A stretch of DNA of 64,000 nt from assembly GCA_038087875.1 (NCBI GenBank), contig CM075996.1:3226001-3290000 (forward strand). Direction: 5' to 3'. A model generated the notes under the pieces. That model did not search any database. It was not told the DNA's origin and worked only from the letters and a program-made list of their open reading frames with translations. The first letter of the stretch is position 1. Every line of letters begins with the position of its first letter. Source of the DNA: Malacoraja senta. Lineage: Eukaryota. Of this stretch, positions 1-64,000 are shown one piece after another. Position numbers and translations under genes: made by a program.

Positions 1-352
1 GGGTGGGGAATGAAAGCTAGAAAGGAGATGAGAGCGGGACAAAGTCTGGCAAGTGATAGGTGAATACAGATATGGGTGGGGGATCTTTGATTGGCACATA
101 GTTGGGCAAGAGCCACAAATAAGAAGACAAAAAGTATGGATTAATGAAATAAGGATAGAAGAGGTGTGAATAGCGAAGCCATAGGAAGGAATATTGATGG
201 AAGGGGATGGGAAAGGGAGAAATTAGAGCGCATCCAGGTGGGACATAGGGAAGAGAGGGGAAAGGTTGAAGGGGGGGGGGGGGGGGAGGATGATGAGAGG
301 AAAGAGAAGCGGTTTGTAGTATTAACATAAATTGGAGAATTCGATGTTCACA
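1..352 (-). mobile_element. 3' end of a Penelope-like element (pyrimidine-rich 3' region plus the last codons of the GIY-YIG ORF)
   Basis: The reverse complement of ~330-352 reads GGTGTGAACATCGAATTCTCCAAT (GVNIEFSN), matching the ORF end GMNIDFSNFR* of the PLE copy at 12645-12806. A C/T-rich tract follows it. Confidence 0.55.
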
Positions 353-999
353 CCTGTGGAGAATTCTGCTCAAATTTGTCACGTTCTATGTCTGCTAGAA
401 GTTGGCATGCAAGCCATGATTCTAAACCTCATTAACAGACACCATGTCAATGACCCAGAATATTACAGTCCTATTGTAGGCCGGGGCCCAGTCAGGTTGC
501 ATCACAATTCCAACTATTGCCTCCATCTTCCTCACTATAATATTGCGCTTCACCTCCAGAACGTTTTCAGCTGGAATGGAGTTTATCGAAGGGTTAATTA
601 AATAATTCTATTCACCTCAACTCCACTCCAGAATTTTATTCATTGATCTGCAGTAAATCAGATGGCAGTTTCAGACGTACACATTTTCAGAGGCTGAGGG
701 TCAAGACACTGCAGACTAATTTACTGAATCATGCAAGAGAATGTGCCTTGCATTAAAGATACATAAACAAAACGATCTCTACCAACCTAGCCTTGCTAGA
801 TACGATTTCCCACCCACAGCAACTTCTTCCACAATTAAATCTACATGGTACATTTTCTCTGCCTCATGAGCCACCTTTCACTGGAGGCAGACAATGTAAA
901 AACACCATCATCTCTAGTCTTCATCAGCACAGTCTTCATGATTTAAGACAGACACAAACCATTACCTATTGGGCAAATGATCTATACCTTCCTTGATCT

Positions 1000-1585
1000 T
1001 CAAATACTCTTCTCTTTAAATTATGAAGACTCTACTGGTACAGTGGAGATGATGTTGAATTTTCGAAATGGTATCTACCTTCAGATACTTGGACAGTCTA
1101 CAGCAGGCATCTCAAAGAACTGGAAGGATACAGTCAATACTGTTTTCACAGAATCTTCCAAATTCAGAGTGGATGGGTGAACCAACATTAGTATCTGCTC
1201 CCAGCCAACATCAAGGCTCCAATTGTACTCAGTGGCATCCGATGGGCAGGCCACAACATTCGCATGCTCAAATCAGACAGCCGAAGCAGGCATCTACTCT
1301 AGGCTCCTTTCTACAGTGAGAGATTCTCAGAATTTTGACACTGTGTCTGACATTCGTGAGAGGTAGCGCCAGGAATGTAGAATTTGGAAATGTTCTACTG
1401 CCTCATTGTGAACCTTTATTGTTTGGAACAAGGGTGCAAGTTGTGCCACCTGTGGTAGTCTGCAGATACCACGATGGCCTCAAGGCCCCATGGTATTGGA
1501 GAAGCAAGGCATCTTCAACTGCTAGGCAACCCAAGGAAGATCACTTTAAGGCATATCAAATTAAAAAGTTATTCCCACCTTAAAA
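1000..1585 (+). mobile_element. Decayed RTE-clade LINE, C-terminal ORF remnant
   Basis: Broken frames give WKDTVNTVF, IRWAGHNIRM and RQPKEDHFKA-like segments, resembling the RTE C-terminus (WKDRV.N / LRWAGHV.RM / GRP.KRFKD). Many stops and frameshifts; boundaries approximate. Confidence 0.45.
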
Positions 1586-2860
1586 GGGTCTAGCGTTTCT
1601 TTACAAATCAATCCCAAGATGCTCAGGCAGCAGTGTATCAATTTTCTATCATTGTGGGAAAAGTACATGGTCATTGTGTACTGGTTCCCTCTAATGGACT
1701 CACTGTTTAACAGCAGATGGAAAACAAATCAGTGGCTGCATTCCTCAAGGGAGTGCATTCCCAAACCAGAAAAAAATGAAAGCCTTTGATGAACAGCTTT
1801 TAGAATATTTTCCATATCTGGCCCTGGAAAGCTTCGAATCCTAAGCACAAATTTCTAACAGTTGAAATATTCCATTTTGGACTTTGCTTCTTTCCAGCTC
1901 TGGCCAAAAAGTTGCAAAAGCACGAGTTTGCTTCATTATTAGCCATTCCTGATGCACAATTGCATCCCACAACTCTCTCTCATCTTAAATGAATCAAAAC
2001 ATCACCTTTTCCACATCTGGTTTAGAGCTCAGTGTTCAACAATGACAAGCACAATATAATGGACATCAGCCTTTCTCTCACACGCAGAACTCTGATCTTC
2101 GCCAAGCTGATTCGCCAAAGGCATGACTGCCATTATCCCAAGTAGGCTCAACTGCACAATAACTGGGGTAAAGAAATACTCTGCATGAGAAACACCAGAA
2201 ATGCTCCACAGGTGGAGGAAGAAAGGGCGTATTTAAAATAGATCCACAACGTTCCAACATCTTACGTTGAGTTGAATGCCAGAATTTTTGTATCTTCCAT
2301 TTGAATCAACAGTTCCATTTGAACCAACCCTTCAATGAAATACGGCGATTTAAAGAGAGTACAAGGTACTACATACAGGTTATTTAGCGTATCAACAGCA
2401 GGAAAATGTCTGTTATGAAGGATGCAAAACACCAACGGAATCAAACAGAATCATCATTGATTTATGAAAAAGATATTAATTTATGGTTACCTAGTATTAT
2501 GGTTATTAATTTATTATATTGGTTATGTTATCTGTGTCTTGCATTTACCTGTTAAGCTGCATTAAGTAAGAATTTCAATGCTGTTGATGAAAGACCTGCA
2601 TCACAGGTGGTGTACAAAATTATAGCACCTCCAGAAGGGGTAATACACAGATTTGGATTGAAATTTAGTTGGTAGAATAGGAATAAATGCTTTTTTTTCA
2701 CTCCAGTGTGGGAGGTAGCAGAGGAAACAGTGCACAGACCTGAGTGCGATTATAAATTCAATAAGGCTTCTTGACAATTCAGACGTCCAGTGAGTGGCAA
2801 ATTCATGGCAGATTATATAACATGTGTAATTAACATCTTTGGTAAAAAATAAAGGCAATA

Positions 2861-3298
2861 CAGGCCCTCGCGTTTTACAGAGGAGTTACATGCTTGAAAA
2901 ACAGTGTGTAATTCAAAAACGCGTAAAAAAGTGCGACTGCACTGTCAGTAGTAAATTTGAGTGCATTATTATGAAAATACTGGTGCATAATCAAGGTTTG
3001 GTATTCGAGGAACAAGTGCGTTATTTTAACAACAGCGCATGTAAAACGTGAGATGCCTGTATTATTTATATGATGAGAGATTGGGAAATGAATGTACAGA
3101 CACCTAGATGTCAATGTACATGAGTCCTTGAAGGAGAGCATGTAGTTACAGCAAACAACAGGAAAGTTGGCCATTGCATAAGGTTGAGTACAAGAGCAAA
3201 ATCTGAGAACCTGGATAGATAAGATGCTGGAAAGGGGGAGGGGGCGACATAGCAAGGGTAATATGTTTTTTCTACTGGGACTATAAAACAGGGTCCTG
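2861..3298. mobile_element. Tc1/pogo-like MITE remnant, apparently containing a CR1 fragment
   Basis: Imperfect TIRs CAGGCCCTCGCGTTTTACAG / CTATAAAACAGGGTCCTG. TA on the left flank; the right flank is TT. Confidence 0.45.
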
Positions 3299-4097
3299 TT
3301 TCAGACAAAAACGCTAAAGGGATTTCTTCATACAGGTGGTGAATCTGCAGAATTAAGTTGGTGAACCAGTGGCATTTTGTACCTCCGACGCTGTGGAGGC
3401 TAAGTCACTCAATATGTTTAAAAAGGAGACGATAGATTGCTAGATGAAAAAGCTGTCAAGGAGTATGGAGAGAGAGCAGAAGAATGGTACTGATTGAGAA
3501 TCAATGAACTGCAAACAAATCTGCAGCTACTCCAGATGTTATGCTCCCATAGACCAACTTTAATAATTCTAAGATTTTGTAATTATAGAATATGTAAATT
3601 TTCACATATAGAACAGCGAAAAAAATAATCACATTAAGAACTTTGTCAAGTATGAGTGTCCACACATAATTCCAGAAATTAAGGTCTGCCAGATGGGATT
3701 CAGCTAGAACTACAAGCAGGAACAAAAGAAAATGTGTACTAGACTTCTGTAGTGACAAAATAACTTTATTTTTGTACCCAGAAAAAAATGTTGTCAGAGA
3801 CTGAAGCAACATGTTCAAATCAATATGCACAGGTCTCTAGAGATAGAAGAATTGGGGCTGTAATTAATTAAATGACAATTTCATATTATGGGTCTTGCAA
3901 CCAACGAAACTTCATTTACATGCACCCAAGCCTCAACAATCTGGGCTGATGACCACACATCACTCCCGCTGTTCAGTAATTCATTTATCTTATTTGAAGT
4001 GGAGAAAACAAATCAAAATGTTTTCTGTCATCGTGACTAGTTGGAGGGTTTGACATGGTAAAAAAGGAAAATTAACCAAGATCTAATTATTGAGCAA

Positions 4098-4405
4098 AAA
4101 ACACAAAGTGCTGGAGGAACTCAAGATTCTATTTAATTGTCACATGTACCAATTAAGGTGCAGTGAAATTCGAGTAAAGTGAAACATGTACCAATTAAGG
4201 TACAGTGAAACTCAGCTTGTCAGGCCGCAACTGTGGAAGGAATGGACAAATACCATTTCAGGTCAGGAGCCTTCTTTGGACTCAAGAAAGGTCCTAATCC
4301 AAAACATCGTCTGTCCATTCCCTCCAGATGCTGCCTGACCCAATAAGTTCTCCCAGCACTTTGTTTTTTGCTCAAGATTCCAGCATCTGCAGTTTCTTGC
4401 ATCTC
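4098..4405. mobile_element. PLE-derived inverted-repeat (foldback) element
   Basis: Arms of the window-wide family (CACAAAGTGCTGGAG.AACTCAG ... CTGAGTT.CTCCAGCA.TTTG) in inverted orientation, with a small internal insertion. Confidence 0.6.
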
Positions 4406-5677
4406 CACGATCTAATTATTTCTGCTTTTCTGTTGTATGCGATTGAAAGTACAAACAGTTGTGACACCTTTTACAGCTGAATAACCATTTATTTGATGTT
4501 TAGACACATCAGGTGCAGAAGACTCAAAATACTACTGGGTGTACAGCATTGCCATGCTAGTATTTTCAGGGGCTAGGGCAGGAAATTGGATCAACCAAGT
4601 CAATTTTTGAGCAATTGGATTTGTGGCTAATGACTGCAGTTAAAAAAGACCTTAAGTAATGAACATCAAACATACGGGGATAGCCTGAAATCAGTTCTGA
4701 AAGAACACCTCTCACCTACTTTCGAAATAAAACACCTTTGAGTTTTCTGCATATGGGTCAATGTAAGAAACATAGATCTATCAAGACTAATCATTTCACA
4801 AATAGGAGATCTCAATGAGAAGCTGCTCAACCTGGCTGATGTTGCAATGTTAATTCCTTAAAAATGATTATGGAATTTGTAATGTTAAAGGCACCTTACA
4901 CTCAGGCAGAATAACAAAACTGCCTCAATAGTCATTGATATAACCGAGTTAAGTACCAGCCTCAAATTACCAGGTGCTTTGAATTATTGGACGTTAACTC
5001 AGAACTATAGATTCACAACAATGGGACAAAGCACTTATGAGAACAGAGTCACATCCAACTGTTAATTGGTCTTCAGAAAGCTACTGCACCAAATGAGGAG
5101 CAAATAATTAAAGTGGACATGGCCTCCCAGAACTCTCAGATTATACAATATGGATTGGATTCAGGGAGGAAGATGTCTGAAAGAGAGACCGGTCTTGGAA
5201 TAAGAGATAAAGCATTTAGGACTGAGGTGAAGAGGAATGTCATCAGAAAATGGAGAAGACAATGGAGGCCATGACACTGAATATATTTGAGGTCGATGAA
5301 TTTTAAGATAAAAGGCAGCAAGGTGTATGGAGACACCACAGCAACAATATTGAAAAAAAGAGTAACAACTTTTCAGAATGGCAGAGCAAGCTCAAAGGGT
5401 TGAATGGCGGCACGGACTTGAAGGGCCGAGATGGCCTGTTTCCGTGCTGTTATGGTTATATGGTTATATGGCCTAATCAGCTCCCACGTAAACACCAGAT
5501 GGGCAGAATGGTCTATAATTCCACTGTAAAACTGTTGAATCTGGTCTATATAAAACAAGACACTTAAAAGATCAATTCCTCCACAAGATACTCTTCTATT
5601 GTTAATGTTTACTCTATAATATATTTCTTTAAAGGTTAACATGCATAGAGTACCCTATATTTTCACTTCTAGAATTA

Positions 5678-5962
5678 CAGTAAAACTCCAATAATCCACT
5701 CTGGAATTATTCAGACATCTACAGTTTGGCATTTGGCTCACCAGGTACTATGCCCCCTTCAACTGATCAGGGACCCCACTTATTGTACTCCCTTTAAACT
5801 TATCCGGTTCAATAGAAATGAATTATGGTACTGCATAACTTTTTTTTTTTAAAGGCAAATTAAAAGTGTCTTGGCCTATTAATAGGAAATAACATCAAAT
5901 AGTTCAGCAAATCTGATAGTAAGACACTAAAGTCTTGAGTGTGCTGGATTAGAGCTTTACTG
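5678..5962. mobile_element. Tc1/mariner-pogo (Tigger-like) MITE
   Basis: TA|CAGTAAAACTCCAATAATCCA ... TGGATTAGAGCTTTACTG|TA: imperfect TIRs with a TA target duplication on both sides. Confidence 0.65.
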
Positions 5963-6649
5963 TATTACAAGCCACTTCTAATCTAAAGTTGTCGATCCTT
6001 GCTGCACAACAATGTTAGAAGCATCCCACATGAACATTCTCTATCTTTCATGCAACACACACATTTGAGTCGACCTATACTTATATAAAGTCGTTGCCAG
6101 AGACCTGGATTAAATCCTGACAATGGCCGCTATCTGTACTGAGTTTGTACGGTCTCCCTGTGACTGCTGGTTTTCTCCAGGTGCCATACCTATTTTAATA
6201 CCCAGTTCACCCAAATAATGGCAACAGAAATTCACATTATTTGGGGGGGGGGGGGGGGGGCAAACTGTGCCAGACAGAAGATTTAATTATATTTCATTAG
6301 CTTTTAGTGAGGTGCAAGAGTTGCACAGTAACAGGTGAGATTATTACAACACATTAAGAATGCATAAGAAACAGTGTAGGTTGAGTGAGTTATACAAACA
6401 CTTCCTCGGCCTAAGAGTCAGAAGACTGTGTAAAAGTGTATACAAACATCTCTTCAGTTTATTAATTCTGTTCCACTCGTTTAGGTGACCAGTCCCCTGC
6501 CTGCAGTCCATGCATACCTCACCGATACTCAAACATGGCCAGAACATGATGGGTGTTGAGTATTTCCCCAGCCCAGCCATCCAGCCCTCCCTTCATCCAT
6601 CCTTTCCTCTCCTCCCTCCACCCCCCCTCATTCAGCCAGAGGGAGGGAT

Positions 6650-6990
6650 AGTGGGGAGAGAGGGAGGGGTGCAGAGGGGCTAGGGATGATTGGAGGGGTG
6701 GAGGGGAGAGAGAGAGGGATGGAGGGGAGAGAGGGATGGAGAGAGAGGGATGGAGGGGAGAGAGGGAGGGATGGAGAGAGAGGGAGCGATGGAGGGAGGG
6801 AGAGGGATAGAGGGATGGAGGGGAGAGAGGGATGGAGGGCGAGATAGAGAGGGATGGAGGGGAGAGAGGGATGGAGGCTGAGAGAGGGATGGAGGGAGAG
6901 GGAGAGAGAGGGAGGGATGGAGGGAGAGAGAGGGATGGAGAGAGAGGGATGGAGGAAGAGGGGAGAAGATTATATAGAGGGATGGAGGGA
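6650..6990. repeat. Purine-rich (GGAGGGAGAGAGGGAT-like) low-complexity tandem repeat
   Basis: Directly visible G/A tandem units; explains several spurious Pro- and Glu-rich ORFs. Confidence 0.95.
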
Positions 6991-7019
6991 AAGATGGGGT
7001 GTATAATTCACCCCCCACA

Positions 7020-7570
7020 CACACACCGCAGCCACGCCCAGTGTGGCGGCCTGGTTCCGCGCCGGCGCCCGGGAGAGGCCGCGCTTACCTGTCGCGGAGT
7101 GGCGGGTGTGGGAGCCGCGGCCCGGGGCTGTGTGTGTGTGTGTGTGTGCGCGCGTCCCTCTCCCCTCCCGCTCCCGCTCCTCATTCACATCCACAGAACA
7201 ACAAGGGACTGCTGCAACATGGCGGCGCCAGGACCCCGCCACCCCCTCAGGACCCCGCCCCAGCCACCTGCCGCCTGCCGCCAGGCCACCGGAAAAAAAA
7301 ACCGACCGCCGCCAGGTGCCCACGCCGCGCAATTTTACCCAGTGCAACACCTTGCCACAGCCCTCCCCCATGCAGGTTGGACACTAAAACGTTGAATGGT
7401 CTTGTGTTGGGGTTTTTTGGCGGGGGTGGGGGGGGGAAGGGAAAGAGGGGAAAATTCAGGCGCGTGTTTCGCTACCTAAAAGTGGGGTCCCGAACCGGTT
7501 GGAGCCGGTTCTGTCCGGCTTCGGTTTGAAAAAAAACCGTTAGGGTCTCGTCCTGCCGGCGATCCTCGTA
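7020..7570. promoter_or_regulatory. CpG island / promoter
   Basis: High CpG density against a CpG-depleted background; YY1-type motif AACATGGCGGC near 7216-7226; GC boxes. Confidence 0.75.
7089..7230 (-). other. Probable first (likely non-coding) exon of an unidentified minus-strand gene
   Basis: Strong donor CAG|GTAAGC on - (exon ends at 7089) inside the CpG island. 5' end approximate. No downstream exon recognised in the window. Confidence 0.55.
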
Positions 7571-7763
7571 TGTTTTCTATTTTTTCTTTCTTGTATATTA
7601 ATATATATATATAATTCATCATTTTATTCTTTACACAAAGAAGGATAATGTTAAATGCTTCTCCACCCACCCTCCCCTCGCTAAAAAAATAACCCCATCT
7701 GACAGGAGAAAAGGCCAAGGAATGTTCTAGAAGCCGCCACTTGGCGTCACCCTGGAGCAGCGG

Positions 7764-7775
7764 TGACGTCATTGG
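7764..7775. promoter_or_regulatory. Palindromic CRE (TGACGTCA) overlapping a CCAAT box
   Basis: TGACGTCATTGG at 7764-7775, next to the CpG island. Confidence 0.5.
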
Positions 7776-8485
7776 TCTAACATTTAATACTTCTTCTTGT
7801 GCAAAATGGAAGAAAGATGCCAAAGGCTCAATGGAGGCGAAGCTGTTCCCATGAGTGAGGGCGGTGCTGCTGTCGCGGCTCCAGTGGGTGGCACTAGGCA
7901 TGTGGGCGGTGGTGGTGCACCCATAGGGTGGTGGTGCACCCATAGGGTGGTGGTGCACCCATAGGGTGGTGGTGCGCCCATAGGTGGGGGTGGGTGGCAT
8001 CAGATGGGTGGCATGGCGCTCCCATGGTTTGCATCGGGTCGGTTGACGTTCAATGGGTGGCATTAGGTGTGTGTGTGTGTGTATGAGGTGCACCCAGAGG
8101 TGGCATGGTGCTCCCATGGTTTGCATCGGGTCGGGTGTCGTTCAGTGGGTGGCATCAGGTGTGTGTGTATGAGGTGCACCCAGAGGTGGCATGGCGCTCC
8201 CATGGTTTGCATCGGTAGGGTGAAGTTGAGTGGGTGGCATTAGGTGTGTGTGAATTAGGTGCACCCAGAGGTGGGATGAGTGAGTGGTTCCAATCGGTGG
8301 CACGGGGCTCCCATGGTTTGCATCGGGTGGGGTGAAGTTGAGTGGGTGGCATTAGGTGTGTGTAACGTGCACCTGGAGGTAGGATTGGAGGGTGGTTCCA
8401 ATGGGTGCCATCAGATGGGTGGCATGGGGCTCCCATGGTTTGCATTAGGTAGGGTGAAGTTCAGTGGGTGGCATTAGGTGTGAGG

Positions 8486-8740
8486 GTTCAGGAATAGCTA
8501 CTTCCCCACAGCCATCAGGCTATTAAATTTGGCTCGGACAAAACTCTGAACATTAATAGCCCATTATCTGTTATTTGCACTTTATCAGTTTATTTATTCA
8601 TGTGTGTATTTACGTATATAATGGTATATGGACACACTGATCTGTTTTGTAGTCAATGCCTACTATGTTCTGTTGTGCTGAAGCAAAGCAAGAATTTCAT
8701 TGTCCTGTCAGGGACACATGACAATGAACTCTCTTGACTC
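8486..8740 (+). mobile_element. Rex1/Babar-type LINE 3' end
   Basis: TTCAGGAATAGCTACTTCCCCACAGCCATCAGGCT plus a 3' UTR matching 56750-57015 and the reverse complement of 38432-38700. Confidence 0.8.
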
Positions 8741-8811
8741 CAAAGGTGGGATGAGTGGGCGGTTCCAATGGGTGACATTAGATGGAGGTGGGTGGAGCTG
8801 CCATGGTTTGC

Positions 8812-9065
8812 TTTAGTTTAGAGATACAGCGCGGAAACAGGCCCTTCAGCCCACCAATCCGCACCAACCGAAGATCCCGCACATAAACACTATCCTACAC
8901 ACACTAGGGACAATTTACACTTATACCAAGCCAATTTACCTACATACCTGTACGTCTTTGGAGTGGAAACCGAAGATCTCGGAGAAAACCCACACAGTCA
9001 CGGGAGAACATACACACTCCATACAGACAGCACGCATAATCTGGATCGAACTCGGGTCTGCAGTG
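8812..9065 (-). mobile_element. tRNA-derived SINE with CR1-type tail (HE1-like)
   Basis: B-box-like GAGTTCGATCC on -, body GGGTTTTCTCCG, tail GGGCCTGTTTCCGCGCTGTATCTCTAAACTAAA. Related copies at ~18865-19160, 22130-22310, 25114-25370, 27830-28035, 30590-30820 and 47700-47995. Confidence 0.75.
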
Positions 9066-9829
9066 CTGCCTGGTGGGGTGAAGTTCAGAGGGTTGCATTA
9101 GGTGTGTGTGAGGTGCATCCATAGTCCTATGCTCCGCCGGCTCAAATATCAGTAAAGCTTGTTGGTTTTACCTAACTTATTGTGAGTTGTCTTTTAAGAA
9201 ATGAACTTTAACAATTCGGTGGGGTGGCTGGTTTTCCAATGTGTGTCATCAGATGGTGGTGAGTGGAGTTCCCATGATTTGCATTAGATGGGTTGAAGTT
9301 TAATGGGTAGCAATAGGTGTGTGTGAGGTACACCTTCTCACTCTCTTTGTAGTTTCTGGAGATTTTAGTATTCTATCTAGTGGCAGATGAGTGGAAAAAG
9401 AAAACGATTTGCATTTTTATCGTGTCTTTCATGACATCGGGATATCTCAAAGTATCGTTAGATTAAGGAATAAATATTGACTGGACATCAGTAAGAAATT
9501 CCCTGCTCTTTCAGGATTGTGACATGCAATCACTTATACATCAGAGAGAACAGACAGTCTTTGGGTAAATGTTTCACCAAGGACACAGTAACTCGGATAC
9601 AACAACAGTTCCTCAGTGCTGCATTTGAGTGTGAGCTCCGATGTTTTGTGTTCAGGACACTCACATGGGAACTGAATGCATAACTTCTGGTGTATAGTGA
9701 ATAATATTGCCAAAAAGACACAAGGCAACATGAATATATTACTTGTCTCAGATATGATGATGCCCAACTTGGATTATGTGAAGTCTGAATTATTGTATAA
9801 GCTTGCCAGTCCACTAGCAGGTGCTTACA

Positions 9830-10130
9830 CCAACCTGAAGCCGCGGTCTCCGGTGGGGGAGGCACCGATTCAGGACTTACCTTGACTTTCATTCATCTGG
9901 ACGCCCGCAGTGGCGACTGCGGAGGGTTGAGGTCCCGACCACGGGGGGAAATGGAGGAGGACTGGCCAAATTTTGTGCCTTCCACCACAGTGATGAATGC
10001 TGTGGTGGATGTTTGTGTTGCATTTTTATTGTGTTTTTGTGTGTTCTTTATCATTGTACCGCTGCTGGCAAATTCATTTCACTTGCACTTTATGTGCAAT
10101 GTGACGAATAAAACCGTATTGTATTGTATT
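9830..10130 (+). mobile_element. Non-autonomous retroposon with a Rex1/Babar-like 3' tail
   Basis: Similar to 24385-24722 and 42185-42368. CCACCACAG/CTGTGGTGG hairpin, 3' stem-loop, AATAAA and a short-tandem tail. Confidence 0.65.
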
Positions 10131-12644
10131 ATTCTGCAGCATTTGAATAGGCTTAGTCATTCTTCATTCGGTTTTACGTAACTTAGACCAGAAGTTATTG
10201 TCGTTGAAAAAGGATACCTGCAAGGTTAAAAATATTGTATTTGCTTAATCTGATATTTTGCTTAAATATCAAATTATGGAATTTTTGCATCGTTGTTTAT
10301 CGCTCAATTAGTTATCAGCCTGGAAGGAACGGTGTTTAGGGACGAGTCTGAAGAGATGTGGTCTTTATGGTGAAGGGACTCCCACAGTGTAAGGGTAAGG
10401 AAATATTAAGATTTTAACCAGGCAGCAGGGATATACTTCTGAGTCAGAAATGGTTGTGATCTACAAGTGATGGTGTTCCTATATTCGTGATCACTTTATT
10501 TTCTAGATGATGGAGATCATAGATTTGAGATGCTGTTGATCAACCCTTGGTGAGTAATTACTGCGTTTTTTTAAAATGGCAAACTGAATCCATGATGAAG
10601 TGAATATCCAGTGGGCTGATGATGCACTTAAGCGATGTTCGTCCGAGTGAGGAGTGCTGACAATTGTAGATGATAGAAAGCCTTTGGGGAATCGGGAAGA
10701 GAGTCACTTACCACACGTCATGTAACTACAGTATTTGTAACTATGATCCAGTTGGGTTTCTGCTCAATAATGACCATGAATCCTACGCTGACCCAGGCTC
10801 ATTGAAGCTACACGAGTCATACTGTATATTTCCTAAGGTCGGTACTCTCGCTGCAGCTCTGAAATGTATCCACATCTTGTATAACATGGCCCGGATCCAA
10901 GCTGTGGTGGCATTACTCAAACACGGCATCAATAAGCAGGTTATTGGTGTGTATTTTTTGTGTACCTTGTGTGTTGTGACTGTCGGCAGACCAATTTCCC
11001 TCCGGGGAAGAATAAAGTTTTATCATATCGTATTTGATGGCAGTGTTGACAATCCTTTTGCCATTTCTGATGTAAAAACAAAAAATGTAGGAAGCACTTA
11101 GCAAGAGAGGAAGCATCAGTAGAAACTGTTTTGGAACTAAAATATTGATTGTTTCCCATTCCACGCGGACCTGCTGAGTGCTTCCTGCATTTTTATTTCA
11201 GATTTCCAACATCTGCAGATTTTTTTGATTTTCAGTCACTGATGGGGTGGTAATTGCCAGATGGATTGTCTTGCTTTTTAAATGGTGTAAAACCATAGGA
11301 AATGTTCCACTGTGCCAGGCTGATGCTACTGCTGTAGCTGGTCTAGAATACCATTCCCACTGTTCAGCAATTTTAAGCTTCTATCGGGAATAATAATACT
11401 TACCAAGATATACTATTGAACGAGGTAAATATTTCTCTTTTGATATCTCGAATTTCCTTTGTCCAGATGAGAAGATGGAAGGGTTTAAACTTGAATTACA
11501 GTGAGGCATTGCTTCAGGCATTTGTTTCTAAAATGCGAACACTGACTGTCGAAAGGGTCTTCTAGACCATAAAGGTGTAATTTTTAATTGTATGATAGCC
11601 AGGTATTTTTCTCGACTTCTCCAGTGACCAACATCTGGTTGAAGCCTGGGGCCTACTTCCATCAAGATTGTTATTGACATAAGTATCTTTGCAATTGAAT
11701 CTTTCCACACAGACTTTGTTATATGAGTCAGGTAGCAGCTCTCATTTAAAATAATCATTGCTCTCAGAACGGCTGCACAATTCATTTTTTAATGGAAGGA
11801 AACAAACTAGGAGTAACCCATTGACAGTATACATGTCTCACAATCATTTTGATTCATCTGTCCTCTTTATGAACAAAAATGTTTTGTTTCTAATAAAAAG
11901 CACTATGTTTAACATATCCCACCCATGAAAACTCGGTAGCCAAGAAACTGTCGACACAGTTCCATTCAACATTCTGGTATTTAACATTCATGAGTGGGGC
12001 CATCTATTAGCAAGATTGATCAGGCCAAATCTGCCCTTTCAGCAGAGTTTTGACCTATAGAGAAATGCTGAAAATGATGCTCAAGTTATCACGCCAAATG
12101 CCCTCGAGTAGACTAATCAATTGGAATTTCATATAATTTCCCGAATGAATCTTCCAAGAGCCTGCAAACGTAGCCAGTTGTCTCAAGAGTCTCACCCCAG
12201 GTTTTTTAAAATACCATATTGAACATTACATGGCAAAAGGCGCATTGTTCCAGTTGCTGAAGGATGTGCTGAAGAAGAGGAATATAAGCATTCCTGGCTT
12301 TGCAACATTAAGAAAATAAACAGGAGTGTGTGTGGGGTGGGGGAGAATGCAAGGATGCAGATGAGAGCAGGGATCAGCCAGAGAAAGGACAGCCACTTAC
12401 AGCCAATAATGCCAATGAACAACAGTTGACGTGGCGCATCTTAGTCGGCATGGACGAAATGGTCTGAAGGGCATGGTTTCCATGCTGTATGGCTCTCTGA
12501 CACACCAATCACATCAGACCTGCACTCTGAATAAATATTATATCTCAGAGGAATATGGGTTAATCAGAGTCCCAACAGAAACTGTCGACGCAGTTCCATT
12601 CAACATTCTGGTATTTAACATTCATGAGTGGAGCCATCTATTAG

Positions 12645-12987
12645 CACTTCAACTCTCCCTCCCATTCCGAATCCGACCTTTCTGTCCTATGCCTCCTCCA
12701 TGGCCAGAGTGAGGCCCACCGTAAATTGGAGGAGCAGCACCTCATATTTCGCAAGGGCAGTTTACACCCCAGCGGTATGAACATTGACTTCTCTAATTTC
12801 AGGTAGTCCCCGCTTTCTCCTCCCCTTCTCTGCTCTCCCTCAGCCCACTGTCTCTGCCTCTTCCTTTCTTCTTTCCGCCCCCACCCTCACATCAGTGAAG
12901 AAGGGTCTCGACCCGAAACGTTGCCTATTTCCTTCGCTCCATAGATGCTGCCTCATCCGCTGAGTTTCTCCAGCATTTTTGTCTACC
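12645..12987 (+). mobile_element. Penelope-like element 3' end (GIY-YIG C-terminus plus pLTR)
   Basis: 12645-12806 encodes HFNSPSHSESDLSVLCLLHGQSEAHRKLEEQHLIFRKGSLHPSGMNIDFSNFR*. It runs directly into the GAAGAAGGGTCTCGACCCGAAACG repeat, which ties that repeat family to PLEs. Confidence 0.8.
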
Positions 12988-13639
12988 AACAGAAAATATA
13001 TGGTGTGATGTGATGATTATAGATTCTTATAGTACAAAAGCAGGCCCTTCAGCCCCTCGTGTCTGTGCTGGTTGAAATGACTATGCTTTGATTCAGAGTA
13101 CATTTATAAACCTTAATATTTGGAAATGGTTGATCAACAATTCTGAATAACTTCAGGAAATTTTCCTGCATAGTTGGAATAGAGACCCAGCGCTTGTGAA
13201 TAAACATCTCAGTAAAGGGAAACAGTCCCGGGCATGGAATATGTAGGACACCATGTGAAACATAAACCCCGTTTTCCTCTCTGCTGTGTCCAAGTTAAGC
13301 TCTGCTGTTTCTCTTTTCTGAGTTTGCGAGATGAAGTAAGCTCCCTCAACCCCCTGCCTCCAAACATCACGCCGGTCATTGTACCTTGTACCCGGCCTGA
13401 TGTTTGGAGGCTGGGCCTGAGGGAGCTTACCTCATCTGGCAGCTTGTGTTGTATACCCACCATCCTCTGAGTAAAATAAAGTTCCACCGGTTGAACATTT
13501 GGAACAGCGCTGCTAAATGGGATTAGTACAGAGAGGGCGTTCTGGGCTCTGGAATATAGTTGTTTGGGGGGGTGGGGGGGGTCTGTTTCCTGCTGGGTGA
13601 CTGGTTCCGCCTCGACGCTGTGAAGGCAGAGACGGAGCT

Positions 13640-14219
13640 ATGGCGTGGGTGCGCAGTGTGGTGTCTGCAGCCTGGCTGGCCGAGGCTATCCGCACGGCCA
13701 AGGCAGGGACACTGCGGGTGCTGGACTGCTCCTGGTACCTGCCGGCGGTACCGCGCAACGCAAGAAAGGAGTTCGAGGAGCGGCACATCCCGGGAGCCGC
13801 CTACTTCAACATGGACGAGTGCAGCGACATCTCCTCGTCCTACGAGCACATGATGCCCCCGGCCGAGCACTTCGGCCGGTACGTGGGATCTCTGGGCATC
13901 GCCAGCCGCACGCACGTCGTGGTCTACGACGCCAGCGACTGCGGGATGTTCAGCTCCCCGCGGGTGTGGTGGATGTTCCGGGTTTTCGGCCACAGCCGGG
14001 TGTCGGTGCTGGACGGAGGACTGAAACACTGGTGCCGCCAGGGTCTGCCGGTCTCAGCCGAGCCACAGCAGTCGTCCCCCGCAATCTTCGAGCCGCAGCC
14101 CCGCGACTGGGTCAAGAACTACGAGCAGATCCTGCACAACATTGACAGCAGGGAGTTCCAGTTAGTGGATGCCAGGTCCTCGGGCAGGTTCCAAGGCAGC
14201 GAACCCGAACCTCGACCAG
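13640..14219 (+). CDS. MPST: 3-mercaptopyruvate sulfurtransferase-like (tandem rhodanese), coding exon 1
   Basis: Strong Kozak GCTATGG with an in-frame stop upstream. Motifs LDCSWYLP, HIPGA, YEHMMP, RVWWMFRVFGH, VLDGG, DARSSGRFQGSEPEPR. Phase-1 donor CCAG|GT at 14219/14220. Confidence 0.93.
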
Positions 14220-15186
14220 GTTTCTCAACTCTTCCACGTCATTAGCTCCCTGCTGTGTTAACCTCTTGTGTTTTTAAACAACGATTTTTGTAGAACATAG
14301 CCAGGTTCAAAACCCAACAGGCCATTTGGGGAATTAATTTGGAATTTTGGGAAAAGATACAGAATCAACAGCCACAACAGGAAATCACTTGTCCATTTGC
14401 TGAAACCTAAAAGTAATCCCAGTTAGTTCCATACAATGCTTGCAGACTCTTTATCAAATCCCTCTGGTCATGTTGCCTCCAACAACCTCTTGGCCAGACA
14501 ACCACATTCAGCAGTGCAGAACAAACGTTTACTGCTTCGCCCTGGTCACCCACAGTGTGGACACAACGATCATCTCTACCCTGGGACACTGACGGTCACC
14601 TTTCTTTTGTCATCCAGGACTTCACTTCATACTCTACCTGGGTGTACATTTTATGCCAATACATTTCCTCTTATGATTCTATTTACCTGATCTGGCCACA
14701 GACCCTGCCTTCCCCATGTCCCTCTCTGTTTCTCAGATGACGATGATAATTATTTACATTTGCTTGATGCGATGGCACTTTCTTAATTTCTTAATTAAAA
14801 TTCCTGACATTGCAACTGGCATCATTGAATATAATTGGCCATGTCATCAGCTATTTTTATATCTGATAACTTTTCTCCTGGGGAATTTACATTCCATGTC
14901 TGCAGATTCCTATCCACTCAAATTCAGTACATTCACGCGGACACTTTCTTATGAAAATTCCAAGATTTTTTTCTCTTCTCTCAACTATCTCAGCCACTCG
15001 CATAGTTAACATTCTAGTTATAGCCAAAACAATGCTTTATTTCAGTTTGCTTGTTTTTCCACCATACATTTTCGCATGGAGCCATACAGCATGAAATCGA
15101 GTCCTTCAGCCCAACTCGTCCAAACCCACCACATGAGTCCCGTTATAAAGCTCAGGATTTTGTTTCAAACACAAAGTGCTGAAGTC

Positions 15187-15475
15187 TTAGAATAAAGGGA
15201 AGCCATTTAAGACTGAGGTGAGAAAAAACTTTTTCACCCAGAGAGTTGAGAATTTGTGGAATTCCCTGCCACAGAGGGCAGTGGAAGCCAAGTCACTGGA
15301 TGGATTTAAGAGAGAGTTAGATAGAGCTCCAGGGGCTAGTGGAATCAAGGGATATGGGGAGAAGGCAGGCACGGGTTATCTATTGGGGACGATCAGCCAT
15401 GATCACAATGAATGGTGGTGCTGGCTCAAAGGGCCGAATGGCCTCCTCCTGCACCTATTTTCTATGTTTCTATGT
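15187..15475 (+). mobile_element. CR1 LINE 3' fragment nested in a PLE-derived repeat (MPST intron)
   Basis: RKNFFTQRVENLWNSLPQRAVEA is a CR1 ORF2 C-terminus, followed by a (TTCTATG)n tail. Confidence 0.85.
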
Positions 15476-18400
15476 AACACAGTAGGTCAGGCAGTATCTC
15501 TGGAAAGCATGGATAGGTGACGTTTTGGGTCAGGTCCATTCTTCAGACTGAAATCTTTTTCCGGATTTTGTATGCCTTTTAAGCACCTCCTCAACCTGAT
15601 ATGCTATCTTTACGGTTCTCTTGCACATCTTGTTTATAATTGTACATTTCAGATTGTATTGTCATTCCCCAAACTTTCTACCAAAGAACATCATTGTGTT
15701 CTTTACTCCTAATTGCACCAGCTCGAATATTTCCTCTTGAAAATTATCCTCCCTGCCTTGAATGTAAATCAAAAATTGTCGGTGCTGGAAATCTGAAATA
15801 AAATCAAAAAGTGCTGGATACATTCAGTATACAAGCCGACGTCAATGGATAGTGAAACAGAGTTAATATTTGGTTTAAGATCCTTCCCCAGAACTGAAAT
15901 AGCGAGAAAAAAATGTTTTAAATTGCAGAGACATTAAGGAAGAATAGATAGGACTAAGGAATATATTTGATAAAGGATTAGGTTTATGATAAACTGTTGA
16001 TTAAGTAATTTGGTTGATACGTTAACAAGGCAGTTAGAGAGAAGACAAACAGGGACATGTAAAAGTTCTGAAATGCTGATCAGAGCAATAAGACATGCTT
16101 AGCAGATGAGTGTCACTGAGAGATTACAAAACTGAGCCATTATTGCAGATGGGTATTTTACGGCTTAGCTGTTTAATCTGATATTGAGTCCGGAAGACTG
16201 CAGCTTTCTCAAACAGTTGATGAGGTCCTATCCCTCATCCATATCGGAGGAAGATTATTGGGTCATTTTGTTCTTGTTTGTGGTTTCTTGCTGAAGCATC
16301 TTGAGGAATCCTGAGTCTCAAAGGCTGTCACATTATTTCATTCTTGTAGTTTCAGGATTCTTTTGTTCGATAGATGATGAGTAACAAACTCTGCTTGAGC
16401 TGAAACCCATTCACCATTTTCCATGAGGGACATTTACGTTCTGCACAAGCTGAATTATCTTCTTTGGAAATTATTGGCTGAGAGGGTTGGTGATTTGAAT
16501 TGTGATAAAGCTCTGAAATGATTAACACCCATGTTGATTTAGTATAATAACAGAGCTTTGCAAATGATTGGTCAAACATTTATAGGTCAACTACCTGAAT
16601 AACTGAGATTTATGTAATTTATAGTGTTCTCTACCTCCAACTAGAGATGAATAATCGAGCTGCAATCATTTAAATATTCCAGTGAAATTGCATAATTGTT
16701 TGGGTCTCTGGAATCACAGAAATCCACCGAGATGGAGATTGTAAAAACAAAGAACTGCAGGTGCTGCTTTATACCAAAGATAGACACAAAGTGCTGGAGT
16801 AACTCAGAAGGTCAGGCAGCATCTCTGGAGAAAAAGGATGGGTGACGTTTCGGATCCGGACCCTACTTCAGACTGAAGAAGAGTTACCCCAGCCCTTTGT
16901 GTCTATCTTTGAGATGGAGATTGTGTTGATCTGTGCCTGGCCTATCATCAATGTAAATTCCCTCCTCAATGTAAATTCTCACCCCTCAGTAAATTTCCTC
17001 TCTATCCCATCAATCCAGGCAATTTATGCAAAGATCACTGTTAAAAAGCTTGGCGAAACAACAAGTCTGCATGGATCTAGAAAACCAAATGCGATTCTCA
17101 TTTCTTGGCGATTGTTCCACGATCACTACCTAACATCTTGTAATTGTGGATGTGATGTGAAAGGGGATTCAGCTCACGTTTTGTCATTGTTCACCACAGC
17201 ACCACCCGTTTCAATTCTGTAAAATGTTCAACCCACCTCAATTTAAATTATGATCATAGTCATTATTTTGTTAATCACCGTGGTCCATTTGCTCTATGTT
17301 CTTCTCCCTCGGTTTGAATACCCACTGTCACCAAAAAGGAATTATATTGCCTGTTAGATAGAATGTCTCAATATAAGAAGAGCACACCCCAGGAGTATTT
17401 GTATCCTCAATCTTTGATTGCTTATTATATAAACATTGTGAATCATCACCACTGGCAACTAAGGTGACTTAGGAAAGGTCAATGTTTTATAATAAGACCT
17501 GGGTGACGACTGAAGTCGGCGGTGTGACTCTCTCCGCATAGCACACCAAGGTCAGAAGAGACATTGAGAGGGGAAAAAATGGAGTTGGCTGAGGTTTAAA
17601 AAAAAATTAGGATTGGGAAAATGTTTGAGAGTTGCATAGATATGCTGCCCACTGTTTGTTTCTTCGCTTCACAGGTACTACCTATGAACTCTCTTCATCA
17701 GTAGACTGTTCTCTCTCATCCATGTTCCACATTCCTGACATTCCCTAAGCAGAGAAGTTCCTCTTGAATTATCCTCTATTTTAGTAATGGCTGCCAAATA
17801 TAAGGCCCATCGTTCTGGAATCACCTTGGAAAAAAAATAATCTTTATAGCTACTCTTATACTATCACACAATCCCTATACTATCATACTATCTCTTTCTC
17901 TCTTCACCCCCCCCCCCAAATCGGTCTGAAGAAGGTCCTGACCCGAATTGTCACCTATCCATGTTCTCCAGAGATGCTGCCTGACCCACTGAGTTACTCC
18001 AGCACTTTATGTCCCCTTTCTTTAATCAAATAATATGATTTTCCTGACATAGATTTGTCTGAGCCCACCAACTCCACTGGGGTGGAATGATTGTAATTAT
18101 CCTTTTGCTTTTTTCAATAATAGTGCAAGAGTTCTACTATCTGTGTGTTTCTCTGACACACTTGTTTTTAAATCTCTGGAAGGGATTGGAATATGTGGTG
18201 TCGGGGAGGGGGAGGTATCCAAAGCAGAAGTATGGTAGATGCAAAAGTTGAGGCAAACATAAATGTGAAAGTGAGCATGTTCAGGAGACAGGACAGATAG
18301 GGATGAGAGAGAAAAGTCTGATAAACTAAACCTCAATTATTTTAATGCAAGAAGCCTGATAGATAAGGCAGATGAACTCAGGGCAAGAATTGGTATATTG

Positions 18401-19431
18401 GACTGTTTTTATAGCCACAACAGAAACATTGGTGAGGGAGGGGCAGCCCAATGTTCCAGGGTACTGATGCCACAGGCATGATGGAGTTAGAGCTAAGAGG
18501 AGAAGTGGGGATTTTTGATTAGGGAGACATCACAGCAGAACTTAGAGAGGATGTTTTGGGGGGAATCGTCAGTGAGGCTACATGGTTGCAATTTAGAAAT
18601 AAGAAGGGGGTGATAGCTTATGTGGCCAATTTTATAGATGTTACAGAGATAGGCGGAGGGACAGGTAGTGTTGATGAAGCAGGGTGTCTGTACAAGGACT
18701 TGAACAGGTTGGCAGTTCATAAATTATAGGAGCTGAATTCTCTCAGATGCGAGCTGATCTGCTGAGTATTCTCTACAGCTTCTGTTTTTATTCCGGACTT
18801 TCATCACCTTCGGTATTTTGCTTTTGAAGTAAAAGGGAGATCTTGGGATGTGTGAATAGCTCAGAAATACAGCATGGGAAAAGGCCCCTCGGCTTACCGG
18901 ATCCATGCTGACTTTCAATCGCCCATTCACACTGGTTCTAAGTTATCCCACTTTCTTATCCGCTCCCATCACACTAGGGGTAATTTTTCAAACGTCAATT
19001 AAACTACAAACCTGCACATCTTTGGGATGTGGAGGAATCCGGAGCACCCGGAGGAAATCACATGTGGGAGAAAATGCAAACTCCACACAGGCTGCACCTG
19101 AGGTCAGGATTCAACCCGGATCCCTGACGCTGTGAGGCAGCAGCTCAACCACCTGTGCTACCCAAATAGAATTTACAGAATCATATTTGAAAACTGTGAC
19201 ATTGAGGATTAAAGGCTAAAATTAACATTAAAAGTTAATTTAGCCTAAGCTTAAGTATAACAGGGTGAGGTCTTGGAAAGATTAGAACAAGTAATTAATT
19301 ACCCTCTTTCTGCATCCAATCTTCTGCTGCTGAACCATCCAGTATTTGCAATGTTTTATTTAATATTTATAACATGCAGAGTATTTTGCTTTGAAAAAGC
19401 TCTCACATTTTTTCCTGCCGTACTGCTCCAG

Positions 19432-19733
19432 GTTACGATTCCGGTCACATCCCCGGCAGCATCAATATCCCCTTCAACAATCTCTTGGAATCGGAGACCC
19501 TAAAAATCAAGAGCGAGAAAGAGCTGAATAGCATCTTCACAGAACATGATGTTGACCTGTCTAAACCACTGGTGGGGACGTGCGGCACTGGGGTCACTGC
19601 CTGCCACATTGCTCTCGCTGCCCACCTCTGCGGGAAAGAGGATGTGATGATCTACGATGGCGCCTGGGTGGAATGGTTCACAAGAGCTGACCCAAGTTAT
19701 ATCATCTCAGTGAAAAATGAGAAGACTGAATAG
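19432..19733 (+). CDS. MPST: 3-mercaptopyruvate sulfurtransferase-like, coding exon 2
   Basis: Acceptor TTTTTCCTGCCGTACTGCTCCAG|GT, phase-matched. Encodes GYDSGHIPGSINIPF...TCGTGVTACHIALAA...YDGAWVEW...*. Spliced CDS is 882 nt (293 aa). The active-site loop is MPST-type (CG[S/T]GVT), not TST-type (CRKGVT). Confidence 0.92.
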
Positions 19734-22700
19734 GCACCACGGAATGTCAACCATTTGGATTGTACTTCTCCCCTTCTGATATCTTTGAAAGATTAGTGAG
19801 TCTCTTCAATTTTTTAAATTATTGTTAGGGCACCCTATCTCTTATTCAGTTGTGAGTTAGGACGAAGGAATCTTTAAAACTAAGCTTGTAATTTTACATT
19901 AAGGGTTCTATCTGCCCTATTAACAGGGTATTCCAAGTACTTGGCTAGTATTCTTCATGGCAGCAATAGCACCTTCCTCCGCACTTGTGGATTTATGAAG
20001 TTGGTGTATAAACTAAGGGGGGAAGTTTGGGTGGGTAGAGAAGAGCCAAGGTGACCCCTCCCCAAGATGTTGAGGGGAAATGTTAACACTAGAGGAATAT
20101 ATAGCAAACATCACACAACCCCAGCCTTAGTACTCAAATCCCTGGAGGCAGACCTGACCCCTTGATTTGTGATTCATGTGAGATTGTAATGTCAGGTCAT
20201 ACAGTGAATTACCGGTACTTCAAGAGCACAGCAATGCTTTCTGAATGAGACACAAGTCTTTCAATTTAGGATGCCAGATGATCTAATGCAAGTCTGAATA
20301 TCGTCGATCTTCCAAATGACATTGCCAAAAGGCAAAAGTTTCTGAGCTGCTTTCAAAGACCAGGCTAGGAATTGAATTTAGCCAGCACTTTAGCTTAGAT
20401 CCTGGCTCCATCCTGTCACTAACTTAAGCCTTGCCAAGCAATGCCAGAACACATCCCTTCAGCAAGGTAGAAATATTGGATGTGGGAAGGAAGTAATTAA
20501 ATTGAAACGGATAGAAAGGACATTGTAAAGATGCAATAATACGTGGGATGAATTAGCATAAGGTAAAACCCCCTATCGTTCCCAATTAATCAAATTAAGA
20601 ATTAAAATAGCCTCGAAACTAATTTTACATTGAGTGCTGCCAAGCATATGCAACAATATTGTCCAACGTATAGGGCAATATACTAACCTAGAATCAATCT
20701 CAGATAGAAAATAGGTGTAGGAGGAGGCCATTTGGCCTTTCGAGCCTGCACCGCTTTGAATGTATAAAAGATTAAAACTGTAGAATTGTCAGAACAGCTT
20801 GTGCCTTGGTTTGTTTATACTCTACTTATTGAAATAAAGGTAAGACAGGAAACATAGACATGTCTGCTTACTGACTGAATTTACTTCACAGTGAATGTCA
20901 CAGAGAAGAACAGTGCCTGAACAATTATTAGTGTCCCTTTATTGGTTCCTCTTCACAAAGTGTTCCTCACTTACTGCATGTCCATGTTTGCTCTGATTTT
21001 CAGGAATTGGCTTGTGAGGAGAGATCAAGTACACACACTATACTTTGAAAGAATAATTGGTGATTTCATTGAATTAGGTAACATTCTGAGAGTTTGACAT
21101 GGTGGATGGATATAAGCAGTTTCCCCTAAGTGGAAAGTCTAGAACGAGGAGAATTGTCCCAGGATAAGGGCCAGCAACTTTGGACTAAGAGGAAATAATT
21201 TATCAGCAATTGATCATAGACTTCAAGGGAACATTTTTTCTCTCAGAATTGTAATTTTGGTGATTCTTTACATTGGAAATAGAGGGAATGAATGTATTCC
21301 AGGTGGAGATTAAGAAACATTTTAACTACAAGGTAGTCAAGGGGCATGGAAGGCAGAGTGAGAAGGCTCAATTATGATCTTATTGAATGGGCAGAGTGGG
21401 CTGCTCCCCTTTGTTTAATTACAGTGGCTGAAGACAACAGGTTCCCTGTGGGCACCACCGCACTGTAGAGACGGCATCCACATTGTGAACCAAAACCAGA
21501 ACACTGGAAGAACCTGTGGGTCAAGCAGCATCTGTAGAGGCAAAAAAATATGTTTTAGGTCAAGACCCTGCATCAAGGTCCTTTAGCAGTCCCTTCTCTG
21601 CTAACCCGGAGATCAAGAATTCAAGAGTGTTTAATTGGCATGTGTACTGACAACGGAACAATTAAATTCTGACTTGCAGCAGCATTCAGTCCATTAAACA
21701 CAATACATACAGATAATATGCAATAAATGTTAAAATAATTAATAACTACAATACTAGTACAAAACAAAAGAAGCACAAAGTGCAGTGAGGCAGTGAAAAT
21801 GGAAGGTATGAGATCAACAAGGGCCTATCGAGCTCACCATTCATCAGACATTTTTCACTTTCCACGTTTCATCTTCTTAAATATTCACGTTTAAAAACGT
21901 TTCCAGTTCCGATAGTTCCTGATCTGAAACGTTAACTGGATTTTTCTCTTGACCAGAGATGAATCCTGTCATGAATTGTGCAGGATTTTATGATTTTATT
22001 ATAAATGTAATGCTCTCTCACAACCAGACCAGTGGATCTGTAAACTAAACTAAAGTGTTTGACGAGAGATAACAAATGAAAGTAATTCATGATAACAGCC
22101 CTCTTTGAGGGAGTTTTAACTTAGTTATATACAAACCTAATCTACAAACGTGCACGTCTTTGGGGTGTCGGGAAAAAACAGAAAACCCAGGGAAAATCCA
22201 CGTGGTCAAAGGGGAAATGTACAAACTCCACACAGACAGCACCTGAGGTCAGGGTTGAACCCAGGTCTCTGGCACTGTTAGGCAGCACTCTACCAACTGC
22301 GCCACTGTTGAATTTTGGGGAGGTTGAGGAAGGTGGATTTAGTGGTAATTAAAGTGCAAACTAATGGAAATAGCAGTCAGGCAGCATCTGTCAGTGGCCT
22401 TTCAATAGAACACTCAGAGCATTAGTGGTGTCCCTTGACCTGGATTATTCTATGTATATTCAAGTACTATATATGGGAAATGTGACGTCAAACAATTGAA
22501 CCGTTACTCAATGAGACAGTACAACATATGAACAGGCCCTTCGGCCCACAATATATGCCATATATGATGTTGTTAAACTAATCTCCTAAACTAGTCGGAG
22601 AACAAGGGTGCGACTGAGGGAGGGAATGTAAGGGTCACTTGAAGGTAGAGAAATCAATATTCAAACTGCTGGGTTGTAACCTTTTTCTGAAGAAGGGTCA

Positions 22701-22949
22701 CGACTCGAAACGTCACCCATTCCTTCTCTCCAGAGATGCTGCCTGTCCTGCTGAGTTACTCCAGCTTTTTGTGTCTATCTTTGGTTTAACCAAAGCATCT
22801 TGCAGTTCCTTCTTGTTTAAGAAGGAACTGCAGATGCTGGAAAATCGAAGGTAGACAAAAATGCTGGAGAAACTCAGCGGGTGAGGCAGCATCTATGGAG
22901 CGAATGAAACAGGCCACCTTGCAGTCCCTTCTTAATCAGTGGGGGTTCG

Positions 22950-23350
22950 CTGCTGCTGCAGGTGGCGCTATGTTTGGAGGACTGACGGGCGGGTGGGCGC
23001 GGTGGCAGCAGCAGCAGCAGCAGCAGCAGGGGGCGCTCCAGCGGCTTGACCGGACGCGGCGCAATGTCGGCGGCGCTTCTCAGAAAGGGGCTGCATCTGA
23101 TGAGCGAAGATGTGAAAGGTAACAGAACTCGGGCACAAAGGGTTCAGTTCGAGCGCCGGCGGCCGGTGCCGTCGGGATAATGCGGCCGCGGGGGGTAGAG
23201 AAGGAGAAGGAGAAGGTGATGGGATGGAAGGCGCCATTTAGCATTAGGCCGCTCGCCCGCGGCGCCAGGCGTCGCTGTACTGGCCTCCCGACGCAAGGGG
23301 CGCGGTGGAGGTCCGCTATAGCGCCCCCTTGTGGTGCGGAGGAGAACAGC
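22950..23350. promoter_or_regulatory. RPS19BP1 CpG-island promoter with a (CAG)n tract and three CTCF-like motifs
   Basis: CpG-rich. CTGCAGGTGGCGCTA (22956-22970, +), CAGCAGGGGGCGCTC (23024-23038, +), ACCACAAGGGGGCGCTA (23319-23335, -). Confidence 0.65.
23064..23118 (+). CDS. RPS19BP1: RPS19-binding protein 1 / AROS, exon 1
   Basis: MSAALLRKGLHLMSEDVK matches the AROS N-terminus (MSAALLRRGLELL, recalled human sequence). Donor AAG|GTAACA, phase 1. Confidence 0.9.
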
Positions 23351-23394
23351 GACGATTCCAGGCAGAGTGATACAGTGGAAAACAAGACCAACTT

Positions 23395-23430
23395 GGGTCT
23401 GAAGAAGGGTTTCGGCCCGAAACGTTGCCT
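23395..23430 (+). ncRNA. Minimal type I hammerhead ribozyme-like motif in a PLE-derived repeat
   Basis: GGGT-CTGAAGA-A-GGGT(TTCG)GCCC-GAAA-CG-TT-GCCT: catalytic core, stem II and a palindromic ACGT stem III. Folded by eye. Confidence 0.6.
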
Positions 23431-23544
23431 ATCTCCTTCGCTCCATAGATGCTGCTGCACCCGCTGAGTTTCTCCAGAAATGTTGTGTACCTTCGATTTT
23501 CCAGCATCTGCAGTTCCTTCTTTAACAAGACCAACTTGACCAAC

Positions 23545-24340
23545 AAGACCTGCCTGCGCTTGGTCCATAACTCTCTAAACCTGTCCTATTCATGTACCTG
23601 TCTCTTTTTTTCTGAAACATTGCGATAGTCTCCTCAACGACCTCCTTTGGCAACTTGTTCCATACACCCACCATCCTTTGTGTGAAAAAGTTACCCCTCA
23701 GCTTCCTATTAAATCTTTTCCCTTCACCTTAAACTTATGTCCCCTGGTTCTCAATTCACCTATTCTGGGCAAGAGACTCAATGCATTTGCCTGATCTATT
23801 GCTCTCATGATTTTATACATCTCGATATGACCACCCCCTCATCCTCCTGCCCTCCAAGGAACAGAGTCCCAGCCTGCTCAATCTTTCCCTGTGACTCAGA
23901 CCCTCTAGTCATGGCAACATCTTCATAAATCTTCTCTGCACCCTTTACCAGCATGACAACATCTTAGAACTGAACACAATGCTCTAAATGCTCCAGCAAA
24001 AAATAATGTGGCCTCATAATTTCATAAGTGGTAGGAGCTGAATTAGGCCATTCGATCCATCAAGTTTACTCTGCCGTTCAATCATGGCTGATCTATTCCT
24101 CCCACTCAACCCAATTCCCCTCATAATAACGACGCCCATTATTAATCAAGAATTTATCTATCTATTTCCGTCATAAAAATATCCATTGACTGGCCTCGAT
24201 AGCTTTCTGTGGCAATGAATTCCAGATTCACCACCCTCTGACTAAAGAAATTCCTGCTCATCTCCTGCCTAAAGGAACGTCCCTTTATACTGAGGTTTTG
24301 GTCTCTGGTTTTAAACTCTCCTGCTAGTGGAAACATCCTC
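23545..24340 (-). mobile_element. Two adjacent CR1 LINE 3' fragments (RPS19BP1 intron 1)
   Basis: The - strand carries CR1 ORF2 C-terminal motifs (MFPLAGEFKTRDQNLSIKGRSF..RNFFSQRVVNL) and CR1 3' UTRs. Confidence 0.8.
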
Positions 24341-24947
24341 CAGCTTTTTGTGTCTGTTTCTGGCACTTCGTTTATCTCAGTATTTTCTCCAGAGACTCCC
24401 TCGCCGGGAGTCCCTGGAGAAGAGCTCCAACCGCCGTCCTGAAGCCGCGGTCTCCGGCAGGGAAGCACCGATTCGGGACTTACCTTCCAGACGAGACGGC
24501 CTGTCATCTGGCCACCCGCAGAGGTTATGGCCCCAACCACAGGGGAAAATGGAGGAGGACTGACTATACCTTGTGCATTCCACCACAGTGAAGAATGCTG
24601 TGGTGGATGTTTGTGTTAAATTTTTATTGTGTGCTTCTTTTTTATTGTACCGCTGATGGCAATTTCATTTCACTGCACTTTATTGTGTATGTGATGAATA
24701 AATCTGATTGATTTATTGATTGTTAACGCAGTACAGGTTGCCTTACTGATTTATAACCAATGAAGTACTATCAAAGTGTGTAGTCATCCGGAGATACAAG
24801 GAATTATAGATGCTTGTATGAAGAGTGCTGAAGAAGCTCAGTGGGTCAGTCGCTTATTGATCCCCAAATATTGTAGTCCAGTGCAACTCTCTCATTGTCA
24901 TCCCATGCACCCTACCGTAGTGACCGACCCTCCTTGCTGTGTTCTAG

Positions 24948-25109
24948 TTCAAGGTCCAGACAGGAAGGCAAATCGAGGACAACCATCTGCTGCTGACCGT
25001 TTGGCCACCACAACCAAGAAGGGAAGAATGAAGCAATTGGAGAGAATTCGCAGACAGTTGGAAACGAACAAAGCTACCGTCAAAGGGAAAATAGTTAAAT
25101 CAGCACTGG
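24948..25109 (+). CDS. RPS19BP1: RPS19BP1 exon 2
   Basis: Acceptor TGTGTTCTAG| (an alternative in-frame AG would start the exon at 24954). Ends ...VKGKIVKSAL G|GTGAGT, matching KGKVPKSALD. Confidence 0.85.
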
Positions 25110-25875
25110 GTGAGTTTAGTTTAGAGATACAGCGCAGAAACAGGCCCTTCGAATCCGCGCCGACCGGCGATCCCAGCACACTAACACTATCCCACACACA
25201 CTGGGGACAATTTACAATTTGAAGTGTGGGAGGAAACTGGAGATCCCAGAGAAAACCCACGCAGGTTGCAGGGAGAACGTACAAACTTAGTGCAGACATG
25301 CACCCCGTAGTCGGGATTGATCCTGGGTCCCTGGCGCTGTAAGGCAGCAACGCTACCGCTGCCGCTTCGTCTACTAGCGCGAGATGGTTATCGTGTGACA
25401 TAACCAGCTACTGCACCAGGTGCACTGTTTGTTTACACAGCATAGTAACCTGCCCAACCCTGATACTGCTGGCTGTATTCTTAACAGGAAGCATGTACTG
25501 ACACTGTTGTTAAGGTTCATCCGAATTCGAGATCAAGTAACCAGCAGCTGCAGAGTTATGTTCCAAATAAGGAGTCAGTGACTTCACTCTCTGCACAGAA
25601 AATCCATCACAGACGCGCTCTACTCAACCTGGTGGTGTTTGTTTTTAGTTTAGACATACAGCGAGGAAGCAGACCCTTCCGCCCACCGAGTCCGCGCCGA
25701 CCAATGATCCTCCGCACACATTAACACTGGGCAGTGTTTTTATTACCACAAGTTTCCTAACACCTTCATAATCCGAAAGGCCTCAAAAAGTAGAAGGAGT
25801 ACAGTCCAGCCGACAGATCGGCGCTTGGTCCTAGTTCCTGATTCCAGAACTAATGAGTCTTGTTTGCCTTCACAG

Positions 25876-25972
25876 AGGAGTATAAGAAAAACAGAGCCGC
25901 TGACCATACTGAGGAGAATCTCGGTATTTGCTTGGGTCCAAACAGCTGACCGAGAGCAGCATTACTCAAAAG
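25876..25972 (+). CDS. RPS19BP1: RPS19BP1 exon 3 (1-nt deletion as assembled)
   Basis: Acceptor CTTCACAG|, donor AAG|GTTTGT. Reads EEYKKNRAADHTEENL, then RYLLGSKQLTESSITQK in a shifted frame. The exon is 97 nt, but the flanking phases require 98. Confidence 0.85.
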
Positions 25973-28109
25973 GTTTGTATATCCACTCCATCTCCTGTCG
26001 AAGATAGACACAAAGTGCTGGAGTAACTCAGCGGGCAGGCAGCATCTTTGGAGAGAAGGAATTGGTGATTTTTCAGGTCGAAACAGCACCCGTTCCTTCT
26101 CTTCAGAGATGCTGCCTGAACCGCTGAGTTACTCCGGCATTTTCTGTCCATCTTCGGTGTAAACCAGCATCTGCGGTTCCTCCCTACACATCTCTCTCAA
26201 CTCTGCTGGAAGGTTAAGGTCCCACACAGAAAAATAGATCTCGAATTGGTTACTGAACTGTTGGAAATACGTTAGGATTGGAGTCTTAATGTGAGGATCA
26301 TGACATTCCCCACTGAATATCATGGTTGTGGTTCCAACATTCCACCAGACACTTGAACACATCATGAATGGACATTGAACTGGTTGTCTTTCCATTTGAG
26401 GTTAAATCCTAATCCCTTCTTGTGTACTCTTTACCAGGGGCATGTAATCCTTTAGATCTGGTAGGTACATGCATAGGAAAGGGTCAGAGGGATATAGGCA
26501 GGTGGGACTAGTGTAGATGGCGCACCTTAGTCGTTATGGGCACGTTGGGCTGAAGGGCATGTGTCTGCTCTGTATGACTCGATATTGACATGGAGCAGAG
26601 AAGTTCTTCCTGTGTTATGGTCCATACTTTTCCCCAAACCCAAGTCCTTCATATGATTTATTTGACCCTTGTCACGCTGCTGTTTTGTGAGAACTTGCTG
26701 ATCGCATGTGCCTCCCGTTTTAACATGGACGAATGGTACTTGTCCCCTGCCAAAGTATCGTGCACCAACCACCAACCTGGACACACTGCAGCAGAGCCAC
26801 TGTCGTGCCGCTGCCGATCGGAACGCCTGTTGATGTTTAGTAGAGTAGTGTTAATTTGTTCATGATATATGTATTTTTGCTTCTATTTATTTTTTACTGC
26901 ACACTGGAATGGACACTGGTTGAGGAACGTTTTTTTGTTTCCTCTGGGTATGCGAATACTCAGGAAATGACAATAAAGATATACAATACAATACTTTGTT
27001 ATCCCATCTGACATGTCGACCATACACAAAGTATGCGAAGAGTCGCAACTTCTAGGTCACAGACAAAGTTACAAAGTGTTCAATGTAGTCCCAATGGTAT
27101 GCCTTGGTTCTCGGCGTTCCTCGCCCCGCCAGGTCCCTCTTCGTTCTGGACAGCATTGCAACAATGACTGCACTTCAAACATGCCATTTTCCATAGTTGT
27201 CTCCTCAGGGCTCAAGCAGTATCGTTGTGATCTGGCTCCACACTTATCCATGTTCAGTGCACAATTGTAATGGGTTTCTCAATTGTACTTTGGTTTTGCA
27301 CCCCTCTAGTTAGCTTGTTGTCTGATCCTGCCTGTGCTGTACAATGCCTTTGGCAATTTCCCTAGATAAAGAAGATAAACAAGTTCATGCATATACTGGT
27401 ACGCTTACCAGTATGTTGCCTCCATATTCAAGGCAGTTCTGAGCGGCTAAAATCTTTCATACTGATGCAGTTCTGTGTGTTAGTGGAGCAACAAGACCAT
27501 GACTTAGGACACAAAGTGATGGAGTAACTCAGAGGATTAGGCAGCATCCCTGGAGAACATGGATAGGTGACATTTTGGGCCGGGACCCTTCTGTTCTCCA
27601 GAGAAGCTGCCTCACCCGCTGAGTTACTCCATCACTTTGTGTCCTATTTTGTAAACCAGTATCTGCAGTTCCTTGTTTCTACATTAAGACTGACTTAGTT
27701 ACATTCTTGTCAATCTTCTCTCTAATACCCAAGGTGAAATAGTGAGGATTGGGACTCATTCAAATTATTTTTCCTGTTGTAAATGGTCTTTGCTTCTGCC
27801 GCGCTAACTTCTAACGGTGTTAGAAAAGTATCCGACACACCTGGGACAATTTGCAATTTTTCCCAGCCAATTACCCTGGAAACCTGTACGTCTTTGGAGT
27901 GTGGGAGATAACCAGAGCACCCGGAAAACCCCCACGCAGGGGAGAACATACAAACTCCGTATAGACAGCACCCGTAGTCGGGATCGAACCCAGGTCTTGG
28001 CGCTGTAAGACAGCAACTCTACCGCTGCGCCATTGTGAAATAGTGGAAGGTGTTTATGTGACCAAGATCGCTGTGTGATTATAATGCTTGGCACCTTGCT
28101 TATTCATAG

Positions 28110-28241
28110 GTTGAGACGTACAGTCGAGGCAGAAAGGCAAAGGATCGTCCAAAGTTAAAGAAAGTGAAGAAGGAAGAAACGAGTATATTCTCAGAGCGCG
28201 ATTTTAAGAAGTTTGAAAGGGAATATTTTGGAGCATCCTAA
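28110..28241 (+). CDS. RPS19BP1: RPS19BP1 exon 4 (terminal)
   Basis: Acceptor TTATTCATAG|. Encodes VETYSRGRKAKDRPKLKKVKKEETSIFSERDFKKFEREYFGAS*, matching the AROS C-terminus RGRKACDRP...VFTEEDFQKFQQEYFGS. Confidence 0.92.
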   Translation, partial: VETYSRGRKAKDRPKLKKVKKEETSIFSERDFKKFEREYFGAS

Positions 28242-29574
28242 ACTTGGCAGCAGGTTTGTTTGGACTGCGATATTATGCAGGGACTGATGGACAGAGCCAA
28301 AGAAAAATCCTGCAGCTGCTGAATATCTGAACGAAAATGCTGGAAACACTCAGCAATTCAGGCAGCATTTGTGAAGAGAATCAGATTCAACAGACTGGTT
28401 ATCCTTCATGAACGTTAAATGTTAATGCAGTTTCTCTGCATGATGTTGCTTGACCCATGTATTTCCCACTTTGTGTGTCACTGATGGTTGAAATATGTTA
28501 AAAAATATTTTGTATGTGTGTCGTGCCCAGAATGAAAGTATAACTCCTGAAGTCAAGGTCTGGTTGCATCTTCTGTCATTGTTCAGTAACTGCTGTACGG
28601 ACACTGGATTAATAGTTGCATCAAAAACAACACAAAGAGCTGCCTGACCTGCTAGAGTAACTCAGCAGGTCAGGCAGCATCTCTGGAGGACATGGATAGA
28701 CGACATTTCAGATGGGTGCCTTTCATAATATGAGGACTTGACTTGATCGCATAACATGAGGGACCTGAGATATGAAACTGAGTCTTGGAGAGTTGTACTG
28801 TAGATCCCAGGGGAAGTGTAGACTGCAGAAAGTTATAAAACTTGGGAGCTTGTAGATCACAGAAGATCTCAAAGGCTGACACAAAATGGTGGAGTAATTC
28901 AGCAAGAAAAGGATCTCCAATGGGTTGTAGATCTCACAGGATTATATATCTTGGAGGGTTACACGTCTCTACGAGATTTGGAGGAAGTTAGAGAGCAACG
29001 GAAGGCTGTGAGCCTATGGAGGGATTTGAAAACAAGGATGATAATTTAAAATCAAGTCATTACTCAATCAGGAACGAATGCAGTAAATATGACAGGCACA
29101 ATACAAAGTGCTGGAGTAACTCAGCAGGTCAGACGTCATTGTGGGGGGAATGGTTAGGTGACGTTTCAGGTTGGGTCAGTCATTTGCACGAATGTCTTGT
29201 TTTCTTGCATTGTCTTTCTTTCTAAGGTCTTGCAGAATTTTATATATAAACTAGACCAAGTGCAGACCCGTTGGGTCTGTTTCCCCAACGCGCGTTTGCA
29301 GGGGGGGTTGCTGCGGCTTCACACGCACACTAACCACCCCCCACACACACGAGGGGAGGTGGAGGAGACAGGGAGAGGGCGAAGGAGAGGAGGAGGAGAT
29401 GAGGAGAGATTGGGGATGGGCAGGAGAGGGTAAAAGGGAGAGAGAGAGAGGAATGGGGAGGCGTGCAAATGACTGACCCAACCCGAAACGTCACCTAACC
29501 ATTCCCTCCACAATGACGCTCCAGCGATACATCAATCAAGAACAGCATTGATCTGGATCACAAAATGCTGGAGT

Positions 29575-29698
29575 AACTCAGCGGGTGAAGCAGCATCTCT
29601 GGAGAGGTGGAATGGGCGACTGAAGTCTGAAGAAGGGTCTCGACCCGAAACGTCGCCCATTCCTTCTCCCCGGAGGTGCTGCCTCCCCCGCTGAGTTT
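29575..29698 (+). mobile_element. PLE-derived hairpin with an intact hammerhead-like core at its centre
   Basis: ~45-nt inverted arms flank CTGAAGA-A-GGGTC-TC-GACCC-GAAA-CG-TC (29627-29654). Confidence 0.7.
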
Positions 29699-32600
29699 TA
29701 AACCTTCGATTTAAACGAGCATTTCTTATGCAGTTCTTTCATACACATTGATCTGGTACACTGGGCTGAGCTGCAATGATATCTGGCACCCCTCCCTGCA
29801 TCTCGAAAATGTTGTGCGGTATTTAACCCCTTAAGGTTGTTCCAAACAGCACTCCTGAACAGTGCAGTGAAGTTATCCAACGTGTTTTTGGAAGCTCCCA
29901 GGTAGAAGCTCCTCAGTAAAACTTGCTGCCAAGCTGGGACACTCTTGGTCTATCTGCTCAACGGTTGAATGATTCTTTGTTATCACATATGCACAACACA
30001 GTGAAATTCTTTTTGCCGTCGTTTACAAAGATATAAGTCAATTTGTCCAAAAAGTCCGGTCCATGATAACAGAACAGAATCTGAACCATGGACAAGTTGT
30101 CAGTGGCCAGGCCAGGCAAGGAAGTTACTCACCCAAACTTATGAAGGGCCCCGACTTACAATGGACTCACCTATCCATGTCCTCCACAGATGTTCCATGA
30201 CCCGCTGAGTTACTCCAGCACCTTGTGTCACCTCCAAGTGTAGCCAGGATGGGTTATTGAACACTTGCCACCCAGAGAAATCACATCCTTGGAAGGATTA
30301 AAAAATACTTTATAAAGAAAAAGACTCAGTGGTCCCTGGAGAACATGGATTGGTAACCAGTATCTGCAGTTCGTTGTTATTACACGTAACAAAATACATC
30401 CTGGAATCCCAACTGAAATATTTGTCTGAAAATTGAAACCATTTAAGAGTTTGCTTTTGGTATTTAATTCCACATTACTGAATTTTTTTAATTCCTTGTT
30501 CCTCTTGTATCAAAAATAAACATTTACTAAGGGAAGTTCATTGACACTTCCTCATTTCATAAAATCCATTTTAAATGTTTCCTTGGCGGCAGAGAGGTTT
30601 AGCGATAGAATTGCTTCCTTCCAGCACCGGAGACCCAAGTTCGATCCGGACTACTGGTGCTGTCTGTACAGAGTTTGTACATTTTCCCTGGGTGGGTTTT
30701 CTCCGGTTTCCTTCCACATTGAAAAGACACTCAGGCTTCTGAAAAATGTCCATAGTGTGTAGGGTAGAACTCGTGTACGGGTGATCGCTGGTCGGCGTGG
30801 ACTCGGTGGGCCGAAGGGGTGAGAGGGACCAAATGATGCCAGCACAGCAACCTGGCTCTCAATGTCAGCCAGACCAATTAACTGATTGTGGACTTTGGAA
30901 GAGGAAAGATGAGGTCCCACAATCCTGTTTATATCAATGGGATGATGGTGGAGTCAAAAACTTCAGATTCTTGGAAGTGCATAGTTCTGAAGATCTTTCC
31001 GGGACCCAGCACAAAAAGGCATCCAGCATAATCAGACACCACCACCCTGGCCACACACTCATTTCTATTTAATTGTTCCAGTTCACATCCGGTGCATATA
31101 ACAATTAAACACTCTTCACTATTTGACTGTCTCATGAACGAACCTTAGAAGGTTTTACTGTGAATGCAGCTTGTTCTCAATCAGGAGACTTGAGTCACAG
31201 ATGCAGCTGTTACACCCTTTGCCTCCCTGCCCCCACACGGAAGACATGCTTATACAAACCCTACCACAACTTCTCCCTGACTGCTGCAGGGCTAATGACT
31301 GTTTCCGCAATCATGGTTGGAACAGGAATGTAGGGGCATCTCCCTAAAACAGTAAGCTGATATTTAACTTTAATGAGAGGTTGTGAAATGGATTAAGGGA
31401 GAACACACCCTCAGCCTTCCGATAAATTACTGGGTCCCTTAGCCCCATCTGACAGGTTAATAAGCACCTCAGTTGAACATTGCGACTTCTACAATGCTCC
31501 TGCTGTCTCTGCCCTTTTGAATTAAACTCTCTGCAGTCTTTCAACCTATAACTAACGCCCTCAGGGAACCATTACCAACTTGCTTGCTGCTCCCCTGCAA
31601 TGTATTTGCTTTCATCTCAACAATCAGTCGCTCTGATAGGGGCATTAATTAGGTGTAAGGAGTCCCTAATGTCAAGGCTCTAGTGCCGAAGGGTTTGAGA
31701 AGTAGGTTTGAGCAGGATAGTAGCTCAGCTGCCTCACAGCAGCTGCTTGGATCACAGCAGTCATTACCCAACTGCCTCAAATTACAGTGGAATTTGCGGT
31801 CTCTTGAAAATACATAGAACTTCGTTGAAATATCTGTGGCGTGCTGAGCAACGGCAGTTTCTGATATGAGAACGAGTTCTGCAGCTGCAAATGGAGAACT
31901 GTATGGAATGTGCACCCATTAGACTAACTATTCCTGTTTTTTTTACATTTCCACACACCTCATGTTCTGGATTGCTCAACCACTCCCTACAACAATAACT
32001 ACTGTTGTTGCAGCCCAAGCAACAACAGTAGTAACCTTGAAGGCATAGGTAGACAAAAATGCTGGAGAAACTCAGCGGGTGAGGCAGCATCTATGGAGCG
32101 AAGGAAATAGGAGACATTTCGGGTCGAGACCCTTCTTCAGACTGGAGGCGCAGGCAAGTCGCGAGAAAACAAATGTGGCTGTGGTAACGGGTCTGGCTTA
32201 AGATGTGGTCGTAGAGTTGGAGGGAAGGGGGAATCACAGAGGGGGGGGGCAGTGAGAGAGGAGTCTTCGGAGAGAGAACTTCTCCAAAGTAGACATACCT
32301 TGTGGAGATTTTGCCGTGGAGTAGACAAAATGTTTAAGAAGGAACTGCAGATGCTGGAAAATCGAACGTAGACAAAAATGCTGGAGAAACTCAGCAGGTG
32401 AGGCAGCATCTATGGAGCGAAGGAAATAGACATTTCGAGTCGAGGCCCTTCTTCGGACTTAGGTATTCTTTTATGCCGCAAGTGTTTCCAAACAGAAGAG
32501 TGATGCTGTGCTTTGTTTGGTCAGGGGCTTCCTGAGGCTCAGTTGTTGCTCATTTATACACTTTATACAGGGAGATCCCTAAATCAATGCAATATTGTGA

Positions 32601-34880
32601 GTCTGATAGATTATCTATGCCGTTAGGGTGGTGGATGTATGGAACAAGCTGCCAGAGGGAAGTAGTTGAGGCTGGCACTATCCCATCGTTTAAGAAACAG
32701 ACCGGTACATGGATAGGACAGGTTTGGAGGGATATGGACCAAACACAGGCAAGTGGGACTAGTGTAGCTGGGACATTGTTGGACGGTGTGGGCAAATTGG
32801 GCCGAAGGGCCTACTTTCACACTGTATCACTCTATGACTCTGTTAGGGGGATGAACATTTGCCATTACACTAAAGACAGCAGCTGCTCTAGAAAATAGCG
32901 CTCTGGATTGTAAGGGATACTCCTCTAGAGTGGGGCTTGGACTCAGTCAGAAAATGGAAGCAACAAACGCAGCCTTCGCCAATTAATAATTCCATTCTTT
33001 TCTTCTTCCATACTAAATGAACTGTATATTTTTCATGATACTTAGTTGGCCAACTTTTTTTTCCACACCGATCACTCAAAACAGGCTGTGATCCATAGAT
33101 CCTGTATTCCTAAATGGATCAAAATCTTTTCTATAAACACACAGCTTGTATGAAAAATGACAGCAATGACTATAATGTACCAATTGTTTGTAAAACATCT
33201 TTGTATGAATTGCATTCACACATTTTTTTGTTCTCTACAAAGTGAAGTACTTAAATTTCTATTTTAATAAACTTCAACAGTAGTTCATGTCAGAGTTGAA
33301 TTATCAGGGCAGTCAGCGGCGTCAACTACAGTCCGGGGACATTTCATTTTTCCACTTTTCTGCCGGATTACTTGAGGAATTAATTATTGAACCTGAAGTA
33401 ACAGAATAGTGTCATGGGATCCCTCCTATCTACCTCAGAGAACACACAGGCCTAGATTCAACATCTCAGTTCTGTCCTAGAATGTGCAATATTTTCTGGA
33501 ATTAAATGCAAACCTCCTAAATATCATTTAGGAACAAGAGGGGTCCTCCCTAGGCACAGCTGCCATTAGAATGAGAGAGCAAAGCAGGTTCTTCCCTCTC
33601 TGGGGATCATCTGATGCGAGTTGTTGAGCAGAGGAAGAGCACCTTTGAACATCTGTGGGAAGCTCTTTGGTGGTCTGAATGTTTCTTTAACCACTCCTCC
33701 AGCTGGAAGCGCATTCATTCAGTCAGTCGTGGTCTCATTCTGGACGAGGCAAATGGTTTGAATGTACGCATGAGATCACAGGTGAAAAGTTAGGAGTAAT
33801 GAGAATGACTTCACACTACCTTCTGTACTACAATCCTTTGTACACCATTGGTGGCTATGCCTTCAATTCTTGGGTTAACTCATTAGAATTTGGCTTTCTA
33901 TTAATATTCGTTAACCACCCACTCAGGACTACTCATGCTCCTCTGCATACCTCAAGACAGTTTTCAGCTTGGTTATTGCAGCATTCCATGCCTCAACAAT
34001 AAAGGCAGGCTAGCTGTTCAACATGGCACTTATAATTGTAATGTGTACCGAGATAGTGAAAATATTTCTACCTTTTCCCCAATTCTCATCAGACTGGAAC
34101 CTTCACTCCAGCCAGCATAGCATTTCACTTTATGGACTAGTCAGACATTCAATGACCTTTGCAGTCTCAAGCTGTGATCTGAATCTTGATATTTTGTTGC
34201 CTGTATCCAAACTAGCTAATTAAACTTCTCTCCAGGTGCTACCTGCCTTGCTGAGCATTTCTAGGACTCTGCTCACATCTAGCTATGGACATGCTACTCC
34301 CACAGCTCCAGCCACCAGGTTAAAATCCAACCAAAAATGCATATTCTTTGTAATTGCATGTTTCACCTGCTTGCTTAAGTTATCAAAAGCTCTGCTGGTT
34401 CGTTAATTTGACTACAATAAAGCTGGAGGGGAATGCAAATAGATTATTACTACATTTTTTTTTAAATTCAGTTAAGTTGCTATCTCAGACATTGAAAGGG
34501 GAATTTGTTCCATTTACCAAACCCATGCCACCTCCTTGAACTAATAGTATTAGTTCAATTTTCCTATCCGCATAGTTTAGATTGAAGTCAATAACAGTTG
34601 ATGTCATGCATTATTTCAACTGATTACTTTCAATTGCCAATGGTAGGAACCACATGAACAAGGGATTGAAATATATCAAATTGCAGCAGGCAGAATTAAT
34701 TTGCCAATATAAAGTGCTCATAAACCAGGGTGGGACAAATGGATTAATGGAAAATACATGCCTGTCACCACCTTAAACCAGAAAACAAACAAATCTGAAA
34801 TATGTAGCAAATGCAGAAATGGAAGGGATAAGTTGGAGTTACTACAAATCAAGACATTGCAAGTGCTTGTTGTTTCACAT

Positions 34881-34886
34881 TTTATT
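34881..34886 (-). terminator. ATF4 polyadenylation signal
   Basis: AATAAA on -, about 60 nt after the stop codon, followed by T/GT-rich sequence. Confidence 0.7.
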
Positions 34887-34948
34887 AAAAAAGTACAATA
34901 TTTAGCCAACACTACATATATGCACAAAACTAAACCATTAATGCCATA

Positions 34949-35772
34949 TTACACGCTTTTTGCACTTTTACCTTTCCGGACCTCTTCTATCAAGCCATTT
35001 AAATATTGGATCTCTTTAGTCAATGAATCGGCTTTTTCTTGCAAGGTCTTATTTTTTTTCTCCAATAAACTACACTCTGAGGAAATAGCACCTTGTTCGT
35101 CCCTCTTCTTCTGTCTATATCGTGTTGCTGCACTCTTGTTCTGCTCCATCTTCTTCAATTTTTTTTCGACGCTCTTCGGCTCCGAACAATTGCTTTTTAC
35201 TTTTGGTGAATTTGCTACAGTTTTCGCACCAGGACGATCATATGGTTTCGACCTTGCAGGGCTATAGTCATTGAGTATGGACTTAGCTTCAGGTGATCTC
35301 TCTGACACACTTCTATCTAAAGATTCAACAGGGGAATGAGGAGAGCTGGAACCAACCCCACTATCAGAATCTAATGTTGGCCCTTCATCTATTTCTGTGC
35401 AGGAATCCTGCAGAATGGTTGATTGAAGCAAAAATAAGTCTGGCTTTTCCTCAAAATCTGAAATAACAATCTTTTCTTCCTCTAAGTGGAATGAGTCATC
35501 AGAGAAGAATATGCAATCTGGAACAACCGCAGGGGCCAGCTTATCTACCCCTCCAGGTGAATTTGGGACAGACTCAAGATCAAGACTTAGGTCAAGATCA
35601 GCTACCTGTTTAGTTGGCAACGGATCAAAAGGCAGCTCTCCCAGAAGTCCACAAGAACTGCCCAAGACAGCCAGCAGATCTTCTGAAGAGGTGCTGCCAT
35701 TTTCATCTTCGTTCAGTGTGTCAAAGAGATTCACCTTCTGTGCCATCCAGTCCAAGCCGGTGAATGCATCCT
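34949..35772 (-). CDS. ATF4: Activating transcription factor 4, last coding exon
   Basis: Acceptor CCCTTTTTCTTCCAG|AG. Contains EDAFTGLDWM, the degron-like DSGVGSS, RSKPYDRP and the bZIP KKLKKMEQNKSAATRYRQKKR...KEIQYL..LIEEV. Confidence 0.96.
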
Positions 35773-36045
35773 CTGGAAGAAAAAGGGGGAAAATTGCCCC
35801 GTCAAATGGATGAAATAGCTTCAAATACACTACATTGTCAGTCAATTGGGTTCAGCTCAAGTATCTAGAATTATCATTTTTGCATGTAAATGCCTGATAC
35901 TTGGTACCATACAATAGCTCCACATTAACAATTCCCAGTTTTAGTGTTAAATACATTACTAGTTGATACAATTCAATACTGCTGATCAACGGTTGGCCTG
36001 TGAGCCTTCAGCAAATTTCAATCAATGCTACATTTGTTAACTTAC

Positions 36046-36259
36046 CCACATTACAAGCGCCCAAAGGGTCAATACATGGGCACTGGTAGGACAATTCACT
36101 TTCCTCATTGCCACCAAACTGGTGAGGTCTGAGGCAAGGCTTCACCGGCCCGGCCTCCAGATCTGCGTGCAGGAGACACGGGTCCCCGTCAGCCACCAGA
36201 AACGGCAAATCGAGGTGGGACATATAGTCCATCATGGATGAATCTGACCAAACTGACAT
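36046..36259 (-). CDS. ATF4: ATF4 first coding exon (coding part of exon 2; the exon spans 36046-36360)
   Basis: ATG at 36259 and a phase-1 donor GTGG|GTAAGT that joins in frame to the last exon. Total 1038 nt (345 aa). The start codon choice is inferred; further Mets lie a few codons downstream. Confidence 0.88.
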
Positions 36260-37419
36260 CTTTCTGAACTTTGAGATACTCTTCGAGGGAAAACACAGTC
36301 TTCAAGTCGAGTGTTTCTACGCTGTCGACTACAGCAAAGCTGAGAAGCCCATTGTGGAACCTGAGAAGAACAAACAAGATGGCTTAATGCATCCAAGCTT
36401 ATCACTGTAGCATTCAGAAAAAAGTTAAATTTACCAATGTTGATTTCACAAAACCCACCGATTTTGGTGCCCGCCAATGATATTTAAGTTGGGCACAAAA
36501 TACTGGAGTAACACAGCGGGGACAGGCAGTAGGGTCTCGACCGGAAAGGTCACCCATTCCTTCTGTCCAGCAGTGGGTAAATTGTCATAATTTCCGTGTC
36601 GGTTGCCAGCAGCACCGAAAACAGTCGTTTCATTGCAATTGCCCATTGTCCACGACTCCCGGACCCTTGCCTCACCCGAAGTGAACTGGAGACCAACACA
36701 AGGGGAAGGAAAGAGGAAGAGGACGGCCGGAGCCAGGGGGACATTCCACGGTTCTAGTTGTCGGGAGGGAAGTGTAGAGAGGACATGCCCCGCCCGGTGA
36801 GAGGGAGGGACCGCCCCCATTAGCCGCTGCCACGTTTCACTCGGCCGGCGCCGCCATCTTAACCTCGCCGTCTCCTTCAGCTCCGACTCTCAAGGAGATG
36901 AATCTGCTGATCAAACCCGGCAATCGACCCCCCTCTCCCCGAACGTAAACCCACTCCACCATGTCATACAATTAAGAAGGGTCTCGACCCGAAATGTCAC
37001 CCATTCCTTCTCTCCAGGGATGCTGCCTGTCCTAACATGTTGTGTTTATCTTCGGTGTAAACCAACATCTGCAGATCCTTCCCACTCCCCATCCAACCCC
37101 TACACTCCAGAGCCCGGGGAGGCGATCAAATCGGCGCCATTTGTTCCTCACGGACCACTTCACGCTCCTTTTTATCTTTCGACATCGCTGTATTTCACCC
37201 TCGCACGGCGGCTCAGATAGATTAATTTATTAAACTATTATAAAATGTTCTGTTGTATTCGGCGTCGTTTAAAGTTGAAGCGGGTCCCGTCCCGTCCCGC
37301 CGTCGGGAAGGGCGGACGCGCCACGACCGCCATGTTGAGTCGCCGCTCGCTCCCGGCGCGGTGGCTTGAGAGATGGGGAAACGGCGAAAAGGGAGTCTTT
37401 AACTTAATACTTACGCCAT
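36189..37419 (-). CDS. ATF4 uORF2 (spliced: 37419-37415 + 36360-36189), 58 aa, overlapping the main ATG out of frame
   Basis: AAAATGGC|GTAAGT...TTCTCAG|GTTCCAC gives MAFHNGLLSFAVVDSVETLDLKTVFSLEEYLKVQKDVSLVRFIHDGLYVPPRFAVSGG*. Confidence 0.88.
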
Positions 37420-37545
37420 TTTGAAAGGATGCACGTTTGCCAAGTGCTGTGTACTGTTGCGTTTGGCCGCTGCTACCGATCTATTGAGCCGCCATGCCGA
37501 GGAGGAGAGGCGGACGTGCTAATCATCAAACTGCCGCTGGAAGAA
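37415..37545 (-). other. ATF4: ATF4 exon 1 (5' leader)
   Basis: Donor at 37415/37414. The start is inferred about 25-30 nt downstream of the TATA box. Confidence 0.8.
37481..37495 (-). CDS. ATF4 uORF1 (MAAQ*)
   Basis: GGC ATG GCG GCT CAA TAG in good Kozak context, ending 61 nt before the uORF2 ATG. Confidence 0.85.
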   Translation of the reverse strand: MAAQ

Positions 37546-37559
37546 TACAAAGAACGCTC

Positions 37560-37960
37560 CGCGCGTCTCCTTATATAGACGCGACCGCGTCACACCCCGC
37601 CGCGTCCCTCCGCGCACGTCATCACAATATAGTCCCACCTCCAAACTCGCCCTAGACCGCGCCTCTCTACTTTAATCTCAGATTTTCTATCGTGTCCACA
37701 ACGGTTGGAGGTGCTTTGTTTTTTTTTTATCCCGTGTGGGGGATGGGGGTGTGGAGGGAAATTTGTCGCTTTTGTGCGGCGGGAAAGGCGGTTGGTCCAA
37801 TCTGGGATCACGCGATCGGCGGTTTGGTAGGCGTAGGGGGATTGGTCAGTTGGGAGGTGTTCACGTGATAGGGGGAAGGTGGTTGGTTGGCCGGCGGGCG
37901 GGAGCCGGCAGCAGAGGGCGGGAGCCTTTGGGCGGGACGGCAGGAGGCGGCGGCTCCGCG
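37560..37960 (-). promoter_or_regulatory. ATF4 CpG-island promoter
   Basis: TATATAA at 37571-37577 (-); CRE/UPRE-like ATGACGTG at ~37615-37622; CCAAT boxes at ~37797 and ~37841; palindromic TCACGTGA at 37861-37868. Confidence 0.8.
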
Positions 37961-38431
37961 GGATACCTCACAACCCAACCCAACCCAACCCAACCAGCGG
38001 TATGTATGAACGAACCATCTATGGTATGAACATTGGAGGCAGACACAAAACGCTGGAGTAACTCAGAGCATGGACACAAGAGTCAAGAGTGTTTTATTGT
38101 CTTATGTCCCGGACGGGGCAATGACATTCTTACTTGCTGCAACACAACAGAATATGTGAATATGTAAACATTGCACATAACAGGGGGAAAAAAAAAGATA
38201 AAGTTCAATAAATAACAAATATAGCGCAAATAACAAATATAGCGCAAATAACAAATAATAATATCGTCTTTTGCAATTCAGAACTCAGAGACAAAAGGTG
38301 CAGGAGTAGGCCATTCGGCCCTTCGAGCCAGCACCGCCGTTCACTGTGATCATGGCTGATCCACAATCAGTACCCTTTTCCTGCCTCCTCCCTATATCCC
38401 TTCATTCCTCTAGCCCAGGGGCCTTCAATCT

Positions 38432-40702
38432 TTCAAGATTCAAGAGAGTTTATTGTCATGTGTCCCAGATAGGACAATTAAATTCTTGCTTTGCTTCAGC
38501 ACAACTGAATATAGTAGGCATAAATAAATACAGAACACAACTGATCAGTGTGACCATATACCAATGAATATATATATATACACACATAAATAAACAGATA
38601 AAGTGCAATGGGCTATTAATGATCAGAGTTTTGTTTGAGTTGAGTTTAATAGCCTGATGGCTGTGGGGAAGCAGCTATTCCTGAACCTGGATGTTGCAGA
38701 TTTCAGGCTCCTGTACCTTCTACCTGAAGGTAGCGGGGAGATGAGAGTGGCCAGGATGGTGTGGGTCCTTGATGATGCTGGTAGCCTTTTTGAGGCAGCG
38801 ACTGCGAAAGATCCCCTCGATGGTAGGGAGGTCAGAGCCGATGATGAACTGGGCAGTACTTACAACTTTTTGCAGTCTTTTTCGCTCCTGGGCACTCAGG
38901 TTGCCGAACCAAGCCACGATGCAACCGGTCAGCATGCTCTCTACTGTGCACCTGTAGAAGTTCGAGAGAGTACTCCTTGACATACCGACACTCCGTAATC
39001 TTCTCAGGAAGTAGAGGCGCTGATATGCTTTCTTTATAATTGCATCCGTGATCTCGGACCAGGAGAGATCGTCAGAGATATGCACGCCCAGGAATTTGAA
39101 GCTCTTGACCCTCTCCACCATCGACCCGTTGATATAAACGGGACTATGGGTCCCCATCCTACCCCTTCCAAAGTGCACAACCAGTTCCTTAGTTTTGCTA
39201 ATTTTGAGAGCCAGGTTATTTTTCTGGCACCATTTGGTCAAACGGTCGATCTCACTTCTATACTCTGACTCGTCTCCATCAGGAATACGTCCCACAACAG
39301 TGGTGTCGTCAGCGAACTTGATGATGGAGTTCGCACTATGTCCGGCTACGCAGTCATGAGTATAGAGTGAGTACAGCAGGGGGCTGAGCACGCAGCCTTG
39401 AGGTGCTCCCGTGCTGATTGTTATCGAGGCTGACACATTTCCACCAATACGGACAGACTGTGGTCTGTGAATGAGGAAGTCGAGGATCCAATTGCAGAGG
39501 GATGCGCAGAGACCCAGTTCTGAAAGTTTGGTAACCAGCTTGGAGGGGATGATTGTGTTAAATGCCGAGCTGTAGTCAATGAATAACAGCCTGACATATG
39601 AGTTTTTGTTGTCCAAGTGGTCCAGAGCGGAGTGGAGAGGCAGCGAGATCGCATCCACCGTTGGTTGACCTGTTGTGGCGGTATGCGAACTGCAGTGGGT
39701 CCAGGTCTTTGTCGAGGTAGAAGTTGATTTGCGCCATGATCAACCTCTCAGAGCACTTCATCACCACGACGTTAGTGCCACTGGTCGATAGTCATTGAGG
39801 CACGTCACCTTGCTCTTCTTGGGCACCGGTATAATTGATGCCCTTTTAAAGCAGGTGGGAACCTCAGACCTCAGAAGTGAGAGGTTGAAAATGTCCGTAA
39901 AAACTCCAGCCAGTTGGTCTGCACAGGTTTTTAGAACACGACCGGGTATGCCATCAGGTCCAGGCGTATTTCCGAGGTTTCACCCCTCTGAAGGATTTCC
40001 TGATGTCGACTTTAGTGACCGTGACCGAAATACCATCACAGCGAATGCACAGAAGGCTCGAGAAGGCACATCAGTGTTCTCCCTATCAAAGCGTGCGTAA
40101 AACGCATTGAGCTCGTCAGGGAGTGAAGTTTCACTGACGTGTGCTGCCTCCTGATTTCGCCTTGAAGGAGGTGATGGCATTCAAGCCCCACCACAGCTGC
40201 CGAACATCCGTCTCATCCTCCAGCTTGGAGCAGAAGTCCCTTTTGGCCTTTTTGATGGCCTTACTAAGGTCGTATCTGGTCTTCATGTAGTCCTCGGTAC
40301 CTTCAGACATGGATGCCCGGTGTCTGGACTTCAGAAGAGTGCGGATCTCATATTTCATCCAAGGCTTCTGATTGGGAAACACTTGGAAGGTTTTTGTTGG
40401 GATGCAGTCCTCCACACATTTCTTTATGAAGTCTAACGCCTGAACATTGCCCAGTCTACAGACTCCAAACAGTCCTGGAGTAGTTCCTCTGCCCCCCCGA
40501 CCAGCTCTGAACAGTCCTCACCTCTGGGGGTGCGCTCTTTAATTGCTGCCTGTAGGCAGGAAGAAGCAGCACCGCGGAATGGTCAGATTTACCGAAGTGA
40601 GGAGCGAGGGATAGAGCGATAGGCATCCTTGATGGTGATGTAGCAGTGGTCAAGGGTGGTTGGTCATCTGGTGCAGCAGGAGACATGTTGGTGGAAGTTA
40701 GC
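38432..40702 (-). mobile_element. Rex1/Babar-type LINE, 5'-truncated and frameshifted
   Basis: Endonuclease tail (HFGKSDHSAVLLLPAYRQ) and RT motifs ([41 protein letters not shown]), then a 3' UTR with AATAAA and a (TCTTGA)n tail. Confidence 0.92.
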
Positions 40703-40777
40703 ATGTGGGCCACATTATATATTTGGCAAATTTTTGCGGGCCTTAGGAAAAAATAAAGACAATAGATGCAGGAGTAG

Positions 40778-41140
40778 GCCAAAATAAAGAGATTGGAAGT
40801 ACAGAAACAGAAATTAGGTGCAGGAGGAGGCCATTCGGCCCTTTGAGCCAGCACCGCCATTCACTGTGATCATGGCTGATCATCCACAATCAGTACCCCG
40901 TTCCTGCCTTCTCACCATATCCCTTGATTCCGCTAGCCCTAAGAGTAAGAGCACTATCCAACTCTTGAATGCATCCAGTGAATCGGCCTCCACTGCCTTG
41001 GCAGAGAATTCCACAGATTCACAACTCTGTGTGAATAGGTTTTTCCTCGTCTCAGTTCTAAATGGCCTACCCCTTATTCTTAAACTGTGGCCCCTGGTTC
41101 TGGACTCCACCAACATTGGGAACATGTTTCCTGCATCTAA
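40778..41140 (-). mobile_element. CR1 LINE 3' fragment
   Basis: DAGNMFPMLVESRTRGHSLRIRGRPFRTETRKN plus a CR1 3' UTR. Confidence 0.85.
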
Positions 41141-41937
41141 CATTCTAAATTCACTGGGATGGAACCCTCTCCAAGACATACGTAAAGCTCACTGTTTGAC
41201 CTGTTTTGTGACAACCTCATGTCAACTTGACAGTTCAGTGGTCTGGTCAGCTTCCCACCATCCATTCTTTGTATTGGTTTATTATGATTATGTGTACTGA
41301 GATACAATGAAAAACGTTGTTTTGTGTGCTATCCAGGAAAATCACACATACATGATTACAATCAACTCATTTTCACACCTTACCCTTCCATATCTCAAAT
41401 CTCCCTCTCCCCTGACTCTCAGTCTGAAGAAGGGTCCCCTTCTGGGATAAATAAAGTTCTATTGTATCACATTGATCCAACAGCATCTCTGGAGAGAAGG
41501 AATGGGTGACGTTTTGGGTCAAGACTCTCCTAGTCTGAATACAGATTCAAGAGTGGAGACTTGGATTTTATGTACTTCCTTTCAAAATCCTGGAGATGCA
41601 CCATTGAGCATTATCGACTAAAGTGAAAGAGAAGGGCTTGTGTTCATGTAGCATCTCTCAGGATGTCTCAAAGCATTTATAGCTACTGAATTACCTTTGA
41701 AGCAAAGCTCTCGTTGCATTGGTGATAATGTGCCAGCCAATTTGCAATCAACCAGTCAAACTCAAAGTGAAAATGTCGAGAGAAATTGTGTTTGTGATAT
41801 TGCCTGAGAGATAAGCATCGGTGTACTCTATGCTATTTGAAGTAGTGTCATGGAATCTTTTAGAGAGCAGATGGGGCTTATCATAAAACACCATCACCCC
41901 ACAATGTCCTTGGTAACTGACAATTATCAAGTATACT

Positions 41938-42184
41938 AAAGATAGACACAAAATGCTGGAGTTACTCTGTGGGTCAGGCAGCATCTCTTGAGAGAAGGAA
42001 TGGGTGACGTTTTGGGCGAAACCCTTCTTCAGATTGAGAGTCAGGGGTCAGGATCAGAATCCCCTGACCCAGTCTGTAGAAGAATCTCGACCCGAAACGT
42101 CACCCATTCCTTCTCTCCAGAGATGCTGCCTGCCCCACTGAGTTCCTCCAGCATTTTGTGTCTATCTTCGATGTAAACCAGCAT
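41938..42184. mobile_element. PLE-derived foldback (two inverted pLTR arms)
   Basis: AAGATAGACACAAAATGCTGGAG...CTTCTTCAGA followed by TCTG..GAAG..TCTCGACCCGAAACGTCACCC...CAGCATTTTGTGTCTATCTT: a long imperfect palindrome. Confidence 0.75.
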
Positions 42185-42632
42185 GGACTTTGGGACTTTG
42201 CCTTCCATCACAGTGAGGAGGTGCCTGGTGGACTCACTGTGGTGGATGTTAAACTGTGTTGAGTGTGTGTTTTTGTTATTTATTCTATGTTATGACTGCA
42301 GGCTAAACCATTTCGTTGCACTGAAAAGTGCAATGACAATAAATTGAATCAAATCAAATCAAATCAAAATCTGCAGTTCCTTCCTACACATATCAATTAT
42401 ACTAAGCCTGTTTACCAGCAATTGTGTTTAATGCCTGATTCAAATGCTACATTTAAGTGGAGCACTCCCTCAGCACCACGTTAGATACTGGATCAGAATT
42501 GGAGGCAGAAATATACAGCTGGCACCTGCACTATTTTTAATAGAATTAAACTGTTTTTAAAATCAGAAATTAAAGTGCTGCTTAATTTCTAATTGTATCT
42601 CATTATCAAAGCATATGGAGCCTTATAATAGT

Positions 42633-43035
42633 AACCATATAACCATATAACAATTATAGCACGGAAACAGGCCATCTCGGCCCTTCTAGTCTGTGCCGAA
42701 CACTTACTCTCACCTAGTCCCATCTACCTGCACTCAGACCATAACCCTCCATTCCTTTCCCGTCCATATACCTATCCAATTTATTTTTAAATGATAAAAT
42801 CGAACCTGCCTCCACCACTTCCACTGGAAGCTCATTCCACACAGCCACCACTCTCTGAGTAAAGAAGTTCCCCCTCATGTTACCCCTAAACTTTTGTCCC
42901 TTAATTCTCAAATCATATCCTCTTGTTTGAATCTTTCCTACTCTCAATGGAAAAAGCTTATCCACGTCAACTCTGTCTATCCCTCTCATAATTTTAAAGA
43001 CCTCTATCAAGTCCCCCCTTAACCTTCTGCGCTCA
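42633..43035 (-). mobile_element. CR1 LINE 3' fragment
   Basis: IEVFKIMRGIDRVDVDKLFPL..RGNFFTQRVVAVWNELP and a (GGTTATAT)n tail. Confidence 0.88.
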
Positions 43036-46000
43036 AGGAAGGAATATGTATTATGAAGGAATCATGTCCGAAAGGAAAGGGACATTTTACAGACAACATG
43101 ATGGTGGTTTTGCATTGGAACAGAAATAATAGGATTACAATACACTCTCCGCTGACCCTAATCCTGTTAATCCACTATGTCACTTAAGCACTCAGTGACA
43201 GCCCAGTGGTTTTGCTTCCGTCATCGCAAGAAAAATAAATTTCTAACTAATGCTAGTCATGTTATCTGATCATGGATTAAATTAGATTTAATCTTCACAG
43301 CAAGGTATCCATGGAGACGAGCATAGTTTTACTTCACAATGTGGCTTGTCGGTTTGACAAATCAGTGAGCAAGTCAAATAATGTGGCATGAATCCAGCAT
43401 TTTCCTGAATGCCACATTTACAGAAATACACCCGTGTGATGATGCACATGATTACATTCAGTTTCTTTTTTACCTTTTAAAGGCAGCTTTAACAATTGCA
43501 GGATCTATTACTGACTTGTACCTGAGATGTAAAATTTAGGTCCCATTCACCTAAGTCTTTCAGATGGAGGGTAAATAGATTGTGGCATGGAGACACAAGA
43601 GACTGCAGATGCTGTAACCTTGAGCTAAAAACAACTGGCTGGATCAACTTAATGGGTCAAGCAGCATCTGTTGAGGGAAATAGACAAACAACATTTGGGG
43701 TTGGAATCTTCAGATGGTTGTGTGCTTCTTGGCCTTAAATTTCTGTCAGTGGGGGATTTCACCACATTTTAGCACAATTATGGAAATTACAACACATTCT
43801 AGCCCTGCTCATTTGCAAAATACGTCTCTCTCAATTAATGCTAAATTGAAAGAGACAAGTTGAGTCCATCTGAGTGAGGGCTCAGCCAGCTGCTGCATTC
43901 TCCATGTCAATGGCTGCTTATTTTTCAGCATGGACTGAGTGAGTTAAGGGCATCTTTCCGTGCTGTCATTGTCATACAGCAAATATTGTATCAGAAAATA
44001 ATTCATAAGAATATTAAATGTCTTTTTTTTCATTCACAAGACATGGATACCCCCTGAAATAGCCAGTATTTATTCCCACCTCTTTTCCCTTGAGCTGAGT
44101 GACATGCTAGGCCACTTCTGAAGTTTTTTAAAGGTCCTGCATAATTTAATTGTGCACTGCATTAAAACTCCTCCAGATGGACATTAAAGATCCTTTCATG
44201 TCAAAGTTTTCCTCAGTGTTAATGATCCATATTATCCCCCAATCAACATCACTAATATGGTTTACAATATTGCTCTCCGTGAGAGCTTGTGGTTCATATA
44301 TTTGCTGTTGTTTCTTGCCATGCTACAATAATTACGCTTCAAAAGTACTTGGTGTGCTGAAAGAAGCTGGATGAACATGTTTATTCGTGAACATCTGGAT
44401 GAATATCTTCTCATCTCTTTTCTAAACGAACGTCCTCAATTCTGAGGCTATGACCTCTGGTCCTAGACTCTCCAACTAGTGGAAACAACCTCTCCACATC
44501 CACTCTATCCAGTCTTGTACTTCAAACTGTACTTCAAACTCACTACAGTAGCAAAGGCTACTGAGAAGTTCTAGGTCATAATGCTTCACCTGGGTTAATT
44601 GAATATACAATACGAATTAACGTGAATTAACCATTGTCCAATTAAAAGGAAACTGACCACTTTAAAGACAAACATGCATTTTCTCACTCGTCACTGACAG
44701 GTAGAAAACCAAACCTCATTTGTTTGGCCCGTGATGCTTTAGCTTTCTGCCGTCACTGTAACTTGAGATAAAATTATCTGTGTTTTAAAAGATGTGGAAT
44801 GCGAGACAGTAACTTAGTTCCCAAACAACCTGTGCCATAAAATGTTCCTCTGGCTCTATGGGGCTCAATCTGTGACCTCGTAAGGAATTGGAGGAGGTAT
44901 ACAAATATAATGTAGTCTAACAGTATGAAAGGTCTAAACATATTTTCCAAATCCTGTGATCTTAGTGGATCCTCTCTTTTTAGAGTCATGGAATCATACA
45001 GTGTGGAAACAGGCCCTTTGGCCCAACATGCCCACACCTACCAACATGTCCCAGCTACACTAGTCCCACCTGCCTGCGTTTGGCCCATATCCCTCTAAAC
45101 CTGTCCTATCTATGTACCTGTCTAATTGTTCTTAAATGTTGCGATAGTTCCTGCATCAACTACTTCCTCTGGCAGCTCATTCCTTACATCTACCACCCTT
45201 TGTGTGTAAAAATTACCCCTCTGTGTGTCTACCCGATCTATTCCTCACATGAGTTTTTAATGGCTAATTTGAACAGTTAAAGCATTACACTTTGCTCACA
45301 GTTAAGTTCTGCGTTTAGAAAGTGCTTGGCATATCAAATGTACTGAGGGTAATTTAAACTCACCCCAGAAATGAGAGAACCATGAGGGGATCTGTGCGAT
45401 AAGTGGTTTGGGATTAATTGACTAATCCGTTCTCAGGATCGAGTCAGTCAGAAATATTTTAAGATAGCGATGTCTCTATTTTAACCGGCCTTTTATCTTT
45501 TGTGGGTTTCTGATTTCCAGAATTAAGAAAATCAAGAAAGGCGACATAAACTTCTATTTATTTTTTACTGCACACACTGAAATGGACACTGGTTGAGGAA
45601 TGTTTTTTTGTTTCCTCTGGGTATGCGAATACTCAGGAAATGACAATAAAGATATACAATACAATACAATACAATAAGTGTCACTGATAAGGCCAGCATT
45701 TATTTGTAGCAGCAGCATACCTGTACGTGACTGTGCCAGGCAACATCTCTTCCGCCTACCGCTGTGTGGTCCAGCGCCAAAAAGCCAGGATGAGCAACCC
45801 CACATTATTCGGCAAGTAGGATTTGAAAATTAAGTGAATTTCACTGTTGCATGAATTTTGATGCAAAGAAATTAGAGTAAAAAAAATGAACTGCAGATGC
45901 TGGTTTATACCAACGATAGTTACAAAATGCTGGAGTATCTTAGTGGGCCATGCAGCATCTCTGGAGAACATGGATTGGTGACGTTTTGGGTCGGGACCCT

Positions 46001-46592
46001 TCTTCATCCATTTTCTCCAGACATGCTGCCTGACCCACTGAGTTACTCCAGCATTTAGCGTGTAGCATTCAGGCAAATAAATAGTTTGGTTTGGATTGAG
46101 GTGTCTTGTTGTACAGAAAGAAATGGCTTTTCATAAACTCAGCATTGTTTTAAATACTCGGTAGCAAACAAATCACTTTTGCACTAACTGTTGTAATGTA
46201 GGGAAATAAGATGCAACAAGTCTCATATGTGCAAACATGTTAATAGCTAAATTATTTTGTTAGCTATAAAGTCTGAAGAAGCGTCCCGACCTGAAACGAG
46301 ACCTATCCATTTTCTCCAGAGTTGCTGCCTGACCAGCTGAGTTATTCCAGCAATTTGTATTTATCTTTGGTATAAACCAGCATTTGCACTTCCTTGTTAT
46401 TACAATTTGGTTAAGGACAGTGCTTTCTTTGTGACTATGCGCCAGTATGGCATACTGACACCTCTAAAAAGTTAAATGTTACTCTGTCTTTTGGTCACAA
46501 GACGCATATTTTTATTAATCATGCATACCAGTAGCTTTTCCTACATACGAACAAGCACTGGTTAAGGATAAGTCTTATCAGGGTCACCAGTG

Positions 46593-46721
46593 GGGTGGGA
46601 GATTGCAACCTTCACCTGTTTCGACGAATGCAATCAACCCGGCGTACACAATCAAATAAGATCAAATAGAACAAGTTGTCCTACAACTTTAGGCTGTGCA
46701 CGCCATACGCAAGAAGAAGAA
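46593..46721 (+). mobile_element. Short retroposon with an HDV-like ribozyme head (copy 1, ~10-nt internal deletion)
   Basis: Near-identical to 52538-52680. (GAA)n tail; degenerate 11-bp TSD GGTCACCAGTG / GGTTACCAATG. Confidence 0.8.
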
Positions 46722-48149
46722 GGTTACCAATGATCTTTACATCTCCTGAGAGACCATAAACATTGAAGAAATAAGAGTAGGAGTAGTCTATTCGGCCTTG
46801 AGCCATTTAATAAGATCATGCCTGATCTTCTGCCTCAGCAACATTTTCCTTTCCATCTCCATATTAAAAATCTATTGATATCAGGTTTGAATTGAATCAA
46901 TGGCTGAGCTTCTACAACTCTCTTGGATGGAGAATTCAAAGAATCTTCACCTTCTGAATGAAAATAATAAAAGACAAATAAAAAACATTCTAATAAAAAT
47001 AAAAGATTTTTATTAATATGTTTTTTATTCGTCTTTTGTTATTTTTTATTTTAATCTTAAAATGAACGTATTTTAAATACCAAAGAGTAAAAGAAGATTC
47101 AACGAAATAATCCTCCCTGACTGACGGCCACAATTAAAACATTAGTAAGTCATGAGGGCTATTTTAACACTTGTTAACACTCATGATTTAGTTCTAATGC
47201 GACTCTAGACTCTAGAAAGCAGTCCCAACAAAGTCATTAAAAAGTTAGTTAACTTTAGAATTAACACATTTTTTCATTTTCTTGAAGTTAGTACATAGTA
47301 GGTAGATTTTTACAAATTTATGTACATTTTGAAGTGTATCTAATTGAAGTTTCTTCTATGCGGCCTTATTAGATTACAGCTAACTTAATGCGGCATTCCA
47401 ACATGAAAAGGTTCCCCACCCCAGGTCTAGAATCTCTTAAGAACAATTCTAGTTCCAATGTCGTGGGCTGGCTGAATTAACATCCGTGAATACTTGAGGA
47501 AGTGCAGTCAGTGACGTCTATGTTTCCCTGGAAACTAATCTCTCCACATCATTATGTTAAAAGTTTGAAGTGTTAGGGCTGCTGTTGCAACCCACTGTCT
47601 TAACAAAGTTAAAGATAAGACTCTCCCATACTAAAATGAACAGCTTCACATTTTAAAATAAATTACATATAGCTTGGTGTCTGTTCTCTGTCAATTGAAT
47701 AGGGCAGCACGGTGGCAGAGCGGTAGAGTTGCTGCCTTACAGCGCCAGACACCCAGGTTTAATCCTGACTACGGGTGGTGTCTATACGGTGTTTGTACGT
47801 TCTTCCTGGGTTTTCCCCGGGTGCTTCGGTTTCCTCCCACACTCCAAAGACGACCGGTTCTTAGGTTAATTTTTGTGGGTAAAATCTGTAAATTGTCCCT
47901 AGTGTGTAGGATAGTGCTGGTGTGCAGGAATGGCTAGTCGGTGTGGAATTGGTGGGCTGAAGGGCCTGTTTCCACACTGCATCTCTAAAACTAAGAACTA
48001 AAAACTATGAAGGTTTAGGATTATTTTTCCTCATGAAAGATGTTACAGAAATAGATATTATTATTTTTCAAAAACATGCCTGCCTTTCTGGGTGATAATA
48101 CGATTGGAATAACATAGGAAGTTATTTTAAGTTCATCTATTAAACCATG

Positions 48150-50500
48150 GTGTACAGTGAGCTGGTTCCAGGGTGTGGCATTGAGCCAAGTGCAGTGTAA
48201 GGGTCAAACTGACAATTTCAGCTAAAATGTGAAATGGTGTTATCAGCTTAATACACTCGAGGGGTTGGACCATTTGAAAGACCATGCCTCCTCGATGCAA
48301 CAAGTAAGGAGAATGGATGCATCCAATCCCAGACCAGGAATAGTTTCTGGCCCTCCGAGCTGCAGTGGATAAGGGACAGATAGGCGTCATTCCCACTAGC
48401 ACCCTCTATGCCCTTTGGAAAATACATTGTGAGAAAAAGGGGAATCATGGGCAGAATGAAGAAAACCCGGCTCGAGACGAGAGTTCTTGGGGATGGACCG
48501 TGCCGGTTCCCCCTAGACTAGAGGTGTGGCCAGGGTCCCCGGCGGGTTTTCTCGGTAGCCCTCGCTCGACCGGGCGACCCGAGGCCTTATGCCCCTGTTA
48601 CCCTCCCCGATGGAGTCGCTGTGTCCCACTACATGGCTGGGAGGATGATTCAGATTCAGATTCAACTTTATTGTTATTGTGCAGTGTACAGTACAGAGAC
48701 AATGAAATGCAGTTAGCATCTCCCTAGAAGAGCGACATAAATATGAGCAATAAATAAATCTATTTACGTGCATACAGTCATAACAGGCGCTCCCGCTTGC
48801 GTTACGGCGGGAGAATGTCTCGATTGAATTGCAGGTGTCGGCTACTGCTCGTGAGGAGGAGTGGAGTCTGGCAACAGCATGACGGGCGCGTCTCGGCTTC
48901 TGGGCAAAGAAATTGTCTGATCCCGCCGCGCGATATTCGCCCTTTGAGCGACAGTCGTTTGCATGTTGCTTGGCAGTCCTTGCTAACGAACACCTTACAA
49001 CGAGTGGGATAGTGGTTACGCGCCCTCAGTTACCTATTATGCCCTGGGTTAAGTCCGCCAAGGTCTCCCATAAGGAGGAACATGCACAGCGCTCCTCTAT
49101 TGTAAAATGGAAATGGAACATCTCTGATAGGGCTGAGAGAACCCTGACGGTGTTAGCCGTCTGCATGAGGTGGTAATGGCCCTCCCTTTGTCCGATGACA
49201 ACACTCCAGTCTCACTGTACACCAACTCCTGGGCCGTTGCCAACGGTATGGCTATATGGATGACACAGTCACAGTGGCAGTCCCAGGGGTGGGAGATACC
49301 TGGTCTGCACCAGCTAATCGCCGTGTATGGTCCCCCATGGGACATTCATTCTTAGAACCGGTCCCACATTACCGGTAACAAAGTGCAACAGTAGGCAGCT
49401 GATAATGAGGTGCAGTGGTCCCTCCACATCCAGTATTACCCGCATGCAACAGGGCTGGTGGAACATATGAATGGTCTACTAAAAGAGCATATATGTACAC
49501 TAACTTCCTCCCACACCCTCAAGGGGTTGGCCCTGGTGTTACAGAAAGCAGTAAACAACTTGAACCAACGACCTGTGGCAGGGGAGACACCTATGAGCCG
49601 ACATCTGGCTGTTGCAGTCGAGCCAGTTGATGCCACACAGACAAAAGAACATCAGGATTATGTTCAGGCTTATGGTGACTGGGGAGGATAATCCTATATG
49701 TCTTCCTTTACAGCACTTACCCAGGCGAGAGTGAGCCTGCTCCGCACTCTCCCTGCAGAACAGCCACGAGACGCATCATGTATACCGGACGATAGGCGTA
49801 GGCTGATACTTCTGGCAGTGCTGGCTGCTGCACCGCCTGCCTGCACGGAATCAAACACCTATCTCTCGCTCCTGCATGTGTACCTACGTAAACTGAGTTT
49901 GTGCACATGTCCCACATCGCAGACCATGGGACCACTCTGGGGCTAGTAGAGGCAGGCAGGCTATCCAAGCCATGAGTGCCGAAATGGCAGCAATACGAAC
50001 TGTTGCCTTACAGAATCGCATGGCCCTGGACTTCCTACTAGCTGAGAAAGGGGGGACTTGTGCCATCATAGGGAGAGAATGTTACACTTACATACTGGAT
50101 GCCAGTGAAAACATTACAAACCTGATGGCCCACATACGACCACAAGTTGAGGCCTTGAATATAGTCGGTAAATAGTTGCACGATGAGGCCAGGGAGAGCG
50201 CACGATGGAATTGGTGGTCTTGGGGGTTCGGAGGTTGGGGGCATATTATTATACAATGGCTGGTGACTGGGCTTGTTTTGGTGGTGGTTGGCATAATATT
50301 CTGCAATTGTGTGCTTCCCCACTGGGGTTAAGATGAAGTGAAATTGTGTTCAAAACAGCCTGCGGCGTGCTCTGCTGTGTACTCGGGGTTTGCGAGTGCG
50401 TTCGGGGATAAGTGAGTGTATGTGCCTTATTTAGTAGTGTAATAAATTACTGAGTGAACCAAAACTGTTATCTGAATCCAGTGATTTATCGAAAACAACA
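48150..50500 (+). mobile_element. Heavily deleted endogenous retrovirus (gag/pro/pol fragments, env TM, possible 3' LTR)
   Basis: gag-like DKGQIGVIPTSTLYALWK; protease-like GDPRPYAPVT; RNase H-like SLYTNSWAVANGMAIW; integrase HIQYYPHATGLVEHMNGLLK; env TM VALQNRMALDFLLAEKGGTCAIIGRECY. Outer boundaries uncertain. Confidence 0.85.
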
Positions 50501-51682
50501 CCAAGGCAAGTAGGCTTGTCTCGCATCGATTACAGTGTTGCTCCAGTTCACCTATCTATAATTACAGTCCTCCTCTACCCTACATTCCAGCACTGGAAAG
50601 TACTTAGCAGGAGTTCCTGTTTCTTACGCCCAAGTTGGAATGATTCACTCTCTGGGACTGTGAAGTTTGTACTGTGTGAGGGAATAAAAAGGTAATTTAC
50701 CTATACTTCTGTGTAGGAGGGAACTGCAGATGCTGATTTATACAGAAGATAAACACAAAAATGCTGGAGTAACTCAGCTCAAGCAGCATCTCTGGAGAAA
50801 AGAAATAGGTGATGTTTCGGGTCGAAGCGCTTCTTCAGGCTGAAAGATAGAGGAGGCCAGAATGAAGCAGGGCCGGCAACAGATGACCCCAGGAAGCGTG
50901 GAGTCTAATGGCCCATTGTTGACTGGGGAAGATGTGCTAACTTCAGGGATACATATACCTGGGCTGAGTGGTACGATCCACGGGCAGGCTGTGCTACACT
51001 ATAAGAGACCATCTAACCTGGAACTTGTTGGCCGGTGTGGGAAAGTTGGGCAGAAGGGCCTGTTTCCGCACTGTATGACTCTATGACTATAACCACCATT
51101 AGCATTGCTGAATCCTCCCCCCCCTCCCGAGTACCAGTCAGTGTGGCTATGAAACGTAAACTGGATAAGTCACATAAATTCTGTGGCTAAATGAGCAGCT
51201 CAGAGACTGTTTCATCCTGCATGGCCCAGTACAGCATCAACTTGATCTTTAAGATCGCCAATGGTACCATTGATGTCAGCTGGAACAACAAAGATGACAC
51301 GGAATATAGGAAAGAGATGAACCACAGCTCCAATGCCATCTATAAATTTGCTGATGACACACAGTAGATGGCTGAATCACGAATGGTGACGAGTCAGGGA
51401 GGGATCGTACACCTGGTTGAATGATGCCGCAACAATAGTCTCTCACTCGACATCAGCAAAATGAAGGAACTAATTGTTCACTTCAGTTTGGGAGAAATTG
51501 GGTGACAGCATGGCAGTTTTCATGAGTGAGTTGGCGGTGGAGAGAGTTAACAGCTTCAAATTCCGAACAGGCCCTTTAGTGACCTTCAGAGTCCAAACCA
51601 GTGACAAAGGTGATAACGACTGTGTGGGGCTTATACACTGGATCTCAGAGAGATTCAACTGCTTCCCTTGCTAAAATCCAGA

Positions 51683-51970
51683 GACAATAAACAATAGGTG
51701 CAGGAGTAGGCCATTCGGCCCTTCGAGCCCTTCAATGTGATCATGGCTGATCATCCCCAATCAATACCCCGTTCCTGCCTTCTCCCCATATCCCCTGACT
51801 CCGCTATTTTTAAGAGCCCTATCTAGCTCTCTCTTGAAAGCATCCAGAGAACCTGCCTCCACCGCCCTCTGAGGCAGAGAATTCCACAGACTCACAACTC
51901 TCTGTGAGAAAAAGTGTTTCCTCGTCTCCGTTCTAAATGGCTTACTCCTTATTCTTAAACTGTGGCCACT
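51683..51970 (-). mobile_element. CR1 LINE 3' fragment
   Basis: GHSLRIRSKPFRTETRKHFFSQRVVSLWNSLPQRAVEA plus a 3' UTR. Confidence 0.85.
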
Positions 51971-52537
51971 GGACATGGGGGTCAAACAGGAGATAGGGTT
52001 AAAGAGGCAGGCTGGGATTCTGCCTTGTGGTCCATGGGTGAGTATCAGCTAGATTAAATTTCTACCATTAAAAAAAGGCAGGGAGCAGGTATCAGGATTG
52101 TTACTACCAGTTACCTGCAGATTAGCGATAAAATAATTTATGCCATACATCACTCGGAAAATGTGCTCAATGTTTGTATCAATCAAGGTAAATTCAGTGA
52201 ATTATTAGCAAATAGAATTAAAATCCCTCACAACTCTGGTTTCCTCTCTGCAAGCTCCTTCCTCCGTTCTTCACCCTTAGTTTCCCCACCCACGCCAATT
52301 TGACTTGTTATTTCTTGGAATTTCTTGCTGCTGGAAAGTCCCGAGCTGTAGACACAGTGCAACTGGATGCAGCCACAGGGAGCAAAGCTAATTACCCTCC
52401 CCAGTTGATGTTGCAGAGGGAGATTAAAGACTGGGCTCCCTCAGTGGGGAATAAATTATCTGAAGGAGGGTCTCAACCCAAAATGTCACCCATTCCTTCT
52501 ATCTAGAGATGCTTCCTGTCCCACTGAGTTACTCCAG

Positions 52538-52680
52538 GGGATGGGAGATTGCAACCTTCACGTGGTCCTGCCTGTTTCGACGAATGCAATCAACCCGGCG
52601 TGCACAACCAAATAAGATCAAATAGAACAAGTTGTCCGACAACTTTAGGCTGTGCACGCCACACGCATGAAGAAGAAGAA
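52538..52680 (+). mobile_element. Short retroposon with an HDV-like ribozyme head (copy 2), inserted into a PLE-derived repeat
   Basis: Perfect 12-bp TSD GAGTTACTCCAG (52526-52537 / 52681-52692); (GAA)n tail; internal hairpins. Confidence 0.88.
52539..52591 (+). ncRNA. Minimal HDV/CPEB3-like self-cleaving ribozyme (predicted)
   Basis: P1 GGATGGG/CCTGCCT, J1/2 A, P2 GATTGCA/TGCAATC, P3 ACC/GGT, L3 TTCACGT, then GT, a vestigial P4 TTCGA and J4/2 CGAA. Folded by eye. Confidence 0.75.
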
Positions 52681-53264
52681 GAGTTACTCCAGCATTTGGT
52701 GTCTGCCTTCGGTGTAAACCAGCATCTGCAGTTCCCTCCTACAAACAGTATCTTCAGTTTTCTTTTGGTGCTAGTAAGAATTTCATTGTTCCATCGTCAG
52801 TACATATGACAGTTAAACACTCTTCATTATCTTTAGGATTCGCAGTTTAAAGTTTGTGGAGTTAGGAAGCAAGTTAGGAATACACGCACTAGAGCACACA
52901 CCCTGAGCAGCATCAGTGTTGAGGGTCATGTTGGACAAAATGTCATGACTAATTTTAACAGGCTGAGGTCTGTAGGTCCAGAAGCCAGTTTCAGATGGAG
53001 CCCCAATGCCTCGGTCCAGAAGTTTAGAGATGAGTTCATTTGGTGTCATGGTATTGAAGGCTAATCTGTGGTCAATGAATAGCACACCCTGACATAGGTG
53101 TTCTTACTGTCAAGATGATCCAGATCTGAATGTGGTGCAAATTCTGCTTTTCCCCCCAAACTGATTAAACTTGTTAATTTGCAGAAATGTTATGCTCTTG
53201 CAGCAATATTATCTCCCCCCCCCCCCCCCCATTCTTCCTTTGTAGCTTTTACTTTTCATTCCAA

Positions 53265-54238
53265 TTTCATCCGCACCTGTCCTGCACTATCACCCTGAGC
53301 ACCGGCACACCACAGGGCTGTGTACTAAGCCCCATGCTCTACTCCCTCTTCACTCACGACTGTGTCCCTGCATTCGACACCAACACCATCGTGAAGTTTG
53401 CAGATGACACAACAGTGATTGGGCTGATCACCAACGGTGATGAAACAAAATACAGAGCGGAGGTGCAGAACCTGGCGGACTGGTGCGCTCATAACAACTT
53501 GTCACTAAACACCTCCAAGACCAAGGAGCTGATTATTGACTTCAGGAGATCCCATAATGGAGAATACGCCCCAATCTCCATTTACGGGGAAAGTGTGGAG
53601 AGAGTGTCCAGCTTTAAGTTTCTGGGCACTCACATTTCAGAGGACCTCACATGGTCCACCAACACCGCTGCGCTGGTCAAGAAGGCACAGCAACGACTGT
53701 TCTTCCTGAGGACATTAAAAAAGACTGGTCTGCCCCAACAGCTGCTGACAACGTTCTACCGCTGCACCACAGAGAGCATATTAACGTATGGCATCTCTGT
53801 GTGGTATCTCAGCTGCACGGAGGCGGAGAGGAGAGCTCTTCAGCGCGTCGTCCACAGAGCGCAGAGGATCATTGGGACAGAGCTGCCAGCCTTGGAGGGC
53901 ATCTACCACACACGGTGCCTCAGGAAGGCCGTCAGCATCCATAAGGACTCATCACACCCTTGTAACGGACTGTTTGAACTACTTCCCTCCGGCAGACGCT
54001 ACAAGGCCTTCTACGCCCGAACCTCCAGACTCAGAAACAGCTTTATTCCAAGAGCTATAGAGGCTCTGAACCGGCCCTGCTGAGTGCCCCCCCACCCACC
54101 CCCCTGGACAGTCTCCCTCGGATGGTCACGTCACTCAGCTTGCTTGCTTATTTATTTATTTTACTTGTACATCGGTGGAGCTGCTTACTAAATCTCGTTG
54201 CACTGACGTGCAATGACAATAAAAGATATTATTATTAT
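53265..54238 (+). mobile_element. Rex1/Babar-type LINE, 5'-truncated, with an uninterrupted RT C-terminal frame
   Basis: [50 protein letters not shown], stop at 54083, then AATAAA and an (ATT)n tail. Confidence 0.92.
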
Positions 54239-54642
54239 TCTTGTAGTTCTGTGAAATGACACACATTCATTCACCCAAAGCTTCCTTGTTGGGCTTCCAT
54301 CGCCCTCTGTTGGATTGTGTAGCAACTGCAAATGCTAGTTTAAACTGAAGATGGACACAAAAAGCTGGTAGTAACTCACCCCAAGCTACTTCAACTTTTT
54401 GTGCCTGCCCTCTGTTGGACTATTGCACCTCTACAGTTGTTAGAAACCAGTTATCAATGGTGCACACAAAATACTGGAGTAACTCAGCGGGACAGGCAGC
54501 ATCTCTGAAAAAAAAAGTATGGTTAACATTTCGGATCGGAATCCTTCTTCAGACAATGGTGCTAGTTGCTGCAAGGAAGACTATATTATTCTGCCGTGAA
54601 GTGAAATCCGATTAGTCTTGATGGGGGACAGTGGGGGAAGAT

Positions 54643-55270
54643 TTCAGTATAGGAGTAAAGAGGTCCTTCTGCAGTTGTACAGGGCCCTGGTGAGACCACA
54701 TCTGGAGTATTGTGTGCAGTTTTGGTCTCCTAATTTGAGAAAGGACATCCTTGCTATTGAGGCAGTGCAGCGTAGCTTCACGAGGTTAATCCCTGGGATG
54801 GCGGGACTGTCATATGAGGAAAGATTGGAAAGACTGGGCTTGTATTCACTGGAATTTAGAAGGATGAAAGGGAATTTTATAGAAACGTATAAAATTATAA
54901 AAGGACTGGACAAGCTAGATGCAGGATAAATGTTCCCAATGTTGGGGGAGTCCAGAACCAGGGGCCACAGTCTAAGAATAAATAGGAGGCCATTTAAAAC
55001 TGAGATGAGAAAAAACTTTTTCATCCAGAGTTGTGAATTTGTGGAATTCTCTGCCACAGAAAGCAGTGGGAGCCAATTCACTGGATGAATTTAAAAGAGT
55101 TAGATAGAGCTCTAGGGGAATCAAGGGATATGGGGAGGAGGCAGGCGCGGGTTACTGACTGTGGATGATCAGCCATGATCACAATGAATGGCGGTGCTGG
55201 CTCGAAGGGCCAAATGGCCTCCTCCTGCACCTAATTTCTGTTTCTGTACTTCCAATCTCTTTATTTTGGC
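54643..55270 (+). mobile_element. CR1 LINE 3' portion
   Basis: YRSKEVLLQLYRALVRPHLEYCVQFWSP..SYEERLERLGLYSLE; stop and frameshifts further downstream. Confidence 0.9.
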
Positions 55271-58200
55271 ATTAGTCACATATACTGACCTTCATTTGAA
55301 AAACAGACAGGGAATATTATTCAGCTATACTGGAGGAACTTGGCAGGTCAGGCAGCACATGTGGATGATCTTCGAACAGATACAACCTAACCCGCTGAGT
55401 TCCTCCAGAAGTTTTGCGCCTAAGATTCCAGTATCTGCAGTCTTGTGTCTGTCGGTGATATTACTATATTGTATCTATCCAATATGTAAAATCTGGTTTA
55501 GGGAAAAGTTATTTTTTTGCACATTACTTTTTGTCATGATAAAATGAACCACACTGCATATTTATTGTCGGCTAAAAATGATCACTTTATACATGGTCAT
55601 TCCTTATGTCCTCCATGTTGCCATCATACCTGGAATATTTTTCCCCCAGATGCTGATTGATCTACGAATGTATCACTGAGTATTCTATTCAAATGTCTAA
55701 TTACAACATTTCCAGTTGTTTTGAAGGAGGATTTGATTTTAAATGTACCAAGATGAAACTCGCTGCATGGAATGAGGTTTCCAAGAATTGGTTACAAACC
55801 CAATACTCTTCACCAGTCAGTTTGTTCATCAAATGGTAATCTCAATCAAAGTAAAAGTTGCAACCTAATTATGTTGAGTACTAACAAAATACATATCCAT
55901 ACAATTTCACATAACTTGTATCTTGGTGGAGATTAATCCATTATAAATTTGCAGAAAGCCTTTTCCCTCATCTGTTTTCCTCCCATTATCTTCACTGGAA
56001 ACAGAATCCTCTGTGATTTGTTCATTGCATAATAAGTTTTGGCTACAGTGTACTGTAAAATAATTACATGGCATTTATTAAATTTGAACTGGGGCTAACA
56101 AATTTTGTTTTCTGGTCTATTTGAATGTTAGTAAATTATACAGGTTTTACATTGCCTGTGTGATGTCTGAACTTTATTGCCTTCCCTCACAGTGGGAAAC
56201 GTTGATTCCGCTGTGGGTGACGTTCATGTTAAATTCTATAGTGTTGCGTTCATTTTATTTTATTTGTGAGCTGCATGGTAACTCAAATTTCACTGCACTA
56301 TTTGGTGTATGTGACAATAAATGTAACTTAACTTAAGCCCCAAATCTGGTTTTACCTCCAAAAACCCCACAAAATGCTAGAAGTACACAGCAGGTCAGGC
56401 AGCATCTCTGGAGAAAATGGATAGGTGACGTTTTGGGTTGGGACTCTTCTTCAAACTGATTGTATTATGGAGAGCAATGGAAAAGAACTGGAAGCAAAAA
56501 AGGCATCTGCAGTTGGTTTGGCTTGGTTCGGCAACTTGAGCGCCCAGGAGCGGAAAAGACTACAAAAAGTAGTAAACACTGCCCAGTCCATCATCGGCTC
56601 TGACCTCCCTACCATCGAGGGGATCTATCGCAGTCGCTGCCTCAAAAAGGCTGGCAGCATCATCAAGGACCCACACCATCCTGGTCACTCACTCATCTCC
56701 CCGCTGCCTTCAGGTAGAAGGTACAGGAGCCTGAGGACTGCAACGTCCAGATTCAGGAATAGCTACTTCCCCACAGCCATCAGGCTATTAAACTCAACTG
56801 AAACAAATCTCTGAACACTAATAGCCCATTATCTGTTTATTTGCACTTTATCTGCTTATTTATTGATGTGTGTATATATTTATATAATGGTGTATGGACA
56901 CACTGATATGATCTCTTCTGTATTTGTGCCTACTATATTCCGTTGTGCTGATGCAAAGCAAGAATTTCATTGTCCTATCTGGGACACATGACAATAAACT
57001 CTCTTGACTTGACTTGACAGTTCCTTTTTATTACATTCTGGTTTTACCCATCGTCCATTTGGGAATTACATGTGGCAGGGGCTTAGATCAGATGAGTATG
57101 TGGATGCAGGATAAATGTTCCCAATGTTGGGGGAGTCCAGAACCAGGGGCCACAGTCTAAGAATAAATAGGAGGCCATTTAAAACTGAGATGAGAAAAAA
57201 CTTTTTCATCCAGAGTTGTGAATTTGTGGAATTCTCTGCCACAGAAAGCAGTGGGAGCCAATTCACTGGATGAATTTAAAAGAGTTAGATAGAGCTCTAG
57301 GGGAATCAAGGGATATGGGGAGGAGGCAGGCGCGGGTTACTGACTGTGGATGATCAGCCATGATCACAATGAATGGCGGTGCTGGCTCGAAGGGCCAAAT
57401 GGCCTCCTCCTGCACCTAATTTCTGTTTCTGTACTTCCAATCTCTTTATTTTGGCATTAGTCACATATACTGACCTTCATTTGAAAAACAGACAGGGAAT
57501 ATTATTCAGCTATACTGGAGGAACTTGGCAGGTCAGGCAGCACATGTGGATGATCTTCGAACAGATACAACCTAACCCGCTGAGTTCCTCCAGAAGTTTT
57601 GCGCCTAAGATTCCAGTATCTGCAGTCTTGTGTCTGTCGGTGATATTACTATATTGTATCTATCCAATATGTAAAATCTGGTTTAGGGAAAAGTTATTTT
57701 TTTGCACATTACTTTTTGTCATGATAAAATGAACCACACTGCATATTTATTGTCGGCTAAAAATGATCACTTTATACATGGTCATTCCTTATGTCCTCCA
57801 TGTTGCCATCATACCTGGAATATTTTTCCCCCAGATGCTGATTGATCTACGAATGTATCACTGAGTATTCTATTCAAATGTCTAATTACAACATTTCCAG
57901 TTGTTTTGAAGGAGGATTTGATTTTAAATGTACCAAGATGAAACTCGCTGCATGGAATGAGGTTTCCAAGAATTGGTTACAAACCCAATACTCTTCACCA
58001 GTCAGTTTGTTCATCAAATGGTAATCTCAATCAAAGTAAAAGTTGCAACCTAATTATGTTGAGTACTAACAAAATACATATCCATACAATTTCACATAAC
58101 TTGTATCTTGGTGGAGATTAATCCATTATAAATTTGCAGAAAGCCTTTTCCCTCATCTGTTTTCCTCCCATTATCTTCACTGGAAACAGAATCCTCTGTG

Positions 58201-61200
58201 ATTTGTTCATTGCATAATAAGTTTTGGCTACAGTGTACTGTAAAATAATTACATGGCATTTATTAAATTTGAACTGGGGCTAACAAATTTTGTTTTCTGG
58301 TCTATTTGAATGTTAGTAAATTATACAGGTTTTACATTGCCTGTGTGATGTCTGAACTTTATTGCCTTCCCTCACAGTGGGAAACGTTGATTCCGCTGTG
58401 GGTGACGTTCATGTTAAATTCTATAGTGTTGCGTTCATTTTATTTTATTTGTGAGCTGCATGGTAACTCAAATTTCACTGCACTATTTGGTGTATGTGAC
58501 AATAAATGTAACTTAACTTAAGCCCCAAATCTGGTTTTACCTCCAAAAACCCCACAAAATGCTAGAAGTACACAGCAGGTCAGGCAGCATCTCTGGAGAA
58601 AATGGATAGGTGACGTTTTGGGTTGGGACTCTTCTTCAAACTGATTGTATTATGGAGAGCAATGGAAAAGAACTGGAAGCAAAAAAGGCATCTGCAGTTG
58701 GTTTGGCTTGGTTCGGCAACTTGAGCGCCCAGGAGCGGAAAAGACTACAAAAAGTAGTAAACACTGCCCAGTCCATCATCGGCTCTGACCTCCCTACCAT
58801 CGAGGGGATCTATCGCAGTCGCTGCCTCAAAAAGGCTGGCAGCATCATCAAGGACCCACACCATCCTGGTCACTCACTCATCTCCCCGCTGCCTTCAGGT
58901 AGAAGGTACAGGAGCCTGAGGACTGCAACGTCCAGATTCAGGAATAGCTACTTCCCCACAGCCATCAGGCTATTAAACTCAACTGAAACAAATCTCTGAA
59001 CACTAATAGCCCATTATCTGTTTATTTGCACTTTATCTGCTTATTTATTGATGTGTGTATATATTTATATAATGGTGTATGGACACACTGATATGATCTC
59101 TTCTGTATTTGTGCCTACTATATTCCGTTGTGCTGATGCAAAGCAAGAATTTCATTGTCCTATCTGGGACACATGACAATAAACTCTCTTGACTTGACTT
59201 GACAGTTCCTTTTTATTACATTCTGGTTTTACCCATCGTCCATTTGGGAATTACATGTGGCAGGGGCTTAGATCAGATGAGTATGTGGATGCAGGATAAA
59301 TGTTCCCAATGTTGGGGGAGTCCAGAACCAGGGGCCACAGTCTAAGAATAAATAGGAGGCCATTTAAAACTGAGATGAGAAAAAACTTTTTCATCCAGAG
59401 TTGTGAATTTGTGGAATTCTCTGCCACAGAAAGCAGTGGGAGCCAATTCACTGGATGAATTTAAAAGAGTTAGATAGAGCTCTAGGGGAATCAAGGGATA
59501 TGGGGAGGAGGCAGGCGCGGGTTACTGACTGTGGATGATCAGCCATGATCACAATGAATGGCGGTGCTGGCTCGAAGGGCCAAATGGCCTCCTCCTGCAC
59601 CTAATTTCTGTTTCTGTACTTCCAATCTCTTTATTTTGGCATTAGTCACATATACTGACCTTCATTTGAAAAACAGACAGGGAATATTATTCAGCTATAC
59701 TGGAGGAACTTGGCAGGTCAGGCAGCACATGTGGATGATCTTCGAACAGATACAACCTAACCCGCTGAGTTCCTCCAGAAGTTTTGCGCCTAAGATTCCA
59801 GTATCTGCAGTCTTGTGTCTGTCGGTGATATTACTATATTGTATCTATCCAATATGTAAAATCTGGTTTAGGGAAAAGTTATTTTTTTGCACATTACTTT
59901 TTGTCATGATAAAATGAACCACACTGCATATTTATTGTCGGCTAAAAATGATCACTTTATACATGGTCATTCCTTATGTCCTCCATGTTGCCATCATACC
60001 TGGAATATTTTTCCCCCAGATGCTGATTGATCTACGAATGTATCACTGAGTATTCTATTCAAATGTCTAATTACAACATTTCCAGTTGTTTTGAAGGAGG
60101 ATTTGATTTTAAATGTACCAAGATGAAACTCGCTGCATGGAATGAGGTTTCCAAGAATTGGTTACAAACCCAATACTCTTCACCAGTCAGTTTGTTCATC
60201 AAATGGTAATCTCAATCAAAGTAAAAGTTGCAACCTAATTATGTTGAGTACTAACAAAATACATATCCATACAATTTCACATAACTTGTATCTTGGTGGA
60301 GATTAATCCATTATAAATTTGCAGAAAGCCTTTTCCCTCATCTGTTTTCCTCCCATTATCTTCACTGGAAACAGAATCCTCTGTGATTTGTTCATTGCAT
60401 AATAAGTTTTGGCTACAGTGTACTGTAAAATAATTACATGGCATTTATTAAATTTGAACTGGGGCTAACAAATTTTGTTTTCTGGTCTATTTGAATGTTA
60501 GTAAATTATACAGGTTTTACATTGCCTGTGTGATGTCTGAACTTTATTGCCTTCCCTCACAGTGGGAAACGTTGATTCCGCTGTGGGTGACGTTCATGTT
60601 AAATTCTATAGTGTTGCGTTCATTTTATTTTATTTGTGAGCTGCATGGTAACTCAAATTTCACTGCACTATTTGGTGTATGTGACAATAAATGTAACTTA
60701 ACTTAAGCCCCAAATCTGGTTTTACCTCCAAAAACCCCACAAAATGCTAGAAGTACACAGCAGGTCAGGCAGCATCTCTGGAGAAAATGGATAGGTGACG
60801 TTTTGGGTTGGGACTCTTCTTCAAACTGATTGTATTATGGAGAGCAATGGAAAAGAACTGGAAGCAAAAAAGGCATCTGCAGTTGGTTTGGCTTGGTTCG
60901 GCAACTTGAGCGCCCAGGAGCGGAAAAGACTACAAAAAGTAGTAAACACTGCCCAGTCCATCATCGGCTCTGACCTCCCTACCATTGAGGGGATCTATCG
61001 CAGTCGCTGCCTCAAAAAGGCTGGCAGCATCATCAAGGACCCACACCATCCTGGTCACTCACTCATCTCCCCGCTGCCTTCAGGTAGAAGGTACAGGAGC
61101 CTGAGGACTGCAACGTCCAGATTCAGGAATAGCTACTTCCCCACAGCCATCAGGCTATTAAACTCAACTGAAACAAATCTCTGAACACTAATAGCCCATT

Positions 61201-61474
61201 ATCTGTTTATTTGCACTTTATCTGCTTATTTATTGATGTGTGTATATATTTATATAATGGTGTATGGACACACTGATATGATCTCTTCTGTATTTGTGCC
61301 TACTATATTCCGTTGTGCTGATGCAAAGCAAGAATTTCATTGTCCTATCTGGGACACATGACAATAAACTCTCTTGACTTGACTTGACAGTTCCTTTTTA
61401 TTACATTCTGGTTTTACCCATCGTCCATTTGGGAATTACATGTGGCAGGGGCTTAGATCAGATGAGTATGTGGA
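54918..61474. repeat. Three-copy tandem duplication with a 2185-bp unit
   Basis: Units start at 54918, 57103 and 59288; the ORF track repeats at +2185 and +4370. Each unit holds a CR1 end, PLE repeats and a Rex1 3' end. Confidence 0.97.
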
Positions 61475-62337
61475 ACACGTTTAATTCCAGCACAGAATAT
61501 TTCCAGAGCCACCTCAGCTAGCTTTATATTTAAAAAAAGTCAAAGAGCCACTCAAACCTTCCAACCTACCATATTTCATGCTATTCCTTTCATTCTTATG
61601 TATATCTTGTTTCCCCTTAGCATTTCCCATAGTTTCCCCATATCCTTTAGCATTTGTCGCTGTTCTATGCGGTGTGATGATGATGGGTTGCCATCACACA
61701 GGAGCTTGGGTCTCATTGCAACAGATGAGCAAACTGGAATCTTCAGCCAGAGATGAATCTCCTGAACATCTATCTCACTGACGGCAACTCCGGCTATTCT
61801 ACCTCGAGATCAGCCAGTTCAGCAGCATCACCCTCGACATGCTCCTAGAAAGAGCAATGCATTAACAGCACAAAAGTAAAACACTTTAAAAAGCAAATTA
61901 CAGATGATGGAAATATAAAAATCAAATACAGCCAGATGTACTTGTGTCAGGCAGTATGACAAACAATGGGTTGTTTCTCTCCACAGATGTTAGCTTATCA
62001 ATAACTAAATACTGATACTTTATAAGACCAATGTTTTGTGTGCTTCTAAACTAGGAATAGGAAAAGGCAATAATCAAAATCCTGAATATAGAGTTATACA
62101 GCAACGAAGAAACGTTGGCTATCAAGTCTATCCTAAACCTATTTTTCATCATTTGACAGTGTCATGGTGTTTCAAATGTCAAATAAATACTTAAATATTG
62201 TGAGATGGTGCCTCCAACAACCATGTTTTCAAATTTCAATCACTCTCCAAGAAAAAATAAAATCATTCAAGTCCTCCATGTCTGTGACCTCTGATCATGA
62301 ATACCTCTGCTAAGGTGAAAGATTTCACTATCTGCCC

Positions 62338-62572
62338 CAAGGGTTCCCAACCTGGTGTAAATTTACCCACAGGGGGTAAATTTCACCTACCCAGGGGGTA
62401 AATTTGTTGATTCTGTATACGTACATATTTTTTCTCATTGACTGACTGTGTTTGGTTCTGGTATACCGGTATCTGTTCATCATTAGTTGTTCATAAATAA
62501 GTGAAATAACATTGTTATGTGTTATTAAAGTTGCCAGGGGTAAACAGGACGAAAAAATGTTGGGAACCCCTG
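62338..62572. mobile_element. hAT-Charlie-like MITE
   Basis: TIRs CAAGGGTTCCCAAC / GTTGGGAACCCCTG, degenerate 8-bp TSD ATCTGCCC / CTCTACCC, and subterminal GGGGTAAA repeats. Confidence 0.75.
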
Positions 62573-62764
62573 CTCTACCCAATCCCAACAAGTTTATATT
62601 TCTATTCTATATACCTCAATCTGGTAGGTCCTCACATAGCCTTTACTATCCCGAGGAAACCAAACCCAGCCTGTTCAGTCTCTCCTCGTAACTGAAACAC
62701 TCCTCCCCAGGTAACATCCATCTTTGCACCCTCTCCAGTGCAATCACACCGTACCTTCATAGTC

Positions 62765-62900
62765 AGGCTCTTGGGGCTAACGGAATCAAGGGATATGGGG
62801 AGAAAGCAGGAACGGGGTACTGATTTTGGATGATCAGCCATGATCACATTGAATGGCTCGAAGGGCCTACTCCTGCACCTATTTTCTATGTTTCTATGTA
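62765..62900 (+). mobile_element. CR1 3' tail
   Basis: GGAATCAAGGGATATGGGGAG...CCTACTCCTGCACCTATTTTCTATGTTTCTATG. Confidence 0.75.
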
Positions 62901-64000
62901 TTCTTTTAGAGAAAAATACAAGTTCGCAAGACCAAAGAACTTTTCAAATCAATGCAGTAAAATGGCTATTTATTCAATGAAATAGATTTCATTAAACTAG
63001 GTGTAACGGCTGGCTAATTAAACACAAAGTAATTCTCTGTAGAAGACAGCCTGGCTTCATAGATGGGGAGCAGAAAAACATTTTCACTGCTGTATCACTA
63101 AGGGAAACCTTTCATACACAGACTTGACAAGGGGGGTTTCTAGCATTTGAGGGAGGAACTGTGGTGGTACCTTCATCAATCAATGGCAGGGTCTAAGTTA
63201 AATCACTGAACTAGACTGCAAAGGTCAGTCTCAATGATATAGAGGCAGCTTTCTGCGTCCTTTTAATGAATTTAAATTCAAGTACTTAATCGAGCATTTA
63301 ATAACAACAGCAGCCATGATACAACTGGGTTTTTGGAAAAACTAATCGGGTTGATTAATGTTCTTCTCGGTAGTAATCTGCCAACTTTACTCTCGCTGGG
63401 GTGCATGCCAATCCTGACTCACCCAACAATAAATGCCAGCACTACCAATGATGTCCACCTTCCCCAATGAATGAATGAATGAATGGATGAAGTTATGTGC
63501 GAGCTCTCATGAGAACCACAAGCATTGATCAGTTGTAGTTATATGAAATGTTGAAAGGCCATCAACTTGAACCATTAATTGTGCTTCCCTCTCCACAATG
63601 GCATTTCCAATACTTATTTCAGTTTGCAGCATTCACAATATTCTATGAGAAGAATATTGATGTAGCCCACTGTTCCACAGGCCATTAAGCACAGACATGT
63701 TCTGCTGTAATCGGCTAGGTATGATCTGCACCACAATAAATCATGCCTCCTTTAAATGTAAAATGTAATGAGTTTCCCCATTTTATTTTGAATTTATATT
63801 GCCTTGGACTCACTAATTTGTATTTTTTTTTCCAGAGGATTCAATCGAGTCAGGAACTGCAGTTAAATAAGTCTTAACCATCGACTGAACGGTTCCTTGT
63901 TCATTTGCTAACCGTTCAAAGCATTTTGCCTGAAATTAGGAGACGATCAATCTGAATTTCACAGATTTTTTTTTTTAAACAGATGCTGGAAATCTGAAAT

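Follow-up and report, generated by a model that had tools for sequence, protein, structure and literature searches.

A short retroposon family of Malacoraja senta headed by a predicted P4-less HDV/CPEB3-type ribozyme and probably derived from a Vingi-type LINE

We describe here a short retroposon located in a window of 64,000 nucleotides from Malacoraja senta (positions 3,226,001 to 3,290,000 of contig CM075996.1, assembly GCA_038087875.1), the window being the whole stretch of DNA that was analysed. The account that we consider likely is that the element is a deletion derivative of a Vingi-type LINE, here called D, that it is headed by a P4-less ribozyme predicted to cleave its own transcript, and that it would be inserted by target-primed reverse transcription (TPRT) through the APE-RT protein of D or of a sister family. 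The insert is 143 bp long, with a perfect 12-bp target-site duplication (TSD) and a (GAA)4 tail, all readable directly in the DNA as the preliminary description of this sequence had reported. The description also held that there is no ORF, which is borne out, and the TSD, the microsatellite tail and the dispersed copies are likewise marks of TPRT. The features of the insert, together with a second copy of the family in the window, are as follows.

52526..52537, + strand: left target-site duplication, 12 bp
52538..52591, + strand: P4-less HDV/CPEB3-type ribozyme fold, 54 nt, with predicted cleavage 5' of G52538 (descriptor, independent model, covariation)
52538..52544, + strand: P1 5' strand in the family register, with a private change at 52541
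52547..52553, + strand: P2 5' strand, pairing 7/7 with 52585-52591
52554..52566, + strand: P3 (3 bp) and 7-nt L3 (descriptor, covariation)
52567..52573, + strand: P1 3' strand, with private changes at 52569 and 52570
52574..52580, + strand: P1.1 G, then U, then the 5-nt stub that replaces P4 (P1.1 C-G in 17/17 aligned heads)
52581..52584, + strand: J4/2 with candidate catalytic C52581
52585..52591, + strand: P2 3' strand (descriptor, covariation)
52592..52617, + strand: remainder of the presumed LINE 5' UTR, with an ATG at its end in subfamily 2 (D origin suggested by locus L257)
52618..52636, + strand: variable linker (subfamily majorities differ at 19 positions in nt 73-101)
52637..52668, + strand: 3' end common to LINE D, comprising last codons, stop at 52646-48 and 3' UTR (sequence match)
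52669..52680, + strand: (GAA)4 tail, of the same type as on LINEs A, C and D
52681..52692, + strand: right target-site duplication, 12 bp
46592..46722, + strand: second family copy, lacking through a 10-nt deletion the 3' strand of P3 and most of that of P1

The insertion went into an older repeat of high copy number (about 52459-52743), and the insert is absent from the other copies of this repeat. We also note a 10-bp inverted repeat (52597-52606 and 52651-52660) that brings the 5' part into pairing with the 3' part derived from the LINE; both arms include a palindromic 6-mer. Elsewhere in the window, the frames at 13601-14245 (+), 19395-19733 (+), 34949-35851 (-), 38720-39739 (-) and 53178-54083 (+) comprise two frames with a rhodanese domain, one bZIP frame and two pieces of RT from a LINE of another type, in a domain scan that covered 40 of the 52 frames.

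The element belongs to a large and homogeneous family. Of 1,141 candidates from a DNA search of the 1.94-Gb genome, 40 were scored, and all of these are 94-100% identical to it. Exact patterns match 3,557 head cores and 3,731 tail cores, with no matches to the reversed controls, and the overlap of the two lists at 19 of the first 40 tail matches suggests a family size of about 7,500 copies. To avoid a 5' bias, the 5' ends were read in a sample picked by its 3' end, the first 40 tail matches, among which two pairs are duplicates and one (L196) is the 3' end of another LINE, D. The preliminary description had looked to clustering of 5' ends at G1 as support and to random 5' ends as the contrary case; 31 of the 40 sampled copies begin exactly at G1 (52538) and 35 lie within 2 nt of it, so that random ends are not what this 3'-anchored sample contains. 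Four of the ends off G1 are at nt 2-3, and the others are at nt 6, 20, 89, 102 and 102. TSDs accompany 31 of the 40 copies, nearly all of 9-13 bp, the median distance to the majority sequence is 4.9%, and the strict fold is intact in 17 copies, three more with extra J1/2 bases being left unscored. Between the majorities of the two subfamilies there are two differences in the 54-nt head, both compatible with the fold, as against 19 in the linker (nt 73-101). The base just upstream of G1 is T in 34 of 53 family copies, compared with 28% in flanks, and is mostly the last base of the TSD and sometimes an extra base. Exact 5' ends are not specific to cleavage, because any 140-nt RNA with a fixed start would give them. 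The family is also present in contigs of four public sequencing runs under four organism codes; run contigs that end at 52538 were considered as evidence of cleavage and rejected, such ends being expected at any repeat boundary.

Several lines of evidence support an HDV-type fold at the head. The family presents the nested double pseudoknot with P1, P2, P3 and P1.1 in the right order, and has the conserved core of the HDV class, namely the G1 wobble, the U and C positions of L3, the P1.1 G, and the candidate catalytic C and the A of J4/2. A descriptor of the fold matches once in the real window and not at all in 150 simulated 128-kb sequences, and it places P2, P3, L3, the GT, the 5-nt stub, J4/2 and C52581 where the preliminary description had located them. 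In a MAFFT alignment of 17 related heads, four of them from the element's own family, pairing is present in 87% of cells and 13 of the 19 pairs are changed on both sides, including all seven of P2. The covariation score of 0.59, as compared with 0.20 for shuffled alignments, was reached in none of 500 shuffles, which supports the covariation in P1, P2 and P3 that had been suggested as a check, although it is partly built in because the rows were picked by the descriptor or the Rfam model, which favours pairing. For a model made from 10 heads excluding the element's family, two of its rows belonging to a sister P4-less family, the element is the top-ranking match in the window (32.2 bits, E=9.8e-6). 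Of 3,754 copies, 3,557 (95%) retain the candidate catalytic C and the other 197 have another base, mostly by CpG decay among the exceptions listed; the base that follows this C varies (G 52, T 34, A 12 and C 2 among the first 100 matches listed). The retention of this C, together with head variation that is compatible with the structure, points to selection for the ribozyme fold in the source copies. P4 is absent, with a 5-nt stub in its place in the family; a genome search for a long-P4 form of the head returned three matches, none with a real P4, and a long-P4 parent with the same head was rejected.

The copy in the window is not a typical representative, and this bears on the register of P1. 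The preliminary description placed the nested pseudoknot at 52539-52591 with a single A as J1/2; the order of its elements holds, but the P1 of the family consists of the first seven nucleotides, pairs 7/7, starts one base further upstream (G1 = 52538), and is followed by a J1/2 of two bases. The register from 52539 was rejected since it fits only the decayed window copy, where it looks better because of three private changes (52541, 52569 and 52570), which are among six differences from the family majority, three of them within P1. The decay of P1 had been suspected, and the family consensus does restore the pairing, although the ancestral P1 differs from the GGGCGGG/CCCGCCU that had been guessed. 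P1 and P3 are the predicted fold of a typical copy at -12.4 kcal/mol; in the window copy, which has two P1 mismatches in the family register, they amount to -3.8 kcal/mol in that register and -2.7 in the 52539 register, and another fold wins. Judged by these predicted energies, the window copy is probably a daughter copy that has decayed, its P1 being weak and its ribozyme slow or inactive.

Among the known systems closest to the head is the mammalian CPEB3 ribozyme (RF00622), a single-copy, intronic ribozyme that has been linked to memory. The element resembles it in the G1-U wobble, the single-pair P1.1 followed by U, J4/2 and L3, which is the same as the Rfam CPEB3 consensus loop, as had been noticed from the sequence, but the two differ in the P1, P2 and P3 sequences and in the lack of P4. 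A check with the Rfam CPEB3 model had been proposed, and the element itself gains no match from it: the Rfam scan of the window copy, L008 and L094 gave no family matches, RF00622 included (gathering cut-off of 35 bits). The model does find other loci in this genome, with at least 39 matches over the cut-off among the 60 listed and nothing over the cut-off in 14 control genomes. The best of these are the heads of a 3.14-kb LINE with a single ORF encoding APE and RT (LINE A), and the heads of Vingi-type LINEs score 55-64 bits. HDV-type heads are also present on other LINE families in the genome (L077, L240, L251 and L252), such that at least five families start with one, and a strict descriptor finds them in two of the 17 metagenome relatives for which the match extended into the N-terminal region. 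The P3 pairs of the element recur in the heads of L077, L252 and L253, and the other LINE heads have no match to the element's head beyond the core.

Some of these heads have features of their own. The P1.1 pair is U-A instead of C-G in a LINE head at L251:264-340 and in L244, and P1.1 contains an additional C-G pair in the heads of L077, L118 and L130; these changes are compensatory. A second short family of about 170 nt (L051, L053 and L057-L060) likewise has a head without P4, together with an AAG tail and the remnant of a Vingi-like C-terminus. It scores above the Rfam CPEB3 cut-off, and in most of its copies P1 seems to be missing its first G. Two copies of LINE A (G000:C4:35486639-35489428 and C8:934641-937427) have open frames of more than 1,000 aa with no stops, because of which LINE A may still be active, and the 5' ends of these two copies (L073 and L041) contain tandem repeats of part of the ribozyme.

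The partner of the element is LINE D. Over its last ~35 nt the element agrees with the final codons, the stop and the 3' UTR of D, and the tail is shared as well. The common stretch is covered, at 94-100% identity, in 39 of the 40 D copies listed. The proposal that the element borrows a LINE through its 3' tail is borne out to the extent that a LINE with the same 3' end has been found, but the partner appears to be of Vingi type rather than R2 or RTE. The RT of D is 47% identical to L122, a 1,035-aa APE and RT protein without an RNase H hit, and the two form a separate branch in a quick tree, in which the position of L118 is disregarded because of a frameshift in its translated protein; an Anolis RT protein, presumably that of Vingi-1, is 40% identical to D and 50% identical to LINE A. 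As given in PMC13708176, a Vingi has a single ORF with APE and RT, no RNase H and a length of about 3 kb, and this fits LINE A and L122, the closest full-length relative of D. We therefore class D provisionally as Vingi-type by that definition, on the basis of the RT and C-terminus by which it is known and of the comparison with L122 and the Anolis protein. Two protein searches yielded no full-length D, and a D head was found in 0 of 17 probes and 0 of four further stretches. LINEs A and C were rejected as the parent, having no more than the terminal ACG/TCG motif and the type of tail in common with the element. An earlier idea, that the 3' part of subfamily 2 is an ORF ending in W-x4-stop, gave scores of 0.9-7.3 compared with at least 13.8 for real C-termini and is replaced by the match to D, and a 3.1-kb spacing of matches on C20, considered as a LINE, is a tandem duplication. 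The 3' UTR of LINE C (L075-L089) has an 11-nt identity to window positions 52544-52554, the J1/2-P2 stretch, that is possibly due to chance.

The origin of the head is suggested by a single composite insertion, L257, in which head nt 5-79 in the subfamily-2 form are inverted and followed by an 18-nt direct head piece and then by 1.75 kb of D with its tail, the whole being flanked by one 10-bp TSD. LINE A serves as a control, with a head-to-head join to its own first ~100 nt in both L038 and L049, TSDs being present. Taken together, the composite and the same geometry in LINE A argue that the element is probably D with its ORF deleted, and the head that it carries would be D's own. The view of the element as a non-autonomous retroposon is supported, but it is probably an internal-deletion derivative of D and no unrelated passenger. 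An inverted head abuts the 3' part of a LINE in 10 of the 30 CPEB3-model loci examined, and several such loci that had been taken for short families were rejected on this account. Inverted-head insertions include L038, L049 and L257, and also L035, L039, L042, L046, L048, L052, L054 and L056. The inverted piece is only 75-97 nt where measured, in a sample selected by ribozyme matches, and because it is so short, second-strand priming seems to occur just downstream of the ribozyme.

A different reading of L257 is that it is a chimera of two RNAs, the element itself having acquired its head from a different Vingi-type family, or from some unrelated RNA, through template switching to the D tail. 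This would accommodate the fact that no D head was seen directly in the probes and D stretches, the P3 pairs common to three other LINE heads, and the 11-nt match in LINE C. However, no other head matches beyond the core, LINE A makes the same inverted geometry with its own head, and the inverted piece in L257 stops at an ATG, the expected start of the LINE ORF, and we regard a composite origin as improbable.

For a deletion derivative of D, the following course of events can be proposed. An internal deletion would have retained the first ~80 nt and the last ~35 nt of D with the (AAG)n tail, and a source copy would be transcribed from upstream. The ribozyme would cut 5' of G1 to give an RNA of about 140 nt with a defined 5' end and the ribozyme still aboard, the APE-RT protein encoded by D or by a sister family would bind the 3' end of this RNA, and target-primed reverse transcription would insert a copy with a TSD of 9-15 bp. 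We infer the cleavage, the source of transcription and the acting protein from the chemistry of HDV ribozymes and from L1Tc and NARTc of Trypanosoma cruzi as described in PMC3383444.

That same system suggests that the inherited ribozyme fold could also, or mainly, be an internal Pol II promoter like Pr77, with no host read-through needed. According to PMC3383444, a single stretch of 77 nt in L1Tc and NARTc serves as the ribozyme and also as an internal Pol II promoter, and because this head doubles as a promoter, promoter independence is not a safe inference for the element. The precedent is in the sister Ingi clade (PMC3383444), a fixed transcription start would likewise give exact 5' ends, and a family of about 7,500 copies hints at strong source genes; the kept catalytic C and structure-compatible variation point instead to selection on the fold, and we think a promoter role unlikely, although it is compatible with cleavage and both could hold together. 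It is unlikely in the extreme that the element is a conventional Pol III SINE whose tRNA-like head has degenerated and whose HDV pattern is a relic or coincidence: nt 39-43 form a TTCGA core and nt 5-15 weakly resemble an A-box, but the best A-box has 3/11 mismatches and the B-like stretch two, they are only ~33 nt apart with no B-box in a tRNA-like arrangement, a tRNA search of the element is empty (consistent with the lack of A and B boxes previously reported), the stub bases differ in the sister P4-less family, and the fold is far beyond chance by the independent model and the simulations.

The preferred account, a ribozyme-headed deletion derivative of a Vingi-type LINE, has close parallels. 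NARTc, like the element, is short and non-autonomous and has a 5' head and the last ~30 nt in common with its LINE, L1Tc (PMC3383444). Its HDV-like ribozyme cuts just upstream of +1 (PMC3383444), whereas in the element cleavage is predicted only; the element also differs in residing in an animal genome, in its Vingi-type partner, in its length (143 nt versus 263 nt), in the lack of P4, and in having an (AAG)n rather than a poly(A) tail. Short ribozyme-headed LINE derivatives, such as NARTc and the SIDERs, are already known (PMC3383444, PMC6765202). Bipartite non-autonomous LINEs of the RTE, Ingi, Vingi and R2 clades have been described that, like the element, consist of LINE 5' and 3' ends with the ORF deleted and have no tRNA head, and the list of ribozyme-bearing clades in the same text does not name Vingi (Kojima 2018, PMC5786205). 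The minimal HDV-like and theta ribozymes (Kienbeck 2024, PMC10879173) are like the element in having no P4 and a size of about 54 nt, but about 99% of the minimal HDV-like ribozymes are reported there to be in phages, where they process tRNAs, whereas the element's fold heads an animal retroposon; the eukaryotes named for that screen are human, mouse and protists. CPEB3-related ribozymes are reported in lamprey, lancelet and sea urchin (PMC8256844), and these may be the same kind of head. Our literature search, which extended to papers but not to Repbase, Dfam or patents, found none that deals with the element's family or derives the CPEB3 ribozyme from Vingi elements. RIME and SIDER of the Ingi clade are said to be the same kind of short LINE-derived element as NARTc, and the R2 SIDEs are reportedly also short ribozyme-headed LINE derivatives. 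Relative to the literature searched, the amplification of an apparent P4-less ribozyme fold in an animal genome and the scores of the putative Vingi-type heads on the CPEB3 model appear to be new.

The Vingi-type heads raise the question of where the CPEB3 ribozyme came from. The head of a metagenome Vingi-type LINE (L118:2781-2853) scores 55.6 bits on the Rfam CPEB3 model and, between G1 and the P1.1 G, agrees with the consensus at 35 of 37 positions; in L042 and L046 the match to the consensus extends to P4. Because the HDV-type fold reportedly has no more than six invariant nucleotides (PMC8256844), common descent of the CPEB3 ribozyme and the Vingi-type heads appears likelier than convergence. 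A paper on ancestral reconstruction of the CPEB3 ribozyme (PMC8233481) does not, in the text available, contain the words 'origin' or 'transpos'. Tentatively, and with rather less confidence than we attach to the account of the element itself, we suggest that Vingi-type LINEs are headed by CPEB3-type ribozymes, that one lineage lost P4 and gave rise to a 140-nt, Pol III-free SINE-like family, and that the CPEB3 ribozyme is a domesticated head. This offers a testable origin for the CPEB3 ribozyme, in that the resemblance of the Vingi-type heads to it is far closer than the fold demands. There may also be practical consequences, since gene-writing tools based on Vingi-1 use the native 5' UTR (PMC13708176), which may self-cleave. 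For the biology of the family, the account would, if true, mean that a natural P4-less HDV-type ribozyme, of a kind known almost only from phages, is present at thousands of copies in an animal genome, and that some intact copies in sense orientation would be able to cut host transcripts.
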